From: Octopus sinensis
Lineage: Eukaryota
Assembly: GCF_006345805.1 (NCBI RefSeq)
Contig: NC_043005.1
Location: 55,552,001-55,616,000, forward strand
DNA: 64,000 nt
Direction: 5' to 3'
Shown: in pieces, positions 1-64,000 of the stretch
How positions within the stretch are numbered: position 1 is the stretch's first letter
Layout: each line of letters begins with the position of its first letter
Notes under the pieces: generated by a model
What the model saw: only the letters and a program-made list of their open reading frames with translations
Database searches by the model: none
Told to the model about the DNA's origin: nothing
Program-made: the position numbers and the translations under genes

Positions 1-1
1 C

Positions 2-33
<32 letters not shown>

Positions 34-34
34 C

Positions 35-270
35 ATCATCATGATCATCGTTTAACATCTATCTTCAATACTGGCATGCGTTGGACGGTTCCACAAGAGC
101 TGGCCAGGCCGAAGCCTGCACCAGAATTCTGTGACTTTTGGCAGGATTTTTACAGCTGGATGCCCTTTCAAGCACCAACCACTCAGCAAAGTAGACTTAA
201 TGTTTTGTTACATGGCACATGCACAGGTGAGATGAGTAGTGCTTTTTTATGTGGCACAAGCACAAGCGAG
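35..270 (-). mobile_element. 3' UTR fragment of RTE-type LINE with (GAT)n tail
   Basis: Reverse complement has AAAGGGCATCCAGCTGTA...GTCCAACGCATGCCAG...GTTAAACGATGATCATGATGATG, the same 3' end that follows RTE coding sequence at 1215-1435. Confidence 0.7.
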
Positions 271-529
271 GTCAGACACACAAACACACATCTAAAACTT
301 GGAGTCTTATTATAGCAACCGAATAACTGTCACATATTATATTACAAATATATATATATATATATATATGTGGTCAAATCATATAATCAAGCATCAAAAA
401 TAGCAATATCAAAGCAACAAGATGATGTGTACATAGGATGCATTAGTTTGACACTCAGTAAAGGGAGAGAGCTTTTGGTGTTCAAGCATAGCTATTCATC
501 AGAAAAGAAAATAGAAGAGTCCAGAGGAG

Positions 530-1434
530 GAAAAGGTGCAGGTACAATAAGCACTAAAAATGTGCAGACAATAGACTCCCTCAAATGTTTCGCTGGTAGT
601 GGTGGTGATGGTGGTGGTGGGGGTCATTAAAAGTAGTAGATAGCTTCTGTTACCTCGGAGACCAAGTTAGCAGTGGAGGAGGAAGTTATGAAAGTGTAGT
701 TGCTAGAATAAGAGCGAGCTGGGCAAAGTTTACAGGCCTATGATTTTTGGTAACTAAGAGTAGATAGTATGTGCCTGTGTATAGACATGCAGTGAAACAT
801 GGGCTTTAACTACAGAGGACTTGTGAAGGTTTGAAAAAATTGAAGCTAGCATGCTCCACTGGATGAGTAATGTCAGTGTGCATGCACAACAGAGTGTAAA
901 TGATTTTAGAGGAAAACTGGGTAAAAGAGGCATCAGATGTTGTGTGTAATAGAGAAGATTGTGCTGGTTTTGTCATAAGATGAGGACAGCTGCATAAAGA
1001 AGTGCCAAGCTCTGTGTAGGTTACTTGTGGAAGGAGTAGACCCAAGAAGACATGGAATGAAGTAGTGAGAAAGGATCTTCGAACTCTGGGCCTCACAAAG
1101 GAAATGACAAGGGACCAAGTGATGTGGCAATTTGCTGTACCTGATAAGACACATCAAGCAAAGTAAAACCACTGTCTTCCACACATACAAGATTGTCCTT
1201 TCAGGTGCTGCTGCCACTTAAAAAGCACCCATGCTGGTGGCACGTAAAGATCATCCAGCACACTATGTTTAGTGGTTGTCAATAAGATGAGTATCCAGCT
1301 GTAGAAATCATGCCACAACAGACAACTGGAGTTTGGACAGCCCCCTGCTAGCCAGCTCCATGTCAAACCATCCAACCCATGCCAGCATGGAAAACAGATA
1401 TTAAACAACAATGAGGATGATGATGATGATGATG

Positions 1435-1435
<1 letters not shown>
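530..1435 (+). mobile_element. Decayed 5'-truncated RTE-clade LINE (RT C-terminus, 3' UTR, GAT tail)
   Basis: Translates with frameshifts/stops to VVDSFCYLGDQVSSGGGSYESVVARIRASWAKF, SETWALTTEDL, EASMLHWMSNVS, GRSRPKKTWNEVVRKDLRTLGL; ends in (GAT)n. Confidence 0.9.
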
Positions 1436-1507
<72 letters not shown>

Positions 1508-1647
1508 AGTAAGGGCAAAAGAAAAAATTTCTAATGCCAAAATATGCCGAAAATAGACACAACGTCAATAACCATGTAATTTATCACTACAAGCATGCAA
1601 CTCGAAGAAGGCTGACAGAAATTTCTAAAATATCCCGTTATTACCAT

Positions 1648-1699
1648 ATCAGACCCGATTTCAGAGTTAGTTCATAAGAACCTTCCCTTCATCAGTGAT
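1648..1699 (-). ncRNA. Type I minimal hammerhead ribozyme motif (Penelope pLTR-like)
   Basis: Minus strand ATCA-CTGATGA-AGGG AA GGTTC TTAT GAACT AA CTCT-GAAA-TCGG-GTC-TGAT: intact core, stem I ATCA/TGAT, long stem II, GUC triplet, vestigial stem III. Confidence 0.75.
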
Positions 1700-1992
1700 G
1701 ATTTCATGAAAATCATCACTGATATAAAAAATATTTATATACCAAACTTTGCATATAAATACTTAGAAAAAAATACACATCAAACTGGAATTTCTCTATT
1801 ATATGTGAATACTGAAAAGTATATATAAAGCTGCTATTTCTATAATATACATAGAGAAATATATGTAACAAGCTTTTATTTTGACAACATACATATTTAT
1901 GGCTGCAAAATAAACTTCTTAACACATCAGCCACACTGTATCAACCTACACATATATATGTATATATATATATATGCATGTATTTATGTATG

Positions 1993-2033
<41 letters not shown>

Positions 2034-2036
<3 letters not shown>

Positions 2037-2376
2037 ATTTTTATAATTATGAGTATAATTATAATTAGGGTTCAGCAAAAATTGCTTCACCACAAACCGA
2101 AATAAAGAAATAGCAGTTAAAACTAACTATTTCTCTACCATAAGAAAATCTCCCAGAAAATGTTGTCTGGGAGATTTTCTTATGGTAGAGAAATAGCTAG
2201 TTTTAACTGTTATTTCTAAATTTTGGTATGTAGCGAAGCAAATTTTTGCTGAACTCTAATTATAATTATACTCATAATTATAAAAATTCTTGTTTAAGTT
2301 TACCGATAATGATTCTTTTAACAAACCTAACTACTTGGTAAAATTATTAATTATTAATTGATTAATTAATTTTACC
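2034..2376. repeat. Foldback element: ~125-bp inverted arms plus a second small palindrome, between TA-rich tracts
   Basis: 2034-2156 is the reverse complement of ~2166-2290 with about ten differences; 2337-2376 GGTAAAATTA...TAATTTTACC hairpin. Confidence 0.9.
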
Positions 2377-2407
2377 CTTTATTATTATTGATATATATTT
2401 ATATATA

Positions 2408-2692
2408 CAGGCTGCAGTGAATAAATTTGTCGTCGAAATCACACAAATATGAAAATAACACTGGCATCTCATTTTAACAGATATATTTACCAAAATTACT
2501 AAAGAGTAAATTTATTCAATAAAATCGCCATTGGCTTCAACCACAGCATCCAGACAACTTTGGAATTTTCTGTAACTCTTCTGGATGGTCTCCTTGTTTA
2601 AGTTGGTGAATGCTGCCATAATCCTTGCCTTTCGTTCATCTTTGGTGTTACAAGGAGTTTTGTTGGTCTCTCACTCAACTGCACCCCACACA
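2408..2692 (-). mobile_element. Tc1/mariner-superfamily transposase C-terminal fragment and terminus
   Basis: Minus 2691-2512 reads VWGAVE*ETNKTPCNTKDERKARIMAAFTNLNKETIQKSYRKFQSCLDAVVEANGDFIE*; terminus TA|CAGGCTG at 2406-2414. Confidence 0.85.
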
Positions 2693-3174
2693 AGGACGGA
2701 AAAAAAAAAACAGAGAAATGTTACACAAATATAAATGCAATTAACAGGACATAACAACAGGTGTGTTTCGACAAAGGACGAATTAAATTAAGCTGGCATG
2801 TGTGGAAGTAAAGTCTTGCAGCAGGGACATAAGATTCAACAAGCACAGGAAGGAATATAGATGTTGCACAGATGGTAGTCGAACCAAGAAAGAAAGGTCA
2901 AGCCTGGCCGAACACCAGTCACGTGAGGAGAGAAGAGAGACAGGTAGAGGCAGAGGGATAGAAGAATTAAGGAGGAGCGAGAAAAAATGAAAGAGACACA
3001 GTGAAGTGAAAGAGGAGGGAAAGCGAACATGAAGAGAAGGCCAGGAAATGTGAGAGAGGGGGAACGAAAGAACGAAGAGTGGAATGAATGAAGTGTGAAA
3101 GGGCTGATAGAAAGAAGGAAAGAATAGAAAGAATAATAGAGTCATACAAAATTTAGATATAAAACAGAATGTTT

Positions 3175-3450
3175 GTCGGTCTGTCTTTTTATCTGTCTAT
3201 CTCTCTGCCTGTCTGTCAGTATGTGTGCATCATTAAAACTTGAGAACTACCAAACCGATTTCATTGAAATTTTGCACATGCCTTACTTAGGGTCCATGTC
3301 AGTATCATGAGGCCCCAAAAATTTTCAACTTCTTGCTTAATGCGAGCCTGGAGCAATCTCTTATCTTTTACACAATTTCAGTCTTACATGTCAAAAGCGA
3401 AACAATAACATCTCTATTGTAATGTGAGATAGTACATTAAAGGTAGAACT
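3175..3450 (+). mobile_element. Probable non-autonomous Helitron/Helentron-like fragment
   Basis: (CTGT)n followed by AACTTGAGAACTACCAAACCGATTTCATTGAAATTTTGCAC, a motif typical of such elements. Confidence 0.45.
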
Positions 3451-4559
3451 ATTATCTCACATATATACATGCATACACACACACACACACATATATTATG
3501 TATCTATGTGTGTGTGTATATATATATATCTATCCATATATATATGTGTGTATATACATCTGCACAAATATATGTATGTATATATATATATGTCTTCGAT
3601 AGGAGAGTCCATCATCCTGAAAATTCATGCTCATCTTTGAAATCAAATGAAGTATGCAATTAGCATATTAGGACAATTGTCATGAAAGAGTTAAGGCGTG
3701 GTAAAGACAAAACTGACAAGATAACCACTAAAAGTCATCACTTACATATTTCTTCCTTGATATATATTATTTTTATATATGTCGCTCAAAACTTATTAAG
3801 AAAATGAGAATAAAAAATGCAAAACAAATTAGATATTTTCTAGACATATATTTCTGCAGGCTGAACTATCTGCTGCTTTCTATAGCATTTTTCAAATGTG
3901 TATAGATATATATATAACAAATGACATTTATTAGCACTAAACTGATAGGAAGGGACTGATTTTGTCTCTCCTTGGAAATTTAATGCTTTCTCATTAGACA
4001 TCTAATAATTTATTTTAATCTGCGAAAGAATTGTCAACAAATTCTGCAGAAATCTTTCTCTCTCTCTACATATACAAGTAAGCGGAACATGTAGAAATGG
4101 ATTCCTGCCTGAAATGTCAGACCAGAAATCTACTTCAGTTGCAGATTGTGTCTGCAATTTAATTTTCTCTGTTCCACTTCTTTTCTCTTTCTTTCTTTCT
4201 CTTTTCTTTCTTTCTCTCTTTTTTCTTTTTTTCTTCTTTTCTTTTCATTGATCTGTCTGTGAGGAAGACAGTCAAATGATGAACGGTTGTTATATTCTAA
4301 ATATATAATGCTTCCATGTTATATGGCTTGTATAATGCAAGTAATTGGCGGCGCTATTCTACCATTATAAATTAATGGTCAGTTAGTAGAAACTAGAATT
4401 TATACTTTATCTTTAGTATTCTAACATTAATTGATATGAGTTGTATTATTTCTTTACTATTTTGTTGTTTTTTTTTATATTTATTATCATCATTGGTGGG
4501 GTATCAAATGATTTCTCTTGTTTTTGCAGCATGTAATTCTTGTCTTGATGATGATGATA

Positions 4560-5170
4560 ATGGTGGCAGCAGTGGTGGCAACAGAAGTGGCAGTGGCAGC
4601 AGCAGCAGCGGCAGCGGCAGCAGCGGTAGCAGCGGCAGCAGCGGCAGCAGCGGCAGCAGCGGCAGCACCGGCAGCAGCGGCAGCAGCACCGGCAGCAGCA
4701 GCAGCAGCGGCAGCAGCGGCAGCAGCGGCAGCAGCGGCAGCAGCGGCAGCAGCGGCAGCAGCGGCAGCAGCGGCAGCAGCGGCAGCAGCGGCAGCAGCGG
4801 CAGCAGCAGCAGCAGCAGAAGCAGCAGCAGTAGCAGCGGCAGCAGCAGCAGCACCGGGAGCAACAGCAGCGGGAGCAACAGCAGCAGCAGCGGCAGCAGC
4901 AGTGGCAGCGGCAGTGGTGGCAGTGGCAGTGGCAGTGTCAGCAGCAGTAGTGGCAGCGGCAGTGGTGGTGGTGATGGTGGTGGTGGTGGTTGGTTATGGT
5001 GGCGGTCATGGCAGAGGTTGTGGTGGTGCTGGTGCTGGTACTGGTGGTACTGGTGGTGATGGTGGTGATGGTAATGATGGTGTTGATGATAATAATGATG
5101 GTGGGTTGTGGTACTAGTGCTGCAACTTACTACTGCTACTACTACTGCTGCGACCACTGGGGATGGTGGT
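4560..5170. repeat. Compound (GCA/GCG)n, (GGCAGCAGC)n and (GGT)n microsatellite
   Basis: Direct inspection; poly-S/G, poly-A and poly-L ORFs in several frames. Confidence 0.95.
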
Positions 5171-5457
5171 GATCTTCATGGTGGTGACAAACCACTGCAT
5201 TTGCCAAATCTAAGACTAGTGCAAGAATCCTGACCAATTGCATAAAGTGTTGGAAATGTGTCAGAAACTTAATACTCTAATCCAAAGGAAAGATTACGGA
5301 CAGAGCTTAGAGGACAACCAGGAAACCTTAATACATTCTGTTGCTTGGTATCATTTGCACCTAAGTCAAACAGTTCTGGTAAATATCCTCTGTAATATTC
5401 TTTAGTCAAAATATCTAAAGATGTTTTCATTACTTATGATATTTAGACAGAACCTCA

Positions 5458-5479
5458 CGTCATCACCATCATCACCATC

Positions 5480-5521
<42 letters not shown>

Positions 5522-5551
5522 TACCATCAATCATCATCATCATCATCAATC

Positions 5552-5610
<59 letters not shown>

Positions 5611-5613
5611 TAC

Positions 5614-5660
<47 letters not shown>

Positions 5661-5797
5661 CCATCAATCATCATCATCTCATCATCATCATCATCATCAT
5701 CAATCATCATCATCATTATCATCATCATCATCATCATCATCATTACCATCAATCATCATCGTGATCATCATCATCATCATCATCATCACCATCAATC

Positions 5798-5846
<49 letters not shown>
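5458..5846. repeat. (CAT)n microsatellite, contiguous with a minus-strand RTE 3' end (5846-5950)
   Basis: About 390 bp of CAT repeat followed by TTTAATGCCCACTTTCCATGCTGG. Confidence 0.9.
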
Positions 5847-5847
<1 letters not shown>

Positions 5848-5959
5848 TTAATGCCCACTTTCCATGCTGGTATGGGTTGGACACTTTGATAGGAGCTGGC
5901 TAGGCAGAAAACTGCACCAGGCTTCAGTGTCTGTTTTGGCATGGTTTTTTGGCATGGAA

Positions 5960-6482
5960 TCGAAATCAAATCAAATTCGTAAATTCAATGACTGGCATCC
6001 ATGCCAGTGAAGTGCTAAGAGCACAATCTGAGCGTGATTGCTGCCAGAGGAGCTGACTGGCTTCTGTGCCGGTGGCACATAAAAAGTACCATTCAAATGT
6101 GATCATTACCAGCATCACCTTGCTGGCACTTGTGCCAGTGGTACGTGAAAAACATTCGAGTGAGGTCGTTGCCAGTACCACTGGACTGGCTCCTGTGCAG
6201 GTGGCATGTAAAAAACACCACTTGAGCATGGCTGCTGCCAGTACCGCCTGGCTGGACCTTGTGCCAGTGGCACGTAAAAGTATCCACTACACTCTCAGAG
6301 TGGTTGGCATTAGAAAGGGCATCCAGCTGTAGAAACTCTGCCAGATCAGATTGGATCCTGATGCGGCCATCTGGTTTGCCAGTCCTCAGTCAAATCGTCC
6401 AACCCATGCTAGCATGGAAAGCGGACATTAAACTATGATGATGATGATGATGAAGATGATGATGATGATGAAGATGATGATG
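5960..6482 (+). mobile_element. RTE-type 3' UTR with five ~65-nt internal repeats and (GAT)n tail
   Basis: Units start at 6001, 6066, 6132, 6195, 6261; then AGGGCATCCAGCTGTAGAAAC...CCAACCCATGCTAGCATGGAAA...(GAT)n. Confidence 0.85.
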
Positions 6483-6879
6483 CATTTTCCAACACCAACC
6501 ACCCCACAGAATGGACTGAGTGTTTTTTCAAGTGGCACCAGCATGGTTTTTACAGCTGGATGCCATTCCAAATACCAACCTCTTTACAGTGCAGACTGGA
6601 TGCTTTTTGTGTGGTACCAGCATTGGTGGGGTCACCAAATAACATGCAAGACAAAGAACCTTTGAGAGGGGGTGGGGGCATTGGAGGATAGTTAAAAAGG
6701 ATACTTGGTCATTGATGAAATCCCAGCTCAGGAGTGAAACTAGTCTGACAAATTATTCCTCATTTGGCGTTTATAAAGACAAGGTGTTTATATCTGTTTA
6801 CATCTATGACATATAAAGTTGCCTATAGTCTCCTTAGATATGATAGATACGTTCTGTAGTACAGTGTAGCAATAATTTA

Positions 6880-7015
6880 CTATCAAAGTTTCACTCTAGA
6901 CATTATCAACAATAATGCCACTCAAGATATTATCAAACCAGTTCTGCTAGACATTATCAAAGTTGCATCTCTAGACAATATAAAAATTATCGCACCAAAC
7001 ATTATCAAGGTTAAA
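6880..7015 (+). repeat. Degenerate ~24-bp minisatellite (CTAGACATTATCAA core)
   Basis: About five recurrences of AGACATTATCAA-like motif. Confidence 0.6.
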
Positions 7016-7096
7016 TTATGACTCTGTTCACAAGCAAATGTTTAATAAACATAACTACAGCCTGACTGTGTAAATAAAAGTTGTGGTTAAGCCACT

Positions 7097-7145
<49 letters not shown>

Positions 7146-8160
7146 CTCCCTCTCTCCTCAGGACAAACCTGAGAACAGCTAACTAAATTCTGACTGGGTA
7201 TTTCCATATTATCAGAAGTGTTTACTCTTCTTCGGCCTACAGAAGGAGCAGCCAGCTCTGTTACTAGTTGTATTTTTCATAAGCTGTAAGCTACTTGCTC
7301 TCTTTGCAGGATGGATATAAGTAGATATTCTTAATCATACAATGGTAACCAGTTGAAGCTAGTTAAACTATTTTGGGGTTCATCCTGTAGAAAAGCTCTT
7401 TGGTTTGACCACAGAATCTATTTACATACTTTTAAAAAAAACATACAAATTTCTTACACACACACACACACACATTATTTATCCATATACCACAGTCCTG
7501 GGAATTTAACTTGTAAATTTCTGCAGTGCTTTCTCTCTACAAATCTCCTGTTAGAAACTAGAGATTTTGATGAAATGTTGTTAGTCAAGAATAAAAATCA
7601 TAAAAATATAACTTTCGCATATAAATTTAGAAGAAACTTTGCTGATAAAGATCATTGCTGTACATTGTGAATGAAGTTTTTAATTGTTATGTACTTCTAC
7701 GTGTTGTCATGTCATTTTTTAGTTGCCCAAATAGATTGAATAGAGGTAAGTTGATTAGAAATACTTACAAAATATGAGCTCCAAGATATTGATTTCTTCT
7801 CTCAGAGCTGAATTTGCATCCCAGTTGTCTCTAAACTGGAAGTTGCACAAGTAGCACCAGAAAAGCATTCTGAAATAATACATTGACCCCTGCCATTGAT
7901 GTAATGAAGATGATCGTACCTTGCTGAGATGAATACCTTGTGATCTCATTGCTGGTCTTGAGATAATTTTCTCAGGGAGAAGTTGAAGAAAATATTTTAT
8001 GGACTTTTATCCTAAGTTCAAAGATTTTTCAGACCCTCTTTACTAATGAAAGCATTGATGCAATAACTAGTTTCAGGACCACTTCCTTCCTGCTCAGAAT
8101 CAATAAAATCCCTACATTAATTCCATCTTGGTGTGCAGAAATAATGTTGAAATATCACTT

Positions 8161-8385
8161 TTTACTATTTTACTCTTTGACTTCTTGTAGTCATTTGACT
8201 GTGGCCATGCTGGAGCACCACCTTTATTCAAGCAAATCGTCCCCAGGACTTATTCTTTGTAAGCCTAGTACTTATTCTATTGGTCTATTTTGTCGAACCG
8301 CTAAGTTACGGGGACATAAACACACCAGCATCGGTTGTCAAGCGATGTTGGTGGGGGGACAAACACAGACACACAAACACACACA

Positions 8386-8423
<38 letters not shown>

Positions 8424-8598
8424 TATATATATAGATATACACATATACGATGGCTTCTTTCAGTTTCCGTCTACCAAATCCACTCACAAGGCTTTAGTCA
8501 GCTCGAGGCTATAGTAGAAGACACTTGCCCAAGGTGCCATGCAGTGGGACTGTGTAGTTTGTAAGCAAGCTACTTACCACACAGCCGCTCTTACGTCT
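8161..8598 (-). mobile_element. tRNA-derived SINE family A (full length)
   Basis: Head GGCTGTGTGGTAAGTAGCTTGC..CAGTCCCACTGCATGGCACCTTGGGCAAG, internal CA/TA tract, tail CAGCATGGCCACAGTCAAATGACT; many copies in window. Confidence 0.85.
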
Positions 8599-8664
8599 AC
8601 ACTGATTATTTTCTCCAAATCCAAGGTATCTTTCTCTAATTAAATCATTGATAAATAATGGGTT

Positions 8665-8830
8665 TCAAATTTTGGCACAAGGCCCACATTTTGGGGGAAA
8701 TGGGTAAGTCAATTCGATTGACTCCACTGATCAACTGATACCTATTTTAGCAACACTGGAAAGATGGAAGGCAAAGTCAACATTGGCAGAATTTGAGCTC
8801 AGAACTTAAGGACAGATGAAATGCAGGTGA
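8665..8830 (-). mobile_element. SINE family B, diverged
   Basis: Similar to 11523-11743 (GGCAAAGTCAAC..GAATTTGAGCTCAGAAC). Confidence 0.7.
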
Positions 8831-9433
8831 ACTTTTAGCCCAGAGTTGCAGCCTTAAATAACATCACTGAATTCTAGCTTACCTCTTGCAGCTTTTATTA
8901 TCAGCCAATAATGCTTGAAAATCAAAGGAGAAAAATACCTGAGATCCAAGAAAATTCACTCAATAGATTGCAAGAAAATGAATCCACATGGTGTTTTTAA
9001 CAAGAACTTCCTGTATTTTTTTGACAATAAGTTATTTCTACAATTAGACTTTGTTTTGTGTACAGAAGAGTGCTTAGTTTCTGATTTTCAGCCCACAACT
9101 CTCACACAAAAGACAACAATGCTGTAATACACTTGAAGTGCTAGATGTGTTAAAAGTCACAGAAACAGAATTGTCTTTTTTTTTTACTCTATTTGCTATT
9201 TCAGAAATTTATCAGAATCAGAAATGACATCTTCAATGACAAGGAATGGTTGGTTTATCCATGTAGCATTCCTTCAGAAATGTTATGTTATTCTTGAAAT
9301 TAAATGGTTTTATGATGCCAATTAGATCTACTTATTTAAAAAATAAACATGTAAGCAAAAATTATCTGCATGTCTGCTGAAAAATAAACAATACTTATTT
9401 AAGTTTAAATCAGTCTGTAACTCATGGTTTCAA

Positions 9434-9793
9434 CAGGTGCAAGTATGGCTGTGTGGTAAGAAGCTTGCTTGCCAACCAATTGGTTCTTGGTTCAGTCACA
9501 CTGCAGGGCACCTTCAGCAAGTGTCTTCTATTTCAGCCAACCAAAGCCTTGTGAGTGGATTTCATAGGTGGAAACTGGAAGAAGCCAGTCATATATACGT
9601 GTGTGTTTGTGTGTGTCTGTGTGTGCGTGTGTGTTTGCATCTGTGTTTGTTACCTCCACCCACAACTTGACAACTGGTGTTAGTGAGTTTACATCTTCAT
9701 AACTTAGCAGTACAGCAAAAGAGACCAAGCTTAAAAAAAGAGAAAAATAAGTAATGGTGTTGATTCATTCGACTGACTGAAACAAGCAAAAGA
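9434..9793 (+). mobile_element. SINE family A
   Basis: Similarity to the other family A copies. Confidence 0.85.
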
Positions 9794-11522
9794 TGCTGTC
9801 AGGTATTATGAAAATTACAATGTGAACATGCTTTCATCACCTCCAATCAGATATTCAATGCAGCCTCTGGAGAGATACCAATAGTAAACTGATGTAATTT
9901 GAATAAATCTGTCATTAGTGGAAATTTGATATGGCTGCCAAGCTTACCAAATTTACCTAAATCATATATGGTGAATCTTTTATACACACCACACCACGCT
10001 CTGTCATGTGCAAAAGCCACTGACAAGACATAATGACTATCATAACAGACTGGTTACTAAGCATGAAAAATCTAAGGTCAATGTGTCAATTTTAACATGC
10101 AGGAATTAATGTGGATATAGAGATAGAGATGTACACTCACTTGCAATACATAGCTGTAGGCAAATGTGTGTATGTGTGTGGTGGGGGTGTAAATGGCTAA
10201 GCCAGGTCTGTAAAGAATATAGTATTTCTAAATATTAGTTATTGAAAATTTATAAATCAGTACATTTGAAAATTTTTAATTTATAAATTATTCAGCAATG
10301 GGTCCAAATTTATGGGATATTGTGAAATTGTGAATGATCTCCTGCATCCGGAAAATTTTAGACATAACAAGGCTGAATTTATTTTTCATTGAGTTAAATG
10401 CAAATTATGTTAATGGGTCATAAACGGCATCATGTCTGTAGGAAATAGGTAATGAACACTAACCTGTTCAAGGTATGCTGTGATAATGAAGAATAATTTC
10501 TTACTTTCAAATTGTAATGTACTACATGATGTATACATTCTTCTTTTAACATTAAAATTAATTAAGATAGATGCACCTACCTATTTTTAAGACAGCTCCA
10601 AAATGTGATGAACACTTTAGTTTTTGAAGCAAAAGAAACAAGTAAACTACAATTTTTGTCAGACTATTTTTTTAATATGTTTTATGAGAATAAAAATGAG
10701 AACATCTCTACAGATGCACACACTTGTTATAATTATTAATTTTGTTTGCTTTGTTTCTTTGATCAGATATTTAATTAATAATTTAAACTTGATAAACAAA
10801 AATTATTTCAATTTATCAAGATATTTTTATACAAATTTAATTACTTATTTATAAAACCCTATGGCAAACCACAGTGCTAATTTATGTTTAAAAAACACAA
10901 ATCTCAGCATTTTCTCCAAATCATTAAAAACAAGAGATCAAAGAATATTTGAATTTTTAAAAAACTTTTAAGACAATGCATTTTTTGAAAAGTATTTTCA
11001 AAACATTCTAATTTTTGTTTAGTTGTTTTCAATTTTATACATAATTTTAATGAATTTATGTCTACAATATACTGTATAGTAAATATGCATATTAAAACAC
11101 TACAATTTTAAAAAATCGACTTCTCTCAAAAATTAACAAAGCCCTATAATCTGGAGTTGCAGTAATATGGAAGAAATACAGACCTGATTCAGCATTGCAA
11201 AGAACACTTCTAATCTGAACTGAATAAACTAAGACAACATAACTTCAGCTGAGCTGATCTCTCACAGTATGCCAAAATACAACACACTTGCTTTTATCAC
11301 AAATTCACTTTTAAAAATGAGTTGGTGTCAGTTACACACCCTACTTATGATTTCACACTTTCCTATTGATTCGTTGCATTTCTGCCGCAGTGTGAAACAA
11401 ACCACGAAATGATGTAGAACTGGTGCGAGGCCTTTCAGAAATGACTTGCTCAATTTTATATATGATGGTTCCTCTCACATCACTGGTGAAAGGATTTGTG
11501 ATTGTTGGCAACCATTTTTTTT

Positions 11523-11743
11523 TTGCCCACAAGGGACTAAACATAGAAGGGACATACAAGGACAGACAAAGGGATTAAGTCGATTACATCGACCCCAGTG
11601 CGTAACTGGTACTTAATTTATCTACCCCGAAAGGATGAAAGGCAAAGTCGACCTCAGCAGAATTTGAACTCAGAAAGTAACAGCAGACGAAATACGGCTA
11701 CGCATTTTGCCTGGCGTGCTAACGTTTCTGCCAGCTTGCCGCC
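11523..11743 (-). mobile_element. SINE family B (tRNA-like head)
   Basis: Minus GGCGGCAAGCTGGCAGAAACGTTAGCACGCC...CTGAGTTCAAATTC (B box)...GTCGACTTTGCCTTTCATCCTTTCGGGG. Confidence 0.85.
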
Positions 11744-12080
11744 TTTGCTGTACCACTGCTATTATCCCAACTAAATGCTGTTTTTACCCCAATCAAGGTA
11801 ATAACTGAGGTTGTAAGCTACTGTCAAAGCTGTTTTTCAAGACTCAATATAATACTGAGTATCAATATGATATAGTTGATATTATCAAAGTTATCTCTTT
11901 AGCCAATATCACTCTAAACTCTACCAAAACTGTGATCCAGAAGCTGGACTATGCCTGGGGTATGTAGTTATTGAACTGCAGCATGCTGGCCTAAAATTTA
12001 GAATGCTAGGCTAAATGAAATATAGTATTTAGTATTATCTCTAAAACATTCACTGAGTTCAAATTTTACTGAAATCAACA

Positions 12081-12460
12081 AGTAGCTTGCTTACCAACCA
12101 CATAGTTTCAGGTTCAGTCACACTGCATGGCACCTTGGGCAAGTGTCTTCTACTATAGCCTCGGGTCAACCAAAGCCCTGTGAGTGGATTTGGTAGATGG
12201 AAACTGAAAGAAGCCCGTCATATATATGTATATGTATATATATGTGTGTGTGTGTTTGTGTGTCTGTGTTTGTCCCCACAACATCGCTTGACAACCAATG
12301 CTGTTGTAGTTATGTCCCCGTAACTTAGCGGTTTGGCAAAAGAGACCGATAGAATAAGCACTAGGCTTACAAAGAATAAGTCCTGGGGTCAATTTGCTCG
12401 ACTAAAGGTGGTGCTGCAGCATAGCCACAGTAAAATGACTGAAACAAGTAAAAGAGTAAA
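12081..12460 (+). mobile_element. SINE family A (5' clipped)
   Basis: Near-identical body to 21527-21972. Confidence 0.85.
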
Positions 12461-12489
12461 AAAGTATTACCTTCCATCATTCCTCAAAA

Positions 12490-12650
12490 CATAACAGGAG
12501 AAAGCATAAAATATTCTTAACAAAAAAAAAAGGCAACCAGCTAAGTTCATTGGTCATCAAATGAGATGACAAAATCTTGATCACTTAGTAACAAACAGAA
12601 AATTGAAAGGAATAAATTGCTCATTTGACTACATATGTGGCAGATTATTA
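12490..12650 (+). mobile_element. Old RTE LINE fragment
   Basis: RQPAKFIGHQMR*QNLDHLVTNRKLKG resembles the RTE C-terminal motif RQLxFxGHxMR. Confidence 0.55.
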
Positions 12651-12884
12651 ATGAGGAATAACAGCTTGAAATAATTTTCTACACCTGAAAGGAAGAAGAA
12701 ACTGGAAGTGAGAGCAATTATTCAATGAGCTTAGCAGGTGAGTGTGAGATGGAAGTTAGTGGAGGGTCCATGATTATAGTCACCTCTGGACATGAAATAT
12801 AAAGAAGAATGCACAGATGTCAATCTAAAAGCCTAAATTTCAACTGGCAACCTCTGTGTGAACACTCTGTATCTTTGACCATTT

Positions 12885-13118
12885 ATTTTTTACTTCTTTC
12901 AATCATTTGACTGTGACCATGCTGGGGCACCACTTTGAAGAATTTTTAGTTGAATAAATTGACACCAGTACTTATTATTTTTTTAAAGCCTGGTACTTAT
13001 TCTGTCAGTTTCTTTTACTGAACTGCTAAGTTATGGTGATGTATACACACCAACACCAGTTGTCAAGTGGTGGCAGGAGGCAAACACAGGCACAAACACA
13101 CAAACATACACACACACA

Positions 13119-13167
<49 letters not shown>

Positions 13168-13328
13168 CAGGCTTCTTTTAGTTTCTATCAAGCAAATCCA
13201 CTCACAAGGCTTTGGTTGACCCAAGGCTATAGTACAAGACACTTGCCCTAGGTACCAAGTAGTGGGACTGAACCCGAAACCATATCACTGGGATGCAAAC
13301 TTCTTACCATTCAGCCATGCTTGCACCT
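12885..13328 (-). mobile_element. SINE family A
   Basis: Similarity to the other copies. Confidence 0.85.
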
Positions 13329-13667
13329 ACATCAGTTTTTTTTTTCTTTTTAAACTGTCAGAAATAACAGCCAAATCTTCAAATTACACCCTACTGTTTA
13401 AAAAAAGGCACATTAACAATTATAGTCCAAAGTACACAATGCCTGGAAAATAAGATGGAAAGATTATGGTTTGAAAGACTTTAATCAATTAACAATATTT
13501 CCCTTCTTGAGAGCAGAAGGAAGAAGAATAGAGACCTTGACTAGCACCACGTCTCACCAAATCCACATTTTTCATATTTATTCATCAACACTACGATATT
13601 TTACCCATTATATTTTGATAATTTATGATTATTCTATATATACAGATATATATGTGTGTATATATGT

Positions 13668-13733
<66 letters not shown>

Positions 13734-14342
13734 ATGTGTGTGTGTGTGTGTGTGTGTATGCGCACATGCATGTATGTCTGTATATATAGAATTCAATAGT
13801 TATTCTGTTATATTTTCACATTTTGATAATCCAATTTATTCTTTAATTAACCATTATTTATCATTTCATTAACAGACTCGAGATCTTTCCATTGTCGTTT
13901 CTGTTTTATATGGTTTCCATTATTCCAACCTCATACGCAAACACACACACACACACACACATGCACACACACCATGCACGCAATCACATACATACATACA
14001 TACATACATACAATACAAAACAAATAGAAAAAACAAACTGGACATGAAATAGATATTAGCCTTCTATCCATCAAATACGACAGTAGAACAATTATTGAAC
14101 TTATCAATAGTTTTCTCATCTATCAGAGAAAGAAAATGTGCTTCACTACCATTCCATCAACGTGTATAATTCCTGCCAACACTCAGCTAGATATGTCTGT
14201 TTTATTAATCTCAATATCATATACCGAAATTACTAAAGAAAACGCCATTAATTTATCAACAATCTAAAACACTTCTATTTATGGATTTCTGTAGGTGTTG
14301 TGCTAACTACTTCTCTGGAAATGTCAATATTACTTAATAATT

Positions 14343-14388
<46 letters not shown>

Positions 14389-14703
14389 TAAAACAATTCA
14401 CAAACACAAAACACACACTATAATGTAAATATCCAATAAAATAAATGACCACCACAACATGTACTCTACAGGCCAGCTACCCAACAGGAGAACGCAACTT
14501 GCATTACACACACAACACACAATACAAACACTAATACAACAAAAGACTGCGGCCAGACACATAACAAAACTGATGCAATGCAATGCTGGGAAGAGCTTGT
14601 ACTTCCATAGCAATGGAAAAGAACACACAATGCTGCACAAATCCCAGCAACATGAATGTGTAGTAGGTGATGCAGTAGAAATCTACCTGAAACTATCAAA
14701 TGT

Positions 14704-14743
<40 letters not shown>

Positions 14744-14753
14744 TAATAATAAT

Positions 14754-14798
<45 letters not shown>

Positions 14799-15322
14799 TC
14801 TGATCTTAACTGATTGGAAGTGTTATCATGTACATTGTTTTGTCTTGGTATAAAAGATGGGCTACAGCAAATATTCTGCTCAATACCACAGATTTGCTTG
14901 TCAGTTGTTTGACCTTAACCAGTTGACCATGTCCCTTAGTGGCTGACAATATGTGCATCTCTGATCATGAGCAGAAGTAGTGGGGGAGCATCATAGCCAT
15001 GTGTTGAGGGGGATTCTTTGGGGTTTGAATAATCCACCTCTGGAAACATGGGTGGTTCTTTCAACATCCTTAAACAACCCTTATTCAGGGACCTTTCGAG
15101 TGGGATGGGTTACTTGACCTGAAGAAAATTCTAACTGAGCCCCACCTGCAAGGTCATGTGCTGTTTATCTTGATATGAGATCACCATGTCGTGCACATAT
15201 GGTTGTGATGCATGTGCCTAGTGTACCCTTATCAGACGGGTAGTCATGATGGGTATACTGGGCTTCGTATATTTTACCCCAGTGTCACTTTGATGGCATG
15301 CACTGCTCTCTCACTCAATAAC

Positions 15323-15355
<33 letters not shown>
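14799..15355 (+). mobile_element. 5'-truncated non-LTR retroelement 3' UTR with (TAA)n tail, copy 1
   Basis: Highly similar to 15429-15947; bounded by (TAA)n on both sides; ends CTCTCTCACTCAATAA. Confidence 0.75.
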
Positions 15356-15356
<1 letters not shown>

Positions 15357-15946
15357 CCCTGATGTAGTACCAGAGAGTGGCTCTCATGGTTCCCTGATGC
15401 AGTACCAGACAGTGGCTCTCATGGCTTCTCATCTTAACTGATTGGAAGTGTTATCATGTACATTGTTTTGTCTTGGTATAAAAGATGGGCTACAGCAAAT
15501 ATTCTGCTCAATACCACAGATTTGCTTGTCAGTTGTTTGACCTTAACCAGTTGAGCATGTTCCTTAGTGGCTGGTGATATGTGCATCTCTGATCATGGGC
15601 AGAAGTAGTCAGGGAGAGCATCATAGACAGTTGTTGAGAGGAATACTTTGGGCTTTGGATAATTCACCTTTGGAAACATGGGTGGTTCATTCATCATCCT
15701 TAAACAATCCTTATTCAGGGACCTTTTGAGTGGTATGGGCTACTTAACCAGAAGAAAATTCTAACTGGGCCCCATCTGCAAGGTCATGCGCTGTTTATCT
15801 TGATATGAAATCACCATGTTGCGCACATATGGCTGTGATGCATGTGCCTGGTGTACCCTTATCAGAGAGGTAATCATGATGGGTATAATGGGCTTCGTAT
15901 ATTTTACCCCAGTGTCACTTTGATGGCAAGCGCTACTCTCTCACTC

Positions 15947-16020
<74 letters not shown>
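15356..16020 (+). mobile_element. Same element, copy 2 (longer at 5' end, with a ~35-bp tandem duplication)
   Basis: CCCTGATG(T/C)AGTACCAGA(G/C)AGTGGCTCTCATGG twice, then the shared body, then (TAA)n. Confidence 0.75.
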
Positions 16021-16029
<9 letters not shown>

Positions 16030-16043
16030 GATGATCATAATAA

Positions 16044-16242
16044 TTCTTTCTACTAAAGGCACAAGGCCTAAAATTTGGGTGGAGGGTACTAGTCGATTAC
16101 ATCGACCCCAGTGCTCAACTGGTACTTATTTCATCTACCCCCAAAGAAAGAAAAGGTAAAATTGACCTCAGCAGAATTTGAACTCTGAAATGTAAAGCTG
16201 GAAGAAATATTATGACGCATTTTGTCTGTTGTGCTAATGATT
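16044..16242 (-). mobile_element. SINE family B
   Basis: GTCGATTACATCGACCCCAGTG..CTGGTACTTATT. Confidence 0.8.
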
Positions 16243-16349
16243 ATATTATAATACAAGGGTAATCCCAAAAGTAAGGTCTCCAAAGCACTGTGATATTACA
16301 CATCCAGTAGATCAAACTTGCTATGTTTCTTTCCAACTTTCACACATCC

Positions 16350-16570
16350 TTTGTGTACCCAGGTTTACAGTTTGTTCTCTTGCATCATACAATTTCCCCT
16401 TTGCTTAGAAAGAGAATCTCCTTGCAGTCAGCAAAGGTGACAGGTCTCTGAATATTTTCTACCCTATTCTAATTTTGGTCCCTATGCTTTCAGTATACCA
16501 TCTCCCACTGTTGAGTACATCACCTAGGTAGCAAATGCTATCAACAACTTCTATAGATCCTTCTGGGAAC
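16350..16570 (-). mobile_element. RTE LINE RT fragment
   Basis: PEGSIEVVDSICYLGDVLNSGRWYTESIGTKIRIG*KIFRDLSPLLTAR. Confidence 0.8.
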
Positions 16571-16807
16571 CCCTTTACTTGAAATCTTGGCTACATTCAC
16601 ACATGCTGTACTCCTGCATGGAATGGGGATATTCTGGTTTGCCCCCAAGACATTTTCAGCAGATTCCATACCATGCTGATGCACACCATGAAGAATTGAG
16701 GATCATTTCATAAAGTTGTTAGCAACAACAACACCAGCAACAACAGCAACAACAGCAACAACAACTGAAATAAGACAGCAACCACAACAACAAACATCGT
16801 TGAAATA

Positions 16808-17469
16808 TTGGTTTGAAAATTTGGACACAAGGCAAGGAATTTTGAGGAAGGTGGGTAAATTGATTATATTGGCCTCAGTGCTCAGATGGTACTTTATTTA
16901 TTGAACCCGAATGATCAAAGGCATAATTGAACCTAATGGCATTTGAATTTAGGAAGTAAAGTCAGAAGAAATGTTGCTATGTGTTTTGTCCAGCACAGTG
17001 ACAATTCTTCCGTCACACTGCCTTACACAATTGAAATATTCTTTTCTACTCCAGGCACAAGGCCCAACATTTTTGGGGAGAGGTCCAGTCAATTAGATCG
17101 ACCCCAGTATGCAACTGGTACTTAATTTATTGACCCCAAAAGGATGAAAGGCAAAGCTGACTTCAGTGGAATTTGAACTCAGAACATAAAGACAGACGAA
17201 ATAGCACTAAGCATTTCGCCCAACATGCCAACGTTTCTGCCAGCTCACCACCTTACAGCACTGAAATATTGCAGTTAGCACACCAGCGAAATGCTTAGCG
17301 GTATATTGTCTGCTGTTATGTTCCGAGTTCAAATTCCGACGAGGTCAACTTTGCTTTTCATCCTTTCGGAGTCAATTAAATAAGTACACACTGGGGTCAA
17401 TCTAATCGACTTAATCCGTTTGTCTGTCCTTGTTTGTCCCCTCTATGTTTAGCCCTTTGTGGGCAATAA
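16808..17469. mobile_element. Cluster of three SINE family B copies (two minus, one plus)
   Basis: 16808-17024 (-), 17041-17253 (-), 17272-17469 (+). Confidence 0.8.
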
Positions 17470-18299
17470 AATATGAAATATTGCAATTCAACTAGTATTT
17501 AATCTACAAATTGTATTTTGAAAGTTTTTCTAATGCTGATGTAATATAGGATTCAACTGTATCATTGTATTTAAAAAAAGGAAGGAATAAATAAATAAAT
17601 AAAGAAAGAAAGAAAGAAGAAAGAAAGAAAGAAAGAAAGAAAAAAAAGAACAAGGACCCACATGTCTTAATCAGCTGAAAATAAGCATCTTTCATGTTTC
17701 ACAATTGAATAAATAGTTAAATCTGAGTAGAACATTAATTAAAAGACTATAAAATAAAGCAGCTGGAATCGGTGTAATTCACTGTAGAAGCATCTACACC
17801 ATGCTTCTATGGAGAAAATAAATATAATGACAATAAAAACACAATAAAAAAAGCATTTCTTTGTTAATTCTCATTTAAAGGTCCGAAAGTATTATTTTAT
17901 TTTCTTCTCAACTAATGGAGTCTTTAGAATAATTAAAAATAAAATTAATAAAATAGGTATTCGTTTATTGTAATAAATGTAATAAAAACAAAATGAACAA
18001 AGAAACGGTGGGCGGTGGGGGAGGCGAAACTGCCAAAAAGTCAAAAAGCAAAAAGCATTTGATAATTATTTCAAAACTAAAGACCGATAAATGTTTAACT
18101 TGATATTTATATAAACACATTTCCCTCTTTTTTCTTTTTTTTTTTTCTTTATCATCCCTGCAGGCATGATGAACTATTTCTTTTATTGAATATAGAATTG
18201 CTAAAGTAAGTATTAAAATGGCCGCTAAAGGGAAATTTTAATGTAAACTGACGCTGTTGATTTAACTTGACTAAGTAAATCTCAATAACTTATTTACAT

Positions 18300-18390
18300 A
18301 ATATAACTTTATATATATATAAGATATATAAATACATATGTATATATGTATATGTATATATATATATATGTGCATATACATATATATACA

Positions 18391-18444
<54 letters not shown>

Positions 18445-18539
18445 TACATATATGTATATATATGTATATGTATCTATATATATGTATATGTATATATATA
18501 TGCATGTATATGTATATATATATATATATATATATACAC

Positions 18540-18607
<68 letters not shown>

Positions 18608-18615
18608 CTGTGTGT
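18300..18615. repeat. (TA)n/(CA)n compound microsatellite
   Basis: Direct inspection. Confidence 0.95.
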
Positions 18616-19549
18616 GTAAAGGTTTTTAATACATATATAATATCTTTGTTCAAATTAATTATAGCAATTTAATCATATCTTTATTGATATGTTTGCCAAC
18701 ACATTTATTTTCCTTCTATAATATAAAATGAAGAGAGAGAGAGAGAGAGACAGACAGAGACAGAGAAAGAGAGAGAGACAGAGAAAGAGAGAGAGACAGA
18801 GAAAGAGAGAGAGAGATATTTAGTCAGTATTCGAGTTAATTGAGTAGAATTAACAACGATCTCTTGTAAAACGAGGTGCCTAGGGGAAAGATGCATTGCC
18901 TGCCTCACATACATTATGGTAGACTGTCACAGTTGACTGGTTAATCATTACATACATACACACGCACACACTCACACACAAACATAAACACACTAATACA
19001 CACATACACACAGAAAGAAGTTATTTGATGATAACAACAAAAGAAAATACCTTTATTTATGTAGTCTGGATTATCCATATGTAATGACCTAAATTGTGTG
19101 ATAGAAAAGAAAGTAGGGCGGCTCTGATGACAAAAGGACTGGCATGCTGCCAAAGACATGATAGTCTTTTGATACTAATGGGACAATGGTGAATGAGATT
19201 ATTATTATTACTGACAGGGAAATGGTGGATGTCAGAATTGGACTGGAATGGGGGTTGTTTTTGTGACAAAATGCCTTGATGCACTTAGTTACTTTTTCCA
19301 TCATATATTCTGCTGTATTTAATCAACCACTGGGGTCAATCAGTCAGTCAACTTTGTCTTTCATCACTCAAGGGTCAATAAATTAAGAACCAGTAATATA
19401 CTGATCGATCAGTTATTTATTTAATTGACATGTAATTATGCCGTTGTACAATATTCTTATTAGCATTAATAGAAGGAAAGTGGAAAATTGACTGAATCGG
19501 CATGGCATTGGATGAAATGGTTAGTCAACATTACTCTATAAGGAGCAGA

Positions 19550-19757
19550 AGGATGGTTTCCTGGTTGTTATAGTGTACGTATTCCTCCTTGGATACGACA
19601 CCAGTCCATCGTAGGGTTACTTATTTTTGCCAATTGAGTGGATTGGAGCAATGTTAAATGAAGTATTTTGCTCAAGAACACAACACATCACTCAGTCAAG
19701 GAATCAAAACTACAATCTTAGGATCATGAGTCCAACACCCTAACCACTAAGCCACAA
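19550..19757 (-). mobile_element. tRNA-derived SINE family D
   Basis: Minus GTGGCTTAGTGGTTAGGGTGTTGGACTCATGATC...TTTTGATTCC (A/B boxes), then GTTGTGTTCTTGAGCAA..CCCTACGATGGACTGG. Confidence 0.7.
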
Positions 19758-19817
19758 CTGGATGAAATGCCTAGTAGTATTTGTTCCATCTGATTCTCAG
19801 TGTTCATCATCACTACC

Positions 19818-20136
19818 ATCCCAGACCAGGCGTTGTGAGTGTTTATTGAGCGAAAACACCTAAAGCTCCACGAGGCTCTGGCAGGGGATGGTGGTGATCC
19901 CTTCTGTACTCTTTCATCACAACTTTCTCTCACTCTTACTTCCTGTTTCTGTTGTACCTGTATTTCAAAGGGCCGGCCTTGTCACTCTCTGTGTCACGCT
20001 GAATATCCCCGAGAACTACGTTAAGGGTACACGTGTCTGTGGAGTGCTCAGCCACTTACACGTTAATTTCATGAGCAGGCTGTTCCATTGATTCGGATTA
20101 ACCGGAACCCTCGTCGTCGTAACCGACAGAGTGCTT
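19818..20136 (+). mobile_element. SINE family C (5' clipped)
   Basis: Close match to 23296-23672. Confidence 0.85.
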
Positions 20137-20149
20137 CCATCCCATCATT

Positions 20150-20410
20150 ACCATCATCATTTAGCCTCTGTTTTCCATGCTGCCATGGTTTAGATAGTTT
20201 GACTGGAACTGCTAACCTGGAGAGCTGCACCAGGTTCCAGTCTGATTTGGCTTAGTTTCTACAGCTGGATGCCCTTCCTAACACCAACCACTCCAAAAGT
20301 ATAATGGGTGCTTTTTATGTGCTACTAGCATGTGAGCTTCTATGTGCCACTGGCACGGGTGCCAGTTATGTGACACCTGCATCAGCCATGACTACGATTT
20401 CACCTGGCCA
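20150..20410 (-). mobile_element. RTE 3' UTR fragment
   Basis: TTTCTACAGCTGGATGCCCTTCCTAAC and GGGTGCTTTTTATGTGC motifs. Confidence 0.75.
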
Positions 20411-20479
20411 AGTTCAAATTCTGCTGGGGGTCAACTTTGCCATTCATCCTTTTAAAGTCAATAAAGTATCAATCAGGTT

Positions 20480-20680
20480 ACTTCTCTGGTACTATGGACG
20501 TGTGAATGAAATGTCACAGGAAAGAATTGCAAGATGGATTCAGGCAAAGAACCAAGAGTAGACCAAGGATGACATGGTTGGATAATATCCATGGTTTTAA
20601 TTGGTCATATTTGAGAATCCAGTCAGAAAGTTCAATTATGCTTGCTTTTGGTAGGACTCTGTAGAGAAGGTGCTTATTTA
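20480..20680 (+). mobile_element. Old RTE LINE C-terminal fragment
   Basis: LLWYYGRVNEMSQERIARW...RPRMTWLDNI. Confidence 0.6.
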
Positions 20681-21526
20681 TTCCGTTGTTTTGAATTAAT
20701 TATGCATTAGCACAGGGCTTTGAGATTTCAATGATGCAATTGTTTATTCTTAAAATGACATTGTTGAGTAAGTGAGAGAGGCCAGATCTGACCAATTTGA
20801 ACATGAAACAGGTGGAATATCTGAGCTGGATATTACAGGTTTAAATGCTAAAGGGTTAAAATTAGAAACAATCTTAATTGATTTATTAACTTAATTGGAG
20901 TCTCATCAGAGATGCCTACATCACTCCAGAATTATATCTAATTTGATCCTTAATATTCACTGTACCAAATATGTTAACATGGACTTAGCAATTACAAGAG
21001 CTATTATCATTCTTTCCACTTCTCCTTTTTCAACAAACATGCTCCATCTCAGTATTTCAAAAAAGACAAAGTCTAATACAAAGCAAACACACACAAAAAA
21101 AAAAATTAAAAATCATTATATGGCTTCCACAGAACCCAAATATTCTAGAGATTATATTTTCCTACTTCACTCAGGGGAGGCTTTTTTTGTTTTTTTGCCT
21201 TTCAAAGCTGACAGGAAAACAATGTTGCACGGGAAATTAGAAATGAGTAAAATATTCAACTGTGTTTTTAGCTTGAGAACCTTCTAGCTATGCTGTTTAT
21301 CTGTGGTTTCCATTTGTTTCACATGGATTAGAAGTTTCCTGCTAGACATCTTCACATTGCATCATGTGTTAATGGAAATCTCTTGAGTCAGCATTAAATC
21401 TGTGCGTGTGTATAAACACACACACTCATGTATGAATCTGTAACCATGAGCCTGACGAAATATATTTTATTTTGCCTAAGGGATATATATATATAATATA
21501 TATATGTATGTATATATATATATATA

Positions 21527-21748
21527 CTCTCTTACTCTTTTACTTGTTTCAGTCATTTGATTGTGGCCATGCTGGAGCACCGCCTTTTGTCAAGTAAATC
21601 GACCCCAGGACTTATTCTTTGTAAGCCTAGTACTTATTCTATCGGTTACTTTTGCCGAACCACTAAGTTACAGGGACGTAAACACACCAGCATCGGTTGT
21701 CAAGCTATGTTGGGGGGACAACGCACAAACATATACACACACATACAT

Positions 21749-21779
<31 letters not shown>

Positions 21780-21790
21780 ATATATATATA

Positions 21791-21821
<31 letters not shown>

Positions 21822-21972
21822 CAAATATATACGACGGGCTTCTTTCAGTTTCCGTCTACCAAATCCACTCACAAGGATTTGGTCAATCCGGGGCTATAGT
21901 AGAAGACACTTGCACAAGGTGCCACACAGTAGAAATGAACCTGGAACCATGTGGTTGGTAAGCAAGCTACTA
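21527..21972 (-). mobile_element. SINE family A
   Basis: Young copy with CpGs retained. Confidence 0.85.
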
Positions 21973-22321
21973 CATTATTTATAGCCATTACATTTTGGGA
22001 ATGCCCTTTAATAACACAACAAAGCTGTTGAATTCACTTTAAATTTAAATATATTTCAGGAGGTATCAGAGAATTTAACAGCTTTGTGCTTATTCAGAGG
22101 CTCCCCCATGATATGGTTGATTTAATTCCAACACAGAGTATCAAATCAACCCATTTGCTTGATAATTCCAACACACACACACACACACTCAAGGCTGTTT
22201 TGGGGCTAAACAACAGCAATAACTAAATTGTAGAACACATGAGTAAAAAGCAATCAGAGTGATTGGCAAAGAATTCCTGACACACAACAATCAGTTGCTT
22301 ATAAATATGTATTCTGTCAGT

Positions 22322-22363
<42 letters not shown>

Positions 22364-23295
22364 CTCTCTCTGTTTCTCTCTCTGTTTCTCCCCATCTCTT
22401 TCTCTTCCTCTTCTCTTTTTCTCCCTTCTCTCTCTCTCTCCTTCCTCCTTTCTCTCCCCCTTCCTCCTTTCCCTCTCTCTTCCTCTTTTCCCTCTCTCTC
22501 TCTCTCTCTCTCTCTGTTAATCCAAATGGAAGCCCACATTATCCACACATGCTTTGCTGCTATCTGGTTTCAGGTTCAGTCCCACTCCATGGCATCTTAA
22601 GCAAGCATCTTCTACCATAGCCTTGGGTTGGCCAAAGAGCTGTGGAAGAAATTTAGTACATGGACACTGAGTGAAAATATGTAGCAAAGATTCTATATGT
22701 TCTCAAATGGCAATCTTAATTCATCACCCAGTTTAGCATTACCAGTAGGCCACTTTTTGATGTCTTAAGCACGAAAATATTCAGGCCTGGTCACCTAATG
22801 TAAGTAACTTCTTCCTTCTCTTCTATCAATCACAGAAGTCCTTAAAAGAGTAATGCAAATTGCCCTTCGTCTAAATAAACAATTACAAAATATGAAAAAT
22901 AAAAAGAAAAAGATCATTTTTTCCTTCCACTAAACCTTTTATCTATATATCCTACAAGGATTGCAACCCTCTAGAACCAGTTGCCTCATCAGCATCATTA
23001 TCATCATCGTTGTTTAATGATCATCTTCCATGCTAGCATGGGTGGGACAAACATGTTTTTCTCATTGGTATAAACCTGCTGAGGTTCAAGCTAAAAGAGA
23101 ACCATGTCAACTTCTGCATTTGAGGGAGCTTGCAAACATCATGGGATCTACTTTATTCTTTCTCTGATTAAATAATCTATTAATTACAATTTGTGGTGTG
23201 GCTTCCTCTATTCATATCTGAAAGAGAGAAACTGCTTACACAATTGGATTTATTTCCTTTGGTTACCATATTCTTACAGTGTCATCCATCACAGT

Positions 23296-23672
23296 GGAGG
23301 TGCAATGGCCCAGTGGTTAGGGCAGCAGATTTGCGGTCATAGGATCAGAGTTTTGATTCCCAGACCGCGCGTTGTGAGTGTTTATTGAGTTAAAACACCT
23401 AAAGCTCCATGGGACTTCGGTAGTGGGTGGTGGCAAATCCTGCCGTACTCTTCCACCACAACTTTCTCTCACTCTTTCTTCATGTTTCTGTTGTACCTGT
23501 ATTTCAAAGGGCCAGCCTTGTTACACTCTATGTCATGCTGAATGTCCCCAAGAACTAGGTTAAGGGTACTTGTGTCTATAGAGTGCTCAGCCACTTGCAC
23601 ATTAATTTCATGAGCAGGCTGTTCTGTTGATCAGATCAACTGGAACCCTTGTCGTCATAACCAACGGAGTGT
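23296..23672 (+). mobile_element. SINE family C (full length, tRNA head)
   Basis: GGAGGTGCAATGGCCCAGTGGTTAGGGCAGC (A box)...GTTTTGATTCCC (B box); body shared with 19818-20136. Confidence 0.85.
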
Positions 23673-23792
23673 CATGATGACAACAACAAGTTTATCACAT
23701 GACAGGTAATGCTTGTATCATATTTTTGCCACTGTCAGTAGTATCGAGTAATATCACATCTATATTAATTCTTTCTACTATAGGCTCAGTGA

Positions 23793-23990
23793 AGGCATGT
23801 GGCCTAGTGGTTAGGCTGTTGCACTCATGATTGCTAAATCGTGGGTTCGATTCCCAGATTAGGCAGTGTATGTGTTCTTGGTCTGCTTGCCTAGCCAGTG
23901 GGGTGGTGTCATTCAAGGGCTAAAATGATACAAAATACATTGTGACCAGCGATATGTAACAGCATCTGATAGCATGTTCAGTCACGTGAT
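23793..23990 (+). mobile_element. tRNA-derived SINE (family D-like head)
   Basis: GTGGCCTAGTGGTTAGG...GGGTTCGATTCCC A and B boxes. Confidence 0.7.
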
Positions 23991-23996
23991 CGTGAC

Positions 23997-24626
23997 TATA
24001 GGTACAAGGCCTGAAATTTTGGGTAAGGGGCTAGTTAATTACATCAACCCTAGTGTCCAACTGGTACTTATTTTATTGACCCTGAAAAGATGAAAGGCAA
24101 AGTCAACCTCAGCAGGATTTGAACCCAGAACATAAAGAGTTAGAAGAAATGCTACTAGACATTTTATCCTGCGTGCTAATGATTCTGCTAGCTCACCACC
24201 TACTGCAATATGTAATAATTATTTCAAAATTTTTTGCCACTAGGGCAGATTGGGGGTGGGGATGAGGTGGGGATGAGATGATCACATCGACCCCAGTGTT
24301 CAACTGGTACATATTTTATCGATCCCAAAAGGATGAAAGGTAAAGTTGATCTCGGCGGAATTTGAACTTAGAATGTAGCAATGGTAGGAATACCTATTTC
24401 TTTATTTCCCACAAGGGGCTAAACATAGAGGGGACAAACAAGGACAGACATAGGTATTAAGTCGATTACATCGACCCCAGCGCGTAACTGGTACTTATTT
24501 AATCGATCCCAAAAGGATGAAAGGCAAAGTCGACCTTGGTGGAATTTGAACTTAGAACGTAACGGCAGACGAAATACCGCTAAGCATTTCGCCCGGCGTG
24601 CTAATGTTTCTGCCAGCTCGCTGCCG
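23997..24626 (-). mobile_element. Three tandem SINE family B copies
   Basis: 23997-24200, 24230-24385, 24390-24626. Confidence 0.85.
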
Positions 24627-26327
24627 TATTGCAATCTGAAAATAAAATTTAATTTGACATTTTAACATTATTATTGTTGTTGATAGCATATATTTATTAC
24701 AAATATACGAATAAAATATTCAATTTTAGTTTCATTTTCAAAATTAGTATTATTTCATCTGTTATTTTCGTATAAGCATCATGAAATTTTAAAAATTAAA
24801 ACTGCAATTATTGTGTTTATATAACATTACCCTCAGAGGCAAACATATGTTCCCAGTGTTGCCATCATACAATTGACATCACAATAGCTATTTAATATAT
24901 CAAAAAAAAAAAAAGGCAGCTTCCTCTATCTCAAACTGCATTCTGATACCTCCTTTGTATCCGACCTTGTTGATTCAAATAGGATCTCCAGAATTATGCT
25001 CAGGTCTTATAAGGGTTTTTAGAATATATTTGATAACTAACAAAAAGAATTCCTGAACTGATTAATGGAAGTCACACTAGATGAAAGCATTATCATGCCC
25101 AAAAATATTCAATAAAATTTTCACTTGTCTGCAATAATTCAGCACTATAAACTGTTAAATGACATTTAACACCATATTTCTTCTCTTCGTCATAGAAACA
25201 GTTTTTTGTTTTCCTTCCTTTTAAAGTCAAATATCTAACAACATGCATTGCAACTAGTATGCTCGACAAAACAAACATGTAAAATTAGAATGATTTAATT
25301 AGCTGATCTCTAACTTAACACTTCATAGAAAATATCATTTTGCCAAAAAATATTCTTTTCTTTTCAAATTCATGAGTTCTTTTAAAATGGCAAATATATT
25401 CCCTGAATGCAGAAAATTATACTCAGTTATTGATAGCAATTGAATGGTGTAGTTACTTGACAATGTCTAGCTTTAGTTTGATTAGTGTGTATTGTAAATT
25501 GTAAAGTGATTCTAGTTAGTTTGTTGAACAATTTAGATGGCATTTACTGTTTGAGTTCTTTGGCTATAACTAATTGTTAATATAACACAGTTGTCTGGCT
25601 GTACCATAGATAAAGGCCTATAAATGTATATTTAACGACTGGAAAAGCATTCTGTTGCTAGTAGATTCTAGAATCTATCTGTCTGGGCTTTTTTTCAATA
25701 ATCTGGTTATCAGTTCTTACAAGAGTAATGATATCCTAATAGGAATAATAAAGTTTAGTGAATAGAATGCAGTTTTCTTTTAATTAACGAGAGGAAACAT
25801 GAACTGGCTGAAGGCTTAAATAAACTGAGTGAAGCAGACACAAATAATTGACTAACCTGAAAGCAAAGGAAGCCTTCCATAAGATACACAGAAACATATC
25901 TGCAATAAATAAGGGGAAATGTATGTAAAACTGAATGTAAGTAGGCAATGTCAATGGAAATCCTTCAGTAAACACAGACAATATCTGTAAACATGAATGC
26001 AAGTGGTTGGCTTAGACAGAATAAATAATTACATTAGTAAAACCAACATACTAATGAAGCAGTTGCCTGGAGAAGTTCCTGGTAGTAGGAGTGCAGGAAT
26101 GGGAGTGGTGGGGGAAGCATTGCTTTGTTAGCATGCTAAGTAAAGTATAACTAACATTACTTGTGATATATTGATATATTTCTAGATATGACTGAAAGAA
26201 CAAAGTTGTATTTATTTAATATTTGAAAATAACTGGATGACTTTTGTTAAAGCATTTTAAGTATTTATAACAACAGCTTTTTGGTTCTTTATTCCATAGT
26301 AATTACCAATCAAAACCACGCATGCAT

Positions 26328-26365
<38 letters not shown>

Positions 26366-26719
26366 CATGGTAATAGCTTTGGTTTTCTTTAACTCTTACA
26401 ATCTTATCCCTCAGGATTACTGAAACTTGTTAATAGCTTTATAATTCAACGAGATTTCCTCATGAATTCGATATTATAATTAAACTCTATTTTTCTCTTT
26501 GAGTTAGCCTGCTTGATATTGAAAATATTTTACTTGCTAATTTGATACTAGTATATTATTAGCTTCCTTGATATCATGGATATGTATTTGATATGACTGT
26601 TATCGTGGACAAAGATCTTGAAATCAATACAGAAACTTATGAATATTAGTTGCAGCCTGGATTAAACAGCAAGCGAAGAACAACAAAAGAAAAACTGCTC
26701 TTCGCATAGCCACCAGTAC

Positions 26720-27090
26720 CACTGCAGCACCCCACCTGCCACCACCACCACCACCACCATCACTACCGCCATCATCACCACTAATAACACCATAATCACT
26801 ACCCACCACCACCACCACCACCATCACCACCATCACTACCACCATCATCACCACTAGTAACACCATAATCACTACCCACCACCATCACCACCACCACCAC
26901 CACCACCATCACCACCACCACCACACCATCACCACCACCACCACCACCACCACCACCACCATCACCACCACCACCATCACCATCACCACCACCACCACCA
27001 CCATCACCACCACCACCACCACCACCATCACCACCACCACCATCACCACCATCACCACCACCTCCACCACCACCATCACCATCTCTGCCA
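26720..27090. repeat. (CAC/CAT)n microsatellite
   Basis: Direct inspection. Confidence 0.95.
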
Positions 27091-28057
27091 TCATTCTTTA
27101 CTCTCTCTATCAGTGATGGAATAAAAACTGGTTCTTCCTTTCTTTTGGTTTTATGAGATCAAATGATTAAGAAAGAAGCCTCGGAAGAATAAAGAAAAAA
27201 AAATAAACATGATATGGAATGCATTGAAATTTTGTTCAAGTTTTGTCCAAGTAATGAACAAACATGCAAAGAAAACAATGGCACAGTACCGCTCTTATTG
27301 TCTTCTGTGTGGCATGATTTCTAAAGTGGTACTAGTGAATGTTTAGTAATTAAATTGTTTATCCACTACCAAAAATAAATAAATAAATAAATAAATAAAT
27401 GAAAAATAAAAATATAAATATAAATGCATAAAAAAAAAAAAAAAAAAATTAAATAAATAAAAGAAGCCTTCCCCAAAAGTGGTAATTATTTCATGGCTTT
27501 CCCAAGTTGGAAATGATCCTATTTTGACAAGATATTTTTCCAGCTTGTGACCTACCAGCAGACAAAACAAGATCTGATCAATACCTTCTACTGATGCTAC
27601 TAGTATTCGCCACCACCCCACCCCACCCCACCCCCACCCCAACCTCCCCCACTAGAACTCACAAAACTTGATGCTGTTGCCCCTCCCATTAATGGCTCAA
27701 TCAGCACACTCGTTTTCTGGTGATACCAAATAATTACGCTGCAACATTCCACTCTTTAATGTTCTTTTAGGTTTGTTATTTATATGACCGAACCGAACTG
27801 ACTGTCTCACTGTCCTCATATATATATATATATATATATATATGGTACATAAGTGTGTAGTTGCGTGCATGTGTGCATATGTGTGTGTGTGGTGTGGTGA
27901 GGTTTGTTGCTGTTGTTGTTGGTGTTGGTGGTGCAGGTGGTGGCTTAGGTGACGTTGGTGAATGGATGAATGCGAATGTGTTTTCTGTGATCAAGTATCT
28001 TTGACTCATTATAACTTCCTTTCAACAAGTAACCAACTCTCTGACTATTAACTACTA

Positions 28058-28094
28058 CATATGTATGTATATATATATATATATGTATGTATAT

Positions 28095-28127
<33 letters not shown>

Positions 28128-28208
28128 GCATGTATGTATATATATGTGTGTGTATATGTATATGCATATATACATATGTATGTATGTATGTATACATATA
28201 TACATATG

Positions 28209-28251
<43 letters not shown>

Positions 28252-28475
28252 ATGCATATATACATATGTATGTATGTATGTATGTATGTATACATATATA
28301 CATATGTATGTATGTATGTATGTATGTATACATATATACATATGTATGTATGTATATATATATATATATATATGTATGTATATGCATATATACATATGTA
28401 TGTATGTATGCATATATGCACATATATGTATACATATATACATATGTATATATATATGTATGTATATCACTCTCT

Positions 28476-28508
<33 letters not shown>

Positions 28509-28586
28509 TATATATATATATGCATAAAAAGTGAGAGAGAGAGACACAGAGAGAGAGAGAAAGAGAAAAAGAGAGAGAGAGAGAGA
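28058..28586. repeat. TA/TATG/CT/GA compound microsatellite with higher-order repetition
   Basis: Recurrent CATATATACATATGTATG units. Confidence 0.9.
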
Positions 28587-28779
28587 TGGTGGGGAAATGT
28601 ATAAATATAGATATGTATATTACATACACGGATATTTTATTGGAGGCAATTTTCTTCACTTATTGATTTTGATATTTAGAAGTACTGTTTCAAACATAGG
28701 GTAACAGTATCTGTGCTGGAGTTAGAGAAGTGTTTATTTAAAACAAACATTATTTAGAAAATGGTCTATTGATCCTGCT

Positions 28780-30010
28780 TGTGATGATGGTGATGGTGAT
28801 GATGACGACGGTGGTGGTGGTGGTGGTGGTGGTGGAGGAGTAGGTGGTGGTAGTGGAGGAGGTGGTAGTGGTTGAGGTGGTGGTGGTGGTGGTGGTAGTG
28901 GTGGAGGTGGTGATGGTGGTGGCAGAGGTGGTGGTGGTGGTGATGGTGGTGATGATGATGCTGCTGATGATGATGATGATGATTAGGACAATGACGATGG
29001 TGATGATGATTATGAGGATCATGATAATGATAGAGATGATGATGATGATCATCATGATCATGATGACGACTATGACAATGATGATGATCATGATGATGAC
29101 TCTGATGATGATGAAGATGATAATGGTAGTGGTAGTGGTGATGATGATGATAGCGACAGCACCGACAACAATGATGACAAGAACAATGACGAAGGTGACG
29201 TCCACGCTGACAATGATGGTGAAGGTGGTGGTGTGACAGTGATGAAGAAGGCAGCAACAACAGCAATGATGATGATGATGATGATGATGATGTTGGAGAT
29301 AGTGATGATGAGGATGAGGATGATGACATGGATGAGGACAATGGTTGTAACAACATTGCTGATGTTGATAGAGATAAGAAAGTGAATGAGGATGAAAGAT
29401 GATGTTGATGCTGTTGATGAGAAATGAAAAGAAAGTGTAGGAGAAGAAAGAGATAGATGATGATGATGATGATGACGACGATGGCAGCAGTGGTGGGTGT
29501 GTGATGGGTGTAAGGGTGATGGAAGTAGTATTGATGATGATGATGATGATGATGATGACAGTAATGTCTATGAGGGTGAGGAGGAGGAGGACAATAACAA
29601 AGAAGATAAGGTGGGTAGTGGGAGGAGGATGAGAGGAACAAGGAGGAGGGGAGGGGAAGAAAAAGAGGAAGAGAAGGAGAAAGAGGAGATGGAGAAGGAA
29701 AAGGAGGAGAAAGAGGAGATGGCGAGGAAAAGGAGGAGAAAGAGGAGATGGAGGAGGTAGAGAAAGAGAGGAGGAAGAAAAAGAGGAGGAGGAAGAGGAA
29801 GTGGAGGAGGAAGAGAAGGAAGAGGGTAAGAGGCGGAGGAGGTGGTGGTGGTGGTGATATCAGGAGCCAGCTGAGGAAAAGGAGGGTATCAGGAGGAGGT
29901 AGATGAAGATAAGATAACGGAAGAAGCAAGGATAGTGGAGGAAGAGGAGAGAGAGGAAGAAGAAGAGCCAGATGCCAAAGACCAAAACGAAAAAATGATG
30001 ATGATGATGA
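28780..30010. repeat. (GGT)/(GAT)/(GGA) low-complexity tract
   Basis: Direct inspection. Confidence 0.9.
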
Positions 30011-30192
30011 TTACAAGACTAAAAAAAAGGCAAAAGGAATTGGTATAAAAATTGAAGAGTAACAACTGTCCTCTTTCTTTCTCCCTTCACTTCCTCTCCT
30101 TCCTCCTCTTCTGCTTCTCCCCTCCTCTTTATCATCATCATTACCATAACATCTTTATCGTCTTTTTATTCTTCAAATCTCTTTTTTTTTGT

Positions 30193-30231
<39 letters not shown>

Positions 30232-30272
30232 TTCTGTATCCCATGTTATTATGCTCTCAGCGTTTATCCAAG

Positions 30273-30328
<56 letters not shown>

Positions 30329-31266
30329 ACGTCTCTAATTATTCCAGTCACTTTTCTTCCTACTTTCACTATCTTAACTGTACTCAGTCATCCTTAACCA
30401 AAAACTAAGTTTAACGAAGGCTTTTCTTTTTTTTTTTACATATCATAGGTTGTGTTTGTTTTTTTTCTTCTATGAATTCATCAATTAAATCAATTTTTAT
30501 TTATTCTATTCTATTTTATTTTATTTATTTTCGTGTGCGCAGACTAATCAGAACTTTTTATGTATTCTAAATAAAGTATGCATGAAGACATGAAGGACGC
30601 AAATGAAAGAGAATCAAAAATGAGTAACCAGTTACTAAGATTAAGGCACTGGACTACTGACCACAAGGTCATAAATTAAGATCTTATTCACAGCCATTGT
30701 GTTCTGCACCTTGAGCAAGGCACTCAACGTAATTGGCTCTGGTTTGTCTACTGATGAGAAAACAAAGCAAAATTTAAGGAAAATAAAAAAGAAAAATCAA
30801 AACTGGTTTCATTTTGATTCCTAATTTACTGTTGAGTAGTTAATGGCAGATAGGCAAGGGAGTGTGGGGGACGGTGTATGCTCCCCGGACTTAAAAAGAT
30901 AAAAAATTTTAAAAAAACTGTGAGGATGATGCTTTGGATAATGTAATCCAAGACACACTGTGCTTTGAAAACAAGCAAAGATGATCACAGTTAAGAATTT
31001 CCTTTGATTGTACGTTTTTGTGATCAGATCTGACCTGAAGCAAAAGAACAATATCAACAACAACAACAGCAGCAGCAGCAGCAACAGCAACAACAACAAC
31101 AACAAGAAGAATCACACTGCATGACACCTCAGACCAAGTGTGTTCTGCTATAGTCTGAAGTCAACCATAACCTTGTGAGTGTAATTTAGTCGGCTAAAAC
31201 TGTAGAGAAGCCTGTTATACATACATACATACATACATACATACATACATACATACATACATACAT

Positions 31267-31817
31267 GGTGGCTGCCGCCTTGTTATCGAGTATGGCCATT
31301 GCACGAAGCTTAATCAATGTTGTTATCGTGCAATGCCTGTGCAAGAAGATTTTTCTTAAAGTGAGGAAAGGCTGTACACTGAGTCAATCCCACTCACTAA
31401 GCAACAGCAGCCATAATCCGGAAAGAAGAACAAGTCAACATCATCGGTAACCACTGAGCCGCAGGTTTTATGTCAGAGTTATCCCAGTTACCTGAGTTAC
31501 CTTCTCTTAGAAGGATGCCCTAACAAAGGCTAGGAGTCCTACACTCCCAATGGTTTAACCGCACGATCGGGTATTCAGTCCGATTATTTCTATGTCCCCG
31601 CGCATGATACATCCTTAAGACATTTATTGGATGGCCGTTGACTCTCAAGAGTTCCTCCGCCCTTTGACGGGTTTTGTTTTTCATCCCGCAGGGTGTCCAA
31701 TAAATACCCTCCTCACCAAGCAAGCTTGGTGGGGTTGCCAGTTTAGTTGCCGACGACCCGACCATGCAACAGGTTTTACTGGGTTACATGTTACCAGTAG
31801 CACTCGAAAGTACCTGA
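31267..31817 (-). mobile_element. Non-autonomous structured retroelement (~550 nt) with (ATGT)n tail
   Basis: CpG-containing, non-coding, flanked on both sides by (CATA)n; RTE-5'UTR-like motif GGGCATCCTTCTAAGAGAAGGTAACTC; many hairpins. Confidence 0.65.
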
Positions 31818-31867
31818 CATACATACATACATACATACATACATACATACAATCATACATACATGCA

Positions 31868-31980
31868 TGAGAAATCTGCAGTTACTCTATTCAGATTACA
31901 AGTTCAGGTTTATACCTGTAATTATTGGGGCCTTGGAATATGTAACACTCCGTCTTAGGCTTCTCAAAACCAGAAAGGAA
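31868..31980 (+). mobile_element. RLE-type non-LTR element C-terminal fragment
   Basis: RNLQLLYSDYKFRFIPVIIGALEYVT..LGFSKPER; same family as 58170-58672. Confidence 0.75.
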
Positions 31981-31982
31981 AT

Positions 31983-33236
31983 ATCTTCTACTACTAAACC
32001 AGGCCTTCTAGCTTCTATTATTCTGTCAGTCTGAATGTTAAAGTCCCACAACATCTCATATTTCTTACTTTCTAGTCCTTTACTAGGTTTGTGTTCATAC
32101 CATTTATCAGTATGTTCAAATCCCAGTGAATTACTCTCCCTAGGTTGTCATGTCTTTTCTATGCCAGCATGCTACATTCACTTACTATATGAGTGACACT
32201 TTCCACTTTTGATTTGCATAGCCTACATTGGGAATCTACTTGGATTTTGTCTATTTTGTCTTCTATCCAATTAGGCCTTAATGCTTGATCTTGTGCTGCT
32301 ACTAACAAACTTTCTGTTTCCCTTTTCATCCTTACTTTCTGCAACCATAACCATATCTCACTACTTCTATTTGCTTCAACTATCTTTGGGAATCTACCAT
32401 ACAAAACCTTCTCCTGCCAGTCAGATAATTTCTGTTCTTTTTCTGGTTTTTTAACTTTATTTGGTATTTTGGTTTCCCTATGTCTTGCTGTGATTCTAGA
32501 AGCTTTTAATAAACTTTCTTCACTATTACCTACATAGGAGTCTATATCTACTCTAGCTATCTCCACGCAGTCTTCTACTGATATTAGCCTTCCTCTGCCT
32601 TCCTTTCTAGGTCAGTATAATCTTGCTACTCCTGCCCTTGGGTGGAGTCCTCCATTCATATTGAATTCCTTCCTAGTTCTTCTTACAAAATCTACTGCCC
32701 AAATATTTACAGCCTTCACTAGATTCAGATCATTTAGCTTTGACTTCATTAGCTTCCTCACCGTTCTAATGTAATCCTTCTCAATTTTCGTTTTCATTTC
32801 TATAGTTAGTACTCTGTCAGATTCTAATACTCCTAGATACTTACAACTCTCTCTTCCTTTCAATGATTTTAATGTCTGGACATCTGGTAATTGGATGCCT
32901 TCACTGCCAACTACCTGTCTCCTTCTCATTACTAATATTGTACATTTATTTATGCTATATTCCATGCCTAAATCTTTGCTAAAAGTTTTATATTCTGTAT
33001 TAAGGAATCTATCTCCTTTTCATTCTTACTAAAAACATCTACACCTCAACCAAGTAGAGCAAATGGTTAATTTTTCCCTTACTATTTCTGAACTTGCTTT
33101 CCTGCTTTTGCTTTCCTTGATACTAAACTGAAAGGGATCAAACATAAGGCAAATATTAAAGAGGATAAAGAGTCCCCTTGGAAAATTCCTCTCTTGATAT
33201 TAACTTTCCCTAAGACTGTGTCACCTGAGTAGAGGC
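31983..33236 (-). mobile_element. Decayed R4/Dong-like non-LTR retrotransposon (RT, CCHC zinc knuckle, start of RLE)
   Basis: RGIFQGDSLS, KINHLLYL, KYLGVLE, ETESLLVAAQDQALR, CRLCKSKVESVTHIVSEC, RHDNLGRVIHW, LWDFNIQTDRIIEARRP; frameshifts and deletions. Confidence 0.9.
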
Positions 33237-33240
33237 ATTT

Positions 33241-33299
<59 letters not shown>

Positions 33300-33344
33300 T
33301 ATAAAGAATAAATAAAACAAAAACTCAGGAATGTTGTTGCAGAT

Positions 33345-34025
33345 ATATGGCCTTAAGCACTAATATGTTATTCTAAGCACCAATATCTTAATGTGAACAC
33401 CAACATCTTGCCTTAAACAATATCTTATCTTAAACACCAATACCTCATTTTACACATCAATAATTTACATTAAAAAAACCCAAATATTTTAACTCTTTGA
33501 CTGTGTAATTAAATTTCATAGTCATTCTCATAATGATGGTAATTATCCATCAAAAAAATAGAACTGATATTTTCTGCTTCTGCAATACTTTTAGTCTCTC
33601 CTGTGGATATAGTTTTTTATATCCAACACCAAAAATGATATAACTCCTGCTCTGTAAAGAGAAATTTGGTGCAATATTTGTAAAAAAATTGTGATAATCT
33701 GAAAAATTGTTGTTTGGAAAAAGGGTCATGAGGTGTGTCTCTACTTCTCATAGAATAAGGAGAGGGATTTTTACATAGTTGTGAGGTAATACTACTTTCT
33801 GCAGTCAACAGTAATAAAATTTTGAGCAGATATATCCACTTTTCACATTGAAAGGACTAAGTAAAACATCTTAATCACCATTACCTTGCGTTAAACACCA
33901 ATATCTTATGTTAAACGTCATCATTTTTCATAAAACCCCAGAATTATACTTTAAACACCAAAAGTTCATCTTGAATACCAATATTTTACATTAAACACCA
34001 GTATCTTATTAAACACCAATATCCA
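33345..34025 (+). repeat. Degenerate 20-bp minisatellite (CCTTAAACACCAATATCTTA) in two blocks
   Basis: Blocks ~33345-33490 and ~33865-34025. Confidence 0.75.
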
Positions 34026-34499
34026 TACTAATACAACAGTACATTCCTACCTATCATTTGTGTCATGTTAAGGTAAGTAACTCAAATGGAGAAAGACACA
34101 GAGGGAGAGAAGGGGAGAGGAAGTTAAAGAGAGAGAGAGAGAGGGAAAGAGTGATTAAGAGAGAGAGAGAATGATAGAAAGAGAGAACAAAATAGAGAAA
34201 GAGATAGTGAGAGTGGGAGAGAAAATAAGATAGGGATAGAGAGAAAGCGAGATAGAGATAGAGAGAGACTTAGAGAAAGAGAGAAACTAAGGCAGAGGAT
34301 TCTATGAATGGAGAGGCTGAGTCAGAATGGGGTTAAAGTGCATCTTAGTATATAAAATAATGGGATTAGAACGTATGTTTATATGTAAATATCTCTCTTA
34401 GCTCTCAAATCCTCCAGTGTTCTCAGCACAATGGGCAACAAACCTTCTCTAAGCATCCTGATTGCTTGCTTTCCTCTTAGCTCCACTTGAATCAACTTC

Positions 34500-35725
34500 C
34501 ATCATTATCATGGCATCCAAGAATGTATTGTGCCGTGTCTTCCTTGGTATTCCATTTGGTCTTTTACCTCCTTCTGACATTTATTCATTCCATCATGATG
34601 GAAGCATGTCTCTCCTACAGTAATCAAAGTACATGACCAGTAAACCATATCTGTGGCTTAGTCACAATGTCCTGCAGACTTGCCATTTCAGCTGTTCTCC
34701 TCATCCCTTTGTTTCTCACTCTGTCCTAGTAAGAGATGCCCAGGATTGAACATGGGCAGTACTGATGGAATATGTCCAGCAGCTGAGAAATCTATGCTGT
34801 CTTCTTCCAGGTTTCACAGGCAAAGAGGGCTATTAGTATAATGATAGATGTATAAAGCTGTGGTCTTATCTTCTTGCTGATGATGATCTTCAATCTCCAT
34901 ACTGAGTGAAGATGTTGGAATACTGGCGTTGCTTTACTGGTCCTGTCTTGACTTCAACATCTGCCTTACCTTCGGAAATACAGCTTCGCCGCCTTGACTG
35001 GCTTCTGTGCCGGTGGCACATAAAAAGCACCCACTACACTCACGGAGTCGTTGGCATTAGGAAGGGCATCCAGCTGTAGAAACACTACCAGATCAGACTG
35101 GAGCCTGGTGCAGCCTCCTGGCTTCCCAGACCCCGGTCGAACCATCCAACCCATGCTAGCATGGAAAACGGACGTTAAACGATGATTATGATGATGATGT
35201 TTTCAGTTTCATCTTACCTAAGATTGATAAGTTGTGTTTGGGCTCCACCAGTCAACAGGGTTTTGATCATTTTAGCACTAATCTGCAGATCTGCTTTCAC
35301 CCCTAAACAGTGTTGGCTATCTGACAAGGCCTACAATGTATCATTGTCAAAGCTTAGTAATGCCAAGTTAAATGCAAAATCCAAATCTGTCAGTTTGCCC
35401 AGATTCCACATTATTCCAAAACTGGTTTTTCCATTGCTTTCTGCATGAAGCCAATCACTGTCAGAAACAGAACTGGTTACAAGATGCGACCCTGTCTCAC
35501 TCCACCAGCAATTTCAAACATATTGGTGGTTCCACTGCTTGTTTTCCTGCAACACTGCAAGTTCCTATACGGAGACTTAAAGATGTCGATACATCTGCTC
35601 AGGAAGTGGGGTGAGAGGAGAACCATAGACTCTCACAATATTCCTGGCTGTATCTTGGTGAAGAGCATCAAATGCTTTCTAAAAGTCTATGAAATGAATA
35701 AACATGTGAACGTTGGTGTTGATTA
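34500..35725 (-). mobile_element. Old RTE LINE RT region interrupted by a younger insertion
   Basis: FIDF*KAFDALH, GGVRQGRIL*P, LTDLDFA, LFACETWK, WFTGHVL, GKRPNGIPRKT. Confidence 0.85.
34966..35199 (+). mobile_element. Young RTE 3' UTR copy nested in older LINE
   Basis: TGTGCCGGTGGCACATAAAAAGCACC...AGGAAGGGCATCCAGCTG...GTTAAACGATGATTATGATG. Confidence 0.85.
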
Positions 35726-35855
35726 TGTTTAATTGAGAGAGAGAGGGGTGGGGAAGTGTGTGTGTGTGTGTGTGTGAGACAAAGAATAAGACAAAGAATG
35801 CTAAGAAGTGATAGAGCAAGAATTTAAAAATCTCTCTCCTTTCTCCCTCTCTTTG

Positions 35856-35886
<31 letters not shown>

Positions 35887-36019
35887 TTCTCTCTTTCTGA
35901 ATTTCTTTGAAGTATTTTTGAAGTGTATCTAAAAATATACAATAAAGGCATTATTACTCGACACTATTACTTTGCTGCAAGTCCAACGTTAAGATCTTCT
36001 CTTAGACATGTATCTTTCA

Positions 36020-36495
36020 TCTTTTATCTTGTTTCAACCACTGGACTGCGGCCATGCTGGGGCAACTACTTTGAAGAGTTTTGGACAAACAAAAAGACCT
36101 TCAGTACTTTATTTCTTTTGAAAGTCTGGTACTTGTTCTATCAACCGCTTTTGCCAAGTCACTACGTTAAGTTCTGGAGACATAAATAAACCAACACCAG
36201 TTATTGAGCTGTGGTTTGGAGGATAAATGCAGACACAAAAACATACATACAAGCACCCCTCCCCCATATATGTGCGTGTGTGTGTGCATGTGCATGTATG
36301 TATATATATATATATATACACACACACCCATGATGGGCTTCCACACAGTTTCCATCTATGAAATTAATTGACAAAATATTGATCAGTCTGGGGCTATAAG
36401 CAGAAGTTAATTGCTCAGGGTACTACACAGTGGGATTGAAGCTGAAACTATGAGGTTGGAAAGTGAGCTTCATCTCACAGCCATTCCTACACCCA
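36020..36495 (-). mobile_element. SINE family A, diverged
   Basis: Similarity to the other copies. Confidence 0.75.
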
Positions 36496-36936
36496 TAAAT
36501 CCATGTCTGCATCTATGTGTGTGTATGTATATACATAAATTTGTGTGTATGTGTGTGTGTGTGCTGTCTACTTCCTTATTCTATACAATCATCTCTGTGA
36601 ACTCTATTAACAGTCTACAAACATCATCATCGCAAATTATCACAATACTAGTGTATGTCTATATACAGTGTATATATATATATATATATATGTGTGCGTG
36701 TACATGTGTATGTGTGTCACAACTTCCTCTTCCGTCTCTCTCCCTCTCTTCCTCTCCATTTCTCTCGCTCTCTCTCCCCCTTTCTCTATCTCACCTGCTG
36801 TTTGTCCTTGTTGTCACTTTTTCAGTAACAACAGATAACTACATTCCTCAGTTTTCACCTAAGGACATGTAAGATTTCAAAGGCTTTATATCTATCTCTT
36901 TCTCTATTTATCTATCTGTCTGTCTGTCTGTCTGTC

Positions 36937-36993
<57 letters not shown>

Positions 36994-37015
36994 AATCTAT
37001 CTATCTATCTATCTA

Positions 37016-37058
<43 letters not shown>

Positions 37059-37221
37059 TCCTTATGTGTATAAATATATCATATAATTAATATATAGTCT
37101 TCTTGACTAATTTTTTGCACGTTAGACCACTGGAAATGTCAGTTTCTATGATAGCTAGTTTGCTGCACATGGTGAGCATGGCTGCAGTCAAATGACTGAA
37201 ATAAGTATAAGAATAAAAGAA

Positions 37222-37668
37222 TGGTTTAAAATTTTGGCACAAGGCCAGCAATTTCAGGGAATTGGGCAAGTCGATTATATCACCCCAATGATCAACTGGT
37301 TCTTATTTTATCAACCCTGAAAGGATATAAGGCAAAGTCGATCTCATCAGAATTTGAACTTAGAACATAAAAACACACAAAATGCCTCAAAGCATTTCGG
37401 ATGATGTGCCAATGATTCTGCCAGCTCACTACCCTAGATAAAGCTATAAATAATCCTTTCTACATTAGGTACAAAGCCTGACATTTGGGGGAGGAGGATA
37501 GTCAATTACATTCACCTAAGTATTCAACAGCTACTTATTTTACCGACCCCTGAAAGGATGAAAGGCAAAGGTGACCTTAGCAAAATCTGAACTCAGATCT
37601 TAAGGATGGACAAAATGCCACGAAGCATTTTGCCTGGTGTGCTAATGATTCTGCCAGCTTGTCACCTT
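37222..37668 (-). mobile_element. Two tandem SINE family B copies
   Basis: 37222-37435 and 37453-37668. Confidence 0.8.
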
Positions 37669-38924
37669 CATAAAATCATAAATAATGTGTAGAATATTGG
37701 GTTAAAAAAAACCACTGGATGGGGAAAAATGTGAAAGGCTTTTCATGGTACTTGAACCCACAACGTCTGTAAATGTGATAGATGTTCTAACCATTGTACC
37801 AAAGCAATATGCAATACTTGAAGTGTTCTCTCTTCATTTAGAATCTTTGTTCTTACAATCAAGAATTATAGATTGTTTACATTATAAGAATTGAGAAGCT
37901 AAAAGAAGTATAAGGTAATTTTCTTTTTTAACAGAGAAGCTTGAAGGAGAAAATGCTATAAATAATAATATGTCATGTAGAATACTAGATGAAAAAAGTC
38001 AAACTAAAGCCATACAACCATATGCAGAAAAACAATAAAATATGTAAAGTCAAAGACTTTAAATAACAAACAAACAAGACTTCATCTTGATAACACTTTA
38101 CAATATCTAACAAAACTTCACCTAAGTAAACATGCCTAATTTCAAACACTGCTTCCTCCAGATTTATTAACCTTTAAGAATTTAAAACACCAGCATGATC
38201 ACCAATCCTACCAAACCATTGTCATTCACCCTAAAAGTGCCTTACCAGTTTACAGATTTCTTCATCATTCCCCTTCTCAGTGGGTCCACCTATTTATTAA
38301 TCCATGGCATCAGAAAGTCTGTAACAGAGATACAATACAACTAGGTCAGTTAAATGTCAGAATCGTGCTGCGTAAATCAAGAGAAGTTATAGATAGCAGT
38401 TTTTGGATATTGATACATGTTGTTTTGTAAGAAGCAAAACATTTAGAATTCAGTATTCGGTATTTGTGGAAAATAATAATCATTGGCAACGCTAGTAAAT
38501 CTAAGATCAGCTAAGTAGGAAATAGCACAGGAAACAAGAACCTGGCTATACTAGAAGGTTGGGTGAAATGAATAACACAAATACTAACAATGTGAATGAC
38601 AGAACTATTCTACTAAATGTCATTATTAGCCAACATGCATACAATTGCTGTATCTATCCATTTAATAGGCTGTTTTCTATGACTTGCTGGAGGAAATGAA
38701 AGATTTATTCTATATTAGCAACAAATATTTCATTGTGGAATCAAAAGAGTTCAACACTATGCTAGAAGCAAACAGTGTACAAAACGTCCGTGCTGAAAAC
38801 AGTTAAAACACTCATACAGGGATATGAGAACTGAACATAAGGGAATATATGTACAAAATAGAGCATAGTTAATAAGAGAGACTAGACACTGTTAGCCACA
38901 CCATCACTCATTATAAAAGTAAGT

Positions 38925-39075
38925 TAGTGTTTTTTTAAGGTAGTGTGTTCATGTATAAGGTAAGCTATTGATGTTTAAGGTGAGCTTTTAATGATTAAGA
39001 TAAAGTATGGATGATTAAGGTAAGATATTGGGGATTAAGGTAAAGAATTGTGGTTTAAGGTAAGATATTCATGTC
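38925..39075 (-). repeat. Same 20-bp minisatellite in inverted orientation
   Basis: TAAGATATTGRTGWTTAAGG-like units at 20-bp period. Confidence 0.8.
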
Positions 39076-39274
39076 TTTGGATATTATTGTACATATACAG
39101 CTGTGTGGGTTAAGATGTTTCTTTTGTGTCCATGAGGTTTTGGGTTCAGTTCAATAGTTTGGCATTTTGGGTTCATGTTTTCTATTACAACCTCAAGTTA
39201 GCCAATGTGAGTGAATTTTGTCAATGGAAAATGTGCAGAATTCTCTCATATGCATATATATTACACGCACTTAC

Positions 39275-39314
<40 letters not shown>

Positions 39315-39318
<4 letters not shown>

Positions 39319-39510
39319 GATCAGTAGCCACTACACACATTTTTTTTCTCTCCTTGTTTCTCTCGTTGTTTTTTTTTTCTGTGTCCCTTTCTGTAGAAGA
39401 GGAAGGCTCGAAACGTAAAAGACTTTTTCTATTCCTGAGCGTTATACTAATACATCTGTTTGTTTTCTACACCACCTGTCTTCGTCTTTTGTTTTTTTAG
39501 TGAACTCTCC
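39315..39510 (+). mobile_element. Penelope pLTR-like repeat with variant minimal hammerhead
   Basis: CTTT-CTGTAGA-A-GAG GAAGG CTC-GAAA-CG-TA-AAAG at 39387-39421; related copies at ~41310-41420 (-) and ~49320-49425 (-). Confidence 0.55.
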
Positions 39511-41460
39511 CAATACATATATATACATTCACATTTATATTCTTTTACTTGTTTCGGTCTTTTGACTGCAGCCATGCTGATCCTCATCATCATGAACATT
39601 GCTTTTTATTTTAGCATTTACCTTTCCATGTTGCATGGGAAAGACAAAATTGGGACACATTTTCTAGAACCAGATGATCTTCCTGTATAAATTGTAGCAT
39701 AAGATCTGGTTGCCATTTCTGTCAATTTGTTCCTTATATTGAGCATTTTTATGACCTGCAAAGGTCATGACCACTGCCATTTCCTCCAAACTCAGTTGGT
39801 AAAAACAAAATATAATGCCTCGAAGAAGGAGTTGTGTTCCTGGTCTTCATAGTCCATCCAAGATCTGAGAGACTGATGCCTTCATTGATCATCTTGAACT
39901 ATTGCAAGTCAACTCCTACCATGTGTGAAAGACATGAGCAAGGAGTGAGTACCAGAGGGATGGCATTCATTGGAAGGAAGGAATGTGTCATGATTAGTAT
40001 GGGGCGGTGGTGGTGGTGAAAGGAGGAGGAGGGGGAGAGGAGGAGGAGGAGGAGGGAAGGACCATGCTGTGGATTTACTGATTGGGTCCTCAAACTCTCA
40101 TGTGTTAAGTGCCTTTCTCACTTATACTTGCACTTAGATTTGAATAGTCCAACTCACATCTACTTCTTGGTATGCTTTACTGAATGTTTCAACTGCTTTC
40201 AGCACTAAAATTTTGTATGAAATCAATATCTAGTACAGTATTGAACTCCTTTTATCCTTCAATGGAATATTTACGTATTTACTGTTCAGGTATTGGGAAT
40301 GTCTCACTTTCTCAAGTCATAGAGAACAGACAGATAAATGGTTAGACATAACATAACATAACATGTAAAAGTTATATTCACAAAGTACATCAACAAACAT
40401 TACTTACATCCTATCATCAAGTTTCAAGCAAATTCATGCTACAGTAATATTTTAAAGATTTTTAATACTGGACAATCTATATTTTCATCAAAATCTCTGG
40501 TTTCTATACAGAACTGCAAGATTTATGTAGAGGAAACATTGCAAGAATTTAAAAGTTAATGAATGGTCATGGCAGAACATTTGCGATTGGACACAACACA
40601 ACACTAGTGGCTAGACAACATAATCACAGCTTTTCAACTCTGAGAGGGACAGATTGTTGTTGACTTCAACATTGTAACACTACAACTTATCAGCATCATT
40701 GTTGGAGATACTGTCAGCAGCAACAGTGGTGACTACAGAAGCATTATCATCATCATCATCATCATGCTTACATTCATCATGTTAATGATCGTAAAGAGGA
40801 ATCATAGTAGCTAGCTAAATGGATGTTGCCAGCTCTCAGTCACACACATACCCCCACATTTTTTCTTACTTTCATACAAAACGTCTTGTCTTGTCTTTTT
40901 TTTTTTTACTTAATCAATTTGACGTTATTTCTCTTTACTCTTCATCACTGCATTACTTTCCCATCTTTTTTGTTTTAATTTAACTTATTTCTTTGTTGTT
41001 TTTTTTTCTTTTGTTTTTGCTTTTGGTTTCTTTTTCCATTTTTACTAGTTTCAGTCACTTGACTGAGACCATGCTGGGGCACCTCCTCGAAGGCTTTTTT
41101 CAACCAATTATACCGATACCAATACTTGCTTCAGTCTGATACTTACTGACTTGTTTTTATTGAATTACTAAGTTAACCATTTCACATACAGAGACACAAT
41201 TTGATGCACTGTCTTATACTAGTATAGACAAACATAACAACACAGACACACATGCGTGCACACACACACACACATATACATACATGTGTATGGCTCAAAT
41301 GTACAGAAAACAAAAGACAAAGACAGATGAGGGAACAACAAGCAAGTGTATTAGTTTGACGCTTGAGAAGAATGGAAAAGGTTTTGACATTTCAAGCCTA
41401 TGCTCTTTGACAGAAAGGATTGAGAGGTAAAAAAACAGAGCAGGGGAGAGAGGGAGATAG

Positions 41461-41491
<31 letters not shown>

Positions 41492-42481
41492 AAATGTTTA
41501 CATTGGTTTACATGGTTTACATTGATGAAATGATCAGAAGAAAGCGACCAAGTGAAGGGGAGATAATGCCAACCCAGCTGAACAGGCATGTGTAAGTGCA
41601 TGTAAGTATGTGAAAATGTTGTGTGTGAGTGTGTATGAGGGTGAGCATGTGAGTATGTATGTGTGGGCAAGGTTACACATGCAATTCACTTCAGCACAGT
41701 TTCCATGTAAGCAAATTCCACTCACAGTGCCTTGGGCAACCCAGGCTGTCATAGAAGACAATTTTCCCTGCCAAGTTGCAATACAACACAACCGTGAATT
41801 GAACCTAGAACAACAGGGTTTCGCAAACAACTTCTTAACCACAAAGTTAATGACTACACCAGTGCTTTGTCTTTGTCGCCTGCCCTTCCAACACTTTTCT
41901 TTCTTTTTTTTTTCTCCCACTCATTTTCCTCTGTGCTTCTTCATCCATTTCTTCTATGAATGACTGAATAAATGAATAAAAGAATGAAATCTAAAATAAA
42001 ATAAATAGCTGGAACAATGCTTTCCATTCTTTTCGAAAATGTGTCCTATAGTAACTTCTTCAAATGACTAAAACTAATATATCAAGTCAGGGGGAAAAAT
42101 GCTTTAAAGGGGGGGGAAGAACAATTATTTTTAAGGTGGCACTTGGGACTACAGATGCCATACTAATAGAAATGAAACTCAAGGCAAAAATACTTGATTT
42201 CAAATAAATTACAGTATTTTGCTTTTATCAATCTGGAAAATGCATTAGATACAGTGTTGTTCTGTTCGGTGTTCAGTGTCCAGTGTCCAGCAAAGTGAAC
42301 AACATGTCCATCCGCCCCCGCCCACATTCTCGCTCCTTCTGTCTCTCTTTCTACATGTCTGTATATGTGTGTAGGGGGGAGCATATATGCATGCATGTGT
42401 GTAGGTGTATCTGTGTATGTGGACACGTGAACAAGTGTGTTTGTATATGTGTGTGTGAATGATAAATTTCCACACACATGC

Positions 42482-42515
<34 letters not shown>

Positions 42516-42655
42516 GTGTGTGTATGTATGTATGTATGTATGTATGTATGTATGTATGTATGAATGTATGAATGTATATATGTTCGTATGTATATATACA
42601 CGCACATCAGATATACATATACATACATAATACATACATACATACATATGAATAC

Positions 42656-42698
<43 letters not shown>

Positions 42699-43022
42699 CA
42701 TATATATACATATGTGAATAAGGTTGTGGTATAGAAAGAGAAAGAGAACAAGAGAGAGAGAAAAAAAGAACAAGAGAAAGAGACAGACAGACAGACAGAC
42801 AGAGAATGAAAGAGAGAGAGTGAGAGAGAGAAAGAGAAAGAGAGTGAGTGATAAAAGTGAAAGTGTGGGAACAACTGACTCATAAAAACTGTCAAGTGTA
42901 TGTATGAAGATATTTGCAGTTAGGAGAGGAACAGAGGATCAATAATACATTTAGTATAGAACCTGATGCAAAAGTAGATGTCAACTAAAGCTTTTAACTG
43001 AGCCAATTTCACTAAAGTATGC

Positions 43023-43066
<44 letters not shown>

Positions 43067-43469
43067 GTAATAATAATAACACAAAAAGACTTGCAATAGG
43101 GAGGAAGGGTAAGTTATGTTTGAGAATTACAGTTTATAGAAATGAAATTTTTGTGTTTAGAGAATATTTTTAATTCTTTAATTTTTTTTTTTTTCCGTAT
43201 ACTAAAATGTTTATATGTTGGTTATGAATTAAGATTATCCTGTTAACTGATAATGATCTTGATATGTTCATTAGAGAAAGAGGAAACATTTGCTATAGTG
43301 TCATTATTGTTGTTTTTTGTTGTTTAGTTACAGGTCAGCAGTGATTGAGCTGGACTATGGTTCAAGACATCTCGTCCCTTCATCATTCGGGGTTTTTAAT
43401 CTTATTTTTTAATTTTTAATTTTTCATTTTAATTGTTATCATTATTATTATCCCCCCCCCCTTTTTCAA

Positions 43470-43635
43470 GTGCTGGTGTAGCTGTCTGGTTAAGGAATTT
43501 GCTTCCCAACCACATGGTTTTGAGTTCAGTCCTCCTGTGCAGCACCATGGAAAATAAATGTCTTCTATGCATAGTCATGGACAGATTGAAGCCTTGTGAA
43601 TTGATATGGTAGATGGAAACTGAAAGAAACCTGTC

Positions 43636-43637
<2 letters not shown>
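43470..43637 (+). mobile_element. SINE family A 5' half
   Basis: GCTTCCCAACCACATGGTTTTGAGTTCAGTCC. Confidence 0.75.
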
Positions 43638-43963
<326 letters not shown>

Positions 43964-44223
43964 TACTGCTATGGTTTTTGTTAGGTGGCATCGATTTTTA
44001 CATTTCTGTATATAATAATAATAATAGTATTTTATAAGCAACCACCATGTAATGACTAGGAAAACCTACTTTTTTTCCGTTGAGGGATTATATGCCCCAT
44101 CATTATTAGACTATGTTCTTTAGTATTTACATGGTGATATCTTATAAGCTTTAAGTTTATAAAATACTATATCATCATCATCATCGTTTAACGTCCGCTT
44201 TCCATGCTAGCATGGGTTGGACC

Positions 44224-44270
<47 letters not shown>

Positions 44271-44699
44271 CACATATATATATACATATATATACATATA
44301 TATGTATGTATATATATATTTATATATGTGTGTGCATGTGTGCTTGTGTGTGTAAGCATGTGTATGTTTGTATCTCCTTGTCTTGACATTGCATGATAGT
44401 TGTAAATGATTGTGACTGTCATATAAGTGGTGTTGTTCAATTCCAATATTTTAACTTTTTTTTTACAGTTCCCAACTATTAAATCCACTTCCAAGACTTT
44501 GGTCAGTCCAGGATTATAGTACAAAACAGATGTCCAAGGTACTGCAAAGAAGTGGGACTGAACCCATGATCATATGATTGGGAAGCAAGTTTCTTAATCA
44601 TACAGTCATGCTCGCACCTATTTGGTGAACATTCTTGCATAGGGCCATAATATTTCTAAAGAAAACAACAAAACCTAGAATCAGAGTCAACAAATTCTT

Positions 44700-44883
44700 A
44701 TTCAGTTCTATAATTAAGATATGAGGTATTATGTACATTATTTACATTATTTACATTTGACAAACATTTGTCTTCATCTTGTTCGTTGTTAACACAATGT
44801 TTTAACTGATATACCTTCCAGCCTTCATCAGGTGTCTTGGGGAAATTTCGAACCTGGGTTCTCATTCAATGTTGTTGTTGTTG

Positions 44884-44924
<41 letters not shown>

Positions 44925-44996
44925 ATCACTGCTTGGAATCAAACTCGGAATCTTGGGGGTTAGTAGGCCGCGCTCTTAACCACTACGCCATGGGCA
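44700..44996 (-). mobile_element. tRNA-headed SINE with internal (TAA/CAA)n and a degenerate hammerhead
   Basis: A box TGGCGTAGTGG, B box GAGTTTGATTCC, then ACAC-CTGATGA-A-GGCTG..CAGTT-AAAA-CA-TT-GTGT. Confidence 0.65.
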
Positions 44997-45024
44997 TATA
45001 TATATGTATGTATGTATTGGAGCC

Positions 45025-45055
<31 letters not shown>

Positions 45056-45160
45056 AGTGTGTGTGTGTGTGTGTGTGTGTATTTATGTATGTATTGGAGC
45101 CATTGATTTGGTGAACATCACATTCTGAAAAGTGATTAGAGGAGTAACTGAGTAGCTTAA

Positions 45161-45383
45161 ACCTTTCATCACCTTATTTGTGTTGAAATTCATAGTTTTT
45201 TTTTTATTTACTTTTGAAAATAACGAACAATTTAGTATAATAACTTTGTCATTATTAAGTGAGTGTTTGGAACATAAAGTACTATGAAATTTTAATGTAA
45301 GGTTTCAATTTAGATCACTTAAAAAGCATAAAGTTTGTATTGCTGGTCCAGGAGCAGTTTCAGGCAGGCTGGTATCAAAATGG
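45161..45383. mobile_element. piggyBac-like MITE
   Basis: TTAA on both flanks; imperfect TIRs ACCTTTCATCACC / GGTATCAAAATGG. Confidence 0.55.
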
Positions 45384-45458
45384 TTAAATTGACAGATTAT
45401 GGATTTGAAGCTTCCCTAGGCATGGTTACATATGTCATATTGATCATAGAACTGTTGG

Positions 45459-45615
45459 TTAATTCTGCTGAGGTCGACTTAGCTTTTCATCCTTTCGGTA
45501 TCGATAAATTAATTACCAGTTACACACTGGGGGTCGATGTAATCAACTTAATCTGTTTGTCTGTCCTTGTTTGTCCCCTCTGTGTTTAGCCCCTTGTGGG
45601 TAGTAAAGAAATAGG
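45459..45615 (+). mobile_element. SINE family B 3' part
   Basis: Similarity to 24390-24626. Confidence 0.8.
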
Positions 45616-47039
45616 TTAAAGACAGGATAAATTCTGTAAGGTGAAGAAGTGTATATTAGAAGCTACTTACCCAAAGTGGCGGACTGTGGAAATGAGTAAA
45701 ATAAATATATAAAAAAAAAAGAATAATATACATGCAGATTCTAACTACTTGTACTGCACATATGCTTCACATAGTACATGCAGTCATATGTGTAGTAGTA
45801 TTTTTGTTCATGTGTGTGCATGTTGTGTGTGTGTGGTTCTTGTAATGTGTGTGTTCTTGTTGAATCCCAGTTCAGCTTTGCAGAGCAGACCTATAGTCAA
45901 AGCCATTCCAGTATTGACCATCCTAATATTTTAAATATATATGACTAGATTGCTTTGTATGCCCTCTCTTTTTCATTTGCTCGAGGGTGTAGGGAATGTT
46001 TTGAGAACTTGGTTTCTATTTCTAGCATGTCAAAAGACTGTATAGAGGCCACTTCATTAGTTATTTAGAGTTCCGGGAATCTTTGAGATATAAAAATATT
46101 ATTATCAAACATTGTGAGTTTGAAACCTAGTTTACAGGCCTAGCTTGTGACTTTGAGTGTCAATCGCGTGATGGTTGTGAATCATTTCTTAATGAGCATT
46201 GTTGTAAGAATAAAGGTAATTGGATGGAGACATACTAATAGATTAAGTCTATTGGAATGAATGAGAGCTTTCCAAATGCTAGCAAAAACTTTACTCTCAA
46301 CTCTCACACCACCCTCTCTCTGTCGCTCTATCTTTCTAAGTATCTCCCACCTTTTTTTTGCCTCATATATTCTTCTATGCTACAGTCTTGATGTGCATAC
46401 AGCTATATCTTTGTTAAATAGCATTTTCCTGTAGAATAAAATTAATTTATGTTGTTGACATTTAATGGATGAAGGCGTTTCGATGAATAAGCCAAAGAGG
46501 GAGTCTGCACATGGTTACATGATCTCCTAGTAATAACAACCAGATCTGCCTCAAATTAAATTCTACTACAAGGACACATTAGGTATTGTTCTAGATATAT
46601 GTGTATGGGAAAATATATGCTTTTCTGAAGAGGTCTACTAAATTCACGATTTGTCTAGAGTTATCACCCTTACTTACTGAAATTATTGATTTCAAATTTT
46701 AGCACATGGCCAGCAAATTCAAGGGAGGCAATTAAATTAATTAAATTAATTAAGCCAATTAAATTGATTGCACTGCTCAACTGGTACTTATTTTATCGAT
46801 CCTGAAAGGATGAAAGGCAAAGTCAACCTTGGTGGAAATAATTACTGCATTTACTTGTTTGTAATATTCACTTCTACATAGTATGCATTCCTAATTATGG
46901 GCAATATAAGGCCAGAAAAATACATCTCATTTACAATGCACACAGACGTTTCTTTGGTATTTACTTCCCATTTACTGAGGCCATGCTGGGGCACTGCTTT
47001 TGCTTGCTTGCTGGCTTTCTGCCTGAAATTGTTTCTCAT

Positions 47040-47345
47040 GAAGTAGTGAGTTGGACAGAGTTGCTCTTCTTTGTACCTCCTACCAAGACATTGATTTATC
47101 TGGTATCTCAGATAAAAATTCATCCAAATGTTCTTTGAAAGCATCCTCATATACATTTTGCATGTCCCTGATAGGTCCTTATAGCCTAAGCTGTTACTGT
47201 ACTGGGCCATTACATTAAATATAGGGGACAAGATCTTTAGGACTGTCCAATGGTATAGTTTTCAATCCCAAAGTTGGGATCCAGACCTTCCAGAATCATC
47301 CATATTTATATCACTGCATACCTTTCATGTTTTCTCTCTCGAGTA
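47040..47345 (-). mobile_element. CR1-like LINE C-terminal fragment
   Basis: HERYAVI..IWMILEGLDPNFGIENY and DAFKEHLDEFLSEIPDK, across frameshifts. Confidence 0.75.
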
Positions 47346-48419
47346 GGTGTTGGGGAACTTTTTTAAACAATTACCCCAAAATCTCCCCTTGATTTGAAAG
47401 GAAGAAAATCATAGATTCTTTGAATTCAAAAGGTCTATTGAATCAATTTTATCGAATCTATTTATATGAATCTATTTACACATCCATTACATTGGACAGA
47501 TGCAGTGTTGTCAGAAGAAAAGTTTCTGTCATAACAAGGAACACATTTTTTTATGTAATGTTACTTATGTCTAATGAGTCCTCATTAGCTCCAAGAATTT
47601 CATTTTTACCCTACTTGGGGTAATTTACCCTTGTTTGTCAATCCCTGCTCTAGGGAATAGAGTCGACCTAGTTTATGTAGTGGCATTGGATTGCCTCGAC
47701 TTACTCTGTTCAGTGCTTTGCTATGGACACAGTTGGGAGCCGTAATCCAAGCAGATGAGAACAAATGCTCTCCATATGAGTAGCATAATATCTTTTAGTA
47801 TAGAAAAAAAACAAGCTTCGTTACACTTATAATATTTGCTGTTTAAAACACTTTGTCAAAAAAGTTCACAAATCTTAAGCAATTTCAAAAGTGACCTTTC
47901 CATTTTACCAATATAGGTCATAAAGTACACTTACCATATAAATCAACATTGTGAATATCACATGTTCATATTTTTTTCTAGAAAATCAATTTTATTTTGA
48001 TTATGATGTACTTAAGTTTATATTCAATTTTACTGTTGTCACAGGAGAACAAATGTTTGAGCATAGATATTTAAAAAAGAAAAAAAAAACCTTCTAACAT
48101 TTTTTTTTCATAGCACATTTTTTTTAATATTGTTTTGATTTTTATGTTTTGAACATCAGTCATTTCAGAATCTGGCAAGTATTTTTCTTAATCAAAAAAT
48201 AAAAAATTAATTATGCAATATGTATAATTTAATATAACGACAAAATAGTTTAATGAAATAAAATGAAATATTTTCTTTTTTATAAATTGTATAAATATAT
48301 TAAGTAATTATAGCATATTAAACAATAAATATAGTGTTAGTAAATATAATAGTACATCGTTGAAGTACAAATAAAAGTTTAAGAAGTATATACTTTCATG
48401 GTAGCAAATCTTTTCTTTT

Positions 48420-48660
48420 TTATCTCTTTCTTGTTTCAGTCATTGAACTGTGGCAATGCTGGGACATTGCCTTGAAGGGTTAGTCAAACAAATCAACCCC
48501 AGTACTTCTTTTTTAAGTCTGGTACTTATTTCATTTGTCTCTTTTGCTGACCCACTACGTTACTGAGATGTAAGCAAACCAACATGAGTTGTCATGCAGT
48601 AGGTGAACAAGCACAAACACAATCACACACACACACAAACACCACACACACACACACACG

Positions 48661-48702
<42 letters not shown>

Positions 48703-48845
48703 TTTGAAGGGCTTCTGCACAGTTTCCATATACAAAATTCACTCACAAGCAGAAGACACATACTCAAGGTGCCATGCAGTGGGACTGAACCTGAAATTAT
48801 GCGGTTGCAAAGTGAGTGTTTTAACCACACAGCCATTCCTGTACT
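48420..48845 (-). mobile_element. SINE family A
   Basis: Similarity to the other copies. Confidence 0.85.
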
Positions 48846-49697
48846 TATACATTATTAGGTCATTTGGCCGGTATGGACAAAACAACATATGCAACAGCAT
48901 ATGTTGTTTCTGTTTTAGATTTAGTAAACTTGAGTAACCCTGGCATAGAAACATACAACATCAACATCATCATTATCAACATCATCATCATCATCCTCAT
49001 TATTATTTTAATGTCCACCTTCCATGCTTTCATGTGTCAGACGGGGTTTAAGAAAGAAGATTTTTTTCTGTGCTTTGATACCCATCCAGTCACCAACCTT
49101 CACCTGTTTCAGAGCAAGCTAATATTTCCTCATGATTAGAAATGTTCTTGAAAAATACTAGAAATGAATGATATTGTTTGTATGATAGTAATAATCATGT
49201 ACATTTACCACACAATGGCAAGATAAAGAGACACACAAACATAGACACACATACACATACATATATACATACACATACACAAACACACACACATATATAT
49301 ATAAGGTTCAAATTATACAATAAACAAACAATGAAAGGCAGAAACAGGTGAGGGAACAAAGTGTATTTGTTTTACACTCTGGAAAACTGGAAGAGTCTTT
49401 GATGTTTCAAACCTATGTTCTTCTAAGGAGAGAAAATGGATAAAGGGAGGGGAAAAAATTATAATAAACAGAGAAAAAAAAAAACCTGCCTGGATGAATG
49501 GGTCTTTGAATCTCTGCTTCCAAATGCATTCACAAGGCTTTGGTCAGCTAGGAGCTATTGTAGAAGACACTTACCCAAAGTGCCACACAATGGGACTGAA
49601 CCCAGAACCATGTAGTTGGAAAGCAAATTTCTTAGCACATAGTCACACATGAACATTTGATATGTTATCAGTATCACAGAAGCATATAATGATATAA

Positions 49698-49905
49698 TGT
49701 GGCAAGCTAGCAGAAACGTCAGCACGCTGGGCAAAATGCTTAGCGGTATTTCATCTATCTTTACACTCTGAGTTCAAATTCCATCTAAGTCAACTTTGCT
49801 TTTCATTCTTTAAGGGTCGATAAATTAAGTACTAGTTGCGTCCTGGGGTCGATCTAATCGACTAGCCCCCTCCTCAAAAATTTCAGGCCTTGTGCCTAGT
49901 GTGCA
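49698..49905 (+). mobile_element. SINE family B
   Basis: GGCAAGCTAGCAGAAACGTCAGCACGC..GAGTTCAAATTCC. Confidence 0.85.
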
Positions 49906-50981
49906 AAATAATATTACAGTGATTTAAATTCTTTGTAATATATCAGAAAGCTTGAACAATAGTTATAACTTTTGCCATTCTTGTAATGACCAGATTTTTG
50001 GAACCAGGAAAACAGGTAACATTTAGTTCTCATGTATAATGCACACCCTAATTTTTAGGTTTAAAAATCTAATAAAAACAAAAAAAAAGCATGTATTATA
50101 CACATAATAAATACAATATTTCTAATTAGATATTTAATGCAAATTACATTAAATATTCTAACGCTAACTTAGCTTTTGTTTTCAATGCTGATGGTGTCTC
50201 TGAATAATTAATCTTAGTGATTGTTTTTCTAGATTCATTAGCCTGGAAAGAAGAGATGGTATAGCCATGGCTGGAATGCCTTTGATCATAGGACAGCTCA
50301 ATTAAGATTAACCTGAGACAAAACAACATCAATACTACCACTACCACTACCACCACCACTGCCACCACCACCACCAATAACAATGACAACTACTGTATTA
50401 CCATCAACATGTTTGTATGGGAGGTATGCTACTGTCAAAACATGGTACAAGTACAAAAGAATATAATGGTGCATGTGAGTGTGAAGTAGGGAAGGTGGTA
50501 GGGAGAATGATTCGAGGAAAATTAAATATTGGTGTATTTGTGCCATTGTTCCAACACAGTAATTGGAATTTAATGGGAGAATGACACTCTAAGCTTCCTG
50601 GTGCATTCTAGAAAATCTGATTTGAAATTTTCAGAAGAAAGCAAAAGTGCAGCCTACATCAACCAAAGTGAATTCCAGCTGTAACTGATTGGAACTATGA
50701 AGGTGTAAAGAATTTCACATGGTTGAATGCAAAGAGTTCAGATTATTTCCAAGAGTCAATTCGTTAAACCAGTTATTACATTGTTAGTGACTACATTTTG
50801 ATTTGATTCTTGCATTTCTAGTATTGTTACTTGTGGGAAGAAAAAACAACAAAACAAATTTGCCATCTAACAATCCATCCACTCATACTTGCATTCACAC
50901 ATATTTAATTACCTACTTATTGAATAGCAAATATAAACTAGCACCTGAAGATATTTAAATATATATGTAACATACACACAC

Positions 50982-51048
<67 letters not shown>

Positions 51049-51071
51049 CAGAGAGATAGATAGGTAGATAT

Positions 51072-51164
<93 letters not shown>

Positions 51165-51176
51165 CATAGATAGATA
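50982..51176. repeat. (GATA)n microsatellite (3' flank/tail of Tx1 element)
   Basis: Direct inspection. Confidence 0.95.
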
Positions 51177-52301
51177 TGTTTCTTTATTAGCCACACAGGG
51201 CTGCACACAGATAGAACAAATTACAAGGTAGAGCTTTTCTTTTGGAGGTAAAAAAAATAAAAATAAAATTAAAATAAAAAAAAGGGGGGGTCGATCAAAA
51301 GGGATCGTAAAAGGAGAGAAAGAGGACAAAAAAAAGGGTGGGTTAAAAAAAAAAGGGGGAGAGGAAAAAAATTGATCAATAGGGATCGTTATCACAGAAA
51401 TGTCAATATGAAGTGTAAAGGGGAAGTCACATGTTATATTTCTTTTTTTTTTTTTTTTTTTCCAAATAAGCAACTCTCTGTATTAATTTTTACGGTTCAT
51501 AGAATCATAGTCAAGGTGGCTTCGTCATTCATACGTGCCATCCTTGCTACATTCACCCATCTTTTTTTAAAACATTCACTAGACAAAACTTGCCTCTCTA
51601 CTCTCACTTTTTTCTTCAAGTGATACTTGAAGAAGTTGATGAGAGATTGACCAGAGAGGAAAGTGTTTGTCTCTAATCCTTTCAGACGCGTCCACCAGAT
51701 ACATTCTTTCGCCATAGCCACAAGTATGATAAAAATAGCTCTTCCTTCCCGTTTGAAGGAAGGAGGCGTGACGATATTAACGATAGACTCGGCTGATAAA
51801 CCGACATGTCCCACACGTGACAGCAGTCGTTCGACATAAGCCCACAGGTGGGAAATTGCTGGACACTGCACGATTGCGGGCAGAGCGACGAAACCGTGTT
51901 TCTCGAGCCATGCCTATAGAGCTTATCCCGAACGGGTAGCGCTTCTCGGTAGCACCGCCAGGCCAGGGATCTCTGGAAGTTGTCCATAGGTCCCGGGCCG
52001 AAAGTCGTTTGAAACAGGCGGGTCAGGTATTCCTCGTCGACGCCCAGGTTTGCCCCGAGCTCGTCGTCGTACCTCCCCTCCACTAATCCCCTATAGAATG
52101 CTTTGGTTGTGTTGAAGTCACTCAAGGTCGATACCGGGACGGCAGAGTTGCTTGAGAGCAACGCGACACTCGCGGTGCCATTCGCCCTTCTTCGGCCTCT
52201 TTTTGATCCACGACTGTAGTTCGGTCATGGAGACGAGTTGCGGGAATGCGTGCCTCACAAACGGCGACCACACCTGTTCACCGTCGTCTACATAGAGCCG
52301 G
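51177..52301 (-). mobile_element. Young 5'-truncated Tx1/L1-clade LINE (ORF2 C-terminus with zf-RVT-like domain, 3' UTR)
   Basis: TKAFYRGL..FQRSLAWRCYREALPVRDKL..VQCPAISHLW..AKECIWWTR..CFKKRW; stop at 51497; AATAAA at 51188-51183; GC/CpG-rich; two frame disruptions. Confidence 0.85.
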
Positions 52302-52550
<249 letters not shown>

Positions 52551-52551
52551 C

Positions 52552-52586
<35 letters not shown>

Positions 52587-52672
52587 AATGTTTGTATTTT
52601 TATGTTCAGTTATAATAAAAACAATTTTAGATTAATCTGATGGGTCACTATATGTTTGTAGAGTACAAATGT

Positions 52673-52809
52673 ATTATTTTTAAACAAGAATGTTGCTGAT
52701 AGTGACTTCAAAGTTTTGGCCAGCTGAGCCATCATTGAACTGTCCAACAATGGTTTAGCTAGCTGGAACTTTGAAGTCACTATCAGCAACATTCTTGTTT
52801 AAGAATAAT
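52673..52809. repeat. Foldback hairpin, ~65-bp arms
   Basis: TTAAACAAGAATGTTGCTGATAGTGACTTCAAAGTT / AACTTTGAAGTCACTATCAGCAACATTCTTGTTTAA. Confidence 0.9.
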
Positions 52810-52815
52810 GAATAG

Positions 52816-52848
<33 letters not shown>

Positions 52849-52851
<3 letters not shown>

Positions 52852-53021
52852 AATTAAGGGTATCAAAGAGGCAACACCATGCCAGAAATAGTATTTAAAA
52901 CTGACTATAGCATGACATCATGTATTCATATATAGCAGAGATGAATACGTGATGTGGTTCTATAGTCAGTATTGACTGCTATTTCTTTCATAGTGTTGCC
53001 TCTTTGGTATCCTTAATTATA
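52849..53021. repeat. Foldback hairpin, ~80-bp arms
   Basis: TAATTAAGGGTATCAAAGAGGCAACAC / GTGTTGCCTCTTTGGTATCCTTAATTA. Confidence 0.9.
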
Positions 53022-53145
53022 ATTATATTTATGTTATTATATATCTATAATAATTATTAAATATACAGAATTTTCCATGCAAGCCAGTTGATATGATCGT
53101 TATTATAAATAATATTTTTATCCTTTATATATATATATATATATA

Positions 53146-53360
53146 GGCATAGGAATGGCTGTGTGGTAAGTAGTTTGCTTACCAACCACATGGTTCTGGG
53201 TTCAGTCCCACTGCGTGGCATCTTGGGCAGATGTCTTCTACTATAGCCTCGGGCTAACCAAAGCATTGTGAGTGGAATTGGTAGATGGAAACTAAAAGAA
53301 GCCCATCGTATATATATGTGTATGTCTGTGTTTGTCCCGACTCCACCATTGCTTGACAAT
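53146..53360 (+). mobile_element. SINE family A 5' half
   Basis: GGAATGGCTGTGTGGTAAG..GGGTTCAGTCCCACTGCG. Confidence 0.85.
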
Positions 53361-53421
53361 GTGTATATATATATACACACATATATATACATGCATATAT
53401 ATATATATGCATGTATATATA

Positions 53422-53454
<33 letters not shown>

Positions 53455-53498
53455 GCATGTATATATATGTGTGTGTATATATATATATATATGTATAC

Positions 53499-53540
<42 letters not shown>

Positions 53541-53851
53541 CTTCTAGTGGTATAGTGGTTAAGGTTCTGTTCTCATGATCAGAAGATCTTCGACAGGATG
53601 GTATTTTGTGTTCCGTATTCTTCAGCAAAACTCTTTATCTCATGTTTTTCTGTGATCACTTCTACATTGGCTATGTGGCACACTATGCAACTGCACAAGC
53701 AACACCAATTTGGTGACAAGAATGAGCTAATACACAGTATGCACAATTGATCTCTACAGACAAATCATCTGATCAGGCTGCTAAGCAATTAATTTCAGAA
53801 TCCTTGTCTATTTTCTACAACAGGAGCATCCACAATACACACACACACACA

Positions 53852-53884
<33 letters not shown>

Positions 53885-54519
53885 TCAAACACACACACAA
53901 TGCATATTGATGGATAGTTCTCTGCCAGTTTTGATGATGAAGATTATGTTCTTTGATCAAATTAATTACCTGCTCATTTATTTACCATGGAGGTGGTCTT
54001 AATGTGCTTTTCTGACAGAATCAGCAATGTGCAATATGACAGAATGGTGTAATATGACATCAATGTACCTATTGAATTACAGGTGTCAATCTATCCAATG
54101 TTCTTCATAGAAGTTATCTCCCACTCTGTTGAGAGCAGACATGCAAGAAATTTGAAAGTTTGAAAAATATATCGTCAGTTTAGTATACTGAAAGGAGGTG
54201 TTCCCCTGTCATACTTGAGAATGCAATTATCTTCTTTACACCATCTTTTAGTTTTGCATGCACGCACACACAAACGACCTGCATGTATACACACATGCAC
54301 GCACACACATACACTTGCCTACATACTAATGGGGTGGTAAGAGAAAGCAAGGAAGTAGGAGAGAGGAGGAGACAGAAAGAACAAGAGAATGAGAAAAAGA
54401 AAAAAAGAAAATTTGGAAAGTACCCAAAATTTTGGAAGGGTCCAGGGAAATAGTTTTTTGGAAGAAGACCCAGATAAAAACATGGAAATGGAAGTACTAA
54501 AATTACATAAAAAATATAA

Positions 54520-55760
54520 AAGTAGATGATTAAACCTCTGGATGAAATGGGCCTCTGGGGGTGGATGCAGTGGGATGTCCAATATCTACATATGACTTTG
54601 CTTTTATGCATGCAGACTGGTAGATCTCTATCTTCACATCTTCACATTAAGATGTAAAACTGTTTTCTGCAGGTCCTTTAGAATTATGCTTTTCTCTGCT
54701 ACGAAGAGCTTGCATCTTTTGGTAGCATCCATGTATGATTACTCTGGATTTTTTGTTGAATATCCATATGATATCGAATGCTGTGCAACTTTCTTTTAAC
54801 TACTAAGCATAGCTTTTGAATTTTTCTGTATTCCATTTTTCAATGTCTCTGAATAAGGTGATGTGGTTGTGAAATCTCCAGTTGAACAATCCTTTGGTAT
54901 GTTTAATATATTGTTTCAGGTTAACACTCTGGTGAGCATTTGTAGATTTGATGTCTGTGAATATGCTATGGATTTTCTGCATGAATATTCAGTCTCAATT
55001 GCAGGAGAGAATTTATGTGATATAATTTGTTTCATGTTAATGGTGCAGTTATAAGTTATTGTAACTGTGTATCTATTGAAACACTTTCTGTATTTACATA
55101 CTTGTGAAAAATACCTATTTATTGAATTTAAGGTCTTACTTTCACAAGGGCTAACATTGAGTAAGGAGTGGAGGGCAAGTCATATGATCTCCTTTGATAC
55201 CTTAATTAGGATCGTTGTCTTTGATATTTGACCAATCTATGAATCTTTTTCTCTGTCTTTGTTTAGATGTACCATGATTTCAAAGCTCAACCTGTTCCTC
55301 AAGACAACCAATTTCCCAAGACATGTCTTGTAGATTTTTTCATGAACCATGAATATTTTAGCATACTAAAGTATCTCTAGTTAAGTATCTCTAGTTAAGG
55401 ACAAGGTTGGACATATATTTGTGTTATTGTCTAAGTTTCTTTCATGTTGAGGTATTGTTTTTACAATAAATCTTTGTTGTAGAGATATAGTTTTCCAATA
55501 AAACATCGTACCACTGATAATAATAACTGGGTAGTGTTTCTTAAGAATGCCCAAGCTGTAAGAACAAATAGTAACTTTTTTTTACTTCTAATGTAACTAT
55601 GAGAATAATAAAGCTTACACATTTCATGTTTATCTATTTGATGTGAATTTCTAAATTTCATTGGTTTATCATTCACATGCATATAGTTTGTCATAGAAAA
55701 GCGGGTTTATAATTTTTGTTTGTCTATGATATGTTATTAATGTTAGTTCATGATCAGATG
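54520..55760 (-). mobile_element. Decayed Penelope-like retroelement (RT thumb/linker and GIY-YIG endonuclease; Naiad/Chlamys-like motifs)
   Basis: FNRYTVTITYNCTINMKQIISHK; QYIKHTKGLFNWRFHNHITLFR; TKRCKLFVAEKSII; CMHKSK. Confidence 0.8.
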
Positions 55761-56268
55761 AAATAATTTATTCTAAAGCCAGTATGCATTTGATTAATAC
55801 AATATTTGTTGTGTCGAAAACAAGAAGTAAAAAAAAAACACACTGTAAAAGTTAGAGTGGAAAAGAAAAACAGGAAAGACAATACTGTTATGAATACAAA
55901 CAAAGGAATGATGTCTTCATGTTAGTCCAACTGCATGTAGCAAAAAAGATGAAGTAGCAAAGTGAAGCAATTAATCTACTTACAATAATTAAAGAGGCAG
56001 TTATATATAAATCATTCCTAAGAAGAATTTTTTCATGTTCTTGGAGCTTCTAAAGTCTTATGATGTCAAAAACATACAATTCTCGCTTGTAAGAAAAAAG
56101 TCTCTAATATGGATTGAGAAATTCAAATGATTGCTATGGTACAATGGTAGAATACTTGTCATGTATATATGAGATGTCGGTTTCAATCTTAATGAGCAGC
56201 CTGCAAATTTTTCAATTCTAAAGGAGTTTTAGCCCAGTGTTGATGTGCTATTATTTGTAACTTTATTA

Positions 56269-56483
56269 AAGTGGCAAGCTGGCAGAATCGTTAGCATGCT
56301 GAGTGAAATGCGTAGTGGTATTTTGTCTGCCACTACATTCTGAGTTCAAATTCCACCAAGGTCGACTTTGCCTTTTATCCTTTCGGGGTTGATAAATTAA
56401 GTACCAGTTGCGTACTGGGGTTGATGTAATGGATTTAATCCTTCCCCCCAAATTTTAGGCTTTGTGCTTCCAGCAGAAAGGAT
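56269..56483 (+). mobile_element. SINE family B
   Basis: Similarity to the other copies. Confidence 0.85.
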
Positions 56484-56722
56484 TATTTGTAGCTTTATTA
56501 GAATCATGATGTATTTATGTATGTTTGTGTATGTCTGCATGTGACTGAGTGTGTGTTTTTTCTGTCTTGGCATGCACACACTTATTGTAAAAAATAATAT
56601 ATGCATACATGCATATATACATATATAGTAAAAATTTGGATTCAAATGAATATGGTACATAAGTTGAGGCACCAGAATTTAGTATGTTATTATCAATACA
56701 GCTTCAAAATAAAGTGATTAAA

Positions 56723-56822
56723 ATCAAAATAAGCAACAAGGATATCCAGAGGTAATGCAGTACGATCATTTCATTACGATCATACTGCATTACCTCTGGA
56801 TATCCTTGTTGTGTATTTTGAT
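56723..56822. repeat. Near-perfect hairpin, ~45-bp arms, 10-nt loop
   Basis: CAACAAGGATATCCAGAGGTAATGCAGTA / TACTGCATTACCTCTGGATATCCTTGTTG. Confidence 0.9.
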
Positions 56823-56969
56823 ATATACATATATATATATATAGGGGAATATTGTAGTTCGCTTGAAGCATTGTGTATTGTTTGTAAAGAAAAAAATATT
56901 TTGAATGACACAACAATGCACTATAATACAAACAATGGACTATAATTACTGTTGTACTTTAATCATCCA

Positions 56970-57719
56970 GTGTTTCAATACGAAAAGTGTTCTTCCATCA
57001 GGATAATGCTTGGCTACATACAACAAGGATGGCATTCCAAAGGCTGGAGCAGTTTGAATGGGAAATGATGCCCCACCTGAAAATTATTTTCAACCCCACC
57101 TGAACATTCACTGAACATTACCCCATCTGATTATCATTTATTCAGCAATCTTCAAAATCATTTGGACGGAAAATATATGAATTCTGTAATGAGGTCAGAA
57201 CAGTACTGGAGGAGTATTTTTCGTCACGGACAAGTGAATTTTGGAGGAGGGGCCTTGCAAGTTTACCAGACAGATGGAAGAACATTGTAGAAAATGAAGG
57301 AGAATATATTTTAGATTAAAAAGGAACTTTGTTTATCATCATCATTTAATGCCCATTGTCCATGGTTGGATGGTTTGACTGAACTGGCATGCTGGAAGGC
57401 AGTGTCAGGATCCAGTTTGATTTGGCAATGTTTTCTATGGCTGGATGCTCTTCCAAATGCCAACCACTCTAAGAGTATAATGGGTGCTTTTACATGCTAC
57501 CGGCATGGGTGCCATTTGTGTGACACTGGTATCTGTCATGACTGTGATTTTGCTCACCTTGATGGGTCTTTTTGTCAAACGTAACATAATGCCAAAGGTG
57601 TTGGTCATCGTCTCTGTGAGGCCCAACACTTGAAAGGAGCTTGGCCACTTTGCTTCGATCTTAATTTTGAAAAATAAAAGAATTATAAAAACACCACATT
57701 ATTTATGGGATGACCCAAT
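56970..57719 (+). mobile_element. Mariner (DD34D-type) transposase C-terminal remnant and right end
   Basis: FFHQDNAWLH..FEWEMMPH..PSDYHLFSNLQNHLDGK..FWRRGLASLPDRWKNIVENEGEYILD*; end TTTATGGGATGACCCAAT. Confidence 0.9.
57335..57660 (-). mobile_element. RTE 3' fragment nested in the mariner
   Basis: (ATC)n tail, GCTGGATGCTCTTCC motif; ATC at both junctions. Confidence 0.8.
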
Positions 57720-57727
57720 GCATATAT

Positions 57728-57778
<51 letters not shown>

Positions 57779-57932
57779 ATATTTGTCAAAATGAAATAAT
57801 GTAAGTTTATGTGTGACCAGGAAGTTTGAGGTTTGAATTTTCATGCAAGGCTCTTCTTTTAAGAAATATGAATATACTTACAGACATATAGACACATATG
57901 CATGTGTGCTTGTGTGTGTGTGTATGTCATTA

Positions 57933-58161
57933 CAGTTATATCTTGCCTATCGCAGCTGTTACATTCCAAGATCCCCACAATAGGTGAAAATCTGTGAAGT
58001 AGAAACAGTACAGTATATTTTTTAATTAATTTTATAATTTGTATATATTTATTTTATTACAAATTCAAAACAGCACCATGGAGGAATCAATGAAAGCTTA
58101 AATAATAAACCATGATAGGTGAACCATGACAGATGACCTATGATATGGTGAGGGATTGCTG
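57933..58161. mobile_element. Tigger/pogo-like MITE
   Basis: TA|CAGTTATATCTTGCCTATCGC ... GATATGGTGAGGGATTGCTG|TA. Confidence 0.6.
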
Positions 58162-58169
58162 TATTTAGT

Positions 58170-58672
58170 TTCATTTCAAAATTTCTTGCCAATAGAGAAA
58201 GAGCTGGTTTCTAACCTAGATTCAAGGCTCCTTCATTGGAATTTCAACAACAGGGTACTTTTGTATATATGTATGTGTACCTGCAAATTTGTCTGCTTTG
58301 TTTTATGAATGTCATTTCACGCATATACTTGCATATCTAAACATGCTCTTGTATACTCAAATGATAAACTTCTGGAAAGTTTTACAGATTTTTACAGTTC
58401 CAATGATGGCTTGGATCTGTAGTCTTCAAATCAGCTTTCTCTTTTCTGGTTTTGAGAAGCCTAATTTCTCAAGAGTGGTATTTAGGCAATGTGTTACACA
58501 TCCTAATAATTACACATCCCCAATAATTACAGGTATAAACCTGAACTTGTAATCTGGATAGAGTAACTGCAGATTTCTCAATAGCTCAGCATAGGTATTC
58601 TCTTTTTTGCTGATCTTCAGTATTATGTTAACATCCGCTGAGCAGCTGATTTCCACAACTGTACTCAATTTC
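58170..58672 (-). mobile_element. RLE-type non-LTR element C-terminus and 3' UTR
   Basis: TVVEISCSADVNIILKISKKENTYAELLRNLQLLYPDYKFRFIPVIIG...LQIQAIIGTVKICKTFQKFII* (stop 58357-58359). Confidence 0.8.
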
Positions 58673-58681
58673 ATGTATGTA

Positions 58682-58712
<31 letters not shown>

Positions 58713-59281
58713 ATGAATATATGTATGTATGTATGCATATATGTGCATGTATTTATGTATGTATGTATAGTGTAAATCAGGTAAAAGCTTCATAATGTGC
58801 ATTATAAGAGCACTTATATTGTTATTTTTGGCTACCACAGCAACTTAACGCTGCTGTGTGGTGCAGGAATAAATGTGGTCTATATTAAAGCCTGATATCG
58901 TCCAACCTCATGTTACACACACACACAAACACATTACATATTTCTCTTCATTTCTTAAAAGGACCTTGCTTGAAAATTCTGACCTCACCCATGCACATCA
59001 CACATGAATTTAACATTATCCTTTTTTGACAAATTTTAGCAAAGACTTTTTGCAGAGTCAGATCATCACCAGTTCACATCTTTCTTTCTTTTTTCACTAC
59101 ATTATGCATGCATGCATGTATACATACACAAGTATACATACATACATATTTACTTCAACATTTCTTGCCAACAGAGAAAGAGCTGGTTATATGTATGTAT
59201 TTATATATATGTTTGTATGTAATAAATATATATATATAGACATATATATATGTATATACACACATAAATATGTATATATAT

Positions 59282-59328
<47 letters not shown>

Positions 59329-59470
59329 CATATATATATGCACACATACACACATGTATATAGTTTTCATTTACTCTAAGCCATTAACTTATAATAGTTT
59401 ATAACTCTTTTCGTCTCTTTCCCTTTCTCCCACTCATATTCCTCCATCTTTGCAGGTATGTGTGTGTATT

Positions 59471-59503
<33 letters not shown>

Positions 59504-59749
59504 GCACATATATGTATATATATGTATATGTCTATATATCTATATATATATATACACATATATATATATATATACATACATATATGTATACATACACACA
59601 CGCACACACACACTCACACACATATATATATATACATGCACACATAATTACATACATACATATGCACAAACAAATATACATACATGTATATATATATACC
59701 TATCAGTATATATGTCCATGCACACATATATTATATACAGATATATATT

Positions 59750-59999
59750 CAAGTAATGATAATAATAATAATAATAATAATAACAACAACAAGAACAACA
59801 ATAATAGTAATAATAATGTTGTTGTTATTGTTCATGTTATTTTCTTTTTTGTAATAGGAATTGCTTCCAGACATCTTAACACAGACAGTGGTGCTATTTA
59901 GTGCTTGCTTCCTTGTTTGTTTGTTTTGTTTTCCTCTATTTTTTTATTAGTTATTTATATATTCTTTTGTTATTATTATTATTGTTATTATTATTATTA

Positions 60000-60041
<42 letters not shown>

Positions 60042-60695
60042 CATTATTATTATCATTGTTGTTGTTGTTGTTATTATCATCATCATACTGCTTGTCTTTT
60101 TCTTTCTTAGTTTCTGTCTTTGTTTTGTTTTTTTTTCTTTTCATCTTTGTTTTTAGTTTCTTTTTTTATATTTATTTATTTCACTTATCAAGCAGAGCAA
60201 ATCAATTTTTATATATATGTATGTATATGTATATATATATTTTTCAATGTATGAGTCATTTAAAAAACAAAAAAATTGGAATTAAAAAAAAAATCATCTA
60301 AACAAACTGCATTGACCTATAACTCAACAACAACAACAACAATAACAACAACAGCAACTATAGCATCAACAGCAACAGCTGCTACTGCTGCTGTTGTGGC
60401 TGCAACACAATGTTGCCACCACCGCTGCTACCAACACCACCACCACCAACAACAACAACAACAGCAACAGCAATAACAGCATCGATGCCACCACCATAAC
60501 CACTGCCATAACCAATGCAACTCATGGTGCTTCTAGTGCAGCAAATGGTGCTAAGTTAGGTTGCTATGCAAGGGTAAATAAACAAATATTTAATTAAATA
60601 ATTAAATAGACAAACAAACAACAAATAATTAAGCGGTAACAACAAAAACAACAACAATAATGATTATAATGATAATAATGATTACGATAATGATA

Positions 60696-60748
<53 letters not shown>

Positions 60749-60965
60749 AGTAGTAATAATAATGATGATGTTGATTATGGTGATGACAACGATGATCACG
60801 ATCATGATGAGGATGATGAGATGGTGATGATGATGGTGTTGATGACAACAATGCCGATGGCGACGATGACGATGATGGCGATAATGATAATGACAACGAC
60901 GACGATGACAACAACAATGATGATGATGATGTTGATGATGATTATGATAGCAGTAATTATGACAA
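59750..60965. repeat. (TAA)/(CAA)/(GAT) trinucleotide tracts
   Basis: Direct inspection. Confidence 0.9.
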
Positions 60966-61427
60966 TAAACTACAAACTAATTTTTTTGAAATTATTCCAG
61001 TCGTAAAACAAGAAGCTTATTTGCAACCCAATCTTTTTGGCAAGCAGCGTTACAAATATACGCATTAAATAAACAAATAAAAATATTAGCCTAGGTAATG
61101 TAACATTTGTCTGGCAGAGGAGGAGGAAGAGGGGGAGGAGGAGGCGGCTGCAGTGGTGGTTTTGGTAAGAAAGCAGAAAGTGTGTGGGGGAGAGAGAGAG
61201 AGAGAGAGAAGTGTGAAAGGAGGAGTAGGTTAACAGGTGCAACTCTGCACTGAGATATTTGCATATGCCGTTTGCATTCATACAGAGAAAGACACATGCA
61301 TCTTAAGCATACAGTGTGTTGCAACTAATACATGCATGCAGGCATACATGCATGTACATGCACATACACATGGACAGATGAGAAATGCATTCATATGCAT
61401 TATATATAAACATGCAAGCATAAAAAG

Positions 61428-61465
<38 letters not shown>

Positions 61466-61522
61466 TACTCACAGAGAAATGTACATATGTATAAATATAC
61501 ATATAACATTCATAAACATATA

Positions 61523-61561
<39 letters not shown>

Positions 61562-61778
61562 ATTGTTATACTTCAGGATGGTCATATATTTATTATCATT
61601 GTTTTTTTGCCAAATAAACACACGCACTATATTTTTTTTCTTCACTCAGTTATTACTGTTATTCTATTATTTTTATTATTTTGATGCCTGTCCATTGTCA
61701 GGAAATCTTTCATCACACATATGTGACCTCTTCAGCAACACTTCGCTTTTGTGTGTACTCTTGTTACTCCACTCACTC

Positions 61779-61809
<31 letters not shown>

Positions 61810-61821
61810 TATATATAAAGT

Positions 61822-62153
61822 TTAGGGTATCTACGAGATACCACCATGCTGAAAATAGCAGCCAAGATCTGACTCTAAAACCACATTAAATGTTGATACA
61901 GCACAACAAGAGAAGACAAAAAGACAAAATAAAACTAGTAAAAAATTACTGTTTTTATTTTGTCTTTTTGTCTTCTCTCCTTGTGCTTTATGAACATTTA
62001 ATGGGGTTTTAGAGTCAGATCTTGGCTGCTATTTTCAGCATGGTGGTATCTCATAGATACCCTAATTTATGATTTTAATAATAATTATTGAAAGTTTTTA
62101 TTTCCATACTGGCCACTTAATAAGATCATTATTTAATTTAAATTAACGATCTT
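61822..62153. repeat. Foldback element, ~120-bp arms plus second small hairpin, between (TA)n tracts
   Basis: 61822-61942 vs 61946-62065 differ at about eight positions; TAAGATC...GATCTTA at ~62121-62154. Confidence 0.9.
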
Positions 62154-62179
62154 ATCCTTATTTATATATATATATATAT

Positions 62180-62592
62180 ACATGAGTGGCTGTGTGGTAA
62201 GAAGCTTGCTTCCCAACCACATGGTTCCAGGTTCAGTTCCACAGCAAAGCACCTTAGACAAGTGTCTTCTACTACAGCCTCAGGCCAACCAAAACCTCGT
62301 GTGTGGATTTGGTTGACAGAAACTGAAAGAAGCCTGCCATGTATATATATGAATATATATGTATGTAGGTATATGTATATGTTTGCGTGTCTGTGTTTGT
62401 TCACCCCCACCGTCACTCAACAAACGATGTTGGTGTGTTTACATCCCCATAACTTAGTGGTTCAGCAATAGGGACCAATAGAATAAGTACTAAGCTTACA
62501 AAGAATAAATCCTGGGGTTGATTTCTTTGACTAAAGGCAGTGCTCCACCATGGCCACAGTCAAATAACTGAAACAAGTAAAAGAATAAAAGA
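62180..62592 (+). mobile_element. SINE family A (full length)
   Basis: Head, internal TA tract and tail all present. Confidence 0.85.
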
Positions 62593-62596
62593 ATGC

Positions 62597-62648
<52 letters not shown>

Positions 62649-63626
62649 ATGTGTATGTATATATGTATATATGTATATTTATATATACCTACAAGAAACA
62701 CATACACATACACACCCTGTTCAAGTAGTATAGACACCAACACACACTCTCATATACACACAAAAAAGAAATACATTTAAACAAATATACAGCATAACAC
62801 ACACACACAAATATAACGTACTATACACATGTAAACAAACCACCATGTTAAACAACTACGCAAAAACATACTCATAGACAAAGGCACATACACATGCATG
62901 TGCTCACACACACATACACACACAACACATACATACACATGCAGGCACTCCCCACCACCACATACACATATACATACACACACATGTACGTACACACGCA
63001 CACACATACACACATACATGTACACACAAGTACATATATTTATATGCACACATACACACACGCATGTACACACAAGTAAACATACATACAAACACACAAA
63101 CGCACACATACACACACACACACACACTCATGTACATACATGCAAAATATAGACTACACCAAAACATATTAATACACATGAACACAAATGCAGATATATA
63201 CACACACACACACACTTAGACATACACACACACACACATACACACACATACATATACACGCGCACACACTCATATACATATATGCAAAACATAGACTATA
63301 GATACACATAAACACAAATGCATATAGATACACACATACACACACACACCTACACCACACACAAACACAAGGAATAGACACACATAAACACACACACACA
63401 CACACAGAATAAACCAGCTAGAGGATAGTAAGTACATTCAGTAGTGTAAGACTAATTGATTTTTTTCAAGACTAAATGAACAAATTAGTAAGTTCTTCCT
63501 GCGTTTACACTGTTCTATTGTTATTGTCTCTATGGTCTACCATAGTTTGTATTACCTTATCAAACTTAAACAAACTTGTGTGTGTGCATGTGCACATGTA
63601 TGTGCGTTTGTGTGTGTTTGTGTGTT

Positions 63627-63852
63627 GTGAGAAGCTTGCTTCCATACCACATGACTCCGGATTCAGTCCCACTGCATGGCACCTGGGGCAAGTGTTTTGT
63701 ACTATTGTCTTGGGCCAACCAAAGTCTTGTGAGAGCGTTCGATAGACTGAAACTAGAAGAAGCCCATCATATATATATATATATATATATGTATGTATAT
63801 AACTATGTGTATGTTGTTGTGTCTATATTGTGCCCCCATCACTGCTTGACAA
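63627..63852 (+). mobile_element. SINE family A fragment
   Basis: GAAGCTTGCTTCC..CAGTCCCACTGCATGGCACC. Confidence 0.75.
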
Positions 63853-64000
63853 AATCAAAATTTTAATACAAGTTGCAGGGTCTCACATATGTCATGTAGA
63901 CAGTTGATAAACTTTGATTAACTGAGATTGTCTCTGGAATTAGTTGATAAAAACTATATCTGTATCTCATTAGCATTTATAATAATATAATAATAATAAT

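What the first reader, a model, noticed from the sequence alone, without database searches (positions are those of the whole stretch)
31762..31818. Flavivirus xrRNA-like fold exactly at the 5' end of a cellular retroelement
Seen (minus): GT-CAGGT-ACT TTCG AGT-GC-TACTGG-TAACATGTAAC-CCAGTA-AA-ACCTG-TTGCATG. This gives a three-way junction (P1 CAGGT/ACCTG, P2 UUCG hairpin, P3 TACTGG/CCAGTA) with the P3 loop CATGTAA pairing to downstream TTGCATG as a pseudoknot. Known: class 1a Xrn1-resistant RNAs of flaviviruses have this topology and the pattern GUCAGGC-P2-C-CAC..GUG-CN-GCCUG-pk. Here C-G pairs of P1 and P3 are replaced by U-A pairs, and the P3 A-U pair used in the U-A-U triple is retained. Mismatch: J3/1 is AA rather than CN, so the 5' G-C pair is absent (that G may belong to the flanking microsatellite). 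Inference: an Xrn-blocking structure could define and protect the 5' end of an uncapped retroelement RNA. I know of no description of this in an animal transposon.
Basis: partly seen in the sequence, partly recalled or inferred. Interest (0 to 1): 0.85.

Follow-up and report, generated by a model that had tools for sequence, protein, structure and literature searches.

The report
Flavivirus-type nuclease shield on animal retrotransposons
Several families of jumping genes in this animal genome begin with an RNA knot whose pairings and key bases match the structure that flaviviruses use to stop the cell's 5'-to-3' RNA-degrading enzyme, and it likely sets and protects the start of the element's RNA, which would be a cellular use of a device described so far in viruses.

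Summary
Confirmed, and stronger than reported. The motif opens a 552-nt non-coding repeat (1,227 candidate places). The same fold, with different helix sequences, opens autonomous endonuclease-RT (RTE-type) LINE families in this genome and four RTE loci from metagenomes, and lies in tandem inside a small LTR-type element. Across 11 lineages P2, P3, the pseudoknot and the xrRNA-specific pair between base 2 and the junction all change in step. A model trained only on retroelement copies finds natural flavivirus xrRNAs. In three families the 5' boundary lies mostly 4-5 nt before P1; the published Xrn1 halt site is 5-6 nt before P1. Against: Rfam's flavivirus models do not reach their cut-off on any retroelement copy, and Xrn1 resistance and RNA 5' ends are untested. 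Best reading: a class 1a-like exonuclease block that trims and shields an uncapped retroelement RNA, in the place where other RTEs carry ribozymes. Four paper searches found no such description.

The parts
31267..31821 (-). Non-coding, non-autonomous retroelement of about 552 nt (family A); first ~190 nt are 81-89% identical to the 5' UTRs of autonomous RTE-type LINEs B and C
   Evidence: full-length copies 88-96% identical; 5' UTR matches; no long ORF; no tRNA head
31817..31821 (-). 5-nt single-stranded leader before P1, holding base 2, G3 and U4 (5' partners of the junction pairs and of the predicted U.A-U triple); exact first base blurred by the TATG target
31812..31816 (-). P1 5' strand
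   Evidence: 5 pairs, 18 of 18 rows, invariant
31801..31811 (-). P2 hairpin with UUCG loop; this copy lacks the first C present in most copies
31800..31800 (-). Single unpaired C between P2 and P3
   Evidence: invariant in 18 rows; 11 of 11 lineages
31777..31799 (-). P3 (6 bp; second pair A-U is the acceptor of the predicted triple) and loop L3
31784..31790 (-). L3 strand of the pseudoknot
31775..31776 (-). Two-base junction J3/1; AA in this copy, CA in 44 of 47 family copies by first base
31770..31774 (-). P1 3' strand
31763..31769 (-). Downstream strand of the pseudoknot
31217..31266 (-). (ATGT)n tail and target microsatellite at the 3' end
31822..31868 (-). (TATG)n microsatellite into which the element inserted; not shared by other copies

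Best explanation
The fold is a three-way junction with two pseudoknots that matches the flavivirus class 1a xrRNA in pairings and key bases, and it likely works as a mechanical block to 5'-3' exonucleases that sets and shields the 5' end of the retroelement RNA. Shown: the helices, the L3 pseudoknot and the 5'-to-junction pairs are kept through compensatory change in 11 retroelement lineages; the fold is the first feature of RTE-type LINEs and of their 552-nt non-coding derivative; insertion boundaries lie mostly 4-5 nt (range 0-7) before P1. Inferred: the element is transcribed as part of a longer host transcript (or loses its cap), Xrn1 or Xrn2 chews in from upstream and stops 5-6 nt before P1, and the trimmed, stable, 5'-monophosphate RNA is the template that is copied back into the genome, so that full-length copies start there. 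This would do for these families what HDV-like and twister ribozymes do for other RTEs. In the LTR-type family E the tandem internal folds would instead leave stable 3' fragments, as in flavivirus 3' UTRs. The window copy has lost two key bases and is probably no longer resistant.
For: Covariation over 11 lineages: pseudoknot 30 of 33 Watson-Crick, 6 helix versions, 9 of 100,000 strand shuffles as high; P3 32 of 33, 22 of 100,000; P2 39 of 44, 1 of 100,000. The pair between base 2 and the second junction base reads U-A 8, A-U 5, G-U 2, G-C 1, unpaired 2 in 18 rows, and G3-C 17 of 18 (one of the two misses is family F aligned in its inner register). U4, the P3 A-U pair and the J2/3 C are present in 11 of 11 lineages. 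These are the defining class 1a features listed in PMC8917146 (passages). Model R1, trained on 18 retroelement stretches and no viral sequence, ranks a flavivirus xrRNA first among 81 pattern-matched viral loci (29.7 bits, next 19.0) and with filters off scores all five xrRNA-like places in three flavivirus loci (29.7, 28.4, 19.8, 17.6, 10.1 bits); Rfam confirms the two places in L141 as RF01415/RF03547. Held-out RTE locus L303 scores 34.9 bits, has the flavivirus-type first P3 pair, and its best Rfam match is RF01415 (22.3 bits, E 0.043). Boundaries: family B conservation fades beyond 5 nt before P1; family F, with a different leader and non-microsatellite flanks, starts 4-5 nt before P1 in 9 of 14 independent flanks (read by eye); target duplications end 5 nt (L435), 7 nt (L437), 2-4 nt (L440) and 3-5 nt (L423) before P1. 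Published halt site: 5-6 nt before the base of P1 (PMC5760640, passages). RTE elements with ribozyme-made 5' ends and host-promoter transcription: PMC8501958 and PMC5786205 (passages).
Against: No retroelement copy reaches an Rfam xrRNA cut-off: no match at E<=10 for the window element or an intact B copy, none for RF03547 in the whole genome (94 candidates scored), L303 far below the 54.5-bit cut-off. With default filters R1 missed two of the three flavivirus loci. P1 and the triple bases never vary among retroelements, so they carry no covariation evidence. The lineages are related and seven share one pseudoknot version, so the shuffle counts overstate independence. L303 lacks both 5'-to-junction pairs and L337 has one broken pseudoknot pair. 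In families A, B and D the leader can also pair with the downstream strand and compete with the pseudoknot. A sharp 5' boundary is also what an internal promoter or a ribozyme gives; in family A it is blurred by the TATG target, and two F copies (L262, L433) join inside the first repeat. In family E the fold is not at a 5' end. No Xrn1 assay and no RNA 5'-end data.
Confidence: 0.62

Rival explanations
1. The fold is a real xrRNA but only protects: transcription starts about 5 nt before P1 from an internal promoter, the RNA is capped, and the fold rescues it after decapping; it does not make the 5' end.
For: Explains the sharp boundary equally; many non-LTR elements have internal promoters (PMC8501958, passages); fits family E, where the folds are internal.
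Against: Needs the start site to fall by coincidence at the Xrn1 halt distance in three families with different leaders; the leader differs between families while its pairing partner changes in step, which is an RNA and not a DNA signal.
Confidence: 0.17
2. The fold is a self-cleaving ribozyme of an undescribed kind, or the core of one, that cuts about 5 nt upstream of P1, like the HDV-like and twister ribozymes of other RTEs; the likeness to xrRNA is scaffold reuse or convergence.
For: Ribozymes are the known 5' modules of RTE and other LINE clades (PMC5786205, PMC8501958). Tandem copies inside a miniature LTR element recall hammerhead-bearing retrozymes (recalled).
Against: No ribozyme family matched at E<=10. 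The order of strands is not the HDV double pseudoknot (read from the sequence). Every conserved base is accounted for by the class 1a contacts, and the bases around the would-be cut vary between families.
Confidence: 0.1
3. The fold is kept as a binding or translation element (for the RTE protein during second-strand synthesis, or for cap-independent initiation) and no longer resists exonucleases.
For: 5' modules of R2 are proposed to serve several roles at once (PMC12222951, passages). Two G-C pairs of the viral core are A-U here, which would lower stability.
Against: The same fold sits in an LTR-type element that uses another replication path and in a non-coding derivative; the ring-closing contacts are exactly what is conserved.
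Confidence: 0.08
4. Chance likeness or a passive relic of an endogenised flavivirus fragment with no function.
For: Folding energies are not better than shuffles; flaviviral inserts with putative xrRNAs exist in mosquito assemblies (PMC8374639, passages).
Against: Compensatory change in four structural elements across families whose proteins are 23-85% identical to a reference; the fold is followed directly by retroelement UTR and ORF, not viral sequence; in prokaryote and phage collections the tight pattern gave only 5 and 2 matches, which on inspection lack the P2 and P3 pairing.
Confidence: 0.03

Closest known systems
Class 1a xrRNA of mosquito-borne and dual-host insect flaviviruses (Rfam RF01415 Flavivirus_SLIV, RF03547 Flavi_xrRNA)
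   Same: Three-way junction with 5-bp P1, single C in J2/3, two-base J3/1 starting with C, GU before P1, U.A-U triple bases, L3 pseudoknot in the same register, and about 15 identical bases at equivalent places; tandem copies in family E.
   Different: Lies at the 5' end of cellular LINEs or inside an LTR-type element, not in a viral 3' UTR; last P1 pair and first P3 pair are U-A, not C-G (L303 keeps the P3 C-G); scores below Rfam cut-offs; resistance not tested.
HDV-like ribozymes at the 5' ends of R2, RTE, Ingi, R4 and LOA elements; twister variants of Perere-3 (RTE clade)
   Same: A compact structured RNA at the exact 5' end of a non-LTR element, proposed to release the element RNA from a host transcript and to protect an uncapped end (PMC5786205, PMC8501958, PMC12222951; passages).
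   Different: Different topology; the end would be made by a host exonuclease stopping, not by self-cleavage, and would carry a 5' monophosphate rather than a 5' hydroxyl.
Bipartite non-autonomous RTE derivatives (Kojima 2018, PMC5786205)
   Same: Non-coding, keeps the 5' end of an RTE LINE, ends in a microsatellite tail, no tRNA head.
   Different: The autonomous partner of its 3' end was not identified (best local scores 28-36 against a null maximum of 33).
RTE-2_OV, the LINE transcribed in the octopus brain (PMC9115989)
   Same: Family B copy L108 has a 1,109-aa product from its first Met and about 600 nt of 5' UTR, the lengths given for RTE-2_OV, so B is likely that element or its ortholog.
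   Different: Identity inferred from lengths only, not aligned; the paper's main text has no occurrence of 'ribozyme' or 'secondary structure'; supplements not read.

Membership tests
class 1a xrRNA | Three-way junction of P1, P2, P3 | tested here: met
   P1 5 of 5 pairs in 18 of 18 rows; P2 and P3 with compensatory changes
class 1a xrRNA | Unpaired C between P2 and P3 | tested here: met
   11 of 11 lineages; the window copy has an extra unpaired G through loss of a P2 base
class 1a xrRNA | Bases 2-3 pair with the two-base J3/1 (small pseudoknot) | tested here: met
   16 of 18 and 17 of 18 rows, four pair types; absent in the window copy (G3 faces A) and in L303
class 1a xrRNA | U4 with the second P3 pair A-U (base triple) | tested here: met
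   bases present in 11 of 11 lineages; invariant, so the contact itself is inferred
class 1a xrRNA | L3 pairs with the strand just after P1 (5-6 nt pseudoknot) | tested here: met
   4-7 pairs, six versions, same register as flavivirus L141; L337 has one broken pair
class 1a xrRNA | Long-range reverse Watson-Crick A-U closing the ring | tested here: inconclusive
   base after P1 is U in 9 and C in 2 of 11 lineages, C also in flavivirus L141; partner A cannot be assigned from sequence
class 1a xrRNA | RNA 5' end 5-6 nt before the base of P1 | tested here: inconclusive
   DNA insertion boundaries mostly 4-5 nt, range 0-7; RNA ends not observed
class 1a xrRNA | Blocks Xrn1 without protein, by a ring around the 5' strand | not testable with these tools
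   needs an in-vitro assay and a structure
Rfam RF01415 / RF03547 | Score at the gathering cut-off | tested here: not met
   so it is filed as xrRNA-like, not as a member of these Rfam families
class 1a xrRNA | Located in a flavivirus 3' UTR | tested here: not met
   followed by retroelement UTR and endonuclease-RT ORF
HDV-like ribozyme | Nested double pseudoknot with P1.1, P2 closed downstream and catalytic C | tested here: inconclusive
   no Rfam match and strand order differs on reading; my descriptor found none but had no positive control and found none in 48 other loci either
Twister ribozyme | Rfam twister match | tested here: not met
   none at E<=10
RTE-clade LINE (autonomous carriers) | Single ORF with APE endonuclease and RT, microsatellite tail | tested here: met
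   L108: PF03372 and PF00078 in one 1,123-codon frame, tandem-repeat tail; the clade name rests on this build and on recall, no named reference was in the tree; family F is distant (23% in the endonuclease)
Bipartite non-autonomous RTE | 5' and 3' ends both derived from an RTE LINE | tested here: inconclusive
   5' part met (81-89% over ~190 nt), 3' partner not found

The most novel reading that the evidence does not exclude
Animal retrotransposons carry a working class 1a xrRNA as a swappable module: RTE LINEs use host Xrn1/Xrn2 as the enzyme that makes their 5' end, a third route beside internal promoters and ribozymes; an LTR-type element uses tandem copies to make sfRNA-like fragments; and the fold shares one origin with the flavivirus element, having moved between retroelements and viruses in one direction or the other.
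Probability: 0.4. Interest if true: 0.95.

Novelty: new variant of a known kind. Interest (0 to 1): 0.88.

Why it matters
A 2021 review states that xrRNAs had been characterised only in viruses and names their discovery in cellular RNA as an open goal (PMC8374639, passages). This is a concrete, multi-family candidate with compensatory evidence for the xrRNA-specific contacts, testable with one standard Xrn1 assay. If it resists, it adds a new way for a promoter-less retrotransposon to obtain a defined, stable 5' end, bears on where the flavivirus element came from (class 1a is reported from mosquito-borne and related insect viruses only, PMC10770923, passage), likely applies to the LINE reported as transcribed in the octopus brain, and offers natural sequence variants of a fold already used to stabilise engineered RNAs.

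Tried and rejected
Rfam scans of the window region and of intact copies: only microsatellite-driven miRNA matches or noise; no family at gathering score in 20 metagenome RTE loci and only microsatellite matches in 8 at E<=0.05, so what the other RTEs carry at their 5' ends stays unknown. Minimum-energy folding: uninformative, the true xrRNA control fails too. Pseudoknot counts on the plain MAFFT alignment gave only 57.8% paired because loop lengths shift the register; replaced by an anchored table, in which the anchor G was chosen between offsets 9 and 10, which is partly circular. My HDV descriptor had no positive control. The neighbouring broken RT element (about 31870-33200) was considered as parent and rejected: it lies upstream, is an old separate family (26,060 candidates, best others at most 78% identical) and shares no sequence with the element within the window. 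About half of the matches are another repeat matched internally, without P2 pairing; dropped. Phage collection: no match. RNA: no RNA holder listed with certainty and all runs are contigs; laying four of them shows cover but no starts or strand, so no evidence either way. The protein tree is the quick version (49 rows; L268 and L291 left out; long branches for L262, L263, L359): the fold needs 5 changes, at least 3 forced by strong branches, but 'no fold' rows include contigs that may lack the 5' end. The look-up of contigs encoding homologous proteins was closed, so sampling outside this genome is limited to 80 metagenome loci of unnamed organisms. Earlier findings: none returned. PMC3308841 was not held. 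Not in print: searches (xrRNA + retrotransposon) listed no paper describing such a fold in a retroelement; only listings were seen for most hits, the library lacks most subscription papers and Repbase, and no supplements were read.

Full report
Observation. They open a 552-nt stretch (31821-31267) flanked on both sides by (TATG)n. A search of the own genome (2.7 Gb) with the first 117 nt gave 1,227 candidates, 40 scored; all 30 loci opened start at the same place and share nothing upstream but simple repeats. Of 30 loci found independently by the 3' end, 20 reach the first 14 nt of the element and 10 are truncated at scattered places (several C30 loci are near-duplicates). The stretch has no long ORF and no tRNA head.

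The window copy is decayed. Among 47 distinct family A copies, 46 have the 5' G, 46 a full P1, 43 a 4-bp P2 followed by one C, 41 a 6-bp P3, 44 a C as first junction base, 40 the 4-bp pseudoknot core, and 30 all six. The window copy lacks the first P2 base and has A for the junction C; public contigs show the C at nearly full depth.

Relatives in the genome. A degenerate pattern gave 4,149 matches against 2 for the control; 17 of 30 opened loci were an unrelated repeat and were dropped, 13 were the fold. A pattern for longer variants gave 200 against 1. Flanks show the fold at the start of autonomous LINEs with endonuclease and RT frames: family B (L108, one 1,123-codon frame with PF03372 and PF00078; 79 exact 5' motifs), C, D, G and the distant F (27 motifs). 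The first ~190 nt of the window element are 89% identical to the B 5' UTR and 81-84% to C. From its first Met the B product is 1,109 aa with about 600 nt of 5' UTR, the lengths reported for RTE-2_OV, a LINE transcribed in the octopus brain (PMC9115989, passages); I did not align the two. Family E is different: one to three folds, about 130-280 nt apart, lie between a ~160-nt terminal repeat with a primer-binding-like site and a polypurine tract plus second repeat, a miniature LTR-type element (195 candidates).

Relatives elsewhere. The B protein has 1,564 homologues at E<=1e-100 among 7,999 scored. An alignment of 25 of them fetched 80 metagenome loci, of which I judged 48 to hold the ORF start and upstream DNA. 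Four carry the fold 500-1,050 nt before the ORF: L325, L337, L359 (used in training) and L303 (held out, 34.9 bits). On a quick protein tree the carriers are scattered (5 changes, at least 3 forced), which suggests exchange or repeated loss of the module, with the caveats given under Tried and rejected.

Covariation. In an anchored table of 11 lineages P1 is invariant; P2 takes nine versions (39 of 44 Watson-Crick), P3 five (32 of 33) and the pseudoknot six (30 of 33; loop strands CAUG, AAUG, ACUG, ACAG and others each with the matching downstream strand); whole-strand shuffles reached these values 1, 22 and 9 times in 100,000. The lineages are related, so these are not probabilities. The most specific result is the pair between base 2 and the second junction base, part of the small pseudoknot that threads the 5' end through the ring: U-A in 8 rows, A-U in 5, G-U in 2, G-C in 1, unpaired in 2, with no such signal in slid controls; per family, A 36 of 40, B 24 of 28, E 11 of 13, G 4 of 4. 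On the raw alignment the pseudoknot columns were only 57.8% paired because of register shifts.

Comparison with flaviviruses. PMC8917146 (passages) lists the class 1a features: unpaired C in J2/3, GU before P1 pairing with the P3-P1 junction, U-A-U triple, 5-6 nt pseudoknot, and a long-range A-U pair. The first four are met at sequence level; the last cannot be assigned. A viral-collection scan returned three flavivirus 3' stretches; Rfam confirms L141's two places as RF01415/RF03547. Model R1, built from retroelement copies only, ranked L141 first among 81 pattern-matched loci but missed the other two with default filters; with filters off it scored all five places (29.7 to 10.1 bits). The reverse test is weak: Rfam's models do not match the window element or an intact B copy, RF03547 finds nothing in the genome, and only L303 gets a sub-threshold RF01415 match. 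So it works like, and is built like, a class 1a xrRNA by every sequence-level feature, but is not a member of the Rfam families.

Boundary. In family A the four bases before U4 are conserved (46, 44, 48, 49 of 50) and the microsatellite phase breaks at the fifth, giving a start 5 nt before P1, though the TATG target blurs this. In B conservation falls from 28, 25, 26 (purine) and 19 of 30 to background at the fifth base. In F the fold starts at the outer of two GUCAG repeats, and 9 of 14 independent flanks begin 4-5 nt before P1, the other five further inside, none further out (read by eye). Target duplications, found in few copies, end 5, 7, 2-4 and 3-5 nt before P1, and in two F copies inside the first repeat. 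The halt site of mosquito-borne flavivirus xrRNAs is 5-6 nt before the base of P1 (PMC5760640, passages).

Mechanism. Other RTE-clade elements are transcribed from host promoters and freed by 5' ribozymes (PMC8501958, PMC5786205; passages), and the R2 5' module is proposed to confer exonuclease resistance (PMC12222951, passages). I infer that these families use a host 5'-3' exonuclease stopped by the fold to the same end. My odds: fold as drawn about 0.9; Xrn1 resistance of intact copies about 0.75-0.8; end definition by trimming about 0.6. Rivals are protection only after an internal start, an unknown ribozyme, a protein-binding or translation role, and a relic. A stall of reverse transcription at the fold is excluded, since copies contain the whole fold. 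RNA data could not speak to this.

Origin and novelty. About 15 bases are identical at equivalent places in viral and retroelement folds, including P1, whereas class 1b reaches the same shape with other sequence (PMC8917146, passages), so common origin is likelier than convergence; the direction is open. A 2021 review says xrRNAs had been characterised only in viruses (PMC8374639, passages), and searches listed no description in a retroelement, within the limits of the library. Verdict: real, conserved, a new variant of a known RNA kind in an unexpected host; interest 0.88.

Noticed in passing
L264:1298-2004 (G000:C1:99752500-99761500); also L101, L135, L138, L265, L277, L278, L279: Miniature LTR-type element (terminal repeats of ~160 nt, primer-binding-like site, polypurine tract) whose short interior holds one to three tandem folds; in L101, L265 and L278 a zinc-knuckle ORF region (PF00098 in L101) follows a shortened second repeat. 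Autonomous parent not sought.
   Followed up: partly
window 31870-33200, minus strand: Broken 3' part of an RT-bearing non-LTR element with a C-terminal zinc-binding motif (weak PF13966; R4/Dong-like by recall), ending in the same (TATG)n tract into which the 552-nt element inserted; old, abundant family.
   Followed up: partly
window 31450-31498, minus strand; L329:653-702; L330:2033-2082: Second, weak P1-like pair of strands (CUCAGGU ... ACCUG) without the inner helices, in the window element's middle and in two metagenome RTE 5' UTRs (10-12 bits); may be a reduced relative of the fold.
   Followed up: no
L359:910-930; L116; L122; family F starts: The 5' pentamer GUCAG is repeated two to four times at element starts in several families, which shifts the folding register in family F.
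   Followed up: partly
L009, L082, L094; loose ends at window 31313-31315: A longer variant of the 552-nt element has about 100 extra bases near position 503, close to the 3' end.
   Followed up: no
L074-L100 (17 loci): An abundant unrelated repeat matches the xrRNA pattern internally, with P1-like and P3-like ends but no P2; treated as coincidence.
   Followed up: partly
L327, L347-L349, L344, 5' ends: Other metagenome RTEs start with G-rich structured leaders that look HDV-ribozyme-like by eye (recall), but neither Rfam nor my descriptor confirmed them.
   Followed up: partly
window 51682-52224, minus strand: Open frame of 180 codons that looks like the C-terminal part of an L1/Tx1-type element (by eye, recalled motif).
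   Followed up: no
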